Origin: an uncultured Lachnospiraceae bacterium
Lineage (GTDB): Bacteria > Bacillota > Clostridia > Lachnospirales > Lachnospiraceae
DNA: 64,000 bases
Direction: 5' to 3'
Assembly (NCBI GenBank): GCA_947629525.1
Contig: CANREB010000005.1
Span: 13,738 to 77,737, forward strand
Part shown: positions 1-64,000 of the stretch, piece after piece
Layout of the letters: the number at the start of each line of letters is the position of its first letter
How positions within the stretch are numbered: position 1 is the stretch's first letter
Made by a program: the position numbers and the translations under genes
Notes under the pieces: generated by a model
What the model saw: the letters and a program-made list of their open reading frames with translations, nothing else
What the model was told of the DNA's origin: nothing
Database searches by the model: none

Positions 1-320
1 TCTGCTTTTTTCGCTTTGAGGGCGTGATGCTGCCTGCGCTTTTCCTTTTTGGCGCGCTGCTGCTCAAGCTTCTCGGTCTCGGCACGTTTGTTTTGCTCGT
101 ACAACTCGTATATGTTATCGTCAAAGCGTCTTCCGACTATGGATTCAAACTGGTATTTACCGGTTTGCAGTTCCTTATAGATGGCTTCAACGTCTTTGGG
201 GTCGTCAAGCTTGCGGTTACGGGTAATGGAATCGATAAGTGTCTTATCACGCATTGCCGCTTTGTACTCGTCCTCGTTCCTGAAGCGTCTGCCCTCGACA
301 GTCCATTGAAGTTCTGTCAT
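1..320 (-). CDS. hypothetical protein, N-terminal part only (ORF runs off the left edge)
   Basis: ATG at 318-320 (complement) preceded by GGAAAGGAAG. The frame is open to position 1 (MTELQWTVEGRRFRNEDEYKAAMRDK...). It is absent from the ORF track because there is no stop in the window. No family recognised. Confidence 0.45.
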   Translation of the reverse strand, partial: MTELQWTVEGRRFRNEDEYKAAMRDKTLIDSITRNRKLDDPKDVEAIYKELQTGKYQFESIVGRRFDDNIYELYEQNKRAETEKLEQQRAKKEKRRQHHALKAKKA

Positions 321-458
321 TGGGTGTCTTCCTTTCCGATTTTTGAAAAATTGACATAATTGTACAGTTTAATAAAAGTTTACATATACAACTCTATTGT
401 ACTATATTTTTTGATTATTTCAAGTGTTTTTTTTGGGGAATGTGGGGGGAATGTGGGG

Positions 459-636
459 GCGTGTGTGTGTAAAGCCCGTACAGTGTCATACACAGGGTTC
501 AGACTCGCTTGCGCTCCTGAAAAGCGTAGCGGACACTAAGCTCAGCGGCGCCTTGGGGCTTGCTTCGCTAAGTGCCGACGCTTTTCAAAGGTCTGAACTC
601 TGTGTATGACACTGTACGGGCTTTACACACACACGC
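459..636. repeat. long palindromic (hairpin) element, copy 1, inverted relative to copies 2 and 3; the palindrome is extended by GCGTGTGTGTGTAAAG / CTTTACACACACACGC
   Basis: The reverse complement aligns over about 148 nt with 1046-1193 and 2752-2899. The outer 30-bp arms pair 29/30. Confidence 0.85.
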
Positions 637-1045
637 TTTCTTTTGGGGGGGGGAATGCTGGTGGGGGGTGGGGGTGGGGATTTTTTCTTTTTTTGTTATG
701 AGTGAATATTTCTTAAATGTTTTTAGATGTGGTTTTTTCTTTATTGATGTTTACTTTATGCCTTTTCTGACTACTGGTGGAATATTGGCGGACTATATTA
801 CAGCAGTAAGATATTATGTGATTTTGGCAGGGGGGTTGTAATGCGCGCTTTTCTCCATCGTCTGCTTTAGGGGGTGGGGGCTTCCTTTTTGTGTATGTCT
901 GCCGTTTGGATAAGAAAACATTCTCTTATTTGTTTATTTCTTTGGGGGGATTTCTTTTTGCAAAGTGTCTGCGGCGTGGGGCTTGGATGGTTATTTTAGA
1001 CTTAGTGATTATATATTGTTTTCCCTATTGGTAATCAGACACCTA

Positions 1046-1193
1046 GCCCGTGCAGAGGCATACACAGCATTCAGACTTTTGAAAAGCGTCGGCACTTAGC
1101 GAAGCAAGCTGCAAGGCGCCGCTGAGCTTAGTGTCCGCTACGCTTTTCAGAAGCGCAAGCGTGTCTGAATGCTGTGTATGCCTCTGTGCGAGC
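1046..1193. repeat. long palindromic (hairpin) element, copy 2
   Basis: Nearly identical to 2752-2899, with a few substitutions mostly at the extreme ends and the apical loop. Lies just downstream of the rpn-like gene terminator. Confidence 0.85.
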
Positions 1194-1221
1194 GTCACTA
1201 TTGGATGCACCTTAATACGTA

Positions 1222-1269
1222 TAAAAAACAGCCTTACGCTATGTCTGTTAAGGCATGACGTGAGGCTGT
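1222..1269 (-). terminator. putative intrinsic terminator of the Rpn-like gene
   Basis: Stem CAGCCTTACG (1229-1238) / CGTGAGGCTG (1259-1268), followed on the minus strand by TTTTTTAT. Sits 10 nt after the stop at 1279. Confidence 0.5.
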
Positions 1270-1278
1270 TGCTTATTT

Positions 1279-2349
1279 TTATTTCCAGTATTTGTCCATA
1301 TAGTATTGAGCTTTTTGTTGGTCGAGGTCGAATTTCTCGGATATTTTTGAAAGAGTGTCGTCTTTTTTTATGTTAAATTCTTTGCAGGTCTCTATTATGG
1401 ATTTGATGCCTTGTTCTATTCCTTGCTTTATGCCTTGAAGTTTCCCCTGCTCTATTCCTTGTTTTATGCCTTGAAGTTTTCCCTGCTCTATTCCTTGTTT
1501 TATGCCTTGAAGTTTGCCTTCCTCTATTCCTTGCTTTATGCCTTGAAGTTTGCCTTCCTCTATTCCTTGCTTTATTCCCATCGTTACGAACGCATCTGCT
1601 ACTTCACACATTGCTGTTCCCTCCTTGCTTGTGTTGCCTATTTGTAAATACCTCTTGTCACCTGTTATTGATGCTAACGTGTATAGTGTGTCTTTGGTAT
1701 GGATCAATATCTGCTTGTCTTCCCGAAGCATTTTTATCTGTTCTTCTTTATTATATGACTTCTGAAGGAATTTTGCAATACACGCAAAATCTGAACGGAA
1801 GCGTTCTGCTTCTTCATCTGTAAACTCTCGCAGCTTTATCAGATTTAAGCTGTAATTCTGTATATATTTCCTTACGGCGTCATCTTTTGGTATGTCAAGC
1901 ATGTCATGTATACTTTTGGGTATGTTTTCTGTTCCGTAATAAAGCATAAGCGTAATCACGGGTTTGAGTTTCTGTTCGGGATGAAGTACTTTCACGTATG
2001 CTTCGTTTTTATCCTTTTTATTTTTGGTTGTGTACTCCTCTATCTGCCTGTCATATGCGGCGTAGTCGTATCCCATTACTTTAAATGGTGCTGTGTAATC
2101 GGGTACGTATTGGTTTTCCACGCCCCATATCACATACCTGACTCCGTTCCGCACGTCTTCCATGCAGCTGTCGCGGTAGAGTCCCTTTAACCTGCTGTCG
2201 CCTTTTGCCGTACTGCTGTTATTGTAATACGGCTTCAGGCTTTTTTCGTCCAAGACCTGTCTTCCTTCATATATTATCGCATTTATTATGTCTGCAAATA
2301 CATCAGGATGCGATATAAGACTGTTGGACGATAAATCTGTCTGTCCCAT
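1279..2349 (-). CDS. Rpn-family recombination-promoting nuclease / putative transposase (YhgA-like, PD-(D/E)XK), 356 aa
   Basis: Start chosen at ATG 2347-2349 (MGQTDL...), 7 nt after GGGGAGGAA. Family-typical motifs: HPDVFADIINAI, YRD, WGVENQ, KPVITLMLYYG, NLIKLREF. The C-terminus is a G-x-x-x repeat array (GIKQGIEEGKLQ). Confidence 0.8.
   Translation of the reverse strand: MGQTDLSSNSLISHPDVFADIINAIIYEGRQVLDEKSLKPYYNNSSTAKGDSRLKGLYRDSCMEDVRNGVRYVIWGVENQYVPDYTAPFKVMGYDYAAYDRQIEEYTTKNKKDKNEAYVKVLHPEQKLKPVITLMLYYGTENIPKSIHDMLDIPKDDAVRKYIQNYSLNLIKLREFTDEEAERFRSDFACIAKFLQKSYNKEEQIKMLREDKQILIHTKDTLYTLASITGDKRYLQIGNTSKEGTAMCEVADAFVTMGIKQGIEEGKLQGIKQGIEEGKLQGIKQGIEQGKLQGIKQGIEQGKLQGIKQGIEQGIKSIIETCKEFNIKKDDTLSKISEKFDLDQQKAQYYMDKYWK
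1405..1580. repeat. tandem 36-bp coding repeat, about 4.8 copies, inside the Rpn-like gene
   Basis: Unit TATTCCTTGYTTTATGCCTTGAAGTTTNCCYTSCTC repeated head to tail. It encodes (GIKQGIE[EQ]GKLQ)n on the minus strand. Confidence 0.85.
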
Positions 2350-2380
2350 AATTTTCCTCCCCATTATTGTAAAATTTCGA

Positions 2381-2561
2381 GCGATTGCAAAGCATGTTCT
2401 AAGACGTCCGAATTTAGTCAAAATATACAAAAACGCGGTGCTGCTATCGCAATGCACTTCTTAATGTATAGTATTCAGGCGATTACACAACATGTTCTAA
2501 GACGCCCGAATTTAGTCAAAATATACAAAAACGCGGTGCTGCTGTCGCAATGCACCTCTTA
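2381..2561. repeat. two 83-nt direct repeats (2381-2463 and 2479-2561, period 98 nt) in the leader of the Rpn-like gene
   Basis: Direct alignment gives about 76/83 identical. Each copy carries a small GGTGC...GCACC hairpin and the 23-nt segment GAATTTAGTCAAAATATACAAAA. Confidence 0.85.
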
Positions 2562-2584
2562 TTTTGTATATTTTGCCTAAATTC
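2562..2584. repeat. inverted copy of the 23-nt segment found in both 83-nt repeats
   Basis: TTTTGTATATTTTGCCTAAATTC is the reverse complement (22/23) of 2508-2530 and 2410-2432. Confidence 0.8.
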
Positions 2585-2644
2585 TACGTTTTCGAATACA
2601 TCTCGCAATCCCCTTTCCCTGTCAAAATATTTTCTGATATTATA

Positions 2645-2673
2645 ATTATACCATACCGAACATTCATTTGCAA
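2645..2673 (-). promoter_or_regulatory. sigma-A-type promoter reading toward the Rpn-like gene
   Basis: Minus strand TTGCAA-17 nt-TATAAT with TGn extended -10. Predicts a roughly 290-nt leader. Confidence 0.5.
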
Positions 2674-2751
2674 ACATTTGTTCTATTTTTTATAATTATT
2701 TAATACACTTGCGCACACACATATAACGGCAACTACTTAGCAACCACCCAA

Positions 2752-2899
2752 GCCCGCACAGAGGCATACACAGCATTCAGACTTTTGAAAAGCGTCGGCA
2801 CTTAGCGAAGCAAGCCTCAAGGCGCCGCTGAGCTTAGTGTCCGCTACGCTTTTCAGAAGCGCAAGCGTGTCTGAATGCTGTGTATGCCTCTGTGCGGGC
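2752..2899. repeat. long palindromic (hairpin) element, copy 3
   Basis: Perfect 30-bp outer stem CCCGCACAGAGGCATACACAGCATTCAGAC / GTCTGAATGCTGTGTATGCCTCTGTGCGGG, with inner 10-bp stem TGAAAAGCGT / ACGCTTTTCA. Followed by a C-run tail. Confidence 0.85.
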
Positions 2900-2922
2900 G
2901 CCCCTCTCCCCTAAAAACCCCC

Positions 2923-2951
2923 TTGCTTTTCCCCCAAAAAAGTGCCATAAT
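2923..2951 (+). promoter_or_regulatory. candidate sigma-A promoter of asnA
   Basis: TTGCTT-17 nt-CATAAT with upstream TGn, 42 nt before the ATG. Confidence 0.35.
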
Positions 2952-2992
2952 CAAATTAATATAAAATAATCAACCAAAACAGGAGAACAGCC

Positions 2993-4003
2993 ATGAAAAA
3001 ATTAATCATTCCGGACGGTTACAGTTCCGCGTTAAATCTTCATGATACGCAGATAGCGATCAAGACCGTCAAGGACTTTTTTCAAAATCAGCTTGCACAG
3101 CACCTTCATCTTGAGCGCGTCTCCGCACCGCTCTTTGTAGACCCGCTTTCAGGTCTGAACGACAATCTTAACGGCGTGGAACGTCCCGTCGCTTTTGACA
3201 TAAAAGAGCAGGGCGGCAGGCAGGCAGAAGTCGTGCAGTCGCTTGCCAAGTGGAAACGTTACGCGCTTCAAAAATACGGATTTACTGTCGGCGAGGGCAT
3301 TTACACTGATATGAATGCCATAAGGCGGGATGAAGAGACTGACAATATCCACTCAATATTTGTAGATCAGTGGGATTGGGAAAAGATAATTGATAAGGAA
3401 GCGCGCAACATCGGCACTCTCAAATCCACAGTACGCGATGTATACAGATGCCTTAAAAACACGGAAAAATTTATGGCTATCCAGTACGATTACATAGAAG
3501 AGATGCTTCCTGATGATATATTCTTTGTGACCACCGCTGAGCTGGAAGATATTTTCCCCGACTATACGCCGAAAGAACGCGAATACTATATCGCCAAGGC
3601 AAAGGGCGCGGCATGTATAATGCAGATAGGCGGTGAGCTTTCAAACGGCAAGCCGCACGACGGGCGCGCACCCGACTATGACGACTGGGCGCTCAACTGT
3701 GACATAGTAGTATATTATCCGGTACTTGATATAGCTCTTGAGCTGTCATCTATGGGAATACGTGTTGACCGCGACTCTCTCCTGTCACAGCTTGACAAAG
3801 CAGGATGCCCTGAGCGTGCCAAACTTCCCTACCAGAAATCCATAATAGACGAACAGCTTCCCTACACAATAGGCGGCGGCATAGGACAGTCGCGCATATG
3901 TATGTTTTTCCTCAGGAAAGCGCATATCGGGGAAGTCCAGTCGTCAATATGGACTGATGAAGCCGTAAAAGAATGCGAGAAGCAGGGAATACAGCTTCTA
4001 TAG
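2993..4003 (+). CDS. asnA: aspartate--ammonia ligase (asparagine synthetase A)
   Basis: 336 aa. N-terminus MKKLIIPDGYSSALNLHDTQIAIKTVKDFF and overall length are typical of AsnA. SD AGGAGAA upstream. Confidence 0.9.
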   Translation: MKKLIIPDGYSSALNLHDTQIAIKTVKDFFQNQLAQHLHLERVSAPLFVDPLSGLNDNLNGVERPVAFDIKEQGGRQAEVVQSLAKWKRYALQKYGFTVGEGIYTDMNAIRRDEETDNIHSIFVDQWDWEKIIDKEARNIGTLKSTVRDVYRCLKNTEKFMAIQYDYIEEMLPDDIFFVTTAELEDIFPDYTPKEREYYIAKAKGAACIMQIGGELSNGKPHDGRAPDYDDWALNCDIVVYYPVLDIALELSSMGIRVDRDSLLSQLDKAGCPERAKLPYQKSIIDEQLPYTIGGGIGQSRICMFFLRKAHIGEVQSSIWTDEAVKECEKQGIQLL

Positions 4004-4127
4004 AATAAATGTACAGTGGTACACGATAGTTCAATCAACTTAACAAGTGACGCACCTTTCAGGGTAATAAGTGCAGTTGTTAGAGCGTATCAATTGAGTG
4101 TAAACAAAATAAGGCTGCCGCAATAAA

Positions 4128-4173
4128 GAGCATATCAGGATCAAGTATTCCCATTCCTGATATGCTCCTTTTG
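4128..4173. terminator. bidirectional intrinsic terminator between convergent asnA and tsf
   Basis: 13-bp stem GAGCATATCAGGA / TCCTGATATGCTC with a 14-nt loop. T-rich tracts follow on both strands. Confidence 0.6.
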
Positions 4174-4212
4174 TGCAACAGCCTTTTTTATTATTTATTT
4201 TCCGATAAAAGA

Positions 4213-5142
4213 TTAACCAAGCTGTGCCGCAACTTCCGCCGCGAAATCTTCCTGCTTCTTCTCGATGCCTTCGCCTGTCTCGAAACGTACAAATCTCTTG
4301 ACGGAAAGCTTCGCGGAATTAGCCTTTGCTACACTGTCGATATACTGCTTAACAGTCTGCTTGCCGTCCTCAGCCTTGACATATATCTGCTCAACAAGGC
4401 AGATTTCTTTTAATTCCTTGTTAAGACGACCGTTTACAGCGCCGTCTATAACTTTATCGGGCTTACCTGCCATCTTAGGATCGTTCTTGATCTGCTCTGC
4501 GATTATCTCTCTCTCATGAGCCTTGTATTCTTCGGAAATCTCATCGGGGCTGACATACTTGGGGCTGAGCGCTGCAACCTGCATAGCAAGATTTACAAGA
4601 GCCTCCTTAATGTCATCATTTACTACATCCGTATCAGCCTCTACGATAACGCCGATCCTGCCGCCGCCATGTGTATAGGAAACTACACAGCCGTTAGATG
4701 CCGTAACCTTTTCAAATCTTCTGATAGTAAGATTTTCGCCGATAACAGCGATCTTATCAACTAAGGCATCCTTAACTGTCTTGGATGCGTCCTCATTCCA
4801 CTTCTCAGCAAGGAATGTATCTATATCCGTTGAAGATGTGTTAAGAGCCTGCTTAGCCACAGAAGCAACAAACTTCTGGAACTCTTCGTTCTTTGCGACA
4901 AAGTCTGTCTCTGAATTAACTTCTACAACTGCCGCTGTATTGCCCTCAACAAGCACTTTGCAAAGACCTTCTGCCGCGATCCTGCCTGCCTTCTTCTCTG
5001 CTTTAGCCTGTCCGTTCTTTCTCAAAAACTCTACAGCTTCATCCATATTTCCGTTAGTCTCATTCAGCGCTTTCTTACAGTCCATCATACCTGCGCCGGT
5101 CATTTCCCTTAACTCTTTTACCATTGCTGCTGTAATAGCCAT
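4213..5142 (-). CDS. tsf: translation elongation factor Ts
   Basis: MAITAAMVKELREMTGAGMMDCKKAL... is the canonical EF-Ts N-terminus. AGGAGG SD. Confidence 0.95.
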   Translation of the reverse strand: MAITAAMVKELREMTGAGMMDCKKALNETNGNMDEAVEFLRKNGQAKAEKKAGRIAAEGLCKVLVEGNTAAVVEVNSETDFVAKNEEFQKFVASVAKQALNTSSTDIDTFLAEKWNEDASKTVKDALVDKIAVIGENLTIRRFEKVTASNGCVVSYTHGGGRIGVIVEADTDVVNDDIKEALVNLAMQVAALSPKYVSPDEISEEYKAHEREIIAEQIKNDPKMAGKPDKVIDGAVNGRLNKELKEICLVEQIYVKAEDGKQTVKQYIDSVAKANSAKLSVKRFVRFETGEGIEKKQEDFAAEVAAQLG

Positions 5143-5176
5143 TATATTAAACCTCCTAAAAACTCATATTATAAAA

Positions 5177-5923
5177 TTATTCTGCTGCTTCCTCTTCCTG
5201 CACGTCGTCAGAAGCCTCTCCTGCTTCTTCGGCAAGTATCTCGCCCTGATTAGCCTCAATGACAGCGTCAGCCATAGCGGATACGATCAGTTTGACTGCT
5301 CTGATAGCATCGTCATTGCCCGGAATAACATAATCAAGTTCCTCGGGATCGCAGTTTGTATCAGCAATACCTATAAGGGGAATACCCAGTGTATGAGCCT
5401 CCTGAATGCAGATTCTCTCCTTTTTAGGGTCAACTACAAAGATAGCGTCGGGAAGTTTTGTCATATTCTTGATACCGCCAAGGTTTTTCTCAAGCTTCTC
5501 CCACTCTTTTTTGAGCTGGATGACTTCTTTCTTGGGAAGTACATCAAATGTACCGTCCTCTGACATTGTCTCGATAGCCTTAAGCCTTGCTATCCTGCTT
5601 CTTATCGTCTTAAAGTTTGTGAGCATACCGCCAAGCCATCTCTCGTTGACATAGAACATGCCGCAGCGCTCTGCCTCTGTACGTACGGCATCCTGAGCCT
5701 GCTTCTTTGTTCCTACAAAGAGGATAGTGCCGCCCTGTGCCGCAATATCGGCAACAGCCCTGTATGCCTCGTCAACCTTGACAACGGATTTCTGTAAGTC
5801 GATGATGTAAATACCGTTTCTCTCCGTGAAGATGTAGGGTGCCATCTTAGGATTCCATCTTCTTGTCTGGTGTCCGAAATGAACACCTGCCTCCAATAAC
5901 TGTTTCATTGAAATAACGCTCAT
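5177..5923 (-). CDS. rpsB: 30S ribosomal protein S2
   Basis: [27 protein letters not shown]... is canonical S2. GGAGG SD. Confidence 0.95.
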
Positions 5924-6073
5924 ATCTTACCTCCATTTTCTGCGGTATTACCGCGCTTCCGCCTGCTTCGTCCCTGCGGGCTACCCGAGCGTAAAATGGG
6001 CATGGACCGCAAATCGGCAGACGTGAATTTTTTGTTACCGCCGCTAAGTGCCAAAAAGCACCGCAACATTGAT

Positions 6074-6102
6074 ATCTTAACACAAAAAAACCTATTTTTC
6101 AA
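6074..6102 (-). promoter_or_regulatory. candidate sigma-A promoter of rpsB-tsf
   Basis: Minus strand TTGAAA-17 nt-TAAGAT with TGn extended -10. Overlaps the upstream terminator hairpin. Confidence 0.4.
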
Positions 6103-6114
6103 TAGGTTTTTTAT
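6083..6114 (-). terminator. weak AT-rich hairpin plus T-run after the last fla/che-tail gene
   Basis: AACCTATT / AATAGGTT stem with a 4-nt loop, followed by a T7 run on the minus strand. Confidence 0.4.
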
Positions 6115-6127
6115 GTATTCGTCCGAT

Positions 6128-6817
6128 TTATTGATCCGAACTTTGGGTAAGCTTTTCGGCTATTGTCTGCCAACTGTCCCCTTCATATATTATTTTTGTA
6201 CCTGTATTTATCTTTTTGTCATATCCGTGCTGCATAAGATACGCGTCATACTCCAATGCGCTGTCTATAATACCCGCATTGTACAGTTTCCTTGAAACAG
6301 TACCCGAGTCGTCTCCCTTTGAAACGACTATCGTGATACTTTCCTGTTCCTGCGCCATATCGTCATTTCCGTTTTCTTCGCTGTCTGCGTTATCCGCATT
6401 ATCTTCGTCGCCGCCTACGATAATAACATTACCGCCCTGACCGTCAGCCTCATTAGCACTATCGGCATTTTCAGCACTATCAGCATTTTCTCCGTTAGGT
6501 ACAGTCTCGGTCTCTGACGTGGCTTCCGTCGCGGCTTCCGCCACTGTTTCCGTCATATCCGCGGGCGGCTGTGTCTGCTCTTCATCACGTATTATTACAG
6601 CTTCGCTTGAGGTCTGTTCCTCAACGCCGCTTTGCTCCTCGCCTGAAGAGTTATCGCCGAAAAGACCGTCAGCCGATTCCTGCTCGTAAAGCGCCCGCAC
6701 TTCCGCTCTTGTCTCGGCTTTTGCCGCCTCCACGTCCTTGTGGTTGGAAACGCCCATGACAAGCCATGTGACAAGGATGCCTATACCCAGTCCGCGCAAA
6801 TAAAATTTAAGCTTCAT
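6128..6817 (-). CDS. membrane-anchored protein with an acidic low-complexity linker and a C-terminal MltG/YceG-N-terminal-like (LysM-like) domain
   Basis: N-terminal TM segment (GLGIGILVTWLVMGV). Asp/Glu/Asn-rich repeats (NADSAENADSANEAD). The C-terminus ITIVVSKGDDSGTVSRKLYNAGIIDSALEYDAYL resembles the MltG N-domain pattern. Confidence 0.5.
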   Translation of the reverse strand: MKLKFYLRGLGIGILVTWLVMGVSNHKDVEAAKAETRAEVRALYEQESADGLFGDNSSGEEQSGVEEQTSSEAVIIRDEEQTQPPADMTETVAEAATEATSETETVPNGENADSAENADSANEADGQGGNVIIVGGDEDNADNADSEENGNDDMAQEQESITIVVSKGDDSGTVSRKLYNAGIIDSALEYDAYLMQHGYDKKINTGTKIIYEGDSWQTIAEKLTQSSDQ

Positions 6818-6823
6818 AATAAA

Positions 6824-7798
6824 TCAGACTGCCCCCTTAAACAGATTAATGACAAGCTTGACCTCGCCTACGCCAAGTCCCAGTTCTTTGGCAATATCAA
6901 CGTTTGACATTCCTTCATTGTGCATCCTTAATATTTTATCGTTATTGTTTTCGCCGTTGTCCTCTGTACTGTATGTCTGCGGCTGTTTTGTCTCTTTTTT
7001 TACAGGTCTTTCCACTCTCGGCGCCTGTTCCGCAAATGAATATACTTCAACAGGCTTAGCGTCAACCGATGATACTGAAGCGGTGGGAAGTATCTCCACG
7101 CTCTTTACAACAAGCGGTCTGAGTTCATCCTGCGCCTCTGACACAGGCTTTGCGTTCTGCAGGCTGCGGTTTATCATAAGCGCCTGTCTGTCTGTCCTGT
7201 CATTTTGATGATTATACATAGGAAGCGCCTGCTGCATAGGAAGTATGAGTCTTGCCATCTGCCTGCGCGCAAGTTCTTTTTCACGTTCCGCGCTATCCCT
7301 TGCTTCACGCGCGGCGGCTTCGTTCATCTGCTCTTTTTCCTTTGCTTCAGCCTCTTCTTTTGCCCTTGCCGCCAAAGCTATAGCCGCGGCATTTGCCGCT
7401 TCCTCCGCCTCTCTTGCCGTTTTATCAACATGCTTGACTGTCTCTTTTAAATTATTGTGCTTATCATTCAGCATATCATATAAAAACATGACTTCCTGAT
7501 GCGCCTTGTTTATATCCGCAAGAACAGTTTCCGAATATTCGCTGATAGCCATTATCTTTTCATTTGATACCCTCTCACTCGCCCGCTCTGTCTTTTCAAC
7601 AGCATATTCAAGAGTTTCGTCTACAACTTCTTTGACACGCTCTTTGGCATCGTTCATCTCTTTATCTATAATGTCCCTGATAAGTCCCTCATCTATCTGT
7701 CTTACTTCCTCGTTCTCCTGCGATCTGCCCGAAACAAGAAAGCTCACAACAAAAGCACCCGCTCCCAAAATGAGCAGTACGACCTCGATCCAATTCAT
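6824..7798 (-). CDS. single-pass membrane coiled-coil protein with a C-terminal helix-turn-helix
   Basis: N-terminal TM segment (MNWIEVVLLILGAGAFVVSFLV), then a long charged helical region. The C-terminus ILRMHNEGMSNVDIAKELGLGVGEVKLVINL is sigma-region-4-like. Occupies the position of swrB in B. subtilis. Confidence 0.55.
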   Translation of the reverse strand: MNWIEVVLLILGAGAFVVSFLVSGRSQENEEVRQIDEGLIRDIIDKEMNDAKERVKEVVDETLEYAVEKTERASERVSNEKIMAISEYSETVLADINKAHQEVMFLYDMLNDKHNNLKETVKHVDKTAREAEEAANAAAIALAARAKEEAEAKEKEQMNEAAAREARDSAEREKELARRQMARLILPMQQALPMYNHQNDRTDRQALMINRSLQNAKPVSEAQDELRPLVVKSVEILPTASVSSVDAKPVEVYSFAEQAPRVERPVKKETKQPQTYSTEDNGENNNDKILRMHNEGMSNVDIAKELGLGVGEVKLVINLFKGAV

Positions 7799-7826
7799 TT
7801 AATACCAAACCTTTCCCGTAACCGGC

Positions 7827-8141
7827 TTATATTTTCATGTCAAAACCGCCGTCTAACTTATTTACTACCTTGCCATCACCTTTAAGCGTCTTTTTGCGGC
7901 GTTTGCCGCCGTCGCCCTGATATTGATTATGCCCCTTTTCCTTTGCATCGAAACGCTCTTCCATAAGAAGTGTCTCTTCCGTCTGGACAACCATTCTTGC
8001 TCTGTCCTGCTCTCTCTTCACTTCCTGAGCCTGAATATTTCCTTGGTCTACCATACCTTTTTCTACCATTTTTGTCTGATTGTGAAGTACATTATCAGTT
8101 TGCTGTATAGTTCCGTTTAACAGTACAGGACTGATTGCCAT
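7827..8141 (-). CDS. small hypothetical protein (104 aa), in the fla/che tail
   Basis: Strong SD (AAAGGAGGGG) 7 nt before the ATG. Charged and Gln-rich. No family recognised. Confidence 0.55.
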   Translation of the reverse strand: MAISPVLLNGTIQQTDNVLHNQTKMVEKGMVDQGNIQAQEVKREQDRARMVVQTEETLLMEERFDAKEKGHNQYQGDGGKRRKKTLKGDGKVVNKLDGGFDMKI

Positions 8142-8179
8142 ACTGACCCCTCCTTTCGATGTTTCCGCTGCAATAGCCC

Positions 8180-9769
8180 CTACAGATTAGTAGAGGCTAC
8201 ATCTGCACCTTTCTTTATCAACCTGCAGTATGTATATTCATTCTTGATTGTCATTGTCGCTCCCGATATGCTTATATTGACGCCTTGGTACATAGTACCT
8301 CTCACGTCTATATGTGCATTATCCTCGCCTTTTATCAGGCTGTCAAGCGCTTCTATTTCTTTTAAGCTCTCCTGTACCTGCTTTTGCGTCTCGGCAAGCG
8401 TCACCTGCAATGCCCTCGCTTTTTTTATCTGGTCAGGCGTAAGCGTTACTCCTGATTTGAGCTTTCTTGCTGTTTCCTCAATGACTTTTTTCATCTGCGG
8501 TATCATTTTTGACTTCTCGCCGACATCTTTTTGAAGCATGGCAAGGCGCTTTTTTGCCTCGGGATCGCACCCGACCTCAATAGTAGTAGTCGCGCCCATT
8601 GCCGAACCCGCATTTTTGACATTTACGGCTTTTTTTGCAACTACCCTGCCGCCTGTGATAAGTCCTTTTCCTGCCTCGGCATTTACGTATGTCCCCGCGG
8701 TCACTCTTGCATTTAAGATCTGCTCTGCCTCGACAAAACCGCCCGCTTCGACCTGTGCCGCCGATATGAACTTGGCTATGATATTGCCGCCAGCCTTAAG
8801 AATGCCTTTGTTCTGACCGTGCATACCGCGGACTATTATGATGTTGCCGCCCGCTTCTATGTTAGCGCCTTCAACGACGCCGTTCACAAATACGTTGCCG
8901 TCCGTCTTGACACAGAAATTCTCGCATACATTTCCCTTTACGTCAACATCGCCATGATACTGTATATTGCCTGTGGACGTGCCTACGTTCTCGACCGCAT
9001 AGACGTCGGAAACGAATACCGTGCCGTCTACAAGTGCTGCATGACCGTCTACCATGCTGATATATTTCAAGCCGTCCTCAGAGACCTCGATATTCCTGCC
9101 GTGAGGTATTTTTGTTGATTTTACCTCCCTCGCCGGGGTAACATTACCGAACACGTCAACGCCGTCATCGCCCTTCTGCTCGGGAATTATCTCGGCAAGC
9201 ACCTGTCCTTTCGTGCAGTGATGAAGCCTGTTAAGCTTGAAGAAGTCAACACTTCCGTCTTCATTCAGCTCGGGGCGCGTTGAATTGTTGGTATCGAAAT
9301 GAAATACAACCGATGCGTCCCTGCCCGCTGTCGGTGTCGAACCGCGCGCAACAATGATGTCCGTACAGTATTCCTTTTCCTCAAGCGCCGCGCGTATAGC
9401 CGCATCATCTATTCCCGTCGTTATCTTTTCCCGCTGCAGTATCTCCATAACATGCGCCCTCGTAAGCGGCGCTCCGCCCACGCTTGGTGGGAAAAGCCGC
9501 ATTACAGCCGTAAGCCTGTCATGCGTCACATCGATAGTGCATTTTTCATCAACCGGCGGTATCTGCATACTGCTTAAAAAAACAGCAACCTCTTCCTCAC
9601 CCAAATCGTGTAGCGCGGAGTTGATTGCCTTATTATCATAGGGAACGCCTACCCTGTCAAGGTACTCCTTTAGCTCGTTTACACGTATCTTCTCGCCTTC
9701 CCCAATCGGCGGGAACAATATCACACTCACGCCCTCTTTATTGACGCTAAGCTGAAAATATCCGTTCAT
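8180..9769 (-). CDS. FapA-family (DUF342) flagellar assembly protein
   Basis: Typical N-terminus MNGYFQLSVNKEGVSVILFPP..., a beta-helix-like G-rich repeat region (GNV..VNG..) and a C-terminal coiled coil. ATG 9767-9769 is preferred over the GTG at 9808 given in the ORF track. Confidence 0.75.
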   Translation of the reverse strand: MNGYFQLSVNKEGVSVILFPPIGEGEKIRVNELKEYLDRVGVPYDNKAINSALHDLGEEEVAVFLSSMQIPPVDEKCTIDVTHDRLTAVMRLFPPSVGGAPLTRAHVMEILQREKITTGIDDAAIRAALEEKEYCTDIIVARGSTPTAGRDASVVFHFDTNNSTRPELNEDGSVDFFKLNRLHHCTKGQVLAEIIPEQKGDDGVDVFGNVTPAREVKSTKIPHGRNIEVSEDGLKYISMVDGHAALVDGTVFVSDVYAVENVGTSTGNIQYHGDVDVKGNVCENFCVKTDGNVFVNGVVEGANIEAGGNIIIVRGMHGQNKGILKAGGNIIAKFISAAQVEAGGFVEAEQILNARVTAGTYVNAEAGKGLITGGRVVAKKAVNVKNAGSAMGATTTIEVGCDPEAKKRLAMLQKDVGEKSKMIPQMKKVIEETARKLKSGVTLTPDQIKKARALQVTLAETQKQVQESLKEIEALDSLIKGEDNAHIDVRGTMYQGVNISISGATMTIKNEYTYCRLIKKGADVASTNL

Positions 9770-9811
9770 ACCAATTCCCCACTTCCAATATAATGCAAAA
9801 CGGGGCACACA

Positions 9812-10576
9812 TCACTGTTCAAGAAGCCCCATATATCTGCCCATTTTTGTTTTCATCTTTTGAAGAGCCCTTGTGTGAAGCTGAGATACGCGCGACTCCG
9901 TTACTTCAAGCACACTGCTTATCTCCTTTAAGGTAAGCTCCTCGTAATAGTACAGCAAAATTACTTTTTTTTCTTTTTCCGTCAAAAGTTCAAGCGCCTC
10001 GCCAAGCACTTCCTTAAGCTCGCTCTTCTCAATGACGCTTTCCGGTGCGTCATAATTTGAACTGGAAACTCTCTCCGATGAAATGTCGTTCCCCTGTTCT
10101 ATATATTCATTCAGTGAAATCACGTTATCCGCTTTCGCCTGATTTTGCCAATCCAACAGTTCGTCGTCGGTAATACCGATACGCTTGGCAAGTTCCGCGT
10201 CAGACGCCGGTCTTCCGTTTTCCTGCTCAAGTTCTTTCATAGCGGCATCGATCTGTTTCTGACGCTGCCTTATGGTACGCGGGATCCAGTCCATCTTTCT
10301 TATCTGGTCAAGTATCGCGCCGCGTATACGCAGGCTTGCGTAAGTCTCAAATTTGACTTCTTTAGTCAAATCGTACTTGTCGATCGCATCTATCAAACCG
10401 AAAACACCGTAACTGACGAGATCTTCATATTCAACATTGTAGCCTAAATACATACTGAGGCGTCCCGCAACTACCTTCACCAGCGGCGCGTATTCAAGAA
10501 TAAGCTTTTCCCTGAGTTCCGGTTCTTTTTGGCGGTTATAGTCGTCCCATAGCTTTTTGCGCGCATTATCATTCAT
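9812..10576 (-). CDS. fliA: flagellar sigma factor sigma-28 (FliA/SigD/WhiG family)
   Basis: 254 aa with regions 2-4 recognisable (YAPLVKVVAGRL, DLVSYGVFGLIDAIDKYD, LTLKEISSVLEVTESRVSQLH). Lies at the distal end of the fla/che cluster, as in Bacillus. Confidence 0.9.
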   Translation of the reverse strand: MNDNARKKLWDDYNRQKEPELREKLILEYAPLVKVVAGRLSMYLGYNVEYEDLVSYGVFGLIDAIDKYDLTKEVKFETYASLRIRGAILDQIRKMDWIPRTIRQRQKQIDAAMKELEQENGRPASDAELAKRIGITDDELLDWQNQAKADNVISLNEYIEQGNDISSERVSSSNYDAPESVIEKSELKEVLGEALELLTEKEKKVILLYYYEELTLKEISSVLEVTESRVSQLHTRALQKMKTKMGRYMGLLEQ

Positions 10577-10620
10577 GGCATTCTCCCATCTGAACTCAAT
10601 CGTACAAAAGCATCCTGCTT

Positions 10621-11088
10621 TTATTCATCGTATTCCGCTTCGTCCTCATCGGAATTTTCATCATCACTGTCCTCAGTGTCCGCAGTATCGTCGGTATATT
10701 CCTGCAGTTCCTCCTCTGAATATCCCTCCTCCGTGCTGTCGGAAACAGAAGAAGAAGTATCAGCGGACGCTAAAAATGCGTCCGCATCAAACTCTTCATC
10801 CTCGTCTTCATCATCATCGGCATATGCCCTCACATTACCCGATTCCTCGGCAAATCTCGACAGAGGTATATAATCGCTGTAATCAACGTCCTGAGTGATT
10901 ATCCTCGGTCTGATAGCCGCATATATGTATCTGATCACATCGCCTATGAAATAAAACACTATCAGCACTAAGAGCAGTACCCACAGCATCCTCTCAAACT
11001 CAAACTTCCTTATATACATAATGACCGCCGCTATCGCTCCCGCAAGCAGCATTATAAACGGTGTTATAAGCTTTACCTTATTTCCCAT
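10621..11088 (-). CDS. small membrane protein with two TM segments and a poly-acidic C-terminal tail
   Basis: TM segments LITPFIMLLAGAIAAVIMYI and MLWVLLLVLIVFYFIG. The tail is about 45% Asp/Glu (DDDEDEDEEFD...DSDDENSDEDEAEYDE). SD AAGGGAAG. Confidence 0.6.
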   Translation of the reverse strand: MGNKVKLITPFIMLLAGAIAAVIMYIRKFEFERMLWVLLLVLIVFYFIGDVIRYIYAAIRPRIITQDVDYSDYIPLSRFAEESGNVRAYADDDEDEDEEFDADAFLASADTSSSVSDSTEEGYSEEELQEYTDDTADTEDSDDENSDEDEAEYDE

Positions 11089-11100
11089 TTTAACTTCCCT

Positions 11101-11586
11101 TCAAATCGTCTTCTCAGGCTTTCCCGCCGAGCGTATCACCAGTTCGCCCGTTTCGGGATAAAATATTATGGTACGTCCATAATTAAGCCCTGTGTCCTCA
11201 GCTTTCAGCGGTATGCCAAGTTCCTTAAGCTTTTTTTTGCTCGCCTCGACATTTCTGTCGCCGACCCTGACCATATCTGATTTGTTCTGAAATGCAAACA
11301 TCTGCGCGCCTCCCGCTATCTTCGCTTCAAAACGCGCCTTTTTGCCTCCCATGGCAATCAGTTTATTAACTAAATCTTCAATACCGGTATCTGCAAACTT
11401 GTATCTGTTTGAATTATTCGCAATCTGCGTGCTGTCAGGAAGCATTGCATGCGCCAGTCCGCCTATTTTAGCGACCGGATCCCTTATACATATGCCCACG
11501 CATGAACCAAGTCCAAGAGTCGTAATGCCATCAGGGCTTTTGCAGACATTCAAGTCAGCCATACCTACTTTCACAATATTTGCCAT
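11101..11586 (-). CDS. cheD: chemoreceptor glutamine deamidase CheD
   Basis: MANIVKVGMADLNVCKSPDGITTLGLGSCVGICIRD...GGLAHAMLP matches the CheD signature. Confidence 0.9.
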   Translation of the reverse strand: MANIVKVGMADLNVCKSPDGITTLGLGSCVGICIRDPVAKIGGLAHAMLPDSTQIANNSNRYKFADTGIEDLVNKLIAMGGKKARFEAKIAGGAQMFAFQNKSDMVRVGDRNVEASKKKLKELGIPLKAEDTGLNYGRTIIFYPETGELVIRSAGKPEKTI

Positions 11587-11616
11587 ACAGTTATTTTCCT
11601 TCCAACCTATATGAAG

Positions 11617-12231
11617 CTATATTGACAGTCCAAGCGCCCCAAGCATCTTAGAGTATGATTCCAAATCGGGCATCAATATAAAATATCCGTTCAGATCCAC
11701 GTCGTCAGTAAACACTGTCTGAATAAGCAGGATCTGATCGCCCATAATGCCAAACTCAATCGCCGGAACGCTAAGGATAGCATTTAACATATCAATGTTC
11801 AAATCAGGAACGGAAGGGATCATTTTTAAGTTGGTAAGCTGCGCAAGAGAATTGAGATAAGCGCCCGTAATGATATTTCCGATCTCTTTCAGTGCGGATA
11901 TCTCGATATCGGTAAATTCACCTTCCGCTGCGGGCATCATCATAAGCTTCTCAACAAGAGCCTTGCCCGCGCTCTTTTCAAGCACAAACATAATGCTTCC
12001 CGTAATATCGCCTTCAACAGCAAGGTAAATGCCTACCACTATCTGTTCCTCGCCGCCCATTGCCTCGCCTACATCTTTAAAATCAAGAAGCCTTACCTGC
12101 GGCACTTTCATATCCACCTTGCATTGAAGCATCTGGGCAAGCGCCGTAGTCGCGTTGCCTGCCCCGATATTGCCGAGTTCTTTTAAAACATCATAGTATT
12201 CTGTTGTTACTTTTTCAAAACTAACAGCCAT
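11617..12231 (-). CDS. cheC: CheY-P phosphatase CheC
   Basis: DVLKELGNIGAGNATTALAQML and the second repeat ALKEIGNIITGAYLNSLA match the CheC duplicated motif. Confidence 0.9.
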   Translation of the reverse strand: MAVSFEKVTTEYYDVLKELGNIGAGNATTALAQMLQCKVDMKVPQVRLLDFKDVGEAMGGEEQIVVGIYLAVEGDITGSIMFVLEKSAGKALVEKLMMMPAAEGEFTDIEISALKEIGNIITGAYLNSLAQLTNLKMIPSVPDLNIDMLNAILSVPAIEFGIMGDQILLIQTVFTDDVDLNGYFILMPDLESYSKMLGALGLSI

Positions 12232-12259
12232 AATACCACCTAAACCTTTCTATTCGGTT

Positions 12260-12757
12260 TTAAGCATCTACGACATCTGACAGTACAGCGTTGATATCGA
12301 GAAGTGAGATAAGCTTTCCGTCATATTTGCCTACGCCGCTTAAGAATTTTGACTTCTCGTCTTTGTCATAGGATGGTCTCTCGATATGTTCGTCGTCAAG
12401 AGTGACAACTTCCTTAACTTCATCGACAAGTACTCCTATCGATTCATGCTGTTCAAGCTTAAGGATGATTATCCTTGTCTTTTTGGTTATCTCGTCATCG
12501 GAAAGCCCCATCTTAAGCCGCAGGCTTATCGTAGGTATGACCTCGCCTCTAAGATTGATAACGCCCTTGATATAGCTGTATACCTGCGGCACTCTTGTAA
12601 TCTTCTGCATCCTGACGATATTGGAAATATATTTTATATCAATACCGTACTGCTCATTGCCAAGCTGTGTCACTATAAACTGTGTAGTATCATGTTCAAC
12701 CGGACGGTTTAAGCTCTCATTACGCTTTTGTTCGTCCATTACTTTTACTTCGTCCAT
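12260..12757 (-). CDS. cheW: chemotaxis coupling protein CheW
   Basis: CheW fold motifs (FIVTQLGNEQYGIDIKYISNIV, VINLRGEVIP). ATG 12755-12757 with GGAAAGGCAGG upstream is preferred over the TTG at 12781. Confidence 0.9.
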   Translation of the reverse strand: MDEVKVMDEQKRNESLNRPVEHDTTQFIVTQLGNEQYGIDIKYISNIVRMQKITRVPQVYSYIKGVINLRGEVIPTISLRLKMGLSDDEITKKTRIIILKLEQHESIGVLVDEVKEVVTLDDEHIERPSYDKDEKSKFLSGVGKYDGKLISLLDINAVLSDVVDA

Positions 12758-12787
12758 GTTCGTACCTGCCTTTCCACTCAATCATGA

Positions 12788-14920
12788 TCAAATCAGCGCA
12801 TTGGCATCTATGATAAGAGCCACGTCGCCGTTACCTAAAATAGTAGCGCCGCTAATAATCTTGGGAACTTTGATATACTTACCCATAGACTTAATAACAA
12901 CTTCCTGCTGTCCGATAAGTTCGTCTACTACCAGACCTGCCTGCTTGTCGCCTTTCTTTACGATAATGACTGTAAGGTTTTTATTCTCGTCAGCCGTAGA
13001 CTCGATATCAAGCAGCTTGTTAAGCCTGATGATAGGAATGACAGTACCACGTATATGTATAACTTCTTTTGCCTGAACAAACTTAATATCACTCGGCGAT
13101 ACGTCCTCGATAGTCTGAATAGAGCCGAGCGCTATAGCGTATTTCTCATCGCCTACGACTACCATGAGCGCCTGTATGATGGCAAGCGTCAGAGGAAGCC
13201 TGATGATCCATGAAGAACCTTCTCCGAATTTGTTCTTGACTTCGACTTCACCGCTGAGAGACTCTATCTTTGACTTAACGACATCAAGTCCCACGCCTCG
13301 TCCCGATACATCCGAAACTTTCTTCGCCGTAGAAAAACTTGGAAGGAACAGAAGGTCGATGACTTCTTTTTCGGTCATATTCTCAGCCTGCTCAGGTGTT
13401 ATCGTTCCGCGCTCTATAGCTTTGCTCTTAACTGCCTCTATATCGATTCCGCCGCCGTCGTCCCTTACCGAGATCACAACGTTGTTGCCGTCCTGATAAG
13501 CGTCAAGGAAAATAGAACCTACCTCGGGCTTGCCGTTAGCCAGTCTGACGTCGTTAGGCTCAAGACCATGGTCGGCAGAGTTTCTGAGCATGTGCATGAG
13601 CGGATCGCCTATCTCATCTACAACCGTACGGTCAAGCTCTGTATCTTCACCTGACATATACAGCTCCATCTTTTTGTCAAGCTTCTTTGAAAGATCCCTT
13701 ATCATCCTCGGGAACTTTGCAACTACGCTCTCAATAGGCACCATTCGCACTTTCATAACCGACTCATGAAGGTTCGTGGTAACACTCTCGAGATATTCTA
13801 TCTGTTCGTTGACCGCACTGTTAGTGTCCTTGCCCTCTGTGGCTGTAGCCGCAACAAGCGAGTTCTTCGCAATGATAAGCTCGCTGACAAGGTTCATCAG
13901 GTTGTCAAGCTTCTCGATATCAACTCTTACCGTCCTGTTTACAACAGGTTTTGCCGCCGGCTTCGCGGCGCTGCCTGCAGCAGGTTTTGCGGCTGCAGGC
14001 GCGGGCTTCGGCGCTGCCTCTGCGGGTTTTGTCTCCGCGGGTTTCTCTGCCGCTTTTTCACTTTCCTGTGAAGACGCTGCCGCAGTCTCGCCGAGTTTAT
14101 ACTCTTCGCAGAGAGCTTCTTCTATCTCGGAAACGCTCTTTATCGCCGCTATGACTTCGTCCCTTGTATTGCCTGATATAAATATAAGGCTGAACGAAAG
14201 TTCAAATTTTTCATCCTCTATATCCTGCACCGTGGGGGACGATACGATGATCTCGCCCAGTTTCTCAAGAGCTTTGAATACAAGGAAAGCTCTTGCCGCT
14301 TTAAGTACGCAGGCTTCTTCAACATACACGGACACTCCGTATACCTTAAGACCTTCGCTGTTTGCTTTCTCTATGAGCATCTTCTCCGTGTCGCCGATCT
14401 TGATGTCATGCCACTTCTCACGGCTTGCACCTGATGCGGACGCATTCTCTGCGGGCGCAGACTCAGCCGACGCTGCGGGTGCGCTCTCGGCAGGCGCTGC
14501 ATCGGCACTGTCCGATGAGCCGCCTTTTACCTGCCCGTTATTTTTCAATATGTCATTCAATATTTTGATGAGATCCTCGTTGTCATTAGTACCCTCGTCA
14601 GTCGTCTGCTGAATATTGTCAACATACTCCTCCAACGCGTCAAGGCACTTGAAAAGGACATCGATCATATCGGGCTGGACTTTAAATGTGCCGTTCCTTA
14701 CCTCGGAAAATACATTCTCCATATCATGGGTAAGATTCTGCATCCTCTTATAACCCATAGTACCTGCCATACCCTTAAGAGAGTGTGCTGCTCTGAATAT
14801 CTCGTTGATGGTGTCCATGTTCTCAGGGTTCTGTTCCAACTCCATTATCTGAGTATTCAGGTTTTGTAAATGTTCCTTTGATTCATCAAGGAAAATCTCA
14901 AGATATTGACTAGTATCCAT
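12788..14920 (-). CDS. cheA: chemotaxis histidine kinase CheA
   Basis: HPt motif RAAHSLKGMAG, HATPase block (NSADHGLE, DDGGGID, GRGVGLDVV) and a C-terminal CheW-like domain. ATG 14918-14920 follows GGGGG and sits next to the cheB stop. Confidence 0.95.
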   Translation of the reverse strand: MDTSQYLEIFLDESKEHLQNLNTQIMELEQNPENMDTINEIFRAAHSLKGMAGTMGYKRMQNLTHDMENVFSEVRNGTFKVQPDMIDVLFKCLDALEEYVDNIQQTTDEGTNDNEDLIKILNDILKNNGQVKGGSSDSADAAPAESAPAASAESAPAENASASGASREKWHDIKIGDTEKMLIEKANSEGLKVYGVSVYVEEACVLKAARAFLVFKALEKLGEIIVSSPTVQDIEDEKFELSFSLIFISGNTRDEVIAAIKSVSEIEEALCEEYKLGETAAASSQESEKAAEKPAETKPAEAAPKPAPAAAKPAAGSAAKPAAKPVVNRTVRVDIEKLDNLMNLVSELIIAKNSLVAATATEGKDTNSAVNEQIEYLESVTTNLHESVMKVRMVPIESVVAKFPRMIRDLSKKLDKKMELYMSGEDTELDRTVVDEIGDPLMHMLRNSADHGLEPNDVRLANGKPEVGSIFLDAYQDGNNVVISVRDDGGGIDIEAVKSKAIERGTITPEQAENMTEKEVIDLLFLPSFSTAKKVSDVSGRGVGLDVVKSKIESLSGEVEVKNKFGEGSSWIIRLPLTLAIIQALMVVVGDEKYAIALGSIQTIEDVSPSDIKFVQAKEVIHIRGTVIPIIRLNKLLDIESTADENKNLTVIIVKKGDKQAGLVVDELIGQQEVVIKSMGKYIKVPKIISGATILGNGDVALIIDANALI

Positions 14921-14921
14921 A

Positions 14922-16010
14922 CTACTTGACCCCCACATTCATTATGATTTCCTGTGCCACGTCATCAAGCGGTACGACCTGATCGACCAAGCCTGTATGC
15001 GCTATGCTCCTCGGCATCCCGTAAACGGTAGAGGACGCTTCATCCTGTGCAATGACGTGTATGTTTTTTGCTGTTTTCAAATTCACGATTCCTTTAGTGC
15101 CGTCCGCACCCATTCCGGTGAGTACGACACATACTACCTGAGAGTAGCTGCTCGTCTTTAACGACTCATACATATAATTCGCGCATGGTTTGACGCTTTC
15201 TCTCGGCGGTTCGTCGGTATATGTAATGACTGCTTTTCCCGCTTTGGAAGTGACATTCATATGCATGCCGCCTCTCGCAAGATATACCGTACCGTTTTCC
15301 AGTACATCGCCTTCCGCCGCTTCTTTGACTTTGATAGCGCTGAGCGTATCAAGGCGCTCCGCAAGCGACTGTGTGAAACCTTTCGGCATATGCTGAACGA
15401 TAAGGACAGGCGCGGCAAGTTCGGCAGGAAGCCTCGGCACAACGCTCTGCAGCGCCTTGGGACCGCCTGTAGAGCATGCTATTGCCACTATCTTCTGACC
15501 GCCAACCGCGGGTTTGCTCTTCCTGACAAGGTTGACAAGCGACTGTGTATGCTCTTCCTGCTTATGTCTCGGCAGAACAGGGACTGATGAAAGGTTCGTA
15601 TGGCGGCTCGTGACTACCGCATACAGAACGTCAAGGAATTTCGCCTTAAATTCATCGCCCTTAAGATAAACGATATTGGCAGGTTTCTCGACAAAGTCTA
15701 TCGCGCCGAGTTCCAATGATTCCATAGTCACGGCAGCGCCGTCGTGCGTGTCCGTGCTCGCCATCATGATATGAGCGCGTATCTTATCCTGCTGAAGCAT
15801 ACGCAAAAGCTGAATGCCGTTGATCTTCGGCATATTGACATCAAGGACTACGCCGTCGTACTGCTTTTCCTTAAGAAGCTTATATGCAGCCTCGCCGTCA
15901 TATGCCTGCTCCACTACCTCAAACCGTTCATCAGAATTTATTATATCACACATAACTCTTCTCATAAGTGCAGAGTCATCAACCACTAAAATTTTTTTCT
16001 TATCCGCCAT
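14922..16010 (-). CDS. cheB: protein-glutamate methylesterase/deamidase CheB (receiver plus esterase)
   Basis: KKILVVDDSALMRR receiver domain plus the esterase motifs ACSTGGP and GMGADG. ATG 16008-16010 follows GGGGGA. Confidence 0.92.
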   Translation of the reverse strand: MADKKKILVVDDSALMRRVMCDIINSDERFEVVEQAYDGEAAYKLLKEKQYDGVVLDVNMPKINGIQLLRMLQQDKIRAHIMMASTDTHDGAAVTMESLELGAIDFVEKPANIVYLKGDEFKAKFLDVLYAVVTSRHTNLSSVPVLPRHKQEEHTQSLVNLVRKSKPAVGGQKIVAIACSTGGPKALQSVVPRLPAELAAPVLIVQHMPKGFTQSLAERLDTLSAIKVKEAAEGDVLENGTVYLARGGMHMNVTSKAGKAVITYTDEPPRESVKPCANYMYESLKTSSYSQVVCVVLTGMGADGTKGIVNLKTAKNIHVIAQDEASSTVYGMPRSIAHTGLVDQVVPLDDVAQEIIMNVGVK

Positions 16011-16057
16011 ATTATTCCCCCATACTGCCTGCCGGCATTTCAAATATTATTCAGTGA

Positions 16058-16807
16058 TCATTCAGTGTCTTCAAGCATCCTGCTGTATTTCCTGTTTTTT
16101 CTTTCCTCGTCAAATATATATTTTATGATCTCTTCACGTGTCGGGCTCGTTATGTATATATATTTCACACGGTTCTCATATTCTTCCGTGCGGTTCTCTA
16201 TCGGTCTTGAGAATATCACCTTTGCGGCAAGCAGGAATGTCTTTTTGATAGCGCCTACCGGAAGAGTGAACGTCAGAAGTATCGCGCTGTCGCTGACATA
16301 CTGCTGCCTCGATACAAATCTGAGCCCCCCTCCGCTTATGTCAACTATAACGCCTCTTGTCATCGGTTCTTCTTCTATATCCTCATATTCCTCTTTGCTG
16401 TACGCTTCCACCTCTTTCGGCGTCATAGGGCGCGCGGACATATCTATTATACAATTAAACCTGTAATATTCGCGCCTTTGGTATTTGTGAAGATTAGTCG
16501 TCATCTCGGCGACAATGATATATGTGCCGTTTACCTTCTGTCTGTCAACGATCCTGACATCCGCCCTGTACATTCCCCCATGTGAAAAAAAGCAGACGTC
16601 ATACTCGCCTCCTACGGGAAGCAGCACAAGCTTTGCCTGTTCCATCGGCATCACTATCTCAAGCCTGCCGTCGTCGAGCACATCGAATACCGAGGTCTTG
16701 TAAAGCCGTATCCCCTTTGTTCCGTCCGGAAGCACAACCTCAACTGTTGACTTCATCTCGACCTTGTCTCCGGGCGAAATAAATTTCTCTATCATCATTT
16801 CCCTCAT
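16058..16807 (-). CDS. PilZ-domain flagellar brake protein (YcgR/MotI-like c-di-GMP receptor)
   Basis: QRREYYR (RxxxR) and DISGGGLRF (DxSxxG) PilZ motifs after a YcgR-N-like half. Embedded between flhG and cheB. The exact start (M1, M4 or M5) is uncertain. Confidence 0.8.
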   Translation of the reverse strand: MREMMIEKFISPGDKVEMKSTVEVVLPDGTKGIRLYKTSVFDVLDDGRLEIVMPMEQAKLVLLPVGGEYDVCFFSHGGMYRADVRIVDRQKVNGTYIIVAEMTTNLHKYQRREYYRFNCIIDMSARPMTPKEVEAYSKEEYEDIEEEPMTRGVIVDISGGGLRFVSRQQYVSDSAILLTFTLPVGAIKKTFLLAAKVIFSRPIENRTEEYENRVKYIYITSPTREEIIKYIFDEERKNRKYSRMLEDTE

Positions 16808-16836
16808 TTCTACACTGTTTTTTATGTATCATCCTG

Positions 16837-17721
16837 TCAGCCCATCTTTTTGCTCCCCGCTATGATATGTGAGAAGAATGCAGCCATACCGCGTTTTACG
16901 GATGGTTTGTCGTACTCCTTGTCTACAAGGGCGTACGCCATTTTTTCAAAAGCAATAGCCGACCTCGAATTGGGGCTTTGCATGCTGACAGGCATCTGCT
17001 GCATAACAGCCTCTTCAAGCCGCCTGTCCTGAGGTATCGCGCCTAAATATGACACCGGAAGGTTAAGGTACTTGCTGACTACGGTGTTAAGCTTGCTGTA
17101 CATTACCTCGCCCTCTATCTCGCCCGAAACCTTATTTGCCACTATCTTTATACTTGAATTTTCACGCGAAAATCTCGGGTGCTGGTTAAGCGCCTTAAGC
17201 AGCGAATATGAATCGGTTATGGAAGTCGGCTCGGGCGTTGTGACCACTAAAATCTCACCGCTTGCAACAAGGAAATCAAGCACGGCATCGGAAATGCCCG
17301 CGCCCGTATCTATGATAATGATATCGGCATTTGCGTCGAGTTTTGCAAGATTTTGAATTATACAGTTCAGATATTCATGGCTTAAATTGGACATATTCGC
17401 TATACCCGAACCGCCAGAAATAAACCCGATGTCCATAGGACCCCATGTTATTATCTCGGTAATATCTTTTCCCTCGTAGATAAGGTCGCTTAAGTTGTGC
17501 CTTGGTACTGCCCCGAACATGATCTCGATATTGGCAAGACCGAAATCGGCGTCAAGAATAATGACCCTGTAGCCCATGTTCTTGAACTGGCATGCAAGGT
17601 TAATAGAAGTATTAGACTTGCCTACACCGCCTTTCCCGCTCGTCACGGTAATGACCCTCGCAAGAGGCTTGGGCGCAGGATTCATCTTTATTACATTTCT
17701 AAGCTGTTCCGCTTGATCCAT
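16837..17721 (-). CDS. flhG: flagellar number regulator FlhG/YlxH (MinD-type ATPase)
   Basis: Deviant Walker A VTSGKGGVGKSN. Position directly after flhF. Confidence 0.9.
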   Translation of the reverse strand: MDQAEQLRNVIKMNPAPKPLARVITVTSGKGGVGKSNTSINLACQFKNMGYRVIILDADFGLANIEIMFGAVPRHNLSDLIYEGKDITEIITWGPMDIGFISGGSGIANMSNLSHEYLNCIIQNLAKLDANADIIIIDTGAGISDAVLDFLVASGEILVVTTPEPTSITDSYSLLKALNQHPRFSRENSSIKIVANKVSGEIEGEVMYSKLNTVVSKYLNLPVSYLGAIPQDRRLEEAVMQQMPVSMQSPNSRSAIAFEKMAYALVDKEYDKPSVKRGMAAFFSHIIAGSKKMG

Positions 17722-17736
17722 AGTATAAACCTCCCG

Positions 17737-19131
17737 CTAACGTCTGCCGCCAAGTAACTGTTTCACTGTCGCCTGAGGATTAAAATACTCGATATCGTCA
17801 GGGACGTTCTGACCGCAGGTAACGTAAGAAAGCATAGCTCCGGTGTAAAGCTTAAGATTGTATATATTTCCCAAAGTGGATGTCTCGTCAACTTTTGTGA
17901 ATATAAGCTTATAATCCGCTATCTCTTTATAAGTATCGGCTATCTTCATCAAATCCCTGTATTTTGTCGCCGCAGACAATACAAGGAATACTTCCTTGAC
18001 AGCCTGGGAATCGACTGAATTTATCAGATCGCTCATGCTCTCGCACTGAGCCTCGTTGTTGGGCGAATGTCCCGTAGTGTCAACAAGTATATAATCGTAT
18101 TCCTTAAAGTCCTCAATGGCGCCTGATATCTCCTTGACCGTATACACGACCCGAAAAGGCACTTCAAGTATGTTCGCATATGTGCGAAGCTGCTCCGCCG
18201 CCGCTATCCTGTAGGTATCTGCCGTAAGAAGCGCTACTTTCTTTTTGTGTTCGACTATATATGACGAAGCTATCTTGGCGATCGTGGTAGTCTTGCCAAC
18301 CCCTGTAGGTCCTACAAAAAACACTACCTTGGGTCCCCTGCTGTCCTCATCCATGATATACGGTTTGCCGAACTTTAATATCATGCGCTGATATATCTCC
18401 GAAAGCATATAATCCAGTGTGACATCCGGCTTACATACCTTATCTATCTCATCGATTATCTCATTGGCGTACTTTTCGTTTATTTCATTGTCTATCATCT
18501 TGCTGTAAAGCAGTCTGAGGAAATTTACCCTGTCCTTGTTTTCTTCTTTTTTCTCCTCTTCCTCAGGCTTTGCCTCATCAAAGACGCCTTTTGCGGTGTC
18601 CTGCTGCTGATATATCTGTTTCTCCAGTAAGTTTTGAAGGTTATCAAGTTTCTCCTCTATATGTCTGCCTGCGCTCTTAGCGCTTTCCGCGTTACTCTCA
18701 GCCACAAGCTGCTCTGTTCCGGACGCACTCCTGCTGTTCCTTTTCGCACTGCTGTCAGACTTTGAGCGCGGCTCGTTCTGCGGCGGAAACGCGGCAAGCA
18801 CCTCCGCTACTGCCTGACCTACCGCTTTAGCGTCGTCTAACGGTTCGGGCTGTTTCATCGGCACTATCTTGTCATGGCTTAAGCTGACTTCGACGCCCTC
18901 ATATTTTGTTTCTTTGCGCTCTTCGCTTTTGGATGCCGACGCTATGCCGTATTTCTCATTATCGTCTTCCTTTGCCACAGTAACTTCTATCTTAGTCCCG
19001 CCAAAAAAACTCATAAGCCCCTTTGACTTGACAGTCTTGACATTCATCTCCACAATGCCGTCGCCAAGCTCCTTTTTGGCAAGCTCCAACGCATCTTCTT
19101 TTGTCTTTCCCTGAAATTTCTTAATTATCAT
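17737..19131 (-). CDS. flhF: flagellar biosynthesis GTPase FlhF (SRP-type)
   Basis: N-terminus MIIKKFQGKTKEDALELAKKELG, G-domain GPTGVGKTTT, DTTGHS. Overlaps the flhA stop by 4 nt. Confidence 0.92.
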   Translation of the reverse strand: MIIKKFQGKTKEDALELAKKELGDGIVEMNVKTVKSKGLMSFFGGTKIEVTVAKEDDNEKYGIASASKSEERKETKYEGVEVSLSHDKIVPMKQPEPLDDAKAVGQAVAEVLAAFPPQNEPRSKSDSSAKRNSRSASGTEQLVAESNAESAKSAGRHIEEKLDNLQNLLEKQIYQQQDTAKGVFDEAKPEEEEKKEENKDRVNFLRLLYSKMIDNEINEKYANEIIDEIDKVCKPDVTLDYMLSEIYQRMILKFGKPYIMDEDSRGPKVVFFVGPTGVGKTTTIAKIASSYIVEHKKKVALLTADTYRIAAAEQLRTYANILEVPFRVVYTVKEISGAIEDFKEYDYILVDTTGHSPNNEAQCESMSDLINSVDSQAVKEVFLVLSAATKYRDLMKIADTYKEIADYKLIFTKVDETSTLGNIYNLKLYTGAMLSYVTCGQNVPDDIEYFNPQATVKQLLGGRR

Positions 19132-21161
19132 GCTGTCACCATTCCTACTGATTGTAATTCAACATTTGAATCGATCTCATTGTATGAAACAACAACAAGA
19201 TCTTTATAATAATCCTCTGTCAGGCGCTTAAAATACATCCTGACGATAGGCGAGGTAATTATTATCGGATTTTTCCCAAGTTTTTCAAGCTTGGCTATCT
19301 CAGTCTCAACAGACTCCATTATCTGTTTGGTCTTTTCAGGGTCAAGCGCAAGGTACGCGCCCTGCTCCGTCTGCTTGACGCTTCCCATTATCTCCTGCTC
19401 AAGTCCCGGATCAAGCGTTACAACACTTGTCGTCTCGTTGACAGGGAAATACTTGTTGGAAATAGCCCTCTTAAGGCTTTGGCGCACATATTCGGTCAGG
19501 ATGTCCGTGTCCCTCGTAGTCGCCGCATGATCCGCAAGCGTTTCAAATATTGTAACCAAATCTCTCACGGAAATACCTTCTTTTAAGAGATTTTGCAATA
19601 CTTTCTGAATATCGCCAAGCCCCAAAAGCTTCGGAACAAGCTCCTCGACAAGCGAAGGATTTGTCTCCTTGACGTTGTTGACAAGGTTTTGGATATCCTG
19701 CCTCGTGAGCAGATCCGCAAGATACTGTCTGATTATCTCCGTCAGATGAGTCGCGATTATCGAAGGCGGATCTACTACCGTATATCCTACGCTCTCAGCG
19801 CGCTCTCTCTGACTCTCCGTTATCCATATTGCCGGAAGATGGAATGACGGTTCAAATGTCGGGATGCCCGAAATCTCTTCCTCCACAAAGCCCGGATTCA
19901 TCGCCATATAATGATCGAACAAGATCTCGCCCTCGCTGACCTGTATACCCTTTATCTTGATTATGTACTGGTTCGGGTTCAACTGGATATTATCCCTCAG
20001 ACGTATGATAGGCACAACAGTACCAAGTTCAAGCGCTATCTGTCTTCGTATCATAACGACACGGTCAAGAAGATCGCCGCCCTGATTGACATCGGCAAGC
20101 GGTATGATACCGTAACCGAACTCGAGCTCTATCGGGTCAACCTGCAGCAGCGAATTGACATTCTCGGGTCTGCGTATCTCGTCCGCGCTCTCCTCGCTCT
20201 CCTCAGCCTCGGCTTCTATGTTGGCAACCTCGATAGTGTTGGCGATCATGCGTCCTCCGATTATGAACGCCGCACCCATAAGCACGAATATGATAGGGTT
20301 AAGAGGCGTCACTATGCCAAGGAAAGCAAGTACGCCGCCAACCATATACATTACTTTAGGCATGCCGAAAAGCTGTCCGACAAGCACGGAACCAAAGTCC
20401 GCTTCCTTTGAGCCTTTCGTTACCAGTATACCTGTTGAAAGTGAAATAAGAAGCGACGGTATCTGGCTTACAAGTCCGTCACCGATGGTAAGTATCGTGT
20501 ATTTGTTGAGCGCGTCGCCGATTGGCATTCCCTGACTTACCACACCCATTATAATACCGCCGATGATATTGACGCCCGTAATGATAAGACCCGCGGTAGC
20601 GTCTCCTTTTACAAACTTAACAGCACCGTCCATAGAACCGAAGAAACTTGATTCCTGCTGAATCTTATCTCTCATCTGCTTCGCTTCCGCATCGGTTATC
20701 GCACCCGTGTTTAAGTCGGCATCTATCGCCATCTGTTTACCGGGCATAGCATCCAACGTAAAACGCGCCGTTACTTCGGCAACTCGCTCGGAACCTTTGT
20801 TGATAACGACGAACTGTACGATTATCAAAATAATAAATATTACGACACCGATTACAAGATCGCCGCCGCCCACGAAATTACCGAATGTGGCAACGACATT
20901 ACCCGGATCGCCCGTCTTAAGGATAAGACGTGTTGACGAAACGTTGAGCGATATCCTGAAAAGGGTGCTGAAAAGCAAAATTGTCGGGAAGAATGACAAG
21001 TCCAAAACTTCTTTGACGAACATCGTCGTAAACAATATCACAAACGCAAGTGAAATATTAAAAGCAAGCAGTACATCGAGCATGCCGCTGCTTATCGGAA
21101 CGATAAGCATAATGATGGCACACAGCAAATACAGCGCTACGCCTATGTCCGCTTTCTTCAT
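19128..21161 (-). CDS. flhA: flagellar export apparatus protein FlhA
   Basis: Highly conserved FHIPEP motifs (RFTLDAMPGKQMAIDADL). ATG 21159-21161 follows GGGAGGAG and is preferred over the longer track ORF. Confidence 0.95.
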   Translation of the reverse strand: MKKADIGVALYLLCAIIMLIVPISSGMLDVLLAFNISLAFVILFTTMFVKEVLDLSFFPTILLFSTLFRISLNVSSTRLILKTGDPGNVVATFGNFVGGGDLVIGVVIFIILIIVQFVVINKGSERVAEVTARFTLDAMPGKQMAIDADLNTGAITDAEAKQMRDKIQQESSFFGSMDGAVKFVKGDATAGLIITGVNIIGGIIMGVVSQGMPIGDALNKYTILTIGDGLVSQIPSLLISLSTGILVTKGSKEADFGSVLVGQLFGMPKVMYMVGGVLAFLGIVTPLNPIIFVLMGAAFIIGGRMIANTIEVANIEAEAEESEESADEIRRPENVNSLLQVDPIELEFGYGIIPLADVNQGGDLLDRVVMIRRQIALELGTVVPIIRLRDNIQLNPNQYIIKIKGIQVSEGEILFDHYMAMNPGFVEEEISGIPTFEPSFHLPAIWITESQRERAESVGYTVVDPPSIIATHLTEIIRQYLADLLTRQDIQNLVNNVKETNPSLVEELVPKLLGLGDIQKVLQNLLKEGISVRDLVTIFETLADHAATTRDTDILTEYVRQSLKRAISNKYFPVNETTSVVTLDPGLEQEIMGSVKQTEQGAYLALDPEKTKQIMESVETEIAKLEKLGKNPIIITSPIVRMYFKRLTEDYYKDLVVVSYNEIDSNVELQSVGMVTA

Positions 21162-21287
21162 GTTTTTCTCCTCCCTGTATATCGTACAAATCTCTGATTT
21201 TAACTGCACACAAAAATACACATATTAAATATGCTTGTTTAGATTATCTCATAATTCAAATAATTTGTACACATAAAAATAAAAAAT

Positions 21288-22400
21288 TTATATTTTTCCC
21301 TGAAGTTTGTATACCATGGCAAGTACTTCCGCAACTGCCTGATACAGCTCCGGCGGCACTTCCTGCCCTATATCGACATTGGCGTAAAGCATTCGGGCAA
21401 GCGGCTTGTTTTCCACTATCTCCACGTTGTTCTCACGCGCTATCTCCTTTATCTTCTGTGCTATATAATCAGCACCTTTGGCAAGAACGACGGGCGCGGG
21501 TGCTTCGGACGGATCGTACCTTACCGCCACGGCATAGTGCGTCGGGTTCGTGATGACCACATCCGCCTTGGGGACATCCTGCATCATACGCCGCTGTGAC
21601 GCCTCACGCATCTTGCTTCGTATCTTGCCTTTAATCTGCGGGTCTCCCTCGGTATTCTTATATTCGTCTTTAACTTCCTGTTTGGTCATCTTGATATCTT
21701 TGTTAAACTTACGTCTCTGATATATAAGATCGATAAACGCCAGAAGAAGGTACACGAGCGATATCTTAAACCCCATATCGACCACGATGTCATATATGAG
21801 CGCAAGCGCCTGATAAAACGACATGGAATAAATCTGAAAAAGATATCTCCATTCATCTTTTACAGTCGTATAGACCACAATGCCTATGATAAATATCTTT
21901 GCTATGGACTTTAACAGCTCCATAAGCTTATCCGCCGAAAATATACGTTTAAAACCCGATACGGGATTTAGCTTACTGAATTTGGGACGCAGCGGTTTTG
22001 TGGTTATCTTAAACCGAAACTGCAGCATATTGATAACAACCGCAAGCACAATGCCCGCCGCAAAAAACGGCAGGACTAAAATCAGCATATCAACGATGAC
22101 TCCTTTAAACAGAACGTCATAATCTTTCGTGATGATGTTGCCGCCCCAGTATGTCGTATAATCGGGAAATTTGCCGTATATCTCCTCAAATATCCCCTTA
22201 AAACGGCTTCCCATAGTGCCTATCCAAAAACGCAGTATCACAAAAAGCGCGATAAGGTCTACCGCGTTTGAAAGTTCCTTACTTTTAGGGACTTTACCTT
22301 CTTCTCTTGTATCGTTCTTCCTTTTTTGAGTAGGCTCCTCTGTCTTTTCACCGCCCGGACCGTCGGCGGCGAAAAACTGCAGATTTAACTCTAAAATCAC
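21288..22400 (-). CDS. flhB: flagellar export apparatus protein FlhB
   Basis: EKTEEPTQKRKNDTREEGKVPKS N-terminus and the NPTH autocleavage site (VITNPTHYAVA). Confidence 0.95.
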   Translation of the reverse strand: MILELNLQFFAADGPGGEKTEEPTQKRKNDTREEGKVPKSKELSNAVDLIALFVILRFWIGTMGSRFKGIFEEIYGKFPDYTTYWGGNIITKDYDVLFKGVIVDMLILVLPFFAAGIVLAVVINMLQFRFKITTKPLRPKFSKLNPVSGFKRIFSADKLMELLKSIAKIFIIGIVVYTTVKDEWRYLFQIYSMSFYQALALIYDIVVDMGFKISLVYLLLAFIDLIYQRRKFNKDIKMTKQEVKDEYKNTEGDPQIKGKIRSKMREASQRRMMQDVPKADVVITNPTHYAVAVRYDPSEAPAPVVLAKGADYIAQKIKEIARENNVEIVENKPLARMLYANVDIGQEVPPELYQAVAEVLAMVYKLQGKI

Positions 22401-23179
22401 ATCATACCCTCCACCATCGACACTATCATCCTGCGCATCTGCGTCGCGATATAATCCGTGACTGTCGGAAGCATCGTGACCGCAAGCACCAGCACGCCAA
22501 GCCCTACAAGCAGCTTAAGCTGAATACCTACGGAAAACATATTCATCTGCGGCGCAAGCTTCGCAAGAAGCCCAAGCACCACATTCATAAGCGTAATGCA
22601 TGCAAAGACAGGCAGGCATATCCTGAAACCTATCGAAATATAATCGCTCAGAAAGTCTATGAGCGACGAAAGCAGCTTCTCCAAATCAAAATTTACCCCC
22701 GCTATCGGGATAAGCGTATATGTCTCCTTGAGTGCCTCGATAAAAAATCGGTGAAGTCCTGATATATACAGGATGAGCAGCGTGCCGTACTGTAACATGA
22801 CACCCGTTATCGAAGCCTGTTCATTGGTGGCAGGGTCAAACACACTCGCCATCGACAGACCGACCTCCATATCAATGATCCTTCCCGCAAATAAAACAAT
22901 GGAAGTACACAACTGCGCCCCTAATCCTATCAGAAGACCCACCGACACTTCCTTCAACACTACGACCGCGTACCCGAAGACAGTACCGTACTCGGGGAGC
23001 TCATGCGGCGCACCGGATACGTAAATGAGATACGACACGAATATGCTGAACGCGATCTTTATATTATTAGGCACTCCTCTCGTGCTAAAGAAAGGAGCGA
23101 CAAACACAAAGCTTGCTATCCTCATAAAAACCAAAAGGAATAATTCAAGCTCAGACAACGGAAAAGATAAATCAACCAT
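22397..23179 (-). CDS. fliR: flagellar export apparatus protein FliR
   Basis: 260-aa polytopic membrane protein in the conserved fliPQR-flhB order. 4-nt overlap with flhB. Confidence 0.9.
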   Translation of the reverse strand: MVDLSFPLSELELFLLVFMRIASFVFVAPFFSTRGVPNNIKIAFSIFVSYLIYVSGAPHELPEYGTVFGYAVVVLKEVSVGLLIGLGAQLCTSIVLFAGRIIDMEVGLSMASVFDPATNEQASITGVMLQYGTLLILYISGLHRFFIEALKETYTLIPIAGVNFDLEKLLSSLIDFLSDYISIGFRICLPVFACITLMNVVLGLLAKLAPQMNMFSVGIQLKLLVGLGVLVLAVTMLPTVTDYIATQMRRMIVSMVEGMM

Positions 23180-23197
23180 CTAAGCAGACTACTCCTT

Positions 23198-23467
23198 TTA
23201 TCTTATATAAACAGAAAAATTATCCCACAGGTTCGTCATATAGTTTGACATACTTGTGAGTATCCAGTGTCCAAGGAGCATAAGCGTCAAAAATATGCCT
23301 ACCACTTTCGGGACAAAAGTAAGCGTCTGCTCCTGAATAGACGTAACCGTCTGAAAAATACTTACCGCCAGACCGATGACCAGCGATACCAAAAGAGGCG
23401 GGGCAGCCGTCTTCAACACCAAAAACAGCGCATCCTGCATCATATCGGCAACCATTTCAACAGTCAT
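23198..23467 (-). CDS. fliQ: flagellar export apparatus protein FliQ
   Basis: 89-aa two-TM protein with the SIQEQTLTFVPK motif. Confidence 0.92.
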   Translation of the reverse strand: MTVEMVADMMQDALFLVLKTAAPPLLVSLVIGLAVSIFQTVTSIQEQTLTFVPKVVGIFLTLMLLGHWILTSMSNYMTNLWDNFSVYIR

Positions 23468-23490
23468 TCAAACACCCTCTTTGATATTTA

Positions 23491-24396
23491 TTAGAAAAAT
23501 GTCCTCACAAGATTTACGATCACAAGATTCCAACCGTCAGCAAGTACAAACAGCAGTATCTTAAACGGCATTGAAATCGTCGTCGGCGGCAGCATCATCA
23601 TACCCATACTCATAAGCACCGACGCCACGACCATATCAAGGACAATAAACGGTACATAAATTATAAAACCTATAATAAACGCCGTACGCAGTTCCCCTAT
23701 GATAAACGCGGGGATAAGCACGGACGTGGGAACCATATCCTGAGACTCGCCGTCCCATGGAACTTCGGCAAGCTGCATGAACACATCGATGTCACGCACC
23801 ATAGCCTGACTGAACATAAACTCCCTCATAGGATCCATAGCCTTCTCAAAAGCCTCGTCAAACTCTATCTCGCCCGCGTCATACGGCGCTATCGCCTCCG
23901 TATACATCTGTGTGAAAACAGGCTGCATAATATAAAAAGTAAGAAACAGCGAAATAGCGATAAGAACCTGATTAGGCGGCGCGGACTGCGTGTTAAGCGC
24001 CTGTCTTGTAAAATGCAGCACTATAAGTATTCTGGTAAAAGATGTGATAGTAACAAGCAGAATAGGAATAAGGGCTATCGCCGTGAGGATAAGCAGTATC
24101 CTCAGCTCACCGCTCAGCTCGCCGTTGCCGTCGTCATAGGTGATATGCAGACTGTTCGCAATATTCAGTTCCTTCAAATCGTCCGCGGTCTGTGCCGAGC
24201 CCGCCTCATTGATGGCGGTACGGTTTTCCTCGGAGTCTGTTTGGTCAAGAAAGCTGCCCGCCTCCTGACCGTCCTCCTCGGTAGTAGCGTTAGCCACTAT
24301 CGTATCAGCCAGCAATATAGTAAATACCATAATAAGCATGTACGCCAGTTTCCTGAGTTCCTGCTTAATATTGTATTTCTTGCCTGTATTTCCCAT
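23491..24396 (-). CDS. fliP: flagellar export apparatus protein FliP (long acidic N-terminal extension)
   Basis: Conserved core (FTRILIVLHFTRQALNTQSAPPNQVL...). ATG 24394-24396, 7 nt after AGGA, is preferred over the TTG at 24420. Confidence 0.92.
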   Translation of the reverse strand: MGNTGKKYNIKQELRKLAYMLIMVFTILLADTIVANATTEEDGQEAGSFLDQTDSEENRTAINEAGSAQTADDLKELNIANSLHITYDDGNGELSGELRILLILTAIALIPILLVTITSFTRILIVLHFTRQALNTQSAPPNQVLIAISLFLTFYIMQPVFTQMYTEAIAPYDAGEIEFDEAFEKAMDPMREFMFSQAMVRDIDVFMQLAEVPWDGESQDMVPTSVLIPAFIIGELRTAFIIGFIIYVPFIVLDMVVASVLMSMGMMMLPPTTISMPFKILLFVLADGWNLVIVNLVRTFF

Positions 24397-24453
24397 AAAT
24401 AAATCCTGACCCTCTAACAATTAAAAGCAGTCCAAACTACTAAACTAATAGCT

Positions 24454-24798
24454 TTACTGCTTTTTGAGTTTTTCCAGAATATCCTTGAAGCTTATATTAT
24501 TTGATGTGCCGCCGCCCGTCTTGTTGGGAACGGCAATATCGTCCTTAGACAGCTCCCCGAGAAGAGTTACGGTATCTTTGCACACAACATAGGAGAAATA
24601 TTTTTCCCCTATCCGCACAATCTGAATATACTTGGTTGGCGCTATTTTAAATGTCTCCAAGACCTCCACATTGCTTCCGAGCATCCTGCCCTTCTGAAGC
24701 CCCGCGGTAAGCTTTGTAGCGAAATACGCAAGCACCAACACAAATATAAATATCAGAATTACCGTAACAAGCTGCCCTATGGAACCGAGTCTGTCCAT
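24454..24798 (-). CDS. fliO: flagellar biosynthesis protein FliO/FliZ
   Basis: 114 aa with a single TM segment and the typical ...LEVLETFKIAPTKYIQIVRIGEKY pattern. The ATG overlaps the cheY stop (TGATG). Confidence 0.8.
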   Translation of the reverse strand: MDRLGSIGQLVTVILIFIFVLVLAYFATKLTAGLQKGRMLGSNVEVLETFKIAPTKYIQIVRIGEKYFSYVVCKDTVTLLGELSKDDIAVPNKTGGGTSNNISFKDILEKLKKQ

Positions 24799-25160
24799 CA
24801 GCCTACTACCTTCTTAACCGCCTCTAATACACGTTCCGCCTGAAAAGGCTTAACAATGAAGTCTTTTGCTCCTGACTGGATAGCTTCGATAACCATCGCC
24901 TGCTGACCCATAGCGGAACACATAATAACGTTAGCGCCGGGATCTGCCGCCTTAATAGCCTTTAACGCCTGAATACCGTCCATCTCCGGCATAGTGATAT
25001 CAAGCAGTGTAAGGTCGGGAGCCGCTTCCTTGTATTTGTCAACGGCAATCTTGCCATTCTCAGCCTCAGCTGCGATCTCGTAACCATTTTTTGTGAGGAT
25101 GTCCTTGATCATCATTCGCATAAATGCTGCGTCATCAACTATTAGTATTCTCTTTCCCAT
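24798..25160 (-). CDS. cheY: chemotaxis response regulator CheY
   Basis: 120-aa stand-alone receiver domain (ILIVDDAAFMR, LLDITMPEMDG, KPF). Confidence 0.93.
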   Translation of the reverse strand: MGKRILIVDDAAFMRMMIKDILTKNGYEIAAEAENGKIAVDKYKEAAPDLTLLDITMPEMDGIQALKAIKAADPGANVIMCSAMGQQAMVIEAIQSGAKDFIVKPFQAERVLEAVKKVVG

Positions 25161-25202
25161 ATTAAATCTTTTCCTTTCTACACATAACCTTAAAGGTATA
25201 AT

Positions 25203-26426
25203 TTATTTAATAATCTCCATAATTCTTACGCCAAAGCTCTCTTCGATAACTACTACCTCGCCTTTGGCAACGAACTTACCGTTTACCAAAACGTCGATAG
25301 GTTCACCTGCTATCTTATCAAGCTCTATGATAGTACCCGGCGCAAACTCGAGAATATCTGAAATCGATTTGCTGGTCCTGCCAAGTTCTACCGTTACTTC
25401 CAAAGGAACATCCCTGATGAGCCCGATACTCTCGGCGCTTACCATCTCGCTCTGCGGTGCGGAGAAATTTTGGAACTGAGCCGGCTGTATATTTACATTC
25501 GGCATACCGTAACCCATCGGCATTCCCATTTGAGGCATACCCATCTGCGGCATTCCCATTGGCATTCCCATCTGCGGCTGCATACCCGCCGTATTCATAT
25601 CCGGCATAGGCGCCGCCGCGGGAGCGGGCGTCGGTGCCGCGGGTGCAGGTGCAGGAGCGGGTGTCGGTGCGGGAGCAGGTGCAGGCTCCGAAGCTGCAGC
25701 CGACTCGCCAAGCTGCTGTTTCATGAATGTATCGTATACGGATTTTGCAAAATCATACGGATACAACTGCATCAAAGTTGAATCAACAAGTTCATCGATC
25801 TGCATACGGAATGAAATCTTGACAAATACATCTTCAAGGAAAGGCGAAAGCTCTCTCGGCTCCTTGGTATGTAAATCTACCAGACTCGCCTCCGGCGGAC
25901 TGATATCTATAGTCTTTCCAAGCATTGATGAAAGCGATGTGGAAGCGGAACCCATCATCTGATTCATCGCTTCTGAAATAGCGCTCAGATGCAGTTCGCT
26001 GAGTTCACCGTCTATATTCGTGCCATCACCGCCCATCATCAAATCGGTGATGACCTTAACATCATGCTCCTTTAATACTAATATGTTAGTACCGTTCAAA
26101 CCGACTGTATACTTTATCTGTATAAACACGCACGGTTTTTCGTAGTCAGCCATTACATCCGACCAACGGCACATCTCGACAACAGGCGTCGTAATATTTA
26201 CCTTTCTGTTTACCAGTGAATACAGTGTTGTCGCCGAAGTACCCATACTTATATTGGCTACTTCACCTATCGCGTCTTTCTCAACATCGGTAAGTTCTTC
26301 CACATTTCCTGTCGATGCCGCTGACGTATCTGCATCCGCCGCTCCTTCCGATGCCCCGCTGTCCGCCGACAGGTCAACACCGTTCAACAGCGCATTTATT
26401 TCATCTTGTGACAACATACCGTCCAT
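25203..26426 (-). CDS. fliY: flagellar motor switch phosphatase FliY (CheC-like domain plus FliN domain)
   Basis: CheC-type motifs (DAIGEVANISMGTSATTL, LSAISEAMNQMMGSAS), a PA/MGMPQ low-complexity linker, and a FliN C-terminus (VTVELGRT...GEPIDVLVNG). Confidence 0.9.
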   Translation of the reverse strand: MDGMLSQDEINALLNGVDLSADSGASEGAADADTSAASTGNVEELTDVEKDAIGEVANISMGTSATTLYSLVNRKVNITTPVVEMCRWSDVMADYEKPCVFIQIKYTVGLNGTNILVLKEHDVKVITDLMMGGDGTNIDGELSELHLSAISEAMNQMMGSASTSLSSMLGKTIDISPPEASLVDLHTKEPRELSPFLEDVFVKISFRMQIDELVDSTLMQLYPYDFAKSVYDTFMKQQLGESAAASEPAPAPAPTPAPAPAPAAPTPAPAAAPMPDMNTAGMQPQMGMPMGMPQMGMPQMGMPMGYGMPNVNIQPAQFQNFSAPQSEMVSAESIGLIRDVPLEVTVELGRTSKSISDILEFAPGTIIELDKIAGEPIDVLVNGKFVAKGEVVVIEESFGVRIMEIIK

Positions 26427-26431
26427 TGTCC

Positions 26432-27424
26432 TTATTCCTCCTCCCTATTCACTGTCGTTATCCTTACCGCATACGATTCTTTTGTCGCTCCGGGAACAGC
26501 AGTGAACTTCTTAATGTTTCCGACGTAGACGTCAAGCTCATCTTCAATGTGCGAATCAAGTCTTATAATGTCACCAACCTGAATATTGACAAAGTCATGC
26601 ACTGTTATAACGCTCTTGCCAAGTACCGCCTTGACAGGTACATCAACCCTGCGCACCATCGTCTCGATAAACTGCTCGTAATCCTCATCATCCATCTTCT
26701 GCAGACTTGAATACCAAAACTTAGTATTCAGTCTGTCCATAACGGACTCAAGCGTGAAGAACGGCAGACACACATTCATAAGACCTTCAACATCACCAAT
26801 CTTGACGTTCATAGTGACAAGTGCCACCATGTCACTCGGTGAAATAATCTGCGCAAACTGCGGATTTGTCTCTATCCTTTCAAGATAAGGATTTACCTCC
26901 GCAACGTTTTTCCAAGGTTCTCTAAGCAACTGCATACAGATAACCATTATACGTTCAATAATGCCCATCTCTATTTCCGAGAAATCTCTCGGTTTTTCAA
27001 TCGTTTCTCCCCTGCCGCCTAACATCCTGTCTATAATAGCATAACCCAAACCGCTTGTAAGTTCCATAATTATCGAACCCGGCATAGGCGCAAAGTTGAC
27101 AACCGTCAGCAGTACGGGATTTGACAACGCATTTGAAAACTCCGCAAAAGTTACCGTCTCGGAACTTGCCACACTTACCTGTACATTCTTACGCAGATAA
27201 ACAGGCAGGTTGGTTGACAGCAGTCTTCCGTAATGGTCAAAAATCATATTCAAAGTTCTTAAGTGCTCTTTAGAGAATTTAGCAGGACGGCTGAAATCAT
27301 AATTCTTTACCTGCCGTTCGTCTTTTTCCTGCATATCCTCAACATCTAACTCACCGGTGCTTAAAGCCTGGAGCAGACTGTCTATCTCACTTTGAGAAAG
27401 TACCTCTCCCATTTCGCTAATCAC
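26432..27424 (-). CDS. fliM: flagellar motor switch protein FliM
   Basis: N-terminal LSQSEIDSLL CheY-P-binding peptide. 330 aa, in the conserved fliL-fliM-fliY order. Confidence 0.93.
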   Translation of the reverse strand: MISEMGEVLSQSEIDSLLQALSTGELDVEDMQEKDERQVKNYDFSRPAKFSKEHLRTLNMIFDHYGRLLSTNLPVYLRKNVQVSVASSETVTFAEFSNALSNPVLLTVVNFAPMPGSIIMELTSGLGYAIIDRMLGGRGETIEKPRDFSEIEMGIIERIMVICMQLLREPWKNVAEVNPYLERIETNPQFAQIISPSDMVALVTMNVKIGDVEGLMNVCLPFFTLESVMDRLNTKFWYSSLQKMDDEDYEQFIETMVRRVDVPVKAVLGKSVITVHDFVNIQVGDIIRLDSHIEDELDVYVGNIKKFTAVPGATKESYAVRITTVNREEE

Positions 27425-27460
27425 CCCCTGTAGCTTTATTAAGAGGTATTAAAACCCTTT

Positions 27461-27979
27461 TTATGAATACAGGAAGCTGAATGATATAGCGTAGATAAAG
27501 TCTGAACCGAAGAGTTCCTGAATTCTTGACAGGATCTCAGCCCTGACCGTATCGGTGCTTGCTCTTACCTCATCCAGTGTGTAGTTACCCATTACACTGA
27601 ATATGATATCTTTGATAAGTCCTTCCTTTGACGCCATGTTCTCGGCATCACCGTAGCTCGCATATCCCTCGTTTGTAGTGTCCATTGAAAGCGATACGTT
27701 GCCGACCGCATAATGTGCTGTTCCGTCCTCGCCTGTCTTAAGAGGGATAGTAAGTTCTGTCGAGATATTGTAAACCGCCGTGTCCGCCATAGAAACCGCC
27801 GTATCTCTCTCAGATGTAGGAAGACCGTCTATCTCAAGCCCTATTACCGCCGAGATATCAGACACAAGCTGCGCCGTCTTTCTTGAGGCGCTTGAGACAC
27901 TGATCATCATTATGGCAGTCAACACTATGTTTACCACCAGCAGTGCCAAAATAATAATGGATAACAGATTACGTTTCAT
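27461..27979 (-). CDS. fliL: flagellar basal-body-associated protein FliL
   Basis: 172 aa with a single N-terminal TM segment. Position between motB and fliM. Confidence 0.7.
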   Translation of the reverse strand: MKRNLLSIIILALLVVNIVLTAIMMISVSSASRKTAQLVSDISAVIGLEIDGLPTSERDTAVSMADTAVYNISTELTIPLKTGEDGTAHYAVGNVSLSMDTTNEGYASYGDAENMASKEGLIKDIIFSVMGNYTLDEVRASTDTVRAEILSRIQELFGSDFIYAISFSFLYS

Positions 27980-28015
27980 TTTTTCCTCACATTCCGCCGT
28001 TTGCCCGGCTTTTCA

Positions 28016-28924
28016 TTAATAAGTGCTCAAAGAGTTATATATTTTTATCTCTACACGCCTGTTCTTGGCTCTGCCCTCGGGTGTAGAATTATCCGCTATA
28101 GGCACATATTCGCCCCTGCCCGAATGTTTCACAACGCTCGGGTCTATAGCCGAATGCTCGGTGATGTAGTCAAACACCGCAAGCGCCCTGTAGCTGCTAA
28201 GGACATCATTGTTCTCATAACGTCCGCCGTTTAACGGAACAGAGTCCGTATGTCCCTCTATCTCTATATCCGACTCAGCGTACTTGGTAAGTATCGTGCC
28301 TATCTTGTCAAGGACAGGTATCGCGTCGGATTTAAGATCAGCCTTGCCCGAGTCAAACAAAAATGCGCCGTCAAGTGTCATAAGCACATAATCGCCCGTA
28401 AACTCGACATCAACAATGTCTTCCATCATGCTCTCCGCAAGCGACTCTTCAATGCGCTCGGCAAGTTCCTCTGACAGTTCAAGCTTCTCCGCTTCAAGCT
28501 CCGCAAGCGACTCTTCAAGCTGCTGCACTTCTTCCTGTGACATGCCAAGCTGCTCCGCTATCTCACGCATCTGCTCGCTCAGCGACTCCTTGTCGGAAGT
28601 TGCCGAATATTCCTGCAGGTCATTGCTTGTACTCGTATCAGCCGACTTACCTGTGGAATTTATGTACTCGTCAAGCTGATTGAGCTGACTTACGCCCGCG
28701 CTTACAAGTATGCCGTCGCCGACTGCCTGTGCGCCGCCCTGAAATATACTGAAAGTTGACTGGAAGCTCTTTGCCACCTCGTCAAACTTAGCCGCATCCA
28801 CCGAAGACATAGAGAACAAAAGCACGAAGAAACACATCAGCAATGTCATCATGTCCGAGAAGGTACTCATCCAAGGCGCGGGGGTCCCGGGTGGGAGTTT
28901 GAACTCCTCTTTCTTTTTAGCCAT
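28016..28924 (-). CDS. motB: flagellar stator protein MotB (OmpA-like peptidoglycan-binding C-terminus)
   Basis: TM plug region WMSTFSDMMTLLMCFFVLL and OmpA-like end (GHTDSVP...NRRVEIKI). ATG 28922-28924 follows GGAGGTGA and overlaps the end of motA. Confidence 0.9.
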   Translation of the reverse strand: MAKKKEEFKLPPGTPAPWMSTFSDMMTLLMCFFVLLFSMSSVDAAKFDEVAKSFQSTFSIFQGGAQAVGDGILVSAGVSQLNQLDEYINSTGKSADTSTSNDLQEYSATSDKESLSEQMREIAEQLGMSQEEVQQLEESLAELEAEKLELSEELAERIEESLAESMMEDIVDVEFTGDYVLMTLDGAFLFDSGKADLKSDAIPVLDKIGTILTKYAESDIEIEGHTDSVPLNGGRYENNDVLSSYRALAVFDYITEHSAIDPSVVKHSGRGEYVPIADNSTPEGRAKNRRVEIKIYNSLSTY

Positions 28925-29726
28925 TAGCTTCACCTCCGCCAGCTCCTGCGCTCTCCTCTGAGCCTCTCTCGCTCGGAGCAAGGAACGACTTGAGCTTCTC
29001 CTCTATAACTCTCGGGTTCTCACCTGCCTGTATTGACAGAAGCCCTTCTATCATTATCGCCTTAGCCTGTATCTCTACGGCGTTGTTAGCCTGAAGCTTG
29101 TTGGAAGCGGGTGTGCATACCCAGTTGGCAAGCATCGAACCGTAGAATGTCGTGATAAGCGCAACACCCATCTTAGGACCGATAGATGAAGGATCCGACA
29201 TGTTGTTAAGCATACAGATAAGACCAACAAGCGTACCTATCATACCCCATGCAGGTCCCATCGCGCCAAGCGTGTCCCAAAAGCCTGACCTGAGCTTGTG
29301 GCGCTCCTCTATACTGTTAAGGTCTGTCTCCATAATAGCCCTTACAAGTTCCGGATCTGTACCGTCTACGATAAGCATTATGCCTTTTTTCATAAACTCG
29401 TCTTCAAGGTTTGTCGCCGCTTCTTCAAGCGAGAGCAAGCCTTCCTTTCGTGCGACGTTTGACAATTCGATTATCTTCTTTATCATCTCGGGCACATTCT
29501 CGCTCGTCCCTTTGAATATCAAGCCGATACTCTTCAAACCGCCTATGAAATTCGGCATGCTGACCGACGCCATGGTAGCGAACGCCGATCCTCCGAATGT
29601 GATAAGCGCTGAAGGCAGGTTAAGGAAATAAAACAAACCGCTCATACTGCCGCCGGCAGAATCGAACATACCGTAAACAACCAACACGAAGCATAAAAGT
29701 AATCCGACTAAAGAGGCTATATCCAT
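28917..29726 (-). CDS. motA: flagellar stator protein MotA
   Basis: 269 aa, four TM segments, MotA/TolQ/ExbB motif (GMIGTLVGLI...ALITTFYG). Confidence 0.92.
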   Translation of the reverse strand: MDIASLVGLLLCFVLVVYGMFDSAGGSMSGLFYFLNLPSALITFGGSAFATMASVSMPNFIGGLKSIGLIFKGTSENVPEMIKKIIELSNVARKEGLLSLEEAATNLEDEFMKKGIMLIVDGTDPELVRAIMETDLNSIEERHKLRSGFWDTLGAMGPAWGMIGTLVGLICMLNNMSDPSSIGPKMGVALITTFYGSMLANWVCTPASNKLQANNAVEIQAKAIMIEGLLSIQAGENPRVIEEKLKSFLAPSERGSEESAGAGGGEANG

Positions 29727-29790
29727 TTTCTTTACATCCTTTCAAATTTTGAACATACTCCACCTATGTCCATTTTATCTATACATATAT

Positions 29791-29819
29791 ATAATACTTT
29801 AAGGTTACATAAATTGCAA
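29791..29819 (-). promoter_or_regulatory. candidate internal sigma-A promoter upstream of motA
   Basis: Minus strand TTGCAA-17 nt-TATTAT in the 136-nt AT-rich flbD-motA spacer. Confidence 0.4.
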
Positions 29820-29862
29820 CAATTTTCTAAATAATTTCTTATTTTTATCATTTTATGGGCTA

Positions 29863-30093
29863 TTATTCGGTGTCGTTTACATTATTTGGAACAAGTTCAC
29901 CGCTAAACACTTCTTTAAAATATTCCTGCCTAGTCAATTTTACTAGATTTTTTATTGTCTGTCTACTTTCTTTTGCAATTATTTTTTTTCCTGTCGTCAG
30001 AGTTATGACTGTGTCGGGCGTCTCCTCGACCGACTCGATGAGATTTGAGTTGACTAATATTTTTGTGCCGTTTATCTTTGTTACTTCTATCAT
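29863..30093 (-). CDS. flbD: flagellar protein FlbD
   Basis: MIEVTKINGTKILVNSNLIESVEETPDTVITLTTGKK is the FlbD signature. ATG 30091-30093 follows AGGGA. Confidence 0.88.
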   Translation of the reverse strand: MIEVTKINGTKILVNSNLIESVEETPDTVITLTTGKKIIAKESRQTIKNLVKLTRQEYFKEVFSGELVPNNVNDTE

Positions 30094-30127
30094 ACTATCC
30101 CTCATTCCTTATCTGTCTGATTGCCGT

Positions 30128-30158
30128 AAAAAGCCCACACGTGTGTGTGGGCTTTTTT
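30128..30158 (-). terminator. intrinsic-terminator-like hairpin between flgE and flbD (intra-cluster attenuator or 3' stabiliser)
   Basis: GCCCACAC / GTGTGGGC stem with a 4-nt loop, T5 on the minus strand (and an A/T run on the other side), 16 nt after the flgE stop. Confidence 0.6.
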
Positions 30159-30173
30159 AGTTATGCTTTAATA

Positions 30174-32210
30174 TTATCTCTTAAGGTTTATCAGTTCTTC
30201 AAGCAGTGTATCGGAAACAGTGATCGTACGGCTGTTTGCCTGGAAACCTCTCTGTGTGGTGATCATCTCCGTGAACTCCTGTGAAAGGTCTACGTTACTC
30301 ATCTCGAGCACGCCGCTTGTCATATATCCCGTACCGCTTGCCGCGATATCAACTATGCTGACATCGCCTGAGCTTGCGCTCTGCGTATAGAGGTTATCGC
30401 CCGCGTTCTCAAGACCCATCGCGTTAGGGAATGTCGCTACCGCTACCTGTGCGATGTTCCTTGCCATACCGTTGCTGTACTGTACCTGTACGAGTCCGTC
30501 CGTACCGATGGAAACGCCTGTCATAGTACCTATCTTACGTCCGTCAGCTCTTAATCCCTCAAGTGTAGACTTCTTGTCGTTGTCTACGTTCTTTGTGCCT
30601 GACATGTCAACTGTGACATCTTCAAAATTGCCAAGTGTGTTAAGTCTGCTAAGACCAAGTGTAAAAGATGTCTCACCTGCCGCTCCTACATAAGAAAACG
30701 AACCGTCATCAGTATTATATACTAAATCATATGTTACATCGCCAAGGTTGGAAATATCAACTTCCGCACCATCCGAGTCTGTCATACCTAAAAGCGAAAT
30801 AGTATACTGCCCCTCAATGTAACCACCAGCGTCAATCTCCTCTGTGGTTATATACTGAGAAATAGTTGACTCAGTACCTATAGTAAGAAGCTGAATTAAT
30901 GCTGAATAATCAACTTTATCTGTAACATCTACATATGGCGTTCCCGCTTCTATCCTCCGTCTTGTCTGTACATTTCCTGACTCATCTGTATATGTTTGGG
31001 CTGTTATACGCAAGTTCGGAATGTTCTGAGGAGTAGTAATTGTAGGTAAAGTTTGCATTCCCAACGCAGTCAGAGTCTCTGCCGTCACGTTTACTACATC
31101 ATCTGTACTTGTACTTGTAGAATAATCCATATGTCCATCAAGTGATACTGTCAAGACGGCATCCTTAAGCTTACTACTGTCAATACCAGAAGATAATATT
31201 GCCGTTCCTACTGTAGTACCAGCACCAGTATCAGTAGCACTAGTAATAATATGTACCTCTATTGTATCATCATTCGGATTAGCCGCATCAGCCCCCGGAC
31301 TAGTTACAAATTTAATATAAACAGTATCCGACGATCCTAGCTTAGCCTGATGTGCCTGATTTACTGCTTGCTCAATAAGAGCATCCAAATCAGGCATATC
31401 TCCTTCTTTCCATGCAACAGTATCGCCTACAACTCCTCCCACATCTGCATATTTAAGACTATATGTCTTGTTTGAGTTGTCAACTGCATATAGCTGCTTA
31501 CCTGTGAAGTCATATATCGTCTCCATATTAGTAACATCTCTTGTTTTGGTACCCGGATTAGCTACAGGCTTAATACCAAACTTAAGATTGTACTCAAATC
31601 CTCTGCTGTCGTATGTCTGCAGGTTTACCTGTCTGCCGCTTGCCGTGAGAAGGTTGTCGTCGTACTTATCGATAATACCGTTAATATATGCGTTCGTCGT
31701 CGCCGCCGCGTCATATGTCTGATACTGATATACGTTGATAGGTGATACTGAACCGCTCTGGATAAGGGTCTCGCCGTCCATCTGCGTCCAGCCCATTACC
31801 GTGTAGCCTGTGTTCGCCATAACAAGATATCCCGCATCATCAACGTCGAACGATCCGTCTCTTGTATAATATGTGTTAGTACCGTCGCTTACTATAAAGA
31901 AAGCCTCGCCTGTAAGCTTAAGATCGAAAGGATTACCCGTTGACTGGCTCGCGCCTTCTGTCGTGATGGACGTATTGATAGCGCCCGTCTTAACGCCAAG
32001 ACCTATCTGCCTCGGGTTGATACCGCCCCGCTGAGTATCGGTATTTGCCGCCGAACCCGCCTGTGTCGTCTGATAAAGCATATCCGCGAAGTTAAGCCTC
32101 TTTGCCTTGAAACCTGTCGTATTAACGTTGGCAATATTGTTACCGATAACGTCCATTCTTGTCTGGTGTGACTTTAAGCCTGATACACCAGAGAAAAGTG
32201 ATCTCATCAT
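30174..32210 (-). CDS. flgE: flagellar hook protein FlgE (enlarged, 678 aa)
   Basis: N-terminus MMRSLFSGVSGLKSHQTRMDVIGNNIANVNTTGFK and C-terminus GVLEMSNVDLSQEFTEMITTQRGFQANSRTITVSD. Confidence 0.93.
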   Translation of the reverse strand: MMRSLFSGVSGLKSHQTRMDVIGNNIANVNTTGFKAKRLNFADMLYQTTQAGSAANTDTQRGGINPRQIGLGVKTGAINTSITTEGASQSTGNPFDLKLTGEAFFIVSDGTNTYYTRDGSFDVDDAGYLVMANTGYTVMGWTQMDGETLIQSGSVSPINVYQYQTYDAAATTNAYINGIIDKYDDNLLTASGRQVNLQTYDSRGFEYNLKFGIKPVANPGTKTRDVTNMETIYDFTGKQLYAVDNSNKTYSLKYADVGGVVGDTVAWKEGDMPDLDALIEQAVNQAHQAKLGSSDTVYIKFVTSPGADAANPNDDTIEVHIITSATDTGAGTTVGTAILSSGIDSSKLKDAVLTVSLDGHMDYSTSTSTDDVVNVTAETLTALGMQTLPTITTPQNIPNLRITAQTYTDESGNVQTRRRIEAGTPYVDVTDKVDYSALIQLLTIGTESTISQYITTEEIDAGGYIEGQYTISLLGMTDSDGAEVDISNLGDVTYDLVYNTDDGSFSYVGAAGETSFTLGLSRLNTLGNFEDVTVDMSGTKNVDNDKKSTLEGLRADGRKIGTMTGVSIGTDGLVQVQYSNGMARNIAQVAVATFPNAMGLENAGDNLYTQSASSGDVSIVDIAASGTGYMTSGVLEMSNVDLSQEFTEMITTQRGFQANSRTITVSDTLLEELINLKR

Positions 32211-32302
32211 AATTAAGTGACCTCCTAAAATCTTATAGATCCCACCGTGTTTTTATTTCCTCTGTCATTCGGAAATCATAAGCCTCCTGTAAGGTCCGGC
32301 TT

Positions 32303-32701
32303 TTACATTATCACGGCTCCGTCAATGTTAGTGAAAATGTTGTCATTAGTCTCTGTCTGATCCATCGCTGTTATTACCGTATTGTTCTTCGTGTTCACGA
32401 TAAAAGCAAGTCTGTCAACAAGCACAAGCGACTCCTTTATGCCTTTTGCCCCTGCTTTTTTCGCGCCGTCGTTTAGTCTCTCCAACTGCTGTGCGGTCAG
32501 CTCTATGTTTCTGTCGCTCAGTCTGTTTGACGCGTGTTTTGAAAATCTTACTTCTTCTGTCTGCTGTGCCTGATGTTTTTGAAGTATCTCCTCAAAACTT
32601 GTCTGTGCCTGAGCATTGCTGCCCTGATTGACTGTCTGCCTGTTCAGATACTGGTCGCGCAGCTTTTCAATTGAAAGAAACTGATTGCTGCTAACATTCA
32701 T
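32303..32701 (-). CDS. flagellar operon protein of the flgD-flgE interposed type (TIGR02530-like, from memory)
   Basis: 132 aa with the motif RFSKHASNRLSDRNIELT. Position exactly between flgD and flgE. Confidence 0.65.
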   Translation of the reverse strand: MNVSSNQFLSIEKLRDQYLNRQTVNQGSNAQAQTSFEEILQKHQAQQTEEVRFSKHASNRLSDRNIELTAQQLERLNDGAKKAGAKGIKESLVLVDRLAFIVNTKNNTVITAMDQTETNDNIFTNIDGAVIM

Positions 32702-32703
32702 GT

Positions 32704-33579
32704 TTAAACCTCCTTAGTATCCGTATCAGTATCGGTGTCCTCATCTGCGTCAGTGTCTTCGGTGTCGTCAGTTTCTTCAACGTTACCGCTGCCTGATGCG
32801 CCCGCAAGAGAATTGAGCTTGTCGAGTATGTCGTCCATCTTGCTGTTAAAGTCTTCGAGCAGATCGTCAAGCGTCGCGCTCTTGTTGCTGTCGGGATCGG
32901 GTTCTTCAAACTTGATGCCGTAAAGTTCAAGCGCATGAAGATATTCGCTGAACATTGCCAGTTCATCCGCCGCGTATGTCTGCATATACTGCTGCTGATA
33001 ATCCGTCATCGCGTAAAAGTCGTCGAACAGCTCTTTAAGAGTATTCTCGTAAGTCTCATCAATAAACTGTAAGCTTGGAAGTGCATGAAGCTTAGCGATC
33101 CATGTACTGTACTGATCATATGCCTCTGAATATTCATCGCTGATAACGCTGTCGAGATCGTCGATGCTGTACTGACCGCCGTCGATGACAAGAAGCGACT
33201 TGCCGTTCTCAACCTGCACGTATTCGACTTTACCGCGTTTGTATGTGACTTCTCCGGTAGATTCGCTTGTGACTTTCATTATTACTTCCTTGCCGACAAG
33301 GCTGTTAGCCCTTATCTGATCCATCGACCTGCTCATTTCCGTCATCTGCTGTACCTGTGTGAATGTCGCGTACTGCGATACCCATTCGGTATTGCTCGTC
33401 GGTTCAAGCGGATCCTGATTCTGCATCTCGGCTACAAGAAGTGTAAGGAACATATCGCTGTCTATGACATTGTTGTTTTTTGTCTTTGTGGTAAGCGAGT
33501 CGCTTGTGACAGTCTGTGTCTGAAGCTGCCACGAACCGTCGTCGCCCTGCACCATAGGCGCTACTATACCTGATGCCAT
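32704..33579 (-). CDS. flgD: flagellar hook assembly (capping) protein FlgD with a long C-terminal extension
   Basis: FLTLLVAEMQNQDPLEPTSNTEWVSQYATFTQVQQM motif. Acidic TD-repeat tail. Confidence 0.88.
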   Translation of the reverse strand: MASGIVAPMVQGDDGSWQLQTQTVTSDSLTTKTKNNNVIDSDMFLTLLVAEMQNQDPLEPTSNTEWVSQYATFTQVQQMTEMSRSMDQIRANSLVGKEVIMKVTSESTGEVTYKRGKVEYVQVENGKSLLVIDGGQYSIDDLDSVISDEYSEAYDQYSTWIAKLHALPSLQFIDETYENTLKELFDDFYAMTDYQQQYMQTYAADELAMFSEYLHALELYGIKFEEPDPDSNKSATLDDLLEDFNSKMDDILDKLNSLAGASGSGNVEETDDTEDTDADEDTDTDTDTKEV

Positions 33580-33603
33580 AATACCATCTCCTCTCTTAAA
33601 ATA

Positions 33604-35106
33604 TTATGCAAGCAGATCCATTGAACTGCCATTCATTGACATCATCTCCATCGCGATACGTGTCGCGTCGTCCGCTCCGCCCATCTCTCCGATAAGCTCC
33701 GCGTCGTCCTCGTATGAGTTGAAGTTGATGCTCTTTCTGTGTGCTCCCTGAGCACGGTTTGTTTCCTGTTCTTCAGCGCTGCGCTGTTCCTGACCGTTGT
33801 CGTCAAGGTTTCTCTCCATCTGATGGCTTGCAACAGATACTTCGATTGCCTCTATTTTGACGCCCTGTTCTTCCAGATTTTCGCGAAGCTGTACTGCCTG
33901 TGCTTCGATAGCGTTTCTGACTGCTTCATTCTGTGTTATAAACTCTGCCGTCACCACACCGCCCTTTGTAGTGAGCGATACGTTGACTGTACCGAGGCTT
34001 GCGGGATGAAGCTGCAGTTCCATTTCGGTGAGCTGCTCTGTCTTTACTATCCTTACCGAGTCCGCTATCTGTCTGATGATATCCTGAGTCGTCTCTGATA
34101 TGTAGCTTTCGGGTACTGCTTTTGCCGCCGCGGCGTCCACTGATGTCGTCTGGCTGTTTTGGCTGTCCTGCGCCATATTGCCCTGCTGGCTGTCAAAGTT
34201 CTTCGCGTCGTGATTTTCATGCTTTGTCTCGGAAGGTTTCTTTACCTCCACGAGTACATCGCCGTCATTCTGCTCTGCTGTTGTCTGCGTCTGTACGTCG
34301 GCTTCTTTATTCGGTGTTATTATCCTTTTGTCCTCAACCGTTACAACGGGTCCTTCCTCAACAGTGTCGTCAATGACTTCCTCCTGAGGCAGAGCGTTCT
34401 GCGTATCATCCGCAAAATCCTTAACAGGCATATCGTCAACGGTGATATCCGCGTCAACCTCATAGAGCTGCTGCAAAACTGCGTCAAACTCCTCCTGTGT
34501 AAGTCCTGTGTCCTCCATGATAGCGGCAACGGCTGTATTGACTGTCTCAACCATTTCCTGAAGCGTCGTGTACATGTTCTCATCAGCTACAAGGCTTATC
34601 GCGTCCTCTCCTGTTACGGCTGCCAAAAGCTGCGACATAACATCGGGGTTAAGAAGATCAAACGGCTGTATGCCTATGTTCTCCATTGCGGCAAGAAGTT
34701 CCTCGTCAGAGATGCCGAGAATTTTCTTAAGTTCCTCGAGAAGCTGTTTTACGGCTTCCTTTACTTCCTCGATGACTGCCTCGTCAGTAATGGTCTCTTC
34801 GGTCGCTGTGTCCTGTGCTGATACGTCTGCGGTCTGTGCTGTGTCGTTTTTTGTCTCTGTCTTTACTGCCTGCGTGTCTGCGGCTGTGTCAACAGGCGCT
34901 TTTGCCTTATCGGCGTTATCTGCCTTTTTTGCGCTGCCTGTCTGTACTTGGGTCTGTGCCGCGTTCTGCTGCTGTAAGCTTTTGCCCGCGCTGGTAAAAA
35001 CATCGCCGAAATTTTGGTTGATGTCGGTCTGCTTTGAGGTCTTGCCTGCAGGCATAGCGGCGACTGTCGGCGTAAAAACAGAGTTATTTACGGCTGCACT
35101 TGTCAT
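33604..35106 (-). CDS. fliK: flagellar hook-length control protein FliK
   Basis: C-terminal Flg_hook domain (ELQLHPASLGTVNVSLTTKGGVVTAEFITQNEAVRNAIE). Gln/Thr/Ala-rich ruler region. Confidence 0.85.
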   Translation of the reverse strand: MTSAAVNNSVFTPTVAAMPAGKTSKQTDINQNFGDVFTSAGKSLQQQNAAQTQVQTGSAKKADNADKAKAPVDTAADTQAVKTETKNDTAQTADVSAQDTATEETITDEAVIEEVKEAVKQLLEELKKILGISDEELLAAMENIGIQPFDLLNPDVMSQLLAAVTGEDAISLVADENMYTTLQEMVETVNTAVAAIMEDTGLTQEEFDAVLQQLYEVDADITVDDMPVKDFADDTQNALPQEEVIDDTVEEGPVVTVEDKRIITPNKEADVQTQTTAEQNDGDVLVEVKKPSETKHENHDAKNFDSQQGNMAQDSQNSQTTSVDAAAAKAVPESYISETTQDIIRQIADSVRIVKTEQLTEMELQLHPASLGTVNVSLTTKGGVVTAEFITQNEAVRNAIEAQAVQLRENLEEQGVKIEAIEVSVASHQMERNLDDNGQEQRSAEEQETNRAQGAHRKSINFNSYEDDAELIGEMGGADDATRIAMEMMSMNGSSMDLLA

Positions 35107-35193
35107 GGGTCATTCCTCCTCTCTTAAGTTTTCAAGGTACATACCTTAAATGATTTATAGTAATGCGGATTTGTGTCCGCCATTACACTAATT

Positions 35194-35220
35194 ATATCGG
35201 CATTCTGCGCGGTTTTGTTA
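35194..35220 (-). promoter_or_regulatory. sigma-D (sigma-28)-type promoter upstream of fliK
   Basis: Minus strand TAAC-15 nt-GCCGATAT, versus the Bacillus consensus TAAA-N15-GCCGATAT. The -35 element overlaps the ylxF stop codon. Confidence 0.5.
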
Positions 35221-36099
35221 AGAGTTGGGGTTCATAATTCTTGTAATTCTCGCCGCTACGGCGGGATCCATAGCGCCCATTATCTCACCGCGTGACTTCG
35301 CGTCAAGCTCCATAAGGATATTGGCTGCAAGATCAAGGTTATCCGTCATAGTATTGAATATTTTCGCCGCCTCGTCAGGTTCCATATTTTTGAATGTATT
35401 GGCGTAATCTTCGTATGTCTTGCTTACCTCTACATCCTGTACGACCTGTTTGTAAAGCGACTGCGCAAGTTCGGGATCCATTTCCTCATAATACTCGCGG
35501 TACTCCTCGGGTCCGGGTCCGTTCTCGGCATATACTACTTCCTGATAAAATCTGTCTTTTATCTCCTGAAATGCCGTCTGATTATCTTCAAATGTCTTAA
35601 GGCGCTCGACTTCCGCCTTGAGCGCGTCTATCTGCTCGGAATACGTGGTGTTGGTGTTCTGCGCCTGTTCAAGCTGTGCCTGTACGCGCTGCAGCTCATC
35701 GACCGCGTCGCGCAGACTGCTGTAACCGCCGTAAGCATCTTTGTCGCGCGTCGTCTCGGTAGTGTTCTCGGAAGGCAGTACCCTGTTGATGACAGGTATA
35801 TCCTGCAATATCGGTTTTAACACATTTGAACCAAATCCGCCCACATCCATCTTAATGAGCAGGACAATTATGCCAAGCCATATAATTACTATAAATATGG
35901 TCACTATAACAACAGAAGCGTTCGTTCCGTCTATCTGCTCGTCAAGCTCTCTCTCCTGATTTTCAAGCTCTTTTGCCCTCTTTTTTGCTTCTTTTTTCTG
36001 ATTTTTCTGCTCCTGCTTTAACTGCTTTTGATTTTCTTTAAGCTGTTTAAGCTGCATCTCCGGTGCATCAGGGCTTAAAGTTTCCGTTCTTCGTGCCAT
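35218..36099 (-). CDS. YlxF/MotE-like flagellar protein (MgtE-N-like domain)
   Basis: Lys/Gln-rich N-terminus, one TM segment, and a C-terminal MEPDEAAKIFNTM...AANILMELDAKSRGEIMGAMDPAVAARI pattern. Lies between fliJ and fliK, like B. subtilis ylxF. Confidence 0.7.
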   Translation of the reverse strand: MARRTETLSPDAPEMQLKQLKENQKQLKQEQKNQKKEAKKRAKELENQERELDEQIDGTNASVVIVTIFIVIIWLGIIVLLIKMDVGGFGSNVLKPILQDIPVINRVLPSENTTETTRDKDAYGGYSSLRDAVDELQRVQAQLEQAQNTNTTYSEQIDALKAEVERLKTFEDNQTAFQEIKDRFYQEVVYAENGPGPEEYREYYEEMDPELAQSLYKQVVQDVEVSKTYEDYANTFKNMEPDEAAKIFNTMTDNLDLAANILMELDAKSRGEIMGAMDPAVAARITRIMNPNS

Positions 36100-36115
36100 A
36101 ACTAATCTCCATTCT

Positions 36116-36571
36116 CTAATTTTGCTCCATCAGCTTCTGTCCATGCGTATATGTGGTAAGCTCGTCTATCGCTCTGCTCTCCGCGGCAAGTTCTTCTTTT
36201 ACGAAATCCTGAAAAGCGTTTTCTTTAAGCTTTTCATGCGCCTTGCGCTCCTGCATCAGCTCCTGAAGCGCGGCTCTTGCTCTCTCGACTTCCTTAGCTG
36301 CCTTGCTGACTTCTATCATCTGCAGGCGTATGTATTCCTCCGTCTGCATGATGGCAAGCTTGTTTTCACGTATCTTGCGCACGTCTATCATCTCCGTGCG
36401 CAGCTTCACGCCTTCTTCAAGGTAATAACGCCTTTTCTGCTGAAGTTCGCCAAGCTTCTGCTTTTCGTTTTCAAGTCTGATATTTGCCGCGGCAAATTCC
36501 TGCTTTGCCCTGTCTTCAAGCTTCTCCTTGATATCAAGAATACTCTGCATCTTATAGCGAAAAACCGCCAT
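36116..36571 (-). CDS. fliJ: flagellar export chaperone/stalk protein FliJ
   Basis: 151-aa coiled coil, FRYKMQSILDIKEKLEDRAKQEF. Position after fliI. Confidence 0.85.
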   Translation of the reverse strand: MAVFRYKMQSILDIKEKLEDRAKQEFAAANIRLENEKQKLGELQQKRRYYLEEGVKLRTEMIDVRKIRENKLAIMQTEEYIRLQMIEVSKAAKEVERARAALQELMQERKAHEKLKENAFQDFVKEELAAESRAIDELTTYTHGQKLMEQN

Positions 36572-36587
36572 TCAAATCCCCCGCCTT

Positions 36588-37910
36588 TTACTCTGTAAAA
36601 AGATCTTCAAGCTGCTCTACAGTTTCCTCAAAAGTGAGTTTGTCGTCGGTAGACTGCAAAAGAAATTCGTTTACTTCGTCTATCTTGCTTATAGCCCTGT
36701 CGATATTGGGGTTGCTGCCTTTCTTGTAAGCTCCGATATTTATAAGGTCCTCCGCCTCATTATATGTAGCCATTATATTTTTGAGCTTGCCCGCCGCGTT
36801 TTTGTGTTCTTTTGACGCAATCATCGACATACATCTTGAAATGCTCTGCAGCACGTCGATAGCGGGATAATGGTTCCTGTTCGCAAGTTTACGCGTCAGC
36901 ATTATATGTCCGTCAAGGATGCTTCGCGCGGTATCGCATATCGGTTCGTTAAAGTCTTCGCCTTCTACAAGCACCGTGTAAAGCCCTGTAATGGAACCGT
37001 TCTCCGAACATCCGGCACGCTCTAAGAGCTTTGGCATCTCGGAATATACACTGGGCGGATATCCTCTGGTAACGGGCGGCTCGCCGCTTGCAAGCCCTAT
37101 CTCTCTCTGCGCCATCGAAAAACGCGTCAGTGAGTCCATCATGAGAAGTACATCCTTGCCCTGATCCCTGAAATACTCTGCTATCGCCGTCGCGGTCTTT
37201 GCCGCCTTGTTGCGTTCAAGCGCGGGTCTGTCCGATGTCGCCACGACTACTATTGAACGGCGCATACCTTCTTCTCCGAGGTCGCGCTCGATAAATTCCC
37301 TTACTTCTCGTCCGCGCTCTCCTATAAGAGCGATGACGTTTATATCTGCTTTTGTATTACGCGCAAACATGCCCATGAGCGTAGATTTACCTACACCTGA
37401 GCCTGCAAAAATTCCTATACGCTGTCCCTTGCCGACTGTTATCAGCCCGTCAACTGCTTTTACGCCCAATGGAAGGACTTCATTGATAATAGTCCTGCTC
37501 ATCGGGTCGGGCGGCGGCGCTTCAAGCGGATATCTCTTGACTGTGCGCGAATCAGGCTCAAAGCCGTCGATACATCTGCCAAGCCCGTCAAGCGTCTTGC
37601 CAAGAAGACTGTCGCCAACCGATACGCTCAGCGGATAGTTCATATTCTCGACCATACAGCCAAGCCCTATCCCCTCGGTCTCCTCATATGGCATGAGAAG
37701 TGTTTTTTTATCTTTAAATCCTACGACCTCCGCAAGTATTCCGTTCTTTTTTTCCGCGTCGGTATATATCTTGCACAGATCGCCCATCTTGGCATCGGGT
37801 CCCGCCGACTCTATCGTAAGACCGACTACGTTCTCAACCTTGCCAAGCCGCTTAAAATATGATTTATTTAACGCTGTCAAATACTTGTCAAAGGATATAG
37901 CTGTTTCCAT
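36588..37910 (-). CDS. fliI: flagellum-specific ATPase FliI
   Basis: Walker A GSGVGKST, Walker B LLMMDSLTR. 440 aa. Confidence 0.95.
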   Translation of the reverse strand: METAISFDKYLTALNKSYFKRLGKVENVVGLTIESAGPDAKMGDLCKIYTDAEKKNGILAEVVGFKDKKTLLMPYEETEGIGLGCMVENMNYPLSVSVGDSLLGKTLDGLGRCIDGFEPDSRTVKRYPLEAPPPDPMSRTIINEVLPLGVKAVDGLITVGKGQRIGIFAGSGVGKSTLMGMFARNTKADINVIALIGERGREVREFIERDLGEEGMRRSIVVVATSDRPALERNKAAKTATAIAEYFRDQGKDVLLMMDSLTRFSMAQREIGLASGEPPVTRGYPPSVYSEMPKLLERAGCSENGSITGLYTVLVEGEDFNEPICDTARSILDGHIMLTRKLANRNHYPAIDVLQSISRCMSMIASKEHKNAAGKLKNIMATYNEAEDLINIGAYKKGSNPNIDRAISKIDEVNEFLLQSTDDKLTFEETVEQLEDLFTE

Positions 37911-37925
37911 TCAGATCCCCCACTG

Positions 37926-38849
37926 TCATGGCTGGTAGGACAATAATCTCAGTTCCTCGTTGAGCGCCTCAAGCTGCGTACCAAGACTACAGTCGAAAAC
38001 GCCGCTTCCTGTCTCTATCATACATTCATTCTTACCCATAGTAGAGTCTTCGATGATCTCCACATCGTCAGCCGAAATATTGGTATTCTTGATGAGCTCC
38101 CTCTTCTGCATACTGGCAAAGGGGTAATCCTCTTTTGACACATGTATGAGGTAGCTGCCGCTTCCTTCAATATTGCGCATAGTATTCTGGATAAGATATA
38201 CTATAAGTTCTCTCGAATTTTTAAGACTTACATGGAATATATGCTCGTAGATCCTTGTAAGTGTATCTATAAACCTCGGTTCAAGCTCGTCGAGTTTTTT
38301 CTGATATTCTTTTTCCATCATGGCGATCTTCTGTGACGCTTCCGAAAGCGCCTGCTCGCGCTCCTGCGCCACGCTGTCAAGCCCGTCCTGATGTCCCTGC
38401 TCGAAGCCTTCCTGTTTTCCCTGTTCAAGCCCGTCCTGATATCCCTGCTCTTTTGCCTCATCATAAGCCTGCTGTCTTGCTTCCTCTATCTCGACAAGCG
38501 CGCCCTGCTTCATAAGTTCTATCTGTGACTGCGCTTCCGCGATAAGCTCGTCGGCACGCTTTGATATGCCTGACTGTTCGGCTTCCATTACGCTTCCCTG
38601 CGCCGCGCCGTCGGAATTATCCGTTCCGATGATATTGACGTCATCGTCTCCCGCAAGTTCAGACACCTGCATTGCCTCGATGCCGCCTGTAAATCCGTCT
38701 GCGGCTTCGGGATCGTCTCCAAACTCCTGCGCAAGCTTTACGGCTATCTCTTTTAACCGCTGTTCCGCACGCGCATTTGAGTCTATAACTTTTGTATCGG
38801 CAGGGTTTACTATTACCCAGCCTGATTTTAACACGCCGCTTTTAGACAA
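37926..38849 (-). CDS. fliH: flagellar assembly protein FliH
   Basis: Central charged helical repeats (EQGYQDGLEQGKQEGFEQG) and a FliH C-domain. Lies between fliG and fliI, with an 8-nt overlap with fliG. Confidence 0.8.
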   Translation of the reverse strand: MSKSGVLKSGWVIVNPADTKVIDSNARAEQRLKEIAVKLAQEFGDDPEAADGFTGGIEAMQVSELAGDDDVNIIGTDNSDGAAQGSVMEAEQSGISKRADELIAEAQSQIELMKQGALVEIEEARQQAYDEAKEQGYQDGLEQGKQEGFEQGHQDGLDSVAQEREQALSEASQKIAMMEKEYQKKLDELEPRFIDTLTRIYEHIFHVSLKNSRELIVYLIQNTMRNIEGSGSYLIHVSKEDYPFASMQKRELIKNTNISADDVEIIEDSTMGKNECMIETGSGVFDCSLGTQLEALNEELRLLSYQP

Positions 38850-39852
38850 CTATCTCGTCACCTCCGCCTCTGGAAATAACAATTTCACCAGCGTCCTCAA
38901 GTTTCCTTATGATATTTACTATCTTCTGCTGTGCTTCCTCAACATCTTTCATCCTGACAGGACCCATAAATTCCATGTCCTCTTTTATCATTTCTGCAAG
39001 ACGTTTTGACATGTTGCCGAATATAGCGTTCTGAACTTCTTCGTTAGAGCCTTTGCAGGCAATAGCAAGATCGTTATTGTCAACATCCCTGAGCACACGC
39101 TGGATAGCTCTGTCGTCGAGAAGCAGGATATCCTCGAATACGAACATCTTCTTTCTGATCTCGTCCGCAAGTTCGGGTTCTTCCACTTCGAGTGTCTCCA
39201 TGATATGTTTTTCCGTACCACGGTCTACTGTATTTAATATATCCACTACAGCGTCCACGCCGCCGATAATGGTGTAATCCTGATTAACAAGTGAAGAAAG
39301 CTTGGACTCAAGCACTCGCTCAACCTCCTTGATGACATCGGGGCTGGTCCTGTCCATCGTGGCGATACGTCTTGCCACGTCAGCCTGTTTCTCGGGTACG
39401 AGCGCGCCGAGTATCGCCGCCGCCTGACCCGCTGACAGATACGACAAAATAAGGGCAATCGTCTGCGGATGCTCATCCTGTATGAAGTTCAAAAGCTGTG
39501 ACGCATCTGTCTTCTTGACAAATTCAAAAGGCTTAACCTGCAGCGACGCGGTCAGCTTGCCTATAACGTCCATCGCCTTATCGCTGCCAAGCGCTTTTTC
39601 AAGAAGCTCTTTGGCATATCCGATACCGCCTTCCGCTATGTACTGCTGCGCAAGGCACACTTCATAGAACTCGTTTATGACCTTTTCCTTTACGCTGGGT
39701 GAGACACTCTTGGTATTGGCAATCTCAAGGGTCAGATCCTCGATCTCGTCTTCCTTTAAGTGTTTAAATATAAGGGAAGATTTCTCAGGTCCGAGTACTA
39801 TCAAAAGTATCGCCGCTTTCTGCAATCCCTTTAATTCATCTTTATCTGCCAT
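38842..39852 (-). CDS. fliG: flagellar motor switch protein FliG
   Basis: 336 aa. LKGLQKAAILLIVLG N-terminus and a torque-helix region. Confidence 0.93.
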   Translation of the reverse strand: MADKDELKGLQKAAILLIVLGPEKSSLIFKHLKEDEIEDLTLEIANTKSVSPSVKEKVINEFYEVCLAQQYIAEGGIGYAKELLEKALGSDKAMDVIGKLTASLQVKPFEFVKKTDASQLLNFIQDEHPQTIALILSYLSAGQAAAILGALVPEKQADVARRIATMDRTSPDVIKEVERVLESKLSSLVNQDYTIIGGVDAVVDILNTVDRGTEKHIMETLEVEEPELADEIRKKMFVFEDILLLDDRAIQRVLRDVDNNDLAIACKGSNEEVQNAIFGNMSKRLAEMIKEDMEFMGPVRMKDVEEAQQKIVNIIRKLEDAGEIVISRGGGDEIVV

Positions 39853-39858
39853 TAACGC

Positions 39859-41472
39859 TTACCCCCAGTCTTCGTCAAGCCAGTTCCTAAGAAGCGTAGC
39901 AACCGCTTCCGGATTTTCCTCAACGAAGTTTTCTATAAGTTTTCTAGCTTCGGATTTTTGTTCTGTCTCTATGTTCTCAAGCTCATCCTTGGTTGTCTGC
40001 AACAGCTCCTCAACTGAAAGCTCTTCTTCCTCCTCGACCTCTCTCTTGGTCCTCAGGCTCATGATTACCACAAATGCAAGCAGTGCAAGGATGATTATGA
40101 TAAGTATTATCTGAATGATATCCCTTATCTCTATCGTATCTGATACGGCATCCACAAACTGAGGTTCTTCAAACGCAAGGATGCTGACATTGCTTGCGGG
40201 AATGCCTGTAGCGTTCGCCACAAGATTTACCATGTCGTTGTCTATCTCGATCTTGGTCCTCTCGCCGTTCGCAAGTTTGTATTCTTCCCATGATACGGCG
40301 CCGAGAAGTCCCTGAAGTTCAACGTCCTCTTCCCTGACTACGCGGTATCTTATCGCCGATATCGAAACGGAACTGCCGCTGTAAACGATAGTGCCAAGCG
40401 CCTTGTCGGTGTTGGTTATCTTCTCACTCGGAAGATAATCCGACTTCTCTTCACGCGTATTCGCGTTCGTTCCGGTTGACTCTTCTATGTCAACATCCGT
40501 CTCGGAATTAGAGTCGGTCCCGGGCACTCCGCCCACTCCGTCAGTCGAATTGGAACTGTACTCTTCATGATGTGAATAATATCCCTGATCGCCCTGATCA
40601 TCATTCAGATAATAATTGTGATCCGTGATGGTGGTCTGATCAAAATCAAGTTCGATGTTGGCGGCTACCTGTATCTGATTGAACTCGCCCGTGCCAAGCA
40701 GTACATTCTGCACCTCGTTTTTCACAAGGCTCTCGGCATCCTGCTTGTACATCATCATCGTCTTTGCCTTGTCAAGCTGTGAAGATATCTCCTCGACAGG
40801 GAACCATACATGTCCGTTCACGTCAGTGACCGTGATATTGTCGGTCGTGTCATTGCCGAGTCCTGTCGCCATAAACTTCGCTATAGCGGCAGCGTTCTCT
40901 TCCGTGAACTGCGCATCCTCGTTAAGCTCAAGCATAACACTGGCGTATGTCTCACGGTTCTGTCCTATGAGCGTACCGTCGTTCTCCTGCAGAGTGACTT
41001 TCGCCGTCGCCGTCTTGACAGCGGGCATGGATGATATGTCTTCTTCAAGCTGTTTCTCTATGTATACTTTAAATCTTTTCTGTTTATCCGCCTCTGTGGT
41101 AGAAAAACTTCCGTCAAGCACGTCGTCGATAGTATATGCCGTCGTGGAAATAAAGTTAGAGCCTAATACAAGCCGCGCATCGCCTTCCTGCCTGTCAAGG
41201 ACATCAAAATTAAGCCCGTCCGATGTCATCTTGTAATCGTACCCGTTGGTGTCAAGCAGATCCTTTATCACCGCGCCCTCCTGTGTGGAAGCCGCTGTGG
41301 CAAGCGGAACATAATGCTTGTGCGTAAGTACGGCAACAAGAATGCCTATCGCGAGCAGTATCGCAACGCCGATCCCGATAATGATCGTCTTTTGCTTTGG
41401 CTGGAATTTATTCCACCATTCTTTAAGCCTGTCGAGAATTTTCTTACCAAATTCCAATAACTTGTCAACCAT
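39859..41472 (-). CDS. fliF: flagellar MS-ring protein FliF
   Basis: 537 aa with N- and C-terminal TM segments and YscJ/FliF-type ring domains. Confidence 0.92.
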   Translation of the reverse strand: MVDKLLEFGKKILDRLKEWWNKFQPKQKTIIIGIGVAILLAIGILVAVLTHKHYVPLATAASTQEGAVIKDLLDTNGYDYKMTSDGLNFDVLDRQEGDARLVLGSNFISTTAYTIDDVLDGSFSTTEADKQKRFKVYIEKQLEEDISSMPAVKTATAKVTLQENDGTLIGQNRETYASVMLELNEDAQFTEENAAAIAKFMATGLGNDTTDNITVTDVNGHVWFPVEEISSQLDKAKTMMMYKQDAESLVKNEVQNVLLGTGEFNQIQVAANIELDFDQTTITDHNYYLNDDQGDQGYYSHHEEYSSNSTDGVGGVPGTDSNSETDVDIEESTGTNANTREEKSDYLPSEKITNTDKALGTIVYSGSSVSISAIRYRVVREEDVELQGLLGAVSWEEYKLANGERTKIEIDNDMVNLVANATGIPASNVSILAFEEPQFVDAVSDTIEIRDIIQIILIIIILALLAFVVIMSLRTKREVEEEEELSVEELLQTTKDELENIETEQKSEARKLIENFVEENPEAVATLLRNWLDEDWG

Positions 41473-41518
41473 TTGAAACGTATCTCCTTCTTACAAACTT
41501 CAACGATACATTATCTGA

Positions 41519-41869
41519 TTATATCTGTATCTGAATGATGTCACGGTACGCCTCAAGCAGTTTATCCCTGAGCGCTATCGTATAGTTGAGCGCTGTCTGT
41601 GCTTTGCCTACGGCAACGGTAAGATCATGTGTGTTCTCCGATATACCCATAGCCCATTTTAATGTCTCGTTCTCCTTGTCGGAAATGGCTGAGTTGGTAT
41701 CGTTTATATTGCTGACAGCGGCGTTGAGGAATGTATCGAATATATTCTCCCCGCCTGTCACATTATTTGAGTCGGTGCTGTCCGTGCCGATATCGTAAAG
41801 TGATTTTTTAACGGCATCCGAGCTTACGCTGTATAAGCTGTTGATGTCTCTAGCCGGTGTGATAGTCAT
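41519..41869 (-). CDS. fliE: flagellar hook-basal body protein FliE
   Basis: 116 aa with the C-terminal motif AVGKAQTALNYTIALRDKLLEAYRDIIQIQI. Confidence 0.88.
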   Translation of the reverse strand: MTITPARDINSLYSVSSDAVKKSLYDIGTDSTDSNNVTGGENIFDTFLNAAVSNINDTNSAISDKENETLKWAMGISENTHDLTVAVGKAQTALNYTIALRDKLLEAYRDIIQIQI

Positions 41870-41896
41870 TATGTGCCTCCTTATTTATACTCCTGA

Positions 41897-42391
41897 TTAT
41901 TGATTCATCTCAAGTCCTTTGAGTGCCATTGACTTGGACGCTTCAAAAGCCGCCTGATTTGCATCGTAGCCACGGCTTGCATCGATCATGTTAGTCATCT
42001 CGGTAATGATATTGACGTTGGGATAATGTACATATCCGTTCTCGTCGGCGTCGGGATGCTCCGGGTCATATGCGAGCGTCTCTTCCGTCCATGTGTCCTC
42101 ATACAGACCGCCTATCTTAACGCCCTGTCCCGGGCTTGAAAGCTTCGCGGAATTGAGATACCCGAGGGGTCTGCCCGAAAGGTTGCTGAACGCGGTGTCA
42201 AGCATATGCGAAAAATCCCTTGTCTTTATGTCTGATTTCTCTTGGAATGTAACGACTTTACGCACGTAGGGCGTGCCGTCCTCAGTCCTTGTGGAATGAG
42301 CGTTAGCCATATTCTGTGAGATAACGTCCATGCGGTATCTCTCAGCCGTCATGCCCGAAGAGCTGATATCAAATGAAGTAAATAATCCCAT
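41897..42391 (-). CDS. flgC: flagellar basal-body rod protein FlgC
   Basis: SSGMTAERYRMDVISQNMANAHSTRT N-terminus and SRGYDANQAAFEASKSMALKGLEM C-terminus. Confidence 0.93.
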   Translation of the reverse strand: MGLFTSFDISSSGMTAERYRMDVISQNMANAHSTRTEDGTPYVRKVVTFQEKSDIKTRDFSHMLDTAFSNLSGRPLGYLNSAKLSSPGQGVKIGGLYEDTWTEETLAYDPEHPDADENGYVHYPNVNIITEMTNMIDASRGYDANQAAFEASKSMALKGLEMNQ

Positions 42392-42406
42392 AATTCAACC
42401 TCCTGT

Positions 42407-42799
42407 TTACTGCATTACCGAACGAAGCATCGAAAAGTCCATATTCATCAGATCCATCATTCCGTTGTACTTTATCTGGTTCTTTGCCGATATTGCATTT
42501 TCTGTGTTGATGTCAACGTTATTGCCGTCATATCTGTATGAAAGTTCCGAATAGTCGATGTATGTCTGCGGCGTTATCGCGTCAAGGTCAAGATTTTTGA
42601 CTCTCGCATCGACTGTGTCTTCCGTGGCTTTCGCAAAAGCGTTTCTCAGTTCGCGTTCGAAGCGCAGATCCTTTCTTTTATACCCGGGTGTGTTTACGTT
42701 GGCGATGTTGTTGTTGATAAGTTCCTGACGCATAGCCGTGGCGTCAAGTGTCTTGCTCATAAGGTTGATGTAATCGTACACATTGGTTGCTCCTAACAT
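42407..42799 (-). CDS. flgB: flagellar basal-body rod protein FlgB
   Basis: RQELINNNIANVNTPGYKRKD rod motif. First gene of the cluster. Confidence 0.92.
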   Translation of the reverse strand: MLGATNVYDYINLMSKTLDATAMRQELINNNIANVNTPGYKRKDLRFERELRNAFAKATEDTVDARVKNLDLDAITPQTYIDYSELSYRYDGNNVDINTENAISAKNQIKYNGMMDLMNMDFSMLRSVMQ

Positions 42800-42879
42800 C
42801 TTATCACTCCTCCTGACAGTTGTTTGGTTTTATGTTATCTGAACACATATTTACACAATATACACTTTGTCCTTATTTT

Positions 42880-42907
42880 ATTATAGTTTATTTTTAGAAT
42901 ATTTCAA
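42880..42907 (-). promoter_or_regulatory. sigma-A promoter of the fla/che cluster (P-fla/che equivalent)
   Basis: Minus strand TTGAAA-16 nt-TATAAT, about 80 nt upstream of the flgB ATG. Confidence 0.55.
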
Positions 42908-42959
42908 GCATTATTTTTCTTTTCTTGTAACAAACCTGCGGACACATAAGCCTGCAAAC

Positions 42960-42995
42960 AGCAAAAGACCTGCCGTATCGCGCGGCAGGTCTTTG
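42960..42995 (-). terminator. intrinsic terminator (ancestrally for codY, now ending the toxin transcript)
   Basis: 12-bp stem AAAGACCTGCCG / CGGCAGGTCTTT, followed on the minus strand by TTGCTGTTT, so that reading through from the last stem bases gives CTTTTGCTGTTT. Confidence 0.7.
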
Positions 42996-43030
42996 TTTCA
43001 TATATTTCCAAATTTTTACAATTTTTTTAA

Positions 43031-43056
43031 ATTTTATTTTTTCAACTGATGTTTAA
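43031..43056. repeat. 26-bp direct repeat, copy A (duplicate of the codY 3' end), right-hand boundary of the TA cassette in the transcription sense
   Basis: ATTTTATTTTTTCAACTGATGTTTAA is identical to 43759-43784. It contains the toxin stop codon. Confidence 0.9.
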
Positions 43057-43556
43057 AATTGTTTGTCTGATTTTTCCAACTCTTCGAGCAGATATTTTTT
43101 CACATCCGTTATATGTTGGCGGAAACAGTTATTTTTGGAATTTTCAACTGAAAGGATCCTGAAAAGCTTTCGCTGCAGTTCAGAAATCAAATTAGGATTT
43201 TTTATAATATAGTGCTGCCTGTCCGCACCGACATGGATATCATCTATGTATTTATCAATAATAGGTATCGCATCACTGATGAAAAAAACAGACTGCGACG
43301 TGGTTCTGCCGATATGGTAATAGCAGGAACGGATATCACGTTTTGGAAGGTTAAGATAAAAATCCAACCGCCTTTTCTGCGAAGCGTCGCGATGATTTAG
43401 TTTTCCCATTGGAATTGCCCAATAGAGCTGTTCATTTTCCGTTGATTTAACCAAGCATACAATCGGACGATGTTTTGTGTCATTCCATGTGCCGCCGACA
43501 GATTGGATCATTTTCTGAAAATCCGCCGTAGCATAGTAAAGTCCCTGTTCGATCAT
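43053..43556 (-). CDS. type III toxin-antitoxin system toxin, ToxN/AbiQ/CptN-like endoribonuclease (167 aa)
   Basis: Start at ATG 43554-43556 (MIEQGLYYATADF...). ToxN/AbiQ-like pattern HRPIVCLVKSTENEQLYWAIPMGK and FFISDAIPIIDKYI. Upstream context is tandem repeats plus a terminator. The family call is from memory. Confidence 0.65.
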   Translation of the reverse strand: MIEQGLYYATADFQKMIQSVGGTWNDTKHRPIVCLVKSTENEQLYWAIPMGKLNHRDASQKRRLDFYLNLPKRDIRSCYYHIGRTTSQSVFFISDAIPIIDKYIDDIHVGADRQHYIIKNPNLISELQRKLFRILSVENSKNNCFRQHITDVKKYLLEELEKSDKQF

Positions 43557-43577
43557 TCCAGTACCCCGCTTTATGTA

Positions 43578-43605
43578 ATACAAAACCCCCGATATACACC
43601 GGGGG
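43578..43605 (-). terminator. short GC hairpin plus T-run between the repeat array and the toxin ORF
   Basis: Minus strand CCCCCG-gtgtatat-CGGGGG followed by TTTTGTATT. Analogous to the toxI-toxN terminator. Confidence 0.55.
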
Positions 43606-43613
43606 CTGTCAGA

Positions 43614-43698
43614 CAATGTTTCTGTGCCGCACATTGTGAAGCGTACTTTTATAGGCAATGTTTCTGTGCCGTACATTGCGAAACGTTTTTGAATAAGG
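43614..43698 (-). ncRNA. candidate type III antitoxin RNA: two tandem 42/43-nt repeats
   Basis: 43614-43655 and 43656-43698 are about 80% identical. Each has an internal CAATGT...ACATTG inverted repeat. They lie immediately downstream of a consensus promoter. Confidence 0.6.
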
Positions 43699-43719
43699 TT
43701 TGAGCTTCCGCTCATTTTT

Positions 43720-43748
43720 ATTATACTCAAAATATACTAAAATAGCAA
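43720..43748 (-). promoter_or_regulatory. sigma-A promoter of the TA cassette
   Basis: Minus strand TTGCTA-17 nt-TATAAT, with the -10 element ending about 20 nt before the first repeat. Confidence 0.55.
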
Positions 43749-43758
43749 CCCGAATTTG

Positions 43759-43784
43759 ATTTTATTTTTTCAACTGATGTTTAA
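43759..43784. repeat. 26-bp direct repeat, copy B (authentic codY 3' end)
   Basis: Identical to 43031-43056. Encodes the last 7 codons (KHQLKK plus stop region) of codY. Confidence 0.9.
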
Positions 43785-44547
43785 GGTTTTCGACTTCTTC
43801 GAATACTACATCGTTGAGTACTTTGATGTATGTGCCTTTCATGCCGGATGAGCGCGATTCGATGACGCCCGCGCTCTCGAACTTGCGCAGCGCGTTGACT
43901 ATGACGCTCCTTGTGATGCCTACTCTGTCCGCTATCTTGCTTGCGACAATTATGCCTTCCGTGCCGTTTAACTCGTCAAATATGTGCGTGATCGCTTCCA
44001 TCTCGGAAAATGACAGCGTTGAGATAGCCGATTTGACGACTGACACCTTGCGGCTCTCCTCCGCGCTCTCCTCGCTTACGGCGCGCAGCATTTCAAGCCC
44101 CACGACCGTAACGCCGTATTCGCAGAGGATGATATCGTCAATGTCGTACTGCTCTCCGCACTTGTATATAAACAGCGTGCCGAGGCGTTCGCCCGCTATC
44201 TCTATGGGCGTTATCACCGCTTGGAATTTGCGTATGTCGGGACTTTCAAAACCGAGCGTTTCAAGATTGACATTCTCCTTGGTAGACAGCACGCCGAGAA
44301 GACGCTCATTGAGCATCGGGTCTATGAAGCCGCCTACATTGCCGTCAACAAGCTCTTTCAGTTCCTCCACTCCGTCGCAATGGCCTACTCCGAGCACTTT
44401 GCCTTTTCTGCTTATCACCAGTACGTTTGAGTTGACTATCTCACGTATCACGGTGCAGATGTCGTTGAATACTACTTTACTTGAATTATTGTTGTGCAAA
44501 AGCTTACCGATTTTTCTCGTTTTGTCCAATAACTGTACGCTGCTCAT
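43762..44547 (-). CDS. codY: GTP/BCAA-sensing global transcriptional repressor CodY
   Basis: 261 aa with a GAF-like N-terminus and the wHTH ASKIADRVGITRSVIVNALRKFESAGVIESRS. Confidence 0.95.
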   Translation of the reverse strand: MSSVQLLDKTRKIGKLLHNNNSSKVVFNDICTVIREIVNSNVLVISRKGKVLGVGHCDGVEELKELVDGNVGGFIDPMLNERLLGVLSTKENVNLETLGFESPDIRKFQAVITPIEIAGERLGTLFIYKCGEQYDIDDIILCEYGVTVVGLEMLRAVSEESAEESRKVSVVKSAISTLSFSEMEAITHIFDELNGTEGIIVASKIADRVGITRSVIVNALRKFESAGVIESRSSGMKGTYIKVLNDVVFEEVENLKHQLKK

Positions 44548-44586
44548 AACAAACCTCCATTTTGGTGAATTGTTAATATATAGAAA

Positions 44587-44615
44587 ATTTTATCATAATG
44601 GGGTTTATTTTTCAA
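44587..44615 (-). promoter_or_regulatory. candidate sigma-A promoter of codY
   Basis: Minus strand TTGAAA-17 nt-TAAAAT, directly after the topA stop. Confidence 0.45.
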
Positions 44616-44632
44616 TAGTTTGCGACAATATT

Positions 44633-46684
44633 TCAAGCTTTCTGAAAATAATCCGATACTACATTGCCGCACTGTTCATTTGCGCATACAAGTTTATTGC
44701 CTTTTATAAGCATTATGCCGCCGCACTTGCTGCATTTTTCTTTTGCGGGGCGCTGCCATACCATGAAATCGCACTCGGGTATCGCCTCGCAGCCGTAATA
44801 CTTCCTTCCTTTTTTGGTCTTGCGTATCACTATCTCTTTGCCGCACTTGGGGCATGTAACTCCAATCTTCTCATAATATGTCTTTGTGTTGCGGCACTCG
44901 GGAAATCCGGGACATGCGAGGAACTTGCCGTGAGGTCCGTATTTTACCACCATATTCCTGCCGCACATCTCGCATACTTCGTCCGACACTTCATCGGCTA
45001 TCTCAACCTGTTCAAGTTCTTTCTCGGCGCGTTTTACCGCCTCTTCAAGATCGGGGTAAAAATTGGAAACTACGGTCTTCCAGTTTATCGTGCCTTCTTC
45101 CACTTTATCGAGCAACGCTTCAAGATTTGCCGTAAAGTTCACGTCAACTATCGACGGAAAAGCGTCTTTCATCATATTGTTGACTACCTCGCCAAGCTCC
45201 GATACATAAAGGTTTTTGTCCTCTTTTACCACATAGCGTCTTGCAATGATCGTGGTTATCGTGGGCGCATAGGTACTTGGTCTGCCTATTCCCAGTTCTT
45301 CAAGCGCCCTGACAAGCGACGCCTCGGTGTAGTGTGCGGGCGGCTGCGTAAAGTGCTGTTTTGGCTCTATATTGTCAAGCGTAAGTTTTGTGTCTTTGGT
45401 GATGTCTTTCACTACGGTATTTGCTTCGTTCTTATCGTCGTCATCGTCTTTATATACGCTCATAAATCCGTCGAATACGACTTTTGAAGCGGCAACTGTA
45501 AAGCGATGCCCGCCTGCGTCTATTTTAATCGATGTAGTCTCATATTGGGCGCTTGTCATCCTGCTTGCCGTAAAGCGCTTCCAGATAAGCTGATACAGCC
45601 TGAACTGGTCACGTACAAGCGACGTTTTCATCATCGAGGGGGTATTGCCGATATCAGTAGGTCTTATCGCCTCATGCGCATCCTGTATCTTCTGCTCCTT
45701 TTTCTTTTCGTTCACTTCCAGAGCCGCGTATTTCTCACCGTAATTTTCTGTTATATATTTAAACGACATCTGTGCCGCCTCGTCCGAAACTCTTGTAGAG
45801 TCAGTTCTCAGATATGTTATTATACCGCTCTCATAAAGCTGCTGCGCAAGGCTCATGGTCTTTTGCGTTGAAAAATTCAACTGCTTGCTTGCCTCCTGCT
45901 GAAGCGTTGATGTCGTAAACGGAAGCGGCGCTTTTTTTATGCGCTCGCCTTTTTTTATTTCCGATACTTTAAATGAGGCGTTTTCTATGTCCTTAAGCAC
46001 TTTGTCCATCTGTTCTTTTGATGTTATATCTGTCTTTTTGTCTGATGAACCGTAATATTTTGCCACAAGCGGCTTTTTCTCTCCCTTTATCTTGAGAAAA
46101 GCGTCAAGCGTCCAGTATTCCTCGGGGATAAAGGCATTTATCTCTTCTTCCCTGTCGCATATGATGCGCAGCGCCACTGACTGCACGCGTCCTGCGCTCA
46201 GCCCTCTTTTTATCTTTGTCCACAAAAGCGGCGAAATGCGGTAGCCGACCATCCTGTCAAGCATACGCCTTGCCTGCTGCGCGTCCACAAGGCTCATATC
46301 GATTTCTCTTGGATTTTTAAGCGACTCCTTTACGGCGTTTTTTGTGATTTCGTTAAAGGTTATCCTGTATACTTTTTTGTCCGCAAGCTTAAGCGCTTCG
46401 TACAGATGCCATGAAATCGCCTCGCCCTCGCGGTCAGGGTCGGTCGCAAGATATATTTTTTCCGCTTTTTTTACTTCTTTTCTTAGTTTGGCAAGGATAT
46501 CGCCCTTGCCGCGTATCGTTATATATTTAGGTTCATAATCATTGTCAGCGTCAAATCCGAGCTGGCTCTTTGGCATATCGCGGACATGTCCGTTGCTCGC
46601 GATGACTTCATAATTTGTTCCGAGAAATTTTTTAATAGTCTTTACCTTTGCAGGCGACTCAACTATCACTAAATATTTTGCCAT
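44633..46684 (-). CDS. topA: DNA topoisomerase I
   Basis: MAKYLVIVESPAKVKTIKKFLG Toprim N-terminus and C-terminal Cys4 zinc ribbons (CEMCGRNM...CPGFPEC, CPKCGKE). Confidence 0.95.
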   Translation of the reverse strand: MAKYLVIVESPAKVKTIKKFLGTNYEVIASNGHVRDMPKSQLGFDADNDYEPKYITIRGKGDILAKLRKEVKKAEKIYLATDPDREGEAISWHLYEALKLADKKVYRITFNEITKNAVKESLKNPREIDMSLVDAQQARRMLDRMVGYRISPLLWTKIKRGLSAGRVQSVALRIICDREEEINAFIPEEYWTLDAFLKIKGEKKPLVAKYYGSSDKKTDITSKEQMDKVLKDIENASFKVSEIKKGERIKKAPLPFTTSTLQQEASKQLNFSTQKTMSLAQQLYESGIITYLRTDSTRVSDEAAQMSFKYITENYGEKYAALEVNEKKKEQKIQDAHEAIRPTDIGNTPSMMKTSLVRDQFRLYQLIWKRFTASRMTSAQYETTSIKIDAGGHRFTVAASKVVFDGFMSVYKDDDDDKNEANTVVKDITKDTKLTLDNIEPKQHFTQPPAHYTEASLVRALEELGIGRPSTYAPTITTIIARRYVVKEDKNLYVSELGEVVNNMMKDAFPSIVDVNFTANLEALLDKVEEGTINWKTVVSNFYPDLEEAVKRAEKELEQVEIADEVSDEVCEMCGRNMVVKYGPHGKFLACPGFPECRNTKTYYEKIGVTCPKCGKEIVIRKTKKGRKYYGCEAIPECDFMVWQRPAKEKCSKCGGIMLIKGNKLVCANEQCGNVVSDYFQKA

Positions 46685-46816
46685 AAACTGTTACACCCCG
46701 TTAAGAACAGATACCCGTCAAGTCCCTTGGCGGTACCGTATTTATATTACAGTTTACCACTATAAACTAAAATTTATTTTCTTTCAAGTGCTTTAAACAA
46801 TTTTTACAATATTTTT

Positions 46817-47992
46817 TTATATAAGTCTGTACCCTCCGCTTGTCTTTAATGCCGCCCGCCTTAGTTCCAGTTCGAGAAGCGCCTTTGAAATCTGCGCCGC
46901 GGGATATCCTATCCCCTTTTTCTCTAAGAAGAATACTATCTCGTCCTGCGTCAGCGGCATAACGTCAAGCACATCGTATATGTCGCGCGCTATATCGGTA
47001 AGGCGCTCCTTTATCTTCGCGTCCGATACATCTCGGGGACTAAGTATGTCCTCCCAACCCATATCGCATATGATATCCTCGGCTGATGTCGCAAGCCCTG
47101 CGCCAAGCCGCAGCAGCTTATTGCACCCAAGGCTCATACGGTCTGTGCATCTGCCAGGTACGGCATACACCTCGCGCCCCTGTTCAAGCGCCATATCTAC
47201 CGTGATAAAAGTCCCGCTTTTTTCATTTGCCTCAACTACCACCACTACGTCGGAAAGAGCGCTTATTATCCTGTTGCGCGGCGGGAAGTTCCATCTCTTC
47301 GGCTCTGCTTTTGGCGGCAGTTCCGATATTACGCCGCCGCCTTTTATAAGATCGTAATAGAGCGCTTTGTTTGCGGGCGGATATATTACGTCAACGCCGC
47401 TTCCAAGTACGCCGTATGATCTTCCTCCCGCTTTAAGTGCGGCTTTCTGCGCGGCAGCGTCTATTCCGAGCGCCATACCGCTTATGACCGCAACGCCGCT
47501 TGCGGCAAGGTCTCCTGCTATTTTTTCCGCCATATACATGCCATAATCGCTGCAAGTCCGTGTTCCTATGACTGCCGCCGTCTTCGCGCGCTTATCGGGA
47601 AGCGTGCCTTTATAAAATATGCCAAACGGCGGATCGGGTATGTCGATTAGCTTGTCGGGATAATCCTGCGCACCGTAATATGTATATCCGATGCCCAGCC
47701 CCGACATATTATCCCACGCTTCCCACGGTGTGATCTTTTCGTAAAGTCCATACAGCTTATCACCTGTCTGCGCTCCCGCGATCGCGTCTATTTCTTTCGT
47801 TCTCTGCTCTTTTATAAGGCGGTATATCCCGCTTGGCGTGCCTGCCGCCTGTAAAAGTCTGTGTTTTTTCCTCCTGTCCACATTTGTGCATAATTCAAGC
47901 CATGAGGCGTAAATTTTCTCGTCGTCGCCGTTCATATCGTCCTCCATACCGCTGTATGCGGTTTTTGTTTCTTCTATATAATAGTGTATCAT
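46817..47992 (-). CDS. dprA: DNA-processing protein DprA (Smf)
   Basis: Rossmann-like core GMALGIDAAAQKAAL...GVLGSGVDVIYPPAN. The start is uncertain; ATG at 47935 (MNGDDEK), 5 nt after GGAGG, is a good alternative. Confidence 0.88.
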   Translation of the reverse strand: MIHYYIEETKTAYSGMEDDMNGDDEKIYASWLELCTNVDRRKKHRLLQAAGTPSGIYRLIKEQRTKEIDAIAGAQTGDKLYGLYEKITPWEAWDNMSGLGIGYTYYGAQDYPDKLIDIPDPPFGIFYKGTLPDKRAKTAAVIGTRTCSDYGMYMAEKIAGDLAASGVAVISGMALGIDAAAQKAALKAGGRSYGVLGSGVDVIYPPANKALYYDLIKGGGVISELPPKAEPKRWNFPPRNRIISALSDVVVVVEANEKSGTFITVDMALEQGREVYAVPGRCTDRMSLGCNKLLRLGAGLATSAEDIICDMGWEDILSPRDVSDAKIKERLTDIARDIYDVLDVMPLTQDEIVFFLEKKGIGYPAAQISKALLELELRRAALKTSGGYRLI

Positions 47993-48004
47993 AATAATGT
48001 ATCG

Positions 48005-49540
48005 TCAATTTATTCCGCCTGTCATGCGAAGCCCCGCCGCCTGACTTAAATGGTCTGTGCTTATCCTGTCGCAGCATTCCAAATCCGCTATGGTGCGCGC
48101 CACTTTTATAATCTTATTATATGCCCGCGCGCTCAGATCCATTATCTCAAACAGTTGTTCAAGCATATCCTGTTCATCTTTTCCGAGCGGACAGTATTTC
48201 TTTATATCCTTTGCGCCAAGTTCTGAGTTAAATCTGTATTTAGTCCCCTTATACCGTTCAAGCTGACGCTGCCTTGCCATAGCGACACGCGTCTTTATAC
48301 TGCTGCTGCTCTCGGACTTGGTGCGCAGCGCCAACTGCTTTATATCCACTCTCGGCGCCTGTACGGCTACATCTATCCTGTCAAGTATCGGTCCCGATAT
48401 TTTTGACATATAGCGCTTTATATCGTTGTCAGTGCATGTACATTTATTCCTGTCAGGAAAATATCCGCACGGGCATGGGTTCATCGCCGCTACAAGCATA
48501 AAATCCGCAGGATACGTATGACTTGCGCTTGTCCGCGCTATATGTATCTTCTTGTCCTCAAGCGGCTGACGCAGCGTTTCAAGGGCGTCTCTCTTAAACT
48601 CGGGCAGCTCGTCCAAAAACAGGACGCCTCTGTGCGCAAGCGATATGATACCGGGTCTTGGCACTCGTCCTCCTCCCGCAAGCGCCTGAGCCGACACTGT
48701 ATGATGCGGGTCAAGAAACGGTCTTGAAGTAATGAGCGTCCTCTTGCTGTCAAGAAGTCCCGCCACACTGTATACGGACGACACTTCAAGCCCTTCTTCC
48801 ATAGTCAGGGCGGGCAGTATAGTCGGTATGCGTTTTGCTATCATTGTCTTGCCCGAGCCCGGCGGTCCTATCATAAGCATGTGGTGAAAGCCTGCCGCCG
48901 CTATCTCCGCGGCACGTTTGACCGAGTCCTGACCGTTTATCTCGGAAAAGTCGACCTCATAGCGTTCGTCCTTTGGCGCGTAAAACGGCGTCACATCGGC
49001 GGGCGGTATCATCTGCGCCTTTTTGTCCTCTTTTTCAAGCAGATATTTAATAGTTTCATCCAAAGTCATAACGCCTATTATCTCTATTTCGTCAATCACC
49101 GCGCCCTCTTTTACGTTTGCTTTGGGAACGATGCACCTTGATATGCCTTTGCTTTTGGCTTCCTGCACTATGGGAAGTACGCCTTTGACAGCCCTTACTT
49201 CCCCATTAAGCCCCAGTTCGCCTGTTATCAGCGTGTCTTTTATGCTTTCTTCCGCGATGTATCCTTGTGAGACAAGTATTCCTATGGCTATCGGCAGATC
49301 GTATGACGCTCCTTCTTTGCGCACATCGGCAGGAGATATGCTGACTGTCACGCGCATCGGCGGCATATCGATGCCTGAATTTCTGAGCGCTACTTTTACC
49401 CGCTCCTTTGCCTCTTTTACCTCGCCGCTTAGCTGTCCTACCATTTCGATATATGGCATGCCTTTTGACGAGTCTGCTTCAACATAAGCAAGCCTGCTGC
49501 CTATTCCGTTTATCATTCCTGTTACTATCCTGCTGTACAT
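48005..49540 (-). CDS. comM: YifB/ComM-family Mg-chelatase-like AAA+ ATPase
   Basis: 511 aa with a Lon-protease-like N-domain, Walker A GPPGSGKT, and VLFLDELPEF. Confidence 0.9.
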   Translation of the reverse strand: MYSRIVTGMINGIGSRLAYVEADSSKGMPYIEMVGQLSGEVKEAKERVKVALRNSGIDMPPMRVTVSISPADVRKEGASYDLPIAIGILVSQGYIAEESIKDTLITGELGLNGEVRAVKGVLPIVQEAKSKGISRCIVPKANVKEGAVIDEIEIIGVMTLDETIKYLLEKEDKKAQMIPPADVTPFYAPKDERYEVDFSEINGQDSVKRAAEIAAAGFHHMLMIGPPGSGKTMIAKRIPTILPALTMEEGLEVSSVYSVAGLLDSKRTLITSRPFLDPHHTVSAQALAGGGRVPRPGIISLAHRGVLFLDELPEFKRDALETLRQPLEDKKIHIARTSASHTYPADFMLVAAMNPCPCGYFPDRNKCTCTDNDIKRYMSKISGPILDRIDVAVQAPRVDIKQLALRTKSESSSSIKTRVAMARQRQLERYKGTKYRFNSELGAKDIKKYCPLGKDEQDMLEQLFEIMDLSARAYNKIIKVARTIADLECCDRISTDHLSQAAGLRMTGGIN

Positions 49541-49640
49541 CGATTAACTCCTTTTCACATTAGTTTTATAAACGGTTTTATACCATAGAGTTGCAGACTT
49601 TACAATATAATTGTAAAAAATCGTCTCTGAAATGTAAAAA

Positions 49641-50303
49641 TTAGTACAGATTTGCTTCCTGAAGTCCTGTTTTTAATTTTCCAAGAGCCTTTTTTTCTAT
49701 TCTTGACACATAGCTTCGCGAAATGCCGAGAAGCTTCCCGATGTCTCTCTGCGTCATCTCGCTGTCGTCATCCCTGTTATCTTTCAAAATACCGTATCGC
49801 AGCTTTATTATCTGCCGTTCCCTGCCGTCAAGCCTCTCTTCGATAAGGCGTGTGATACACTTTATTTTGGCGGCGTTATCCATATCCTCAATTATGTCGC
49901 TCTGTTCCTGCTCACATATATCGAGCAGGTTTATCTCATTTCCCTCCTTGTCTGTTCCTATAGGTTCATATAATGATATTTCCCTTGTTATTTTTTTCCT
50001 GACCCTGAACATCATAAGAAGTTCATTATCAATGCACCTTGCCGCATATGTCGCAAGCCTGCTTCCTTTTTCCGCCTTAAAAGTATTTACTGCCTTTATC
50101 AGCCCTATCGTGCCTATGGATATCAAATCTTCCATATCCTCTCCGCAGCCTATATACTTTTTTGCGACATGCGCTACGAGCCGCAGATTTCTTTCTATCA
50201 ATATCTGCCGCGCCTTGTGGGCAGCTTCTTTGTCCTTGCTGTGCATTAACGCCAGATACTCCGATTCCTCCTCCATTGATAAAGGTTGCTCAAAGGTTTT
50301 CAA
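49641..50303 (-). CDS. sigK: sporulation sigma factor, SigK-like, lacking an N-terminal pro-sequence
   Basis: FEQPLS...NLRLVAHVAKKY...DLISIGTIGLIKAVNTF...ATYAARCIDNELLM...PIGTDKEGNEINLLDI best matches SigK blocks (from memory). TTG start 50301-50303 follows GGGGG. An in-frame TAG lies 11 codons upstream. Confidence 0.65.
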   Translation of the reverse strand: MKTFEQPLSMEEESEYLALMHSKDKEAAHKARQILIERNLRLVAHVAKKYIGCGEDMEDLISIGTIGLIKAVNTFKAEKGSRLATYAARCIDNELLMMFRVRKKITREISLYEPIGTDKEGNEINLLDICEQEQSDIIEDMDNAAKIKCITRLIEERLDGRERQIIKLRYGILKDNRDDDSEMTQRDIGKLLGISRSYVSRIEKKALGKLKTGLQEANLY

Positions 50304-50332
50304 GGAACGCCCCCTGCGGACTTTATTTCTAA

Positions 50333-50360
50333 TATTCTATGTGATAACCATTTTTTAAGT
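50333..50360 (-). promoter_or_regulatory. mother-cell-type (sigma-K/sigma-E-like) promoter upstream of sigK
   Basis: Minus strand AC-17 nt-CATAGAATA, versus the sigma-K consensus AC-N16-17-CATANNNTA. The -10 element also resembles sigma-E CATACAAT. Confidence 0.4.
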
Positions 50361-50367
50361 GCATATC

Positions 50368-51513
50368 CTACAGAATAAAATCCGCAAATACCATATTGGC
50401 AAAGTCAAGCCCTTGGTCGGTAAGACGTATATATCCGCCGCTTTGCTCCATAAATCCCTGCTTTGTCCACTTATACAGCACATCTTTGTACACGTCTTCT
50501 GCCTTTTTGCCGAATGTCTGAAAAAACTCGTCCGTCGATATGCCGCATGTCATGCGAAGCCCCAGAAACATAAATTCTTCCATAAGGTCGTCCTGCGGCA
50601 ATGTTTCATATTCTTCCTTTATATCGTCTCTGCCATCCGACATAATGTATTTATTGATGTCATTCGTGTTTTTCCAACGGCTTGCGCCGACGGTCGATGA
50701 AGCTCCAAGTCCAAATCCCGCATAGTCATGCGTATGTGCGGCGCCTCTCTGCCAGTATATGATGTTATGACGGCTCTCAAAGCCTTTTTTTGCATAATTT
50801 GATATCTCGTAGCGCCTGTAGCCTTCTTTCTCTAAAATGCTCTTTGTCCTGTGGTACATCAGTCTTTCGTCCTCCTCATCGGGAAGCGGCGGGAAATCGC
50901 TTGATCTGTCGCCAAGAGGCGTGTTTTCTTCCACTATGAGGCTGTATGCCGATATATGCTCGGGACTAAGCTGTGCTGCCTTCTTAAGCGTATTTTCCCA
51001 GCTTTTGACTGTCTGCGAGGGGACGGCGGATATCAGGTCTATATTTATGTTGCCAAATCCCGCTTTTCTTGCCTCTTCATAGCTTTTTAAAAAGTCTTCG
51101 TATGTGTGGATGCGCCCTAACAGCTTTAATTCGTCATTGTCCGCCGACTGAAGCCCAAGGCTCAACCGGTTTACGCCCGCGTCGATAAGGGCAAGGAATT
51201 TTTCATATCCTGCCGTCTTGGGATTTGCTTCCAATGTCACCTCCGCATCGGGTGAAATATTGTAATATACTTTTAGTGCATTAATAATGTACTTTATATC
51301 GTTTTCCGGCAAAATCGACGGCGTTCCGCCTCCGAAAAAAATTGTCTTAACCGTGTAATCTCTGTATCTTACGGCGTTTTCTTCTATTTCCCTTTTCAGC
51401 GCGTCAATGTACCTTTTTTGAATTTCCCGCTCCGCCGGAAACGAAAGGAAATCGCAATACACACATTTTCGCACACAAAAAGGGATGTGGATATAAACTC
51501 CGAGAGTTTTCAT
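50368..51513 (-). CDS. hemW: radical SAM heme chaperone HemW (HemN-like)
   Basis: IHIPFCVRKCVYCDF CxxxCxxC motif. 381 aa, downstream of lepA as in many Firmicutes. Confidence 0.9.
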   Translation of the reverse strand: MKTLGVYIHIPFCVRKCVYCDFLSFPAEREIQKRYIDALKREIEENAVRYRDYTVKTIFFGGGTPSILPENDIKYIINALKVYYNISPDAEVTLEANPKTAGYEKFLALIDAGVNRLSLGLQSADNDELKLLGRIHTYEDFLKSYEEARKAGFGNINIDLISAVPSQTVKSWENTLKKAAQLSPEHISAYSLIVEENTPLGDRSSDFPPLPDEEDERLMYHRTKSILEKEGYRRYEISNYAKKGFESRHNIIYWQRGAAHTHDYAGFGLGASSTVGASRWKNTNDINKYIMSDGRDDIKEEYETLPQDDLMEEFMFLGLRMTCGISTDEFFQTFGKKAEDVYKDVLYKWTKQGFMEQSGGYIRLTDQGLDFANMVFADFIL

Positions 51514-51539
51514 ACACGATCCCTCCTGTTTTTCATATA

Positions 51540-53366
51540 TTATTGGTCGTCAAGCTTGAGGACTGACATAAACGCTTTCTGCGGTATCTCGACACTGCCT
51601 ATCTGCCGCATACGCTTTTTGCCTTCTTTTTGCTTCTCAAGCAGTTTTTTCTTACGCGTTATATCGCCTCCATAGCATTTGGCAAGCACATCTTTGCGCA
51701 TCGCCTTGACCGTCTCTCTTGCTATGACTTTACCGCCGACTGCCGCCTGAATGGGTATCTCAAACAGGTGGCGCGGTATCTCGTCTTTGAGCTTCTCACA
51801 CATCTTTCTGCCGCGCTCATATGCCGACTCCTTATGGACGATAAACGAAAGTGCGTCAACCTCCTCTTTGTTTATAAGAATATCGAGCTTCACAAGTTCC
51901 GAGCGCTCATATCCCTTGATGTCATAATCGAACGAAGCGTATCCTCTTGAACGTGATTTAAGCGCGTCAAAAAAGTCATAAATTATCTCGTTAAGCGGAA
52001 GTTCATACTTAAGCACCGCCCTTGTCTCCTCAACGTATTCCATGCTGATATATCTGCCGCGCCGCTCCTGACAAAGTTCCATTATAGAACCGATAAACTC
52101 CGACGTAACCATTATCTCGGCATTTACCACCGGCTCTTCCATATATTCTATCTCCGACGGGTCAGGCAGGTTTGACGGATTGGTAAGCTCTATTACCTCT
52201 CCGTTTGTCTTGTGGACTTTATACACGACACCGGGTGCTGTGGTAACAAGGTCAAGATTGTACTCGCGCTCAAGCCTCTCCTGTATGATCTCAAGGTGAA
52301 GCAGTCCCAAAAAGCCGCACCTGAACCCAAATCCAAGCGCGATCGAAGTCTCAGGCTCATAAAAGAGCGACGCATCATTTAACTGAAGTTTCTCAAGCGC
52401 ATCCCTGAGGTCAGGGTACTTGGCGCCATCCGCGGGATATACGCCGCAGTAGACCATTGGAAGTACCTTTTTATAGCCCGGAAGAGGACTTGCGCATGGT
52501 CTTTCCGCGTCTGTCACTGTGTCGCCGACTGTGGTATCTTTTACATTTTTGATGGATGCGGTCAGATATCCTACCATGCCTGCCGACAACTCCTCGCAGG
52601 GTATAAACTGCCCTGCGCCGAAATATCCGACTTCCACAACGTCGAACGAGGCGCCTGTGGCGATCATCTTTATTTTTGTCCCCTTTGCCACTCTGCCTTC
52701 CATTACGCGGCAAAACACGATAACGCCCTTGTATGAATCATACACGGAATCAAATATAAGCGCCTGAAGCGGATTGTCCGCGTTCCCTTTTGGCGCGGGT
52801 ATTTTATGTACTATCGCTTCAAGCACATCCTCAATGCCTGTTCCGTTTTTTGCCGAGATGAGCGGCGCATCCTGAGCTTCTATACCGATGACGTCTTCTA
52901 TTTCGTTTTTCACACGCTCAGGCTGGGCACTTGGCAGGTCTATTTTATTGATAACGGGAAAAACATCCAGATCATGGTCAAGCGCAAGATATACATTCGC
53001 AAGCGTCTGAGCCTCTATGCCCTGCGCCGCGTCAACTACGAGAATAGCGCCGTCACACGCCGCAAGCGCACGGCTGACTTCATAGTTAAAATCAACATGT
53101 CCCGGGGTGTCTATCAGGTTGAATATATATTCGTTACCGTCATTTGCTTTATATACTGTACGGACTGCCTGAGCTTTTATCGTAATGCCCCGCTCTCTTT
53201 CAAGATCCATATTGTCAAGCACCTGCTCCTGCATTTCCCTGCTGGTGAGAAGTCCTGTTTTTTCGATAATTCTGTCAGCAAGCGTAGACTTGCCGTGGTC
53301 AATATGAGCCACGATACAGAAGTTCCTTATCCTGCTTTGGTCCGTCTGTGGCATTGTCATTATCAT
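51540..53366 (-). CDS. lepA: translation elongation factor 4 (LepA)
   Basis: [21 protein letters not shown]1 motif and the LepA-specific C-terminus. The start may be M3 or M5 of the track ORF. Confidence 0.95.
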
Positions 53367-53428
53367 CCCTTTCGCATCTATTACAAAATCAACATATTAT
53401 AACATAAAAAAAGATATATTGTCCACTT

Positions 53429-54673
53429 TCAATGTGAAAGCATGTCCTCTATAAATATCCCGTACCCCTTGGTTGAGTCCTGTACAAGCACATGCGTGAC
53501 CGCACCTACAAATCTTCCGTTCTGTATTATCGGCGCCCCGCTCATTCCCTGAACTATGCCTCCTGTAAGTTCAAGGAGTTCGGGATCCGTTATCCTTATG
53601 GAAATCTGCCTGTTGACTGTCTCGTCACTCGGATTAAGACGAGTAATCTCAATATCATAATATCTGAGAGTGCCGTCTATAGTACACAATATCTGTGCAT
53701 ATCCGGTATTAACTTCCTGTTTCAAAGCCACAGGGATAGCCTCCTGCCCTTCTGTAAGTTCTTCAAGAAGCGATGAGTTGGCTACACCGTATATACCCGC
53801 AATCGTATTATCAACTATAACGCCCGACACCTGATCGGATTTGTACTCGATAATGCCTGTCAGTTCCCCGGGAGTGCCTCTTTCACCCCGTTTTACCGCC
53901 ACTATCTCCGTATGATACAAAAGACCGTTTCCAAGCTTAAGAAGTTCTCCTGTATCCATATCGTTGATGCCATGTCCCAGCGCACCAAAGCGATTGCTCG
54001 AATCGATATATGTCATGGTGCCTATACCTTGGGCGCTGTCGCGCAGCCACGTCCCTATCTTGTATGCCGCGCTCTCATCTGCTTCAGGTTTTACCTTCAC
54101 CTGAATTATATCGTCATTGCGCGTAACCTGAAAGATTATCTCATTTCCGTTCGAGTTTTCCACATACTGCTGCACCTGACGCTTGTCAGTAACCGGTATT
54201 CCGTCCATTGCCGTCAGGTAATCGCCCGACTGCAGTTTGTACTGCGCCGGTGAATGCAAAGTGCCGTCCATCCCCGTGTAGCTTCCCGTATCAATGACAA
54301 GCACACCCTGCGTCTTGACATATATACCTATAGGTTTACCGACAGGAGTAAGATAGGTGTTCTCTATGACCTCTATATCTATATTTTTGAGCGGCAGAAG
54401 CCCGAAAAGCTTGAGCTGCATCTCATATGAACTTATATTTTCGCCCGCTACGATAGTAACGGGCTGATTGAGCGACAGGACTGTATCGGAGTCGGTGCTT
54501 ATCACCCCCGACGCGGGGACTTTCAAATTTATCTCCTCACTTGTGCCTGCCTTTATTCTGATCTTTTCCGGAACAGCATTTTGATAGTACATGTACGTTG
54601 CAAGACAGAACAGTCCTATCGCAAAGCCCAGAAAAATATATAACGATAAAATATAACGCTTTATGTTTTTCAA
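53429..54673 (-). CDS. spoIVB: SpoIVB peptidase (S55 family, PDZ plus serine protease)
   Basis: N-terminal TM segment, PDZ-like GDYLTAMDG, protease GTMTYIDSSNRFGALGHGI and GMSGAPIIQNGRFVGAVTHV. Confidence 0.88.
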   Translation of the reverse strand: MKNIKRYILSLYIFLGFAIGLFCLATYMYYQNAVPEKIRIKAGTSEEINLKVPASGVISTDSDTVLSLNQPVTIVAGENISSYEMQLKLFGLLPLKNIDIEVIENTYLTPVGKPIGIYVKTQGVLVIDTGSYTGMDGTLHSPAQYKLQSGDYLTAMDGIPVTDKRQVQQYVENSNGNEIIFQVTRNDDIIQVKVKPEADESAAYKIGTWLRDSAQGIGTMTYIDSSNRFGALGHGINDMDTGELLKLGNGLLYHTEIVAVKRGERGTPGELTGIIEYKSDQVSGVIVDNTIAGIYGVANSSLLEELTEGQEAIPVALKQEVNTGYAQILCTIDGTLRYYDIEITRLNPSDETVNRQISIRITDPELLELTGGIVQGMSGAPIIQNGRFVGAVTHVLVQDSTKGYGIFIEDMLSH

Positions 54674-54743
54674 TCCTATATCACTACTTTCTGTATTTCA
54701 ATAAAAGTAGTATATGGATTTTTCTGAAAATAATAAAAATAAA

Positions 54744-57700
54744 TTATTCTTTTTTGCCTTTATTTTCACGTCTTGCCGCGCGTTTCTGCTTTCTTCTCTC
54801 TTTTGCCTCCATTCTTCCCTGCCTGCTCATAAGAAGATAAAAGCTTGGCAGCAGGAGCAGAATAAGCATTGTCGATGTGATAAGTCCGCCTATAATAATA
54901 AGGGACATTCCTTTCATCATCGCCGCATTCTCATTTTGGGTAAATATCATCGGTATCATTGATAGGATGGTGGTGAGCGTCGTCATCAGGATAGGGCGCA
55001 GTCGGATGCTGCCGCTCTCCATAAGCGCATCATTTAACGGCATATTCTCTTTTAACTGATTAGTAGTATCCACATATAAAATGCCGTTATTCACAACAAT
55101 ACCCACAAGCATCAGCACGCCCATCATTGATGTCATATTAAGCGTCGAGCCTGTAATGAACAAAAGGAAAAACGAACCGATAAGGCTGAACGGTATGCTG
55201 AGCATGACCATCAGTGAAAATCTCGGGGACTCAAACTGCATTGCCATAACAAGGAAAATCAAAAATACGGCAGTCAATATTGCCACTCCGATTGACTGAA
55301 ATTCTTCTCCCATCATTTCCATCATAAGGTTGTCGGTCTGCTCTACGCCTTCGGGGAACTGCGCTGCATCAACAGACTCGGTTATCGCTTCCTGTGCAGT
55401 GAACTTCTCCTTATCCGTAGTATAAGCGGTAACTGCCACCTGATATTTTCCGTTGCTCCTTACAAGAGTTTCAGGTACATCCGAGTAAACAGCATCGGCT
55501 ACATCATCAACCGTTATCATGCCAAACTGCGTGCTTATGTCCAAATTAAGAAGCTGACTCATCTCATCATAGCTGCCTTTTGGAAATTCAAGCATAACAG
55601 AATATTCTTCTGTTCCTATATTCATCTGCATAACTTCTATTCCACTGCTGGCATTGTACATCTGGCTTGCGACCTGAACCGCCGTAAGTCCCATATTCAT
55701 ACATTTAAGCGGGTCTATCTGTATCTTTGCCTGTGACGCTCCCGATGTAAGATCGCTTGACGCCTTTATAACACCCGGAGTAGCAAGCATGATCTGCTCT
55801 ACCTGCCTTGCCGCCGTCTTTAGATCCTCGAGACTGTCGCCGTCAAGGTCTATCTCCGTCGATGAACCGACACTGAGCATTGACGTCATGCCGCTTCCCG
55901 CGGCTTCGACTATAATACTCATATTGGTATAATCTTTAAGTTTTTCGTTATAAATATCAACAAGCTCCGTAACGCTTTTATCCGTATCTTCCGACGGATA
56001 TGCCGTTATCACTGCCGTTGAACCGCTTATCGAAACATTGCATCCGGCAAAATCAGGATCGTCTATCACCATCTGTTCGATAAACTTAATGTTTTCATCT
56101 ATCACTTCCAGCCTCGTACCGCTGCGCTGCTCTACAGTGATGCTCACATTGTCGAGACCTGTAGCCGACATAAGCTCCTGATCGAGCTGTCCTGCGAGCA
56201 TAAACGCGATGACAAGCAGTGCGACTGATACGAGCATGACTGTTTTCTTCTTAAGCATAATGTGCTTAAGGAGCGTTTTGTAGCCGCTGCCTACTGACGC
56301 AAGCATCCTATTGACTATAGTATCTTTCTTTTCCTTTGGCTTATATTTCCAGAAGAAAATAGGAATAAGAGTCAGCGCGACAATAAGTGATGAAAGCATA
56401 GCGATAATGATAGTGTATCCGAGTTCAGAGAAGATCTGTCCCGCAAGACCATCCATTATCGCAAGCGGCAGGTATACCACAACTGTCGTTATCGTAGACG
56501 CGCATACCGACTGACCTACTACTTTTGTTCCGACAAGCGCGGCTGTCTTGAAGTCAGGCTCTTCGTCCTTTATCCTGAAACAGCTCTCGAGTACGACTAT
56601 CGAGGAATCAACCATCATACCTATGGCAATGACAAGCGCGCCCATAGTCACTATGTTAAGTGAAAAGCCTGCAAAACTCATGAATATCAATGTCGCCAAA
56701 AGCGAAATCGGCATAGAGCTTCCCACTATAAGACTCGCCTTGATATCGCCGAAAAAGATAAAGAGGATAAGCATTGAAAACAATACGCCAAGCACAAGCG
56801 TCTGACCTACGGAGCTTAACGATGAAATAATGCTGTCCGCCGCGTCATAAGCTACCGTTATATTTATCGCGGGATTTAACCCCGACACTTTTTCTACTAT
56901 CTTTTTTACCTCACGCGACACGTTTACCGTACCCGCGCTCTGTGTCTTTGCGATACCTATGCTTATACTGTCATTGCCGTTAAAACGGCTGATGCTGCTG
57001 TAATCATCTGTCGCCATTGTGACTGTCGCTATATCCGAAAGCGTGATAACACTGCCCCTGTTCGTAAAGAGCGGCGTATTCTGCAGATCCATTAAATTTT
57101 CGGGCTTTGAAGACGCCGAGGCACTGACAGACTGCGACCCTTGCTCAACGCTTCCTATCGGTATCGTAAAATCAGTAGTTGCAATATATGTCGATATGTC
57201 CGACATTGACAGTCCATACTGCTGCATCTTGTCTTTATGGAGCTCTATTTTGACATACTCGCCCTGCCCGCCTGTAACCGTAGTATCAGCTATATCAGCC
57301 ACACGGTCAAGTTCGGGTATTATCTCGTCCTCAACGAACGCAAATACATCCGTATCGCCTGTCGTAGTAACTGACAAAGTCATTACATCCTGCGCATCCA
57401 TATTCATCTCGACGATGACAGGATCCGTCGCATCATCAGGAAGCTGCAGTGACGCCGTATCAAGAGCGCTGCGCAGATCAGAATATGCCTCGTCGATATC
57501 CGTACCGTAGTCGTAAGAGAACATTACCATTGAGATATCTGATGTCGTCTGCGAGTCTATAGAATCAACACCCGCAAGCGTCTTTCCGGAGTCCTCTATG
57601 ATCTCCGTGACAAGTGTCTGTGTCGTTTCGGGATCACCGCCCTGATACATCGTGAGCACAAAGAGCATCGGAAGCTCCATATCCGGAGTAAGTTCAAGCT

Positions 57701-57800
57701 TGAACCCAAAGATCGAACTGATACCGAACACTGCAAGCGCAAGCACGATGAGCAGTGCGGAAACAGGTCTTTTTAACGCTAACTTTGTTAAGGAGTTCAT
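54744..57800 (-). CDS. RND-family efflux transporter permease (AcrB/AcrD/AcrF-like)
   Basis: 1018 aa with 12-TM RND topology and two large extracytoplasmic loops. N-terminus LTKLALKRPVSALLIVLAL. Confidence 0.88.
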   Translation of the reverse strand: MNSLTKLALKRPVSALLIVLALAVFGISSIFGFKLELTPDMELPMLFVLTMYQGGDPETTQTLVTEIIEDSGKTLAGVDSIDSQTTSDISMVMFSYDYGTDIDEAYSDLRSALDTASLQLPDDATDPVIVEMNMDAQDVMTLSVTTTGDTDVFAFVEDEIIPELDRVADIADTTVTGGQGEYVKIELHKDKMQQYGLSMSDISTYIATTDFTIPIGSVEQGSQSVSASASSKPENLMDLQNTPLFTNRGSVITLSDIATVTMATDDYSSISRFNGNDSISIGIAKTQSAGTVNVSREVKKIVEKVSGLNPAINITVAYDAADSIISSLSSVGQTLVLGVLFSMLILFIFFGDIKASLIVGSSMPISLLATLIFMSFAGFSLNIVTMGALVIAIGMMVDSSIVVLESCFRIKDEEPDFKTAALVGTKVVGQSVCASTITTVVVYLPLAIMDGLAGQIFSELGYTIIIAMLSSLIVALTLIPIFFWKYKPKEKKDTIVNRMLASVGSGYKTLLKHIMLKKKTVMLVSVALLVIAFMLAGQLDQELMSATGLDNVSITVEQRSGTRLEVIDENIKFIEQMVIDDPDFAGCNVSISGSTAVITAYPSEDTDKSVTELVDIYNEKLKDYTNMSIIVEAAGSGMTSMLSVGSSTEIDLDGDSLEDLKTAARQVEQIMLATPGVIKASSDLTSGASQAKIQIDPLKCMNMGLTAVQVASQMYNASSGIEVMQMNIGTEEYSVMLEFPKGSYDEMSQLLNLDISTQFGMITVDDVADAVYSDVPETLVRSNGKYQVAVTAYTTDKEKFTAQEAITESVDAAQFPEGVEQTDNLMMEMMGEEFQSIGVAILTAVFLIFLVMAMQFESPRFSLMVMLSIPFSLIGSFFLLFITGSTLNMTSMMGVLMLVGIVVNNGILYVDTTNQLKENMPLNDALMESGSIRLRPILMTTLTTILSMIPMIFTQNENAAMMKGMSLIIIGGLITSTMLILLLLPSFYLLMSRQGRMEAKERRKQKRAARRENKGKKE

Positions 57801-57814
57801 CTGTGTACGCCTCC

Positions 57815-59365
57815 TTACTCGCCTTCACTGACGGATACGGTCACACCCTCCCTTAGCTGTGCCGACCATGTTGTTATCACAAGGTCATCCTGCGTAAGTC
57901 CGTCAGTTACTACTATATTCTCAATATCATATAAACCTGTTGTTATGTCCGTTCTCTCCGCCTTGCCGTCCACAACTGTATATACATACGCCTGCGTACC
58001 GTCATAATACACCGCGTCATACGGTATTATGAGGACGTTGTCCGCATGGTATGTATCTGTCGTGACTGTCGCTTTCGTACCTGACAAAAGCGCCGACGTA
58101 TCGCCTTTGACACTCGCCTTTATGCGAAACAGCCCTGTATTGGCATCCACCGCGCTGCCTCTCTCTATCACTTCACCGTCATATGTCCTGTCGTCTTTTG
58201 TGACGGTTATCTTCTGTCCTGTCGAAAATGTATTGCGCACATCCTCACTTACATAATACGTGGCGACCATCGTATCTTTGTTTGATATGACAAAGGCAGG
58301 ATTACTTGAAGAAGCGTAATCATGCACATCTATGTTCACAGCTTCTATAACACCTGATATTGTTGCCGTAATCGTGTAATTCTCAAGGCTTTCTTTTGCC
58401 TGATCCACTTGAAGCTGTGCGCTGGTGATATTGTTCTGCGACAGTTGTCTGCTGTCATCGCGCAGTTCACCGTTTTGTATATCCTGTGCGACTACCTGCT
58501 GGCTGTACCCTTCATAGTAACTGTCAACTGCGCTCTGATAGCTCTCTATACTCGTCTCATATGCGCTTATCTGCTGCTTATAGCCTTTTATCTCAGCCTG
58601 TATCTCAGCGTCATCCGCAGCGGCGTTCTGATAACGTGTCATCGCATTCTGATATTCGTTCTGAAGGTCAGTCACTTCTTCGGCAATCTGCGCCGCCTGC
58701 TCAAAAAGCGAAGGGTCGGTCTGCGCCGCGTTTGATATCCGTGTAGCTTCTTTACTCTTATCCTGAAGCTGTTTTGAAAGATCCTCGGCATAGTCCTTGA
58801 TCTCGTCAACGTCTTCGTTGTAGTCATATTTCTCCTTTATCGCCGCATATTCGTCTTCCTTGTCATTTAATTTCTGTTTTGCGTCGTCAAGAGATTTCAC
58901 CGCGTTGTAATACTGCTCCTGATAGTCGGTTATATTATCTTCTGTTCCTGATAACTCGCTGTCCGCGTTCATATCGTTTAACATATCAGCGCCGTCGCCA
59001 AAGTTTAAGTCATAGTTTGTTTTTGCCGTGTCAAGCCCGATCTGCGCGCTTTTCACAGTATACTGCGCCATTGTGTCGTCAAGTACCGCAAGCACATCGC
59101 CCTCTTCCACGGTATCGCCCTCTGACACGTTTACCGCAAGCACTTCGGCTGTCGCCATCGGTATTATGTATACCGACTCGTCCGGATTAAGCGTAGCGAT
59201 AAAATCACCGCTCAGTTTCAAACTGCCTGTCTCGGGATTTGCCGCCTCTACGACCGCTATATCTTCCGCCGTCTCCTCTACCGTCTGTCCGGAACATCCG
59301 CCAAGCATTGATACCGACAGGGCGGTACACAAAAGAAGCGTGACCGTTAAATTCCTTTTTTTCAT
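57815..59365 (-). CDS. efflux transporter periplasmic-adaptor (HlyD/MFP) lipoprotein
   Basis: ATG 59363-59365 follows GGAGG. Lipobox LLLCTALSVSMLGGC|SG, a long coiled-coil hairpin and a beta-barrel C-terminus. Immediately upstream of the RND gene. Confidence 0.8.
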   Translation of the reverse strand: MKKRNLTVTLLLCTALSVSMLGGCSGQTVEETAEDIAVVEAANPETGSLKLSGDFIATLNPDESVYIIPMATAEVLAVNVSEGDTVEEGDVLAVLDDTMAQYTVKSAQIGLDTAKTNYDLNFGDGADMLNDMNADSELSGTEDNITDYQEQYYNAVKSLDDAKQKLNDKEDEYAAIKEKYDYNEDVDEIKDYAEDLSKQLQDKSKEATRISNAAQTDPSLFEQAAQIAEEVTDLQNEYQNAMTRYQNAAADDAEIQAEIKGYKQQISAYETSIESYQSAVDSYYEGYSQQVVAQDIQNGELRDDSRQLSQNNITSAQLQVDQAKESLENYTITATISGVIEAVNIDVHDYASSSNPAFVISNKDTMVATYYVSEDVRNTFSTGQKITVTKDDRTYDGEVIERGSAVDANTGLFRIKASVKGDTSALLSGTKATVTTDTYHADNVLIIPYDAVYYDGTQAYVYTVVDGKAERTDITTGLYDIENIVVTDGLTQDDLVITTWSAQLREGVTVSVSEGE

Positions 59366-59565
59366 AATTACCTCCGTCTGCCTAATTAATAAATTGTCAA
59401 AAAAGCCAAGTTTCTTATACATTTTATACGAATTGCGCATATAATAAAAGAGCAAAAATATAAATTTAATAATTTTTTATAATAGTTATCTTTTTTTTTT
59501 TAGAAATATCACTTATACTGTTATAGGATAACCGACAAACCAACTTGTGATACGGAGGAATATTT

Positions 59566-60285
59566 ATGAAAAAAATTTTTAGACACCTGTTATGTTCCGC
59601 ATTGGCGCTTGCCCTTGCGTTATCGGCAAATATAACGGCACATGCGGCTCCAGTCATCGGAAACGGAATTATATTATCCGACGATGTCATCACCCTTACA
59701 GAAGGCACAGGCACGGTGATCGCAGCGGCAATGCAGGAAGGATTTGACGCATCGAGACTTGCATGCGTATCGGCAGATCCTAATATCGCGTCAGTTGTTC
59801 CCGTCGCCGCCGTAAGCAACGTCGCCAATTTCCGGATAGATTATAAAGGGAACGGCTCAACCGTTATAGCCGTATTTTATCAGGATAACCCCGCTGTCGT
59901 CGCCTACGCCGCCGTGAACTCAAGCACCCTTATAATGCAGATACCGCCAAGGCTCGGCACGAACCATGACAACTACTGCTCACTCACAGGATACGAGTTC
60001 AAGCCGTATGATTTTAACAAATACGTAAACTTCGGCGCATACAAGAGCACTTTAAAGCTCACATACCGCGTGGAAGCTGTCGGCGACGAGGACTACAGCG
60101 CATGGGGATGTTACGGGCGCTTCTATGATACCGCCGGCAACGTACTCTCGCAGGTACATCTCTACTGCGGCGCGCCTGCTGCCTCCGCGGGACAGTCTTT
60201 AGGTTCTTTGAGTGTGGGACAGGTATATACGAGTGAATTTAGTGTTCCCGTAAACGCAGTGCGTTTCAGTATCGAGGGATTTTAG
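59566..60285 (+). CDS. secreted hypothetical protein (signal peptide; Ig-like N-domain possible)
   Basis: MKKIFRHLLCSALALALALSANITAHA|AP signal peptide. GGAGG SD. No family recognised. Confidence 0.6.
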   Translation: MKKIFRHLLCSALALALALSANITAHAAPVIGNGIILSDDVITLTEGTGTVIAAAMQEGFDASRLACVSADPNIASVVPVAAVSNVANFRIDYKGNGSTVIAVFYQDNPAVVAYAAVNSSTLIMQIPPRLGTNHDNYCSLTGYEFKPYDFNKYVNFGAYKSTLKLTYRVEAVGDEDYSAWGCYGRFYDTAGNVLSQVHLYCGAPAASAGQSLGSLSVGQVYTSEFSVPVNAVRFSIEGF

Positions 60286-60303
60286 AAAGAACGGCAGTAA
60301 TAT

Positions 60304-60333
60304 AAAAAAGTGCCACAAAGTGGCACTTTTTTT
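60304..60333. terminator. bidirectional intrinsic terminator
   Basis: GTGCCAC-aaa-GTGGCAC stem flanked by A6 and T7. Confidence 0.7.
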
Positions 60334-61114
60334 AATCTTCAAAAAGCTGCGACATCGAATTGATAAGTGTGGTTATCTCCGCAACCGATTTCTCTATATC
60401 GTTGTAGATGCCTGCCGACTGTCCCGACAGATCCTGCATGCTCTTTGCCACGACTGCGAAGCCTACGCCCGCTTCACCGCTTCTTGCCGCCTCAATCGTG
60501 GCGTTAAGTGAAAGTATGGTCTGCTTCTTCGCGATACCTTTAAGATGACCTGTATTCTCATTTATCTTATCTACAAGTTCACCTGACTTCTTTATGTTCG
60601 CCTTGACCGAATCAAGCCTTCCCGCATTGTTATGTTTAAAATATTCGAGGTTGACAAGCTGATTGACAATAATACCAAGCAGACTTGAAGCCGCGCGTAT
60701 TCTCTTCTCCGTGCTTACAGGGACTTTTCTTAGCGCCTGTATATATTTATCCGGATCTATGCCAAGCTCCTCGGCGGTTTTTCTGAATGCCTCCTCGTCA
60801 GGCTCATTCGGAAGCACCTGACCTCCTATAATAGCGCCAAGCTTCTCACCGTTTACAACTATATCGACTGAAAAGTCCATAAGCCCCGCATGGCAGAAAT
60901 ATGTACCCGTACACTCGTTGTCACACTTTACGCAGCGCTTGTTGCCCTCTACCGAACCTCTCGTATATTTCATGCAAAAGTCCGTAAAATTGCTGCCCTC
61001 AGTAAGATACTCACCGTTTTTGCCGACGGCGATGGCGGTAAGACCTGTAGAGTCTGAAAAACTATCCTGTATTTCCTGAAGTTTGTTGAGATCCATAAAG
61101 TCTTTTAATTCCAT
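60332..61114 (-). CDS. soluble PocR-sensor protein fused to a minimal methyl-accepting chemotaxis signalling tip
   Basis: ATG 61112-61114 follows GGAGG. PocR-like Cys cluster FCMKYTRGSVEGNKRCVKCDNEC...FCHAG and MCP tip LSLNATIEAARSGEAGVGFAVVAKSMQDLS. 260 aa with no TM segment. Confidence 0.75.
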   Translation of the reverse strand: MELKDFMDLNKLQEIQDSFSDSTGLTAIAVGKNGEYLTEGSNFTDFCMKYTRGSVEGNKRCVKCDNECTGTYFCHAGLMDFSVDIVVNGEKLGAIIGGQVLPNEPDEEAFRKTAEELGIDPDKYIQALRKVPVSTEKRIRAASSLLGIIVNQLVNLEYFKHNNAGRLDSVKANIKKSGELVDKINENTGHLKGIAKKQTILSLNATIEAARSGEAGVGFAVVAKSMQDLSGQSAGIYNDIEKSVAEITTLINSMSQLFED

Positions 61115-61167
61115 TTCGTAACCTCCGTTTTGAAGCATTATTGTAAAAATAGACAAACTTTAACTAT

Positions 61168-61195
61168 ATTATAACCTATTTTCAGTTAATTTCAA
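61168..61195 (-). promoter_or_regulatory. candidate sigma-A promoter of the PocR-MCP gene
   Basis: Minus strand TTGAAA-16 nt-TATAAT, just after the recN stop. Confidence 0.4.
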
Positions 61196-61202
61196 TAACA
61201 TT

Positions 61203-62882
61203 TTAAATATTTTCTGCTTTTTTCCTGCGCGCCGTGTCAATAAGCTCTTTCGCGTTGCCGCGCACGGCATCCGTAATGTCCTCTCCGCCAAGCATACGCG
61301 CAAGTTCCTCGACCATCTCATCGTCATTCATAGCGGTAATGCTCGTCACAGTCCTGCTGCCTGATGACTGCTTTGTTATCCTGAAACTGTTATCCGCCAT
61401 AGCGGCTATCTGCGGAAGATGCGTTATACATATGATCTGATGGCTTCCCGCAAGCGTTCCAAGCTTCTCGGACACTTTCCATGCCGTTTTACCGCTTATT
61501 CCTGTATCTATCTCGTCAAATATCATAGTCGGTATCCTGTCGCGCGACGCAAGCACTGTTTTTATCGCAAGCATTATTCTTGAAAGTTCTCCGCCGCTTG
61601 CCACATTTCCGAGGCTTTTCATCGGCTCGCCCGTGTTTGTCGATATCATAAACTCGACTTCGTCGCTGCCGTTTGACGATATCTCTTCTTTTTTTCGGAC
61701 CTGTATCTCAAACCTGACATCAAGGAAATTCAAATCCTTAAGCGCCATGACCATATCCGCGGACAGTCTTTTCGCCTCTGCCTTGCGTATGGAAGAAACC
61801 TTTTCACATGTCTTATCAAGTTCTTTATACACATTTTGAAGACGCGCTTCAAGTTCTTTCTTATATTCATCCGCATTTTGAAGACGGCTTATCTTTTCCG
61901 CAAGGTCGTTATGGTAATCGATGACTTTGTCTATGCTGCCTCCGTATTTGAGTTTTAAACGGTTCAATAAGTCAAGGCGCTCCTGAACGCGCGAAAATTC
62001 TTCCGCATCAAACTCCATATCAGACATATACCGGACTATCGATCTGTTAAAGTCGTTGAGCAGCCCGTCTATGTTCTCAAGTTCGCCCGCAAGCTCACCC
62101 GCTTTCTCATCGTACTCTTCGATCCCTTTAAGTTCGCGGACTGCATGACCTACAGCGTCAGACGCCGACTGTCCTGTAAGCTGATATGCTTTCTGCGCTG
62201 CCTCGACTATATTCCTGCTGTTGGACATCCTCCTGAACAGCGTTTCAAGTTCATCATCCTCGCCGCTTACAAGCCCTGCTTCTTCTATCTCATTATACTC
62301 AAACTCCGCAAGCGACAGCTCCCTTGCCGTCGCGCCGCCGTCGGCGCTAAATTCTGAAAGTTCCTTTTTTATCTGCGTCCAAAGAGCATACTGCTCCTTA
62401 AGCCTGTCTTTTTGCTTAGCCAGTTCTTCTCCCGCAAACGAGTCCAGTATATCCATATGGTTCTTTTTGTAAAGAAGCGACTGGTGTTCATGCTGCCCGT
62501 GTATGTCTATCAGCAGTTCCGCAAGATCCTTTACCTGCCTTGCGGTAACATTTTCGCCGCATATCTTACATATATTCCTGTTTTGCTGTATTTTCCGCTG
62601 TATGATTATTATGCCGTCTTCCTCTATTGGTATCTCAAGGCTGCGTACCGCGTTTATCATATCGCTGTCGTTTATTTGGAAGACAAGTTCCACAAGAGCG
62701 TACTCGGCACCGTTTCTTATCATATCTTTGTCGGCGCGCCCGCCGAGCGCTAAGTTTATCGAACCTATGATTATTGATTTTCCCGCTCCTGTCTCGCCGC
62801 TTAGGATATTTAATCCTTCGCCGAAATTTACTTCCGTTTCTTCTATTAACGCAAGGTTCTTCACGTGTAAGCTTATTAACAT
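61203..62882 (-). CDS. recN: DNA repair protein RecN
   Basis: MLISLHVKNLALIEETEVNFGEGLNILSGETGAGKSIII, an SMC-like coiled coil, and a C-terminal signature GGELSRIMLA. Confidence 0.95.
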   Translation of the reverse strand: MLISLHVKNLALIEETEVNFGEGLNILSGETGAGKSIIIGSINLALGGRADKDMIRNGAEYALVELVFQINDSDMINAVRSLEIPIEEDGIIIIQRKIQQNRNICKICGENVTARQVKDLAELLIDIHGQHEHQSLLYKKNHMDILDSFAGEELAKQKDRLKEQYALWTQIKKELSEFSADGGATARELSLAEFEYNEIEEAGLVSGEDDELETLFRRMSNSRNIVEAAQKAYQLTGQSASDAVGHAVRELKGIEEYDEKAGELAGELENIDGLLNDFNRSIVRYMSDMEFDAEEFSRVQERLDLLNRLKLKYGGSIDKVIDYHNDLAEKISRLQNADEYKKELEARLQNVYKELDKTCEKVSSIRKAEAKRLSADMVMALKDLNFLDVRFEIQVRKKEEISSNGSDEVEFMISTNTGEPMKSLGNVASGGELSRIMLAIKTVLASRDRIPTMIFDEIDTGISGKTAWKVSEKLGTLAGSHQIICITHLPQIAAMADNSFRITKQSSGSRTVTSITAMNDDEMVEELARMLGGEDITDAVRGNAKELIDTARRKKAENI

Positions 62883-62884
62883 AT

Positions 62885-63337
62885 CTACCCCTTCAATATC
62901 CCGTCGATCTTTCCTATCACGATATCCGCCTCATCCGCGGTCCTGATAGCTGCCATAATGGTATCGTCGCCCGCGATGCACCCGACTATCTCCGGAAACT
63001 TCATCGCGTCAACAGCCGCCGCTACAGCCATCGCCATTCCCTGTACAGTCTTTATCACAAGAATGTTCTGCGCCTTGTTCATGGACACAAAACCGTCCTT
63101 TAAGACCCTTTTATATTTATCGCCAAGTTTTGTATCGTCCGCCGGAAGCACAATATATTTCTGCCTGCCACTGCCCGTCGATATCTTTGACAGGTTAAGT
63201 TCCCGTATATCCCTTGATACCGTAGCCTGCGTCACTTCAAAACCTGCCTCCTTAAGATAAACGGCAAGCTCATCCTGCGTCTCGATATCATATTTATTTA
63301 TAAGTCTGACGATTTCCTCATGTCTTTGTTTTTTCAT
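62885..63337 (-). CDS. argR: arginine repressor ArgR/AhrC
   Basis: 150 aa. wHTH TQDELAVYLKEAGFEVTQATVSRDIREL and C-terminal GCIAGDDTI. Confidence 0.93.
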   Translation of the reverse strand: MKKQRHEEIVRLINKYDIETQDELAVYLKEAGFEVTQATVSRDIRELNLSKISTGSGRQKYIVLPADDTKLGDKYKRVLKDGFVSMNKAQNILVIKTVQGMAMAVAAAVDAMKFPEIVGCIAGDDTIMAAIRTADEADIVIGKIDGILKG

Positions 63338-63355
63338 CTATGTATGCACTGCCTT

Positions 63356-64000
63356 TCAAAAGAAGCTCATTTTTTTCTGCAGGGTGTCAAGGAAACTTGC
63401 CCTGCTCAGCTTGATGATCTTCGTCACCTTATCTGAACGTATGATGCGTATCTTGTCGCCTTCATTCAGATTTACGGGGCATCTGCCGTCAAAACTCGCA
63501 TCAACTTCCTGCTGCTCGCCCGCCTTGTATTTGCCTATCTCTATATCTATCACATCGTCGTCGGCAAGCACTATAGTCCTGTTGTTCACCATAGTGTGCG
63601 AACATACGGGCGTCATCATTATGAGACGCGCCCTTGGCTCGACTATAGGTCCGCCCGCCGAAAGGTTATATGCCGTAGAGCCTGTAGGTGTGGATATTAT
63701 CATTCCGTCAGCGCTGTACGTACTCAGCATCCGCCCGTTCACATATATGTTAAAGTTGATAACGTGCAGCGCACCCTTACGGTTGATGACTATGTCGTTG
63801 AGCGCTGTCTGAGGATTCATGCTCTCCCCTCCGATAACGGGAATGCCGCTGAGCATCATGCGTATCTCTATATCGTATTTATCGTCGATAAGCATGTCAA
63901 GCGCCGATTCAAGTTTGTCCGCTTCTATCTCGGTAAGATATCCGAGTGTGCCGAGATTGACGCCGATAAACGGTATATGTCTTCCTACATATTCCCGCGC
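63356..64000 (-). CDS. nadK: NAD(+) kinase, C-terminal roughly 214 aa (5' end beyond the right edge)
   Basis: ADGMIISTPTGSTAYNLSAGGPIV signature. The frame stays open upstream of the track ORF to position 64000 (...FIGVNLGTLGYLTEIE...). Confidence 0.88.
   Translation of the reverse strand, partial: AREYVGRHIPFIGVNLGTLGYLTEIEADKLESALDMLIDDKYDIEIRMMLSGIPVIGGESMNPQTALNDIVINRKGALHVINFNIYVNGRMLSTYSADGMIISTPTGSTAYNLSAGGPIVEPRARLIMMTPVCSHTMVNNRTIVLADDDVIDIEIGKYKAGEQQEVDASFDGRCPVNLNEGDKIRIIRSDKVTKIIKLSRASFLDTLQKKMSFF

Follow-up and report, generated by a model that had tools for sequence, protein, structure and literature searches.

The three hairpin repeats found in the window, the 64-kb stretch of DNA analysed here, belong, as long-form members, to an apparently undescribed family of hairpin repeats located between genes in gut Lachnospiraceae. 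We interpret this family as a new REP/BIME-like family of repetitive extragenic palindromes in Lachnospiraceae, with a probability of about one half.

Repeat finding and blastn detected exactly three copies in the window, clustered within 2.5 kb (Table 1), and a covariance-model scan of the whole 64 kb with filters off yielded no further copy. Copies 2 and 3 are direct repeats with 96.6% identity to each other. Copy 1 (474–621) is inverted and 89–91% identical to the other two, and its stem reaches out to 459–636, with 46-nt arms that are 98% complementary. In each copy, the outer stem has 31 bp and encloses a 10-bp inner stem (TGAAAAGCGT/ACGCTTTTCA) topped by an imperfect apical hairpin, with a bulge of 13 nt on the 3' side (GAAGCGCAAGCGT). 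The RNA folding energies were -86 to -104 kcal/mol, in comparison with about -50 kcal/mol for shuffled sequences (z = -9.8 to -13.9). The same fold was obtained with DNA parameters (-54 to -63 kcal/mol; z = -9.5 to -13.5), and none of the 200 shuffles folded as well as the real copies. The hairpin architecture that the first-pass annotation had proposed for all three copies was thus reproduced upon refolding, with z values of -9.5 to -14.

Table 1. Positions of the hairpin copies, their parts and adjacent features in the window.
Feature	Position	Strand	Remarks
C-run tract	420–458	-	Reads as G runs on the + strand; immediately 3' of copy 1 (canonical strand)
Copy 1, long-form hairpin	459–636	-	Canonical strand (T.T, G.A mismatches) is minus; 107 bits on the minus strand (covariance model)
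Copy 1 outer arms	474–504 and 591–621		Extra 15-bp stem extension 459–473/622–636
Copy 1 inner stem	518–527/578–587		Bulge motif GGAGCGCAAGCGA at 505–517
Copy 1 core hairpin	534–574	-	41 nt (CACTTAGCGAAGC...GCTGAGCTTAGTG)
Non-coding spacer	637–1045	.	Separates inverted copies 1 and 2; contains 7 of the 29 G/C runs of >=5 bases in the window
Copy 2	1046–1193	+	86 nt past the rpn stop codon, beyond the rpn terminator
Copy 2 outer arms	1046–1076/1163–1193
Copy 2 inner stem	1080–1089/1140–1149
Copy 2 core	1093–1133
Copy 2 bulge	1150–1162
rpn (Transposase_31 / YhgA-like nuclease)	1279–2349	-	Bracketed by direct copies 2 and 3; a neighbour, partnership not demonstrated
Copy 3	2752–2899	+	Between divergent rpn and asnA
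Copy 3 outer arms	2752–2782/2869–2899		100% complementary
Copy 3 inner stem	2786–2795/2846–2855
Copy 3 core	2799–2839
Copy 3 bulge	2856–2868		GAAGCGCAAGCGT
C-run tract	2900–2940	+	Directly 3' of copy 3 on the canonical strand; then weak promoter-like site (2942–2970) and asnA

The paired changes in the stems indicate what is maintained in these elements. Between copies 1 and 3, the inner 86 nt contain 4 differences (95% identity), and each 31-nt arm carries 5 changes, all five at partner positions, an outcome with a chance probability of about 1 in 170,000. Four of the five changed pairs are compensated (C-G to T-A, A-T to T-A, G-C to T-A, and A-T to G-C), and the fifth is A.C on one strand, corresponding to G.T on the other. 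This count had been given in the first-pass annotation and was exact when rechecked by hand on the sequence. Compensation is incomplete elsewhere: at the base of the copy 2 stem, three positions are unpaired or wobble, and in three related strains the 3' arm of copy 3 carries a single T-to-G change with no matching change in its partner.

We examined covariation in 16 long-form copies and 57 distinct cores, using shuffled and slid alignments as controls. In the cores, 94.7% of the cells were paired and 113 were double-change cells, versus 28.5 +/- 6.5 in the shuffles (0/500 as high). The long form was 92.5% paired, with double changes in 23 of its 39 pairs, and again none of 500 shuffles scored as high. 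The slid controls were 19–43% paired, in comparison with 92–95% in the true register. This strong covariation bears out the earlier proposal that structure rather than sequence is maintained: the stems covary freely, and the irregularities of the hairpin are invariant. The long-form stems contained 804 Watson-Crick, 41 G.T, and 7 A.C pairs, and the core stems contained 416, 21, and 8, respectively, in tallies limited to the stems, as a tally including the flanks is dominated by flanking sequence. The large excess of G.T over A.C indicates that one particular strand is under selection to fold.

The constant unit of the family is a 41–42-nt apical hairpin, CACTTAG-N-GA-AGN...NCT-GA-RC-TTAGTG. 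Its irregularities are an invariant T.T mismatch, a tandem G.A/A.G loop, and a second GA-rich loop, and its apex is usually GAA or GNRA-type. The tandem GA was present on the 5' side in all 80 cores and on the 3' side in 76 of them. Tetraloops, many of the GNRA type, formed 32 of the 83 apical loops. The commonest apex was c(GAA)g, which is an exceptionally stable DNA minihairpin. In the long form, the inner stem below the core is 10 bp long and is separated on its 3' side by a conserved bulge (YTGAGCGNNAGCG) from an outer stem of 20–70 bp. The outer stems are near-perfect (up to 73 bp), and both the outer and inner stem sequences are wholly different between loci, with pairing retained. Short members of the family have the same core without the inverted-repeat arms. 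The long form is tagged with CG[T/C]C+GG in 16/16 copies, including the three in the window, and lacks the GT[AG]G/GYAG tag. The short relatives of type A carry G[T/C]AG+AG, with the tag located 2 nt 5' of the hairpin foot.

Genuine homologues were found only in Lachnospiraceae MAGs and metagenomes, including at least 120 metagenome contigs, mostly from human gut. Most of them matched model positions 28–70 alone, which correspond to the core. Metagenome contigs were observed to end exactly at element edges, and the repeats cause assembly breaks. The core also stands alone, in tandem arrays of 2–5 hairpins beside housekeeping genes. It is always intergenic, as expected of a REP, a short extragenic palindrome, and its arrays are joined by subtype-specific conserved linkers into clusters such as REPs form. 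Copies cluster both locally and in tandem. We found 12 extra arrays in 0.9 Mb of loci, which corresponds to a rough estimate of tens per genome. At one locus, the hairpin number differs (1 vs 2), with the 56-nt extra unit directly after TTAGTG.

Of 16 arrays of the GYAG type, 12 have a first hairpin that begins within 10 nt downstream of the upstream terminator's T-run, and type B arrays are preceded by TGATATAAT, resembling an extended -10 element. Short arrays are co-oriented with the upstream gene in 33 of 45 cases and with the downstream gene in 35 of 46; these near-equal proportions look like a replication-strand bias rather than a 3'-UTR position. Antisense orientation relative to the neighbours is seen in about one quarter of the short arrays and in most long-form copies, and hairpins of mixed orientation occur inside a single intergenic region in L005–L007. 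The canonical strands of the window copies are -, +, and +, and 49 of the 51 genes in the window lie on the minus strand.

Rfam returned nothing over the elements in the window and eight related loci, at the gathering threshold or even at E<=10, in agreement with the initial view that the element corresponds to no named RNA family or IS end. Blastn with the long form or two short arrays gave no match in plasmids or phages, nor in viral contigs, and literature searches by sequence string and by description retrieved nothing relevant.

The whole long hairpin is a discrete unit in unrelated genomic contexts: L003 and L012 have only the 184-nt element in common (90% identity). Copy 3 occupies the same place in the related strains L145 and L147–L149, and the closest strains all carry it. 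In L010 and L011, orthologous loci from two species, the flanks are collinear and the asymmetric centre is inverted. These opposite orientations indicate that the centre can invert between its own arms, and such flipping provides a recombination or gene-conversion route to the paired changes, besides selection. No flips were seen in the orthologues L024, L108, and L120, nor in L005–L007. A 1.3-kb inversion between two copies in L010/L011 was also considered and rejected, as the two loci are merely stored in opposite orientation.

The first-pass annotation placed the elements outside predicted transcripts. The copies do lie after the rpn terminator and upstream of predicted promoters; the statement may not apply to copy 3, which could lie in a long asnA leader, as a strong + strand promoter-like site (10/12) is located upstream of it at 2667–2696. 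Copies 1 and 3 are each ~40 nt upstream of a promoter-like site. The C-run tract next to copy 1 abuts the -35 hexamer (423–418) of the promoter-like site at 423–396, and the ATG of the leftward gene is at 320. The related L003 and L012 elements are likewise followed by C runs. Homology between the flanks to the left of copy 1 and to the right of copy 3 is weak, at ~68% identity in low-complexity sequence. Regulation of asparagine genes, suggested by asnA here and by aspS-gatC in L005–L007, was rejected, as the neighbours of other copies are unrelated. These include genes for an MCP, a DEAD-box helicase, an ABC permease, QueH, ribosomal proteins, and FtsZ, and share no functional theme. A phmmer search of ~1 Mb of hairpin-bearing loci and the window, using approximate IS200, IS608, and E. 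coli RAYT queries, detected no Y1/RAYT gene, and a survey of neighbouring genes detected no recurrent transposase other than Transposase_31, and no recurrent recombinase or integrase, near the arrays or copies.

REPs are defined as extragenic palindromic hairpins with a GT[AG]G-type tag by the foot, occurring in clusters (PMC6006769, PMC3733652). The tandem core arrays with a G[T/C]AG tag near the foot match this definition. A survey of tagged REPs listed eight phyla, with Firmicutes not among them (PMC3733652), and Y1/RAYT-type genes have been reported in Clostridia (PMC5581495, PMC6006769). In the REP/BIME-like interpretation, the hairpin would form in single-stranded DNA and would serve as the recognition structure of a structure-specific protein that copies or maintains the repeats, by the precedent of the HUH Y1 TnpA-REP/RAYT proteins acting on REPs. 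The paired changes in the outer stem might be attributable to selection for folding together with gene conversion in arm-to-arm recombination. Effects on neighbouring genes, through mRNA ends or promoters, would be secondary, as for REPs. A role in DNA rather than RNA is favoured by the starts directly after terminators, the co-orientation of the arrays, the c(GAA)g apex, the near-perfect long outer stems, and the fold obtained with DNA parameters. Conversely, the RAYT search was negative, the architecture is reversed relative to REPINs, and the window copies lack the GT[AG]G tag. Furthermore, RNA would be an equally good fit for the GNRA-type tetraloops, the tandem G.A pairs, and the tolerance of G.U, copy 3 is possibly transcribed in the asnA leader, and the long form has no consistent orientation. 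Each of the two roles initially envisaged, a REP/MITE-like role in DNA and a role as RNA, retains points in its favour.

A structured RNA, either a small RNA or part of leaders and read-through transcripts, is possible and in our judgement unlikely. Its GA-rich core would bind a protein (a regulator, nuclease, or chaperone), and its long stem would process or stabilise it. The strong covariation, the conserved non-canonical pairs, the tetraloops, and the tolerance of G.U on one strand would all suit such an RNA, as would the extended -10-like TGATATAAT ahead of type B arrays, the position of copy 3 downstream of the 10/12 promoter-like site, and the co-orientation of most short arrays with their neighbours. 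Many REPs have also been argued to act as RNA (PMC3733652). However, no Rfam family matches, type A arrays begin so soon after intrinsic terminators that no room is left for a promoter, and the antisense arrays, the mixed orientations in L005–L007, the flipping of the centre between orthologues, and the lack of a common theme among the neighbouring genes are all contrary to this explanation. Perfect duplexes of 30–70 bp would be RNase III substrates and are unusual in functional RNAs, which also counts against it. The same inversion of the centre between L010 and L011 could instead point to an invertible DNA switch or recombination site, in which the outer arms act as small inverton repeats or cassette-exchange sites that alter promoters or move the rpn cassette. 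The inverted copy 1, the promoter-like sites ~40 nt downstream of copies 1 and 3, the direct copies bracketing rpn, and the full and half copies bracketing a gene in L010 are consistent with this idea. We consider it improbable: the genes around the copies include no invertase and no recurring recombinase, a promoter could not be recognised within the flipped segment, the short members keep the core without any arms, and the other orthologues are unflipped. Homologous recombination is expected to flip any perfect inverted repeat of 30–70 bp, so the inversion may be a by-product.

The discrete unit in unrelated contexts, its typical size of 148–180 nt, and the termini GCCCGNNCAG...CTGNNCGGGC common to the window, L003, and L012 copies resemble a conventional MITE. 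In this case, the outer arms would serve as terminal inverted repeats for a DDE transposase whose gene lies elsewhere, and the paired changes would arise because both ends follow the same enzyme. This is very unlikely, since no target-site duplication is visible at the five insertion sites (copies 1–3, L003, and L012), the arms rather than the centre are variable and become wholly different in other subfamilies, the inner stem and core covary as a fold, and neither a related IS in the loci nor a match in plasmids, phages, or viral contigs was found. We regard as equally remote a link to Rpn, in which the hairpins would be substrates, targets, or by-products of the YhgA-like PD-(D/E)XK nucleases, as REPs are to RAYT. 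Among neighbouring protein families, Rpn alone recurs next to hairpins in contexts that are not orthologous (Transposase_31 in 3 of 71 neighbour families), the window's rpn is itself bracketed by copies, and all five Rpn homologues in hairpin-centred loci have same-orientation hairpins 54–320 nt past their 3' end. Against this, the hairpin is absent at three independent loci of close Rpn homologues (70%, 55%, and 66% identity) and at one with 73% identity, and these four loci rule out an obligatory Rpn partner. In addition, the rpn cassette shared with other genomes spans only window positions 1261–2705, excluding the hairpins, most arrays have no Rpn gene nearby, and Rpn proteins have been described as toxin-antitoxin antiphage nucleases (PMC10400941).

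A broader proposal, which we advance only speculatively, is that the 42-nt GA-rich hairpin is the recognition module of a system that processes hairpins of ssDNA or RNA in Lachnospiraceae and has so far gone unrecognised. It might be the first REP-like system described in Firmicutes, with a core conserved across genera and positioned directly behind terminators or shortly ahead of promoters. The inverted arms of the long form would allow the cell to switch the strand that carries the functional hairpin, and the partner enzyme might be something other than a Y1 transposase, with Rpn-type nucleases as the only recurrent neighbours.

Most known REP/REPIN systems come from Proteobacteria, and genome-structuring repeats of this class would reach a major human-associated group if dominant gut Clostridia carry a REP-like family. 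A core that is constant across many species, combined with freely covarying stems, is an unusually clean structural signature with which the protein reading it could be sought. As the repeats bracket a defence gene, they are possible markers of recombination and cassette-exchange sites. If the function lies at the RNA level, the family would instead represent a new, widespread structured RNA motif.

Among known systems, MITE-like palindromes (Correia, ERIC, RUP, BOX, and bcr1) are likewise intergenic, 100–180 nt long, hairpin-forming, and sometimes located by promoters or terminators. However, they have conserved terminal inverted repeats and usually target-site duplications, in contrast to the variable arms and absent duplications seen here. 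The subterminal hairpins of IS200/IS605 and the attC sites of integrons are single-strand-specific, with covarying stems, one active strand, and irregularities (extrahelical bases and mismatches) read by a protein. They differ from the present family, which has no adjacent transposase, TnpB, or integrase gene and no R/L box consensus; moreover, the conserved part is apical here and basal in attC, and the window element sequence contains no GTTRRRY-type attC boxes. The CGTC-tagged REPs (Di Nocera et al. 2013, PMC3733652) share a CGTC-type tetranucleotide at the foot, and a dedicated transposase is known for neither. Theirs have 7–9-bp stems, 4–5-nt loops, CCA tails, and an unpaired tag, whereas here CGYC forms part of the inner stem of a much more elaborate hairpin.

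REPINs (Bertels and Rainey 2011, PMC3116915) are long hairpins of ~100–150 nt in which compensatory changes are common; like the present family, they cluster in tandem and may represent non-autonomous mobile units. Their arms are two conserved REPs around a variable spacer, whereas in the present family conservation lies at the apex and the arms are entirely different from locus to locus. The REP/BIME elements of the GTAG superfamily with TnpA-REP (RAYT) in E. coli and Pseudomonas differ in several respects: the present family occurs in Firmicutes, its core is shared by many species instead of being species-specific, its window form carries CG[T/C]C instead of GTAG, and RAYT was not found in the ~1 Mb of loci and the window. 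Both, however, are extragenic imperfect palindromes of 35–45 nt with conserved bulges or mismatches, tolerate G.T, carry G[T/C]AG 0–2 nt 5' of the foot (here only in the type A relatives), and form clusters of alternating subtypes with conserved linkers, mostly downstream of genes.

Repeat searching, blastn and a reading of window positions 1–3600 recovered the two direct hairpin copies reported by the first-pass annotation (96.6% identity) and the inverted one, which shares 89–91% identity with both. All three folded alike, as one long hairpin, whether RNA (z −9.8 to −13.9) or DNA (z −9.5 to −13.5) parameters were used, bearing out the described fold. In each copy, a 31-bp outer stem encloses a 10-bp inner stem (TGAAAAGCGT/ACGCTTTTCA) topped by an imperfect apical hairpin, with a 13-nt bulge on the 3′ side. 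Hand counts of copies 1 and 3 agreed with the earlier description: 4 of 86 nt differ in the inner part, and each arm differs at five positions, all on partner positions. Four of these five paired changes are compensated, and the fifth yields A·C on one strand and G·T on the other. The finding is real, non-random and as first described. A covariance-model scan with filters off detected no further copies in the 64-kb window.

Coordinates of hairpin copies and other features in the window and in related loci (L numbers) from other genomes or metagenomes
Sequence	Position	Strand	Feature
Window	459–636	−	Copy 1, inverted (match 474–621, stem reaching out to 459–636)
Window	1046–1193	+	Copy 2
Window	2752–2899	+	Copy 3
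Window	1279–2349	−	rpn
Window	1261–2705		rpn cassette shared between genomes
Window	1409–1588	−	Tandem 36-nt coding repeats in rpn
Window	2376–2568		rpn leader, structured 98-nt repeat in tandem duplicate (88% identity between copies)
Window	2667–2696	+	Strong promoter-like site
Window	444–949, 2918–2935		11 of 29 window-wide runs of ≥5 G or C, beside the hairpin copies; read on the canonical strand, they are C runs 3′ of copies 1 and 3
Window	38286–38666	−	Weak tblastn similarity to C-terminal third of the window's Rpn (27% identity, E 2e-5)
Window	43613–43739	−	Fusobacteriales-1 RNA (RF02920)
L003	4179–4275, 739–788		Related to the 98-nt repeat
L010	1437–1520		Half-copy
L011	3346–3425		Half-copy
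L005	3185–3799		aspS–gatC copies
L006	1457–2081		aspS–gatC copies
L007	277–683		aspS–gatC copies
L099	1040–1262		tRNA-Ser-like pseudo-copy (also in L093, L112)

A scan with exact 18-mers, using one genome per species, matched eight Lachnospiraceae MAGs; four matches in other phyla were rejected as homologues, being short chance matches. In clustering, the window's RpsB falls with Eubacterium plexicaudatum, which places the source in the Lachnospiraceae. The folded matches share a common architecture with quite different sequences. Their outer stems range from 8 to ~70 bp and are unrelated from locus to locus, and their inner stems covary between loci (TGAAAAGCGT, GGGGAGCGT, GAAAAACGC, GAGGAAGCGC, AGGGCGGCGT). 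Constant throughout are CGGCACTTAGCGAAGC...GCTGAGCTTAGTGTCCGCTACG at the apex, the 3′ bulge sequence YTGAGCGNNAGCG, and the junctional GAC/GTC pairs. No Rfam family matched the window copies, even with the cutoff relaxed from the gathering threshold to E ≤ 10, consistent with the earlier failure to recognize a named RNA family, and the plasmid and phage collections gave no match to the long-form element. The window copies belong to a widespread, apparently undescribed Lachnospiraceae hairpin-repeat family.

We built a covariance model from 16 long-form copies, and a gapped-pattern search of metagenomes yielded at least 120 contigs, mostly from human gut. Most matched model positions 28–70 alone, and this core hairpin is a module of its own. 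It spans 41–42 nt (CACTTA-R-N-GA-NNN-[C-GA-stem-loop-stem-GAA-G]-NNN-GA-N-Y-TTAGTG). All 80 distinct sequences have the 5′ GA, and 76 have the 3′ GA; the T·T mismatch is never compensated, and the pairs flanking the loops covary. Cores form arrays of as many as five hairpins, joined by linkers that differ by subtype: catG[T/C]AGAG-hp1-CGAACGGTACCCGGA-hp2-AAACGGGTACAT in type A and TGATATAATGTGAA-hp1-AGAGCGGTATCTAAG-hp2-CTTA in type B; further types have a closing stem as well. None of eight short-array loci matched Rfam, and two short arrays had no plasmid match. One array locus carries one or two hairpins depending on the strain, the latter with an extra 56-nt unit directly after TTAGTG.

Covariation, a check suggested in the first-pass annotation, was assessed with shuffles and slid partners. 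In 57 distinct cores, 94.7% of cells were paired, with 113 double-change cells versus 28.5 ± 6.5 in shuffles, and slid partners were 19–38% paired. The corresponding values for the 16 long-form copies were 92.5%, 88 versus 30.4 ± 4.2, and 30–43%, with double changes in 23 of 39 pairs. None of 500 shuffles reached the observed count in either set. The stems of 20 long-form copies contain 804 Watson–Crick pairs, 41 G·T, and only 7 A·C mismatches, and the cores 416, 21, and 8, respectively, although these are not independent events, as the copies share ancestry. The excess of G·T over A·C, together with the invariant G·A and T·T positions, shows that selection for folding acts on one strand, which we named the canonical strand.

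L003 and L012, from different species, have only a 184-nt element in common (90% identity), with unrelated flanks; its termini (GCCCGNNCAG...CTGNNCGGGC) are similar to the ends of the window copies. Target-site duplications, a check suggested earlier, were not seen at the window copies, L003, or L012. Between the orthologous loci L010 and L011 (90% identity), the flanks are collinear but the asymmetric central ~110 nt are oppositely oriented; the center therefore inverts between its own arms. Besides selection, gene conversion during such arm-to-arm recombination could generate paired changes. Both loci also contain a 3′ half-copy of the long form ~1.3 kb from the full copy. This half-copy, whose break falls at the apical loop, matches the full one at ~98% identity, and a BNR-repeat lipoprotein gene lies between the two. 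Copy 3 stands at the same site in related strains, where it shows a single uncompensated change and its C tract is shorter. Contigs of other samples stop exactly at element edges.

The ~700-nt gap between aspS (T-box leader) and gatC holds three long-form copies in mixed orientation in L005 and L006, and two in L007; they are orthologous across three species, with compensated stem changes. Separately, the tRNA-Ser-like pseudo-copy lies beside a genuine tRNA-Ser(cga) and retains the 5′ GGAGAT and an identical 22-nt 3′ end, its middle consisting of hairpins of the family.

The 71 distinct arrays neighbor ordinary housekeeping genes, which makes a regulatory role specific to particular genes unlikely. 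Of 16 GYAG-type arrays, 12 have a first hairpin that starts ≤10 nt from the terminator T-run of the upstream gene. Co-orientation of short arrays is about as frequent with the gene upstream (33 of 45 cases) as with the one downstream (35 of 46), which is what a replication-tied or overall gene-direction bias would give, rather than a strict 3′-UTR position. Antisense placement is commoner in long-form copies than in short arrays. In the window, copy 2 follows the rpn terminator, and on the canonical strand copies 1 and 3 have a ~40-nt C-run tract 3′ and then a promoter-like site; similar C runs lie 3′ of the L003 and L012 elements. The strong plus-strand promoter-like site could place copy 3 within a long asnA leader. 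The window is extremely strand-asymmetric, with 49 of 51 long ORFs on the minus strand and a plus-strand GC skew of −0.14; asnA is one of only two plus-strand genes.

Rpn/Transposase_31 is the only family recurring near hairpins in non-orthologous contexts, with the hairpins just beyond the gene's 3′ end. Two observations count against a true partnership: four independently sampled loci of close Rpn homologues carry no hairpin, and the shared rpn cassette leaves the hairpins out. A phmmer search with IS200, IS608 and E. coli RAYT sequences found no Y1/RAYT homologue in ~1 Mb of loci plus the window. Near the C-terminus of Rpn, the tandem repeats give about five copies of GIKQGIEEGKLQ, resembling the variable 4-residue repeats reported in Rpn toxin/antitoxin antiphage genes (PMC10400941). 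L145, a 95%-identical strain, has a single copy of the 98-nt leader repeat; related sequence occurs twice in L003, and the repeat therefore constitutes a second repeat family. The region at 38286–38666 may be a second Rpn-like gene or only the repeat region. The Fusobacteriales-1 RNA match scored 68.5 bits (gathering score 52.1), here in an apparently Lachnospiraceae genome.

We assign a probability of about 0.5 to a REP-like reading, in which the hairpins would act as single-stranded DNA. The placement of arrays just after terminators, the mixed and flipping orientations, the near-perfect stems over 30–70 bp, and the common c(GAA)g apex argue for it, as does the precedent of REPs. GNRA-type loops, tolerance of G·U, and promoter-like sequences preceding some arrays are suggestive of function as RNA, which we consider rather unlikely. 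The single-stranded DNA and RNA readings are not mutually exclusive, since REPs that are transcribed have roles as RNA too.

By definition, a REP is a short extragenic hairpin whose foot lies 0–2 nt from a GT[AG]G guide; REPs are often bulged, occur in clusters, and are processed as single-stranded DNA by TnpA-REP/RAYT (PMC6006769, PMC8266576). A survey described GTAG-tagged and CGTC-tagged superfamilies, GYAG variants, frequent G·T pairs, and repeats lying preferentially downstream of genes, and lists no Firmicutes (PMC3733652). Clostridia do have Y1/RAYT-type genes (PMC5581495, PMC6006769). Compensatory changes are frequent in REPINs, which form long hairpins (PMC3116915). The Lachnospiraceae hairpins share the structural and positional features of REPs, and their short members bear G[T/C]AG 2 nt from the foot. 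In contrast, the window's long form bears CG[T/C]C+GG instead, and the copies were rejected as canonical GTAG REPs on this ground. They were likewise rejected as REPINs, their layout being reversed, with a conserved apex and variable arms. Given this tag and layout, we describe them as a new REP/BIME-like variant; the hairpin family is closest to REP/BIME/REPIN elements.

Follow-up and report, generated by a model that had tools for sequence, protein, structure and literature searches.

The window (the whole stretch of 64,000 nucleotides analyzed here) holds a toxin-antitoxin cassette between codY and flgB, enclosed by a perfect 26-nt direct duplication of the codY tail. This raises the question of how a unit with no recombinase of its own came to lie at this junction. 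To our knowledge, the movement of small toxin-antitoxin and defense cassettes that lack mobility genes is poorly understood. The searchable literature on type III toxin-antitoxin systems reports horizontal transfer and gives no mechanism for it, and flanking repeats are not discussed there.

A discrete insertion between codY and flgB

The 26-mer ATTTTATTTTTTCAACTGATGTTTAA (plus-strand reading) occurs exactly twice in the window, 728 bp apart (Table 1), and brackets the toxin-antitoxin unit as the initial annotation had described. Direct-repeat searches of the window recovered the same pair (families D2 and D7). The repeat cannot be extended, since the bases flanking the two copies differ on both sides, and the window holds no third copy at up to three mismatches. 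None of 100 dinucleotide-preserving shuffles of the window contained such a pair, and approximately 5e-7 exact pairs are expected by chance in 64 kb. Exact matches were absent from three large collections (metagenome_contigs, genome_contigs, and viral_contigs), and none was found at up to five mismatches in 120 related loci. The 26-mer is therefore not a dispersed repeat. Elsewhere in the window, the repeat D2 (1042/2748) was considered as a second repeat-bounded insertion and rejected, because its copies are 158-nt palindromic elements in their own right and not duplicated target.

Copy B is the genuine end of codY, in line with its earlier assignment: its codons AAA CAT CAG TTG AAA AAA TAA (minus strand) encode KHQLKK and the stop, and the CodY C terminus LKHQLKK aligns, stop included, with LKRQLNK of relatives L001 to L003. 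Copy A provides the stop codon of the enclosed open reading frame (ORF) at 43053-43055, and the last sense codon of that frame, TTT, straddles the junction. The two copies are identical, so that nothing at the window locus marks either of them as foreign. Beyond copy A lie the apparent ancestral codY terminator and the flgB promoter, both of which had been recognized at first reading; the promoter is conserved in L001 and L002 (CTTGAAATATTCTGAAAATAAACTATAAT).

A toxin is found at none of the 80 closest codY loci, so the duplicated arrangement is not a common property of the relatives. In 52 of these loci flgB adjoins codY, with a spacer of 96 to 429 nt. The corresponding spacer in the window measures 962 nt and falls to 234 nt once the 728 bp are removed, which agrees with the proposal of a cassette dropped into a conserved junction. 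In the empty site reconstructed in this way, the terminator lies 39 nt past the codY stop, compared with a median of 36 nt in the 23 relatives where a crude terminator finder found a hairpin. Neither a second codY tail within 4 kb nor an insertion at the codY tail was seen in any of the 80 relatives. The 728 bp are thus a discrete insertion, with limits fixed to the base, that is missing in relatives.

The predicted empty-site junction reads ...GAAAACCTTAAACATCAGTTGAAAAAATAAAAT joined directly to TTAAAAAAATTGTAAAAAT.... An empty site with a single 26-mer followed by the terminator had been anticipated, and the relatives bear this out in architecture and not base for base: the nearest genomes (CodY 90 to 93% at the amino acid level) carry a different codY tail (…CGCCAGCTGAATAAGTAA), and with tails so diverged the comparison applies to the architecture only and not to the 26-mer. 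No empty allele was found within the species. Exact-protein look-ups with CodY, FlgB, and a 220-aa ORF (the form in which the gene caller had called the toxin ORF) retrieved approximately 12 contigs of the same species (ENA ERZ272490xx-96xx and Logan SRR29273032), all occupied at the same place and 99.3 to 100% identical to the window; the 168-aa toxin ORF under that start codon has no record. Among approximately 215 other toxin loci there is no codY-adjacent cassette that could have been the donor, and the two genes occur together only in the species of the window. A sliding identity profile of codY against its relatives is flat and shows no donor tract, a test that is powerless with relatives as distant as these (72 to 83% at the nucleotide level).

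Table 1. Coordinates of the features at the codY-flgB junction of the window
Feature	Coordinates	Strand	Evidence
flgB, which opens the flagellar operon downstream of the insertion	42407..42799	-	Pfam Flg_bb_rod
flgB operon promoter, TTGAAA - 16 nt - TATAAT	42880..42907	-	11/12 matches; near-consensus
Intrinsic terminator that would directly follow codY without the 728 bp	42964..42994	-	G+C-rich hairpin of 12 to 13 pairs and T-run
Repeat copy A, displaced/duplicated codY tail, noncoding except for the toxin stop	43031..43056	-	Exact 26-mer, ORF ends, junction reading
Toxin gene, 168 aa, distant homologue of CptN-family endoribonucleases	43053..43559	-	Matches to PDB 4RMO and NF047359
702 bp of inserted DNA between the repeats, predicted complete type III toxin-antitoxin cassette	43057..43758	-	Homologous to cassettes at other loci
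Intrinsic terminator between antitoxin repeats and toxin	43584..43607	-	10-pair hairpin (6 G-C), then T-run
Antitoxin RNA gene (predicted), two tandem 42-nt repeats	43611..43694	-	Direct-repeat family D1, 81% identity
Cassette promoter, TTGCTA - 17 nt - TATAAT	43720..43748	-	Consensus scan, 10/12 matches; -35/-10 block kept in L223 and L228
Repeat copy B, real codY 3' end (last six codons and part of the seventh, stop, 3 nt past the stop)	43759..43784	-	Exact 26-mer at the end of ORF 43762-44547
codY, 261 aa, gene with the duplicated tail	43762..44547	-	Pfam PF06018 (CodY) 2.9e-34, PF08222 (HTH_CodY) 7.1e-30

The inserted cassette and its relatives

The inserted DNA shares nucleotide homology with cassettes at loci L223 and L228 over positions 43696-43065 (82%). 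Visual comparison shows its promoter block GTTGCTAT...TTTTGAGTATAAT to be conserved in both, and the similarity to the toxin tail of L228 (GACAAACAATT) ends exactly at copy A. Only 10 nt separate copy B from the -35 box. The promoter, the repeats, the terminator, and the toxin ORF fill the 702 bp, and no recombinase or transposase is present in them or beside the cassette, as the initial annotation had stated.

A terminator placed between the repeats and the toxin gene is the published layout of type III systems (PMC4627078). The toxin matches CptN (PDB 4RMO) with an E value of 0.003 as a single sequence and with an E value of 9e-17 as a family profile that covers 138 of 161 positions. Its match to the NCBIfam model NF047359 (CptIN; E = 1e-12) scores 48 bits, below the 90-bit equivalog cutoff, which makes the toxin a CptN homologue and not an equivalog. 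Pfam and PADLOC gave no match to it. The features that define the CptIN family of type III systems, namely, a CptN-homologous toxin, tandem upstream repeats, a terminator, and a single upstream promoter, are all present. Judged by these features, the cassette is a CptIN-like type III toxin-antitoxin system in which a predicted antitoxin RNA would neutralize a predicted endoribonuclease.

The region 43613-43739 matches Rfam family RF02920 at 68.5 bits (gathering score, 52.1), and 11 of 15 other cassettes carry this motif immediately 5' to the toxin. RF02920 is filed in Rfam as a cis-regulatory motif and appears, from its sequence context, to be the antitoxin of this CptN-like toxin family. The name "Fusobacteriales-1" is absent from the searchable literature. 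Eubacterium rectale CptIN (PDB 4RMO; Blower et al. 2012, PMC3401426; Rao et al. 2015, PMC4627078) resembles the window cassette in its homologous toxin, its two tandem antitoxin repeats upstream of the toxin, the terminator before the toxin gene, the single promoter, and the gut Clostridia host. The homology is distant, however, and the window cassette, known from sequence only, differs in the length of its repeats (42 nt; those of CptI(Er) measure 45 nt), in its longer toxin (168 aa versus 155 aa), and in an antitoxin that matches RF02920.

Members of the family occur on phage-plasmids, plasmids, and predicted viral contigs. The collection "phages" holds no nucleotide match to the cassette; relatives at the protein level are found on plasmids and phage-plasmids of Clostridium, and exchange there does not produce a duplication. 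In Clostridium perfringens phage-plasmids, a family member is situated upstream of terS, and related phage-plasmids have a ToxN/AbiQ or MazF system instead. The window cassette is similar to the "morons" of such phage cargo hotspots in being a self-contained promoter-gene-terminator unit between conserved genes. In the hotspots, however, exchange proceeds by homologous recombination in common flanks and without duplication, whereas the window cassette sits in a chromosome and is bracketed by a scar.

Flanking repeats across the cassette family

Flanking direct repeats enclose 12 of 103 distinct cassettes but only 1 of 468 controls, in which the same geometry was placed at random in genuine genomic sequence (Fisher P = 8e-9). 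No earlier description of this pattern across the family appears to exist. The repeats range from 22 to 126 nt and have no fixed length, no inverted ends, and no common terminal motif. In all cases the repeated sequence is local target sequence, that is, the 3' end of the upstream gene, its terminator, or a tRNA end. Duplications of the 3' end of a co-oriented upstream gene, to or just past its stop, comprise the codY tail in the window (26 nt), the tail of a nikA/mobC-like gene at L196 (a perfect repeat of 30 nt, with the cassette inside the stop codon), a ROK regulator at L237 (75 nt), an HlyD-family gene at L201, and the C terminus of SpoIVB at L234 (126 nt). The terminator after the gene is duplicated at L091 (22 nt, perfect), L304 (28 nt), and L278 (76 nt). 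At L110, the repeat is a tRNA 3' end of at least 48 nt (46 of 48 positions identical), and GTTGCCA motifs that resemble arm-type sites are repeated on both inner sides. Tandem or partial cassette copies are present at the Fusobacterium loci L278/L281.

Two of the longer repeats have diverged in an informative way. The seven differences between the L237 copies, one of which is TAA versus TAG, are all synonymous (P of approximately 1e-5 if changes were random), and the L234 copies differ by five silent changes and two replacements. This bias toward silent changes implies that both copies evolved as coding sequence in different lineages and that one of them arrived with the cassette. On this sequence pattern, the repeat copies of L237 and L234 are shown to be allelic and of different descent. 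For the ROK gene of L237, where an occupied versus empty comparison was sought, no relative exceeds 53% identity.

The cassettes themselves end imprecisely on the right, inside the toxin tail in the window and at L201 and 144 nt past the toxin at L090, where a piece of a former neighbor gene is included. The homology of the L091 cassette to L169 begins at the first base after the repeat. Convincing microhomology was found at none of the cassette junctions, no inverted repeat joins the two ends of the window cassette, and the cassette ends of the window, L196, and L091 have no terminal motif in common. The marks of a transposable element are thus missing: the 702 bp encode no transposase, terminal inverted repeats or conserved motifs are absent, and the duplication has no fixed short length across the family. 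A transposon with a fixed stagger is rejected on account of the spread of lengths, the lack of inverted ends, and the allelic copies. The initial annotation had judged 26 bp too long for an ordinary target-site duplication and closer to an att-type or homology-mediated capture; the lengths across the family and the diverged, coding-constrained copies of L237 and L234 support this judgment, and for the window itself the mechanism is one that we infer.

Origin of the codY duplication

We tentatively favor, at somewhat less than even confidence, a single-crossover event anchored by homology (Campbell-type, or insertion-duplication) as the origin of the duplication, rather than a target-site duplication made by a transposase. 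With the same reservation, the 728 bp would consist of a horizontally acquired CptIN-like cassette of 702 bp and an additional copy of the 26-nt codY tail. The incoming DNA would have been a circularized fragment carrying the cassette fused to a short piece of codY tail. A crossover inside the 26-nt segment would then place the cassette behind an intact codY and leave the second tail copy downstream, ahead of the old codY terminator. The joint between the truncated 3' end of the toxin gene and the 26-mer would be the circularization joint of the fragment, which would explain why the toxin now takes its stop codon from the codY tail. The predicted joint of the circle reads ...CAGACAAACAATT-[26-mer]-CAAATTCGGGTTGC.... 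Once inserted, the cassette may be retained through addiction, as its loss by recombination between the repeats would free a stable toxin from a labile RNA antitoxin. We infer a circular intermediate, the recombination pathway, and a route common to the window and the loci with longer repeats.

This reading is favored because the insertion is discrete, with both cassette limits at repeat edges, and because flanking repeats typify the family. The nature of the duplicated sequences, such as the 3' ends of co-oriented upstream genes, also counts in its favor, as do the L237 and L234 copies, one of which came in with the cassette at each locus. The spread of repeat lengths, without inverted ends or common motifs, points to a homologous segment of arbitrary length rather than the fixed stagger of a transpososome, and the imprecise right ends of the window, L201, and L090 point to an arbitrary fragment end. 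Several observations weigh against it. The identical window copies reveal no foreign one, and neither a codY-adjacent donor among the other toxin loci nor a second codY tail in the relatives was found. A repeat of 26 nt sits at the lower limit for RecA-type homologous recombination, and the model gives no account of how the cassette first came to lie beside a codY tail. Finally, the short perfect or near-perfect repeats (22, 26, 28, and 30 nt) could form a class apart from the long diverged ones.

There is precedent in Escherichia coli, where single crossovers with a circularized molecule gave duplications of 109 to 950 bp of the homologous segment around the insert, although classical events with one-sided homology gave deletions instead (PMC3240628). 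These conjugation products are similar to the window in that the homologous segment is directly duplicated on both sides of the insert, can have any length, and requires no recombinase dedicated to the purpose; the duplication in the window, at 26 bp, is far shorter and at the limit of efficient homologous recombination. A second parallel is offered by the effector-immunity arrays of type VI secretion (T6SS) and by Rhs/CDI orphan arrays, in which an incoming module anchored in the conserved upstream gene displaces the resident 3' end (PMC5361080). There, too, a conserved gene end enters together with cargo, the resident end is pushed downstream as an orphan fragment, and, like those of L237 and L234, the two copies represent diverged alleles. 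The cargo in those arrays, however, is the variable toxic C terminus of the same gene with its immunity gene, whereas the window has an autonomous cassette driven by a promoter of its own and a far shorter duplication.

For the window locus taken alone, a primary illegitimate insertion at a staggered double-strand break is a possible though less likely alternative. Nicks approximately 26 nt apart on opposite strands would be followed by ligation of a linear cassette, and gap filling would duplicate the 26 nt. Both copies would then derive from the target, and the long diverged repeats elsewhere would reflect later homologous transfers. Such a break would suit the perfect repeats of the window, L196, and L091, the coincidence of repeat edges with cassette edges (homology in L091/L169 starting right past the repeat), the lack of convincing junction microhomology, and the lack of a codY-adjacent donor on record. 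It implicates no known enzyme, however, and even the perfect repeats vary from 22 to 30 nt, with lengths of up to 126 nt overall; inverted ends and a transposase are both missing, and a break alone cannot account for the exclusively synonymous divergence at L237.

Integrase-type elements are classically recognized by a duplicated gene or tRNA 3' end, and the 26-mer could accordingly be read as the attL/attR core of a site-specific integration catalyzed by a recombinase of the tyrosine or serine type provided in trans (att-type, CIME-like), with the element bringing a replacement codY 3' end. The direct repeats do consist of the codY 3' end and leave the gene intact, completed by copy B, as integrase islands and CIMEs do in the 3' ends of tRNA or protein genes. 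The tRNA fragment repeats and GTTGCCA motifs of L110 fit the same pattern, and the allelic copies of L237 also suit a gene end borne by the element. We nevertheless consider integration of this kind improbable. No recombinase lies in or beside the cassette; related cassettes have wholly different repeats, and all lack the 26-mer; and their ends vary between loci, which leaves no fixed attP. Compared with integrase islands, there is no integrase in or beside the window cassette, no core conserved among related cassettes, and no precise end. The codY tail is not used again as an insertion site in the 80 relatives, and the 10 nt between repeat and -35 box leave no room for arm sites.

It is very unlikely that the cassette is the last module of a larger prophage or island that entered through an integrase at the codY 3' end and was then deleted down to the addictive toxin-antitoxin system. 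The presence of the family on phage-plasmids, plasmids, and predicted viral contigs, and the resistance of toxin-antitoxin modules to loss, are compatible with such a history. Against it, the remnant keeps just 10 nt ahead of the -35 box and nothing past the toxin, with no pseudogene fragments, and equally tight trimming occurred independently in L196 and L091, which is not expected from neutral decay. That the two 26-mers are a chance or functionally selected repeat (e.g., a common regulatory site) and not an insertion scar is effectively refuted by the shuffles and the expected number of pairs, by the coding nature of copy B, and by the relatives without the intervening DNA; nothing was found in its favor.

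Beyond the homology-anchored insertion favored for the window, CptIN-like cassettes might in general be mini mobile elements without recombinases, whose sole "attachment site" is a portable host-gene 3' end, terminator, or tRNA end; we regard this broader proposal as doubtful. Such elements would be excised as circles between their flanking repeats and would reenter the same gene end in other strains or species by means of host or phage recombination. Addictiveness would guard an unstable, repeat-bounded insertion, and the window would be a young and perfect example at codY.

The event at this locus is of an ordinary kind, and its scar is unusually clean: both edges of the insert are defined to the base, the target site can be restored from the sequence, and the scar has survived whole. 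Nor is the scar a one-off, as approximately one in nine cassettes of the family is bracketed by a copy of the end of a neighboring gene. Together with the two loci whose repeat copies come from different lineages, L237 and L234, this yields a specific and testable model, in which entry and exit would be anchored by homology and mediated by repeats and the insertion would be stabilized by addiction. The finding also bears on annotation. The insertion parts the global regulator gene codY from its terminator, so that codY transcripts are predicted to read through into the antitoxin repeats, and RF02920, despite its cis-regulatory label, appears to represent an antitoxin.

The duplicated codY end and the enclosed cassette

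The genes around the insertion all lie on the minus strand, in the order topA, codY, a 168-aa ORF, flgB, and flgC. A search of the whole window retrieved the 26-mer ATTTTATTTTTTCAACTGATGTTTAA at 43031-43056 (copy A) and 43759-43784 (copy B), with no third site when up to three mismatches were allowed and no match in 100 dinucleotide-preserving shuffles. Identity between the copies breaks off abruptly at either end. On the minus strand, copy B reads TT AAA CAT CAG TTG AAA AAA TAA AAT, which is the KHQLKK end of CodY and its stop codon. Copy A is preceded by ...GAC AAA CAA TT, so that the enclosed ORF finishes with TTT TAA, its stop codon taken from inside the repeat. The initial annotation had described this duplication, with copy B as the true end of codY and copy A giving the toxin stop ahead of a terminator and the flgB promoter, and all details proved correct.

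The two copies enclose 702 bp that make up an entire type III toxin-antitoxin cassette, with promoter, repeats, terminator, and toxin ORF. The toxin retrieved no match from Pfam or PADLOC. As a single sequence it matched CptN (PDB 4RMO) with an E value of 0.003, and CptN matched a 12-member profile of the toxin family with an E value of 9e-17 over 138 of 161 positions. The NCBIfam CptIN model matched the toxin with an E value of 1e-12 and 48 bits, under its 90-bit equivalog cut-off. Because of the 4RMO match and the sub-cut-off CptIN match, the toxin is assigned as a distant member of the CptIN family. In the published layout of that family (PMC4627078), a terminator separates two 45-nt repeats from a toxin of 155 aa, and the window follows this layout. 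Rfam files RF02920 as a cis-regulatory motif, under a name (Fusobacteriales-1) that occurs in no searchable paper. It coincides with the tandem antitoxin repeats and lies directly 5' of the toxin in 11 of 15 other scanned cassettes (59 to 128 bits). Since it sits at the tandem repeats immediately upstream of the toxin, RF02920 looks like the type III antitoxin RNA of this family and not a cis-regulator.

Features of the window and of loci bearing related cassettes
Feature	Position	Strand	Remark
topA	44633-46684	-	
codY	43762-44547	-	Pfam CodY and HTH_CodY
Cassette promoter	43748-43720	-	TTGCTA-17-TATAAT
RF02920 match	43613-43739	-	68.5 bits; gathering score 52.1
Two tandem 42-nt repeats	43611-43694	-	match RF02920
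Terminator hairpin	43607-43584	-	between repeats and toxin
Toxin ORF, 168 aa	43053-43559	-	between 26-mer copies
Strong intrinsic terminator	42994-42964	-	downstream of copy A
Near-consensus promoter	42907-42880	-	ahead of flgB
flgB	42407-42799	-	
flgC	41897-42391	-	
~158-nt element, two copies	1042-1199, 2748-2905		95% identical; each a long palindrome, arms CAGAGGCATACACAGCATTCAGAC / GTCTGAATGCTGTGTATGCCTCTG; bracket the next feature
YhgA/Rpn-like "putative transposase" gene	1279-2457	-	392 aa; Pfam PF04754, E=3.5e-7; C-terminal 12-aa tandem repeat (GIKQGIEEGKLQ)n
Tandem duplication, 95-98 nt	2376-2568		
asnA	2993-4003		after the palindrome-bracketed region
RF02920 in relatives	L278 2831-2943, L304 2811-2921, L309 2835-2954, L090 3826-3945, others		upstream of CptN-like toxin
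tRNA 3'-end fragments, L110	3538-3585, 4739-4786		48 nt, 46/48 identical
Terminator-plus-promoter module, L235	2730-2810, 3568-3648		81 nt, ~93% identity
Skipping-rope sRNA motif, L304	3481-3558		RF02924, 55 bits; between toxin and downstream repeat copy
Group II intron D1-D4 match, L090	4814-4951	-	RF02001, 36 bits; beside split transposase gene

Antitoxin repeats number two in the window cassette and three in the closest cassettes, L223 (3828-3945) and L228 (3772-3889), where the first repeat is degenerate; one 42-nt unit appears to have been lost from the window. The A-rich codY tail occupies the place of the relatives' A-tract upstream of the -35 box. With the insertion, codY is parted from its own terminator. 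Its transcripts would be expected to continue across the cassette promoter and the antitoxin repeats as far as the internal terminator, a read-through that could tie antitoxin supply to codY expression.

The codY-flgB junction in relatives and strains

Among contigs representing one genome per species, the 80 codY loci closest to that of the window (Lachnospiraceae, CodY 77 to 93% identical, many labelled Acetatifactor) contain neither a toxin homologue nor a second copy of their own codY tail within 4 kb. In 52 of them flgB adjoins codY, with a spacer of 96 to 429 nt; the window spacer is 962 nt, or 234 nt once 728 are subtracted. Without these 728 nt the terminator would stand 39 nt past the codY stop, and the median distance in relatives is 36 nt (23 relatives in which a crude finder detected a hairpin). 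The flgB promoter block of the window is conserved in two codY relatives, L001 and L002. The limits of the cassette coincide with the repeat edges at both ends. L223 and L228 are 82% identical to the window over nucleotides 43696-43065, the promoter block common to all three starts about 10 nt after copy B, and likeness to the L228 toxin tail (GACAAACAATT) stops at the last base ahead of copy A. This comparison shows that the 728 bp are an insertion, and the earlier proposal of a cassette dropped into a conserved junction holds, the duplicated, filled arrangement occurring in none of the 80 relatives.

Exact-protein look-ups retrieved about a dozen same-species contigs (99.3 to 100% identical) from one ENA study and one Logan run, all with the cassette at the identical place and both 26-mers present. 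These strains carry SNPs in codY and flgB, and a single SNP within the cassette. Because all sampled contigs are filled at the same place, the insertion is older than the divergence of these strains, and it looks fixed. In one of them, L128, 10 SNPs are bunched in flgB (window 42353-42684) beside a cassette and 26-mers identical to those of the window, as if a patch adjoining the insertion had been exchanged by recombination. The 26-mer is no common repeat, since metagenome, genome, and viral collections gave no exact match; it is also absent from 120 related loci at up to five mismatches. The nearest toxins elsewhere are only 86 to 87% identical and lie in unrelated contexts, and codY and toxin occur together in the window's species only.

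Flanking repeats across the cassette family

Relatives of the cassette were found in many gut Clostridia, in contigs labelled Treponema, Fusobacterium, and Phascolarctobacterium, in termite-gut metagenomes, on predicted viral contigs of 58 to 86 kb, on 197-kb plasmids of C. botulinum, on one C. difficile phage-plasmid, and on 38-kb phage-plasmids of C. perfringens, where the cassette immediately precedes the gene for the small terminase. Within this C. perfringens family (35 to 39 kb), comparison of L308 (pCPC216_3, 2755-3683) with L310, L311, and L312 reveals a cargo hotspot, where the CptN-like cassette is replaced either by a type III system (ToxN/AbiQ) together with a SEFIR-domain gene or by PemK/MazF, a type II system. 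The CptN-like and ToxN/AbiQ cassettes have 51 nt in common at the toxin gene end and terminator (96% identity), and the exchange, between conserved flanks, leaves no duplication.

Flanks were compared by local alignment of the upstream segment (-700 to -130 from the toxin start) with the downstream segment (-40 to +500 from the stop). Of the 103 distinct cassettes whose two flanks could be compared, 12 scored at least 17, as did 1 of 468 same-geometry random placements in real genomic DNA (Fisher p=8e-9); scrambled locus pairs never exceeded 15 in 640 trials. The repeat scar is a trait of the cassette family, with lengths of 22 to 126 nt. In class A it is the 3' end of a co-oriented upstream gene, to or just past the stop codon, as follows: codY in the window (26 nt), a nikA/mobC-like gene in L196 (30 nt, perfect, with the cassette within the stop codon and a toxin only 36% identical to that of the window), a ROK regulator in L237 (75 nt), an HlyD-family gene in L201, and SpoIVB C-terminal fragments in L234 (126 nt) and L239 (24 nt). 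Class B comprises terminator hairpins after the upstream gene (L091, 22 nt; L304, 28 nt; L278, 76 nt; L238, 22 nt), class C a tRNA 3' fragment of at least 48 nt (L110), class D the interior of an rve-type transposase gene (L090, 60 nt), and class E a terminator-plus-promoter module common to two different tandem cassettes (L235). L235 carries two type III cassettes, the CptN-like one first and another type, with an array of three ~38-nt repeats, second, which suggests that the promoter module is re-used between antitoxin families.

Route of insertion

Inverted ends and shared terminal motifs are absent. The left end falls between the -35 box and a point about 45 nt ahead of it, and the right end lies inside the toxin C-terminal tail in the window and L201, just past the stop in the L081 group, and 144 nt past the stop in L090, with part of a gene that was once its neighbour (compared with L089). 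These imprecise ends, the missing terminal structures, and the spread of repeat lengths speak against a transposase-type target duplication, which the initial annotation had already doubted from the length of the 26-bp repeat.

In L237, the 75-nt copies differ at seven positions, all synonymous and including TAA versus TAG, where 20% of random changes would be silent (P ~1e-5). Judged by its codons, this pattern could not be that of a non-coding remnant decaying after duplication. The copies are allelic, each having diverged as coding sequence, so that one of them entered together with the cassette from a different lineage. L234 follows the same trend (five silent changes, two replacements). 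Both fit recombination via a homologous segment carried on incoming DNA. In E. coli, a single crossover with a circularised molecule leaves homologous-segment duplications of 109 to 950 bp flanking the insert, and classical one-sided-homology events combine insertion with deletion (PMC3240628). A natural analogue is provided by T6SS effector-immunity and Rhs arrays, in which resident 3' ends are displaced (PMC5361080).

By this analogy, we think that a Campbell-type insertion left the pair of 26-mers. In a circularised fragment, the cassette would have been linked to a copied codY tail, and a single crossover at the resident tail would have inserted the circle and duplicated the 26-mer, the joint between toxin end and 26-mer being the circularisation joint. 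A length of 26 nt is marginal for homologous recombination. No donor of a codY-tail cassette is known, and the window copies are identical, thus giving no internal proof of the route at this locus. For short perfect repeats (22 to 30 nt), a serious competing explanation is illegitimate insertion at a staggered break, which would give a perfect duplication from the outset and could even open the same life cycle. A site-specific recombinase acting in trans is less likely: the ends are imprecise, related cassettes bear different repeats, and no site is re-used, although L110 looks att-like. This locus (= L241) is a 1.15-kb islet with the TA cassette only, and GTTGCCA/TGGCAAC motifs recur on both inner sides, like arm-type recombinase sites; ARAGORN found no complete tRNA in it, the contig stopping inside the second fragment, and it may be an integrase-dependent mini-element. 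That a larger element decayed and left the cassette behind is unlikely, given three independent loci at which the trimming comes within 0 to 60 nt of the functional cassette. The att-type or homology-mediated capture first suggested is supported, with the family-wide scars favouring homology.

The window cassette adds a new and distant member to a known toxin-antitoxin family. It was inserted by recombination of a known type, which left an unusually clean scar. Gene-end duplications with allelic copies across the family appear undescribed for type III systems, no earlier description being found in the searchable literature, and they offer a testable model for the movement of cassettes without mobility genes.
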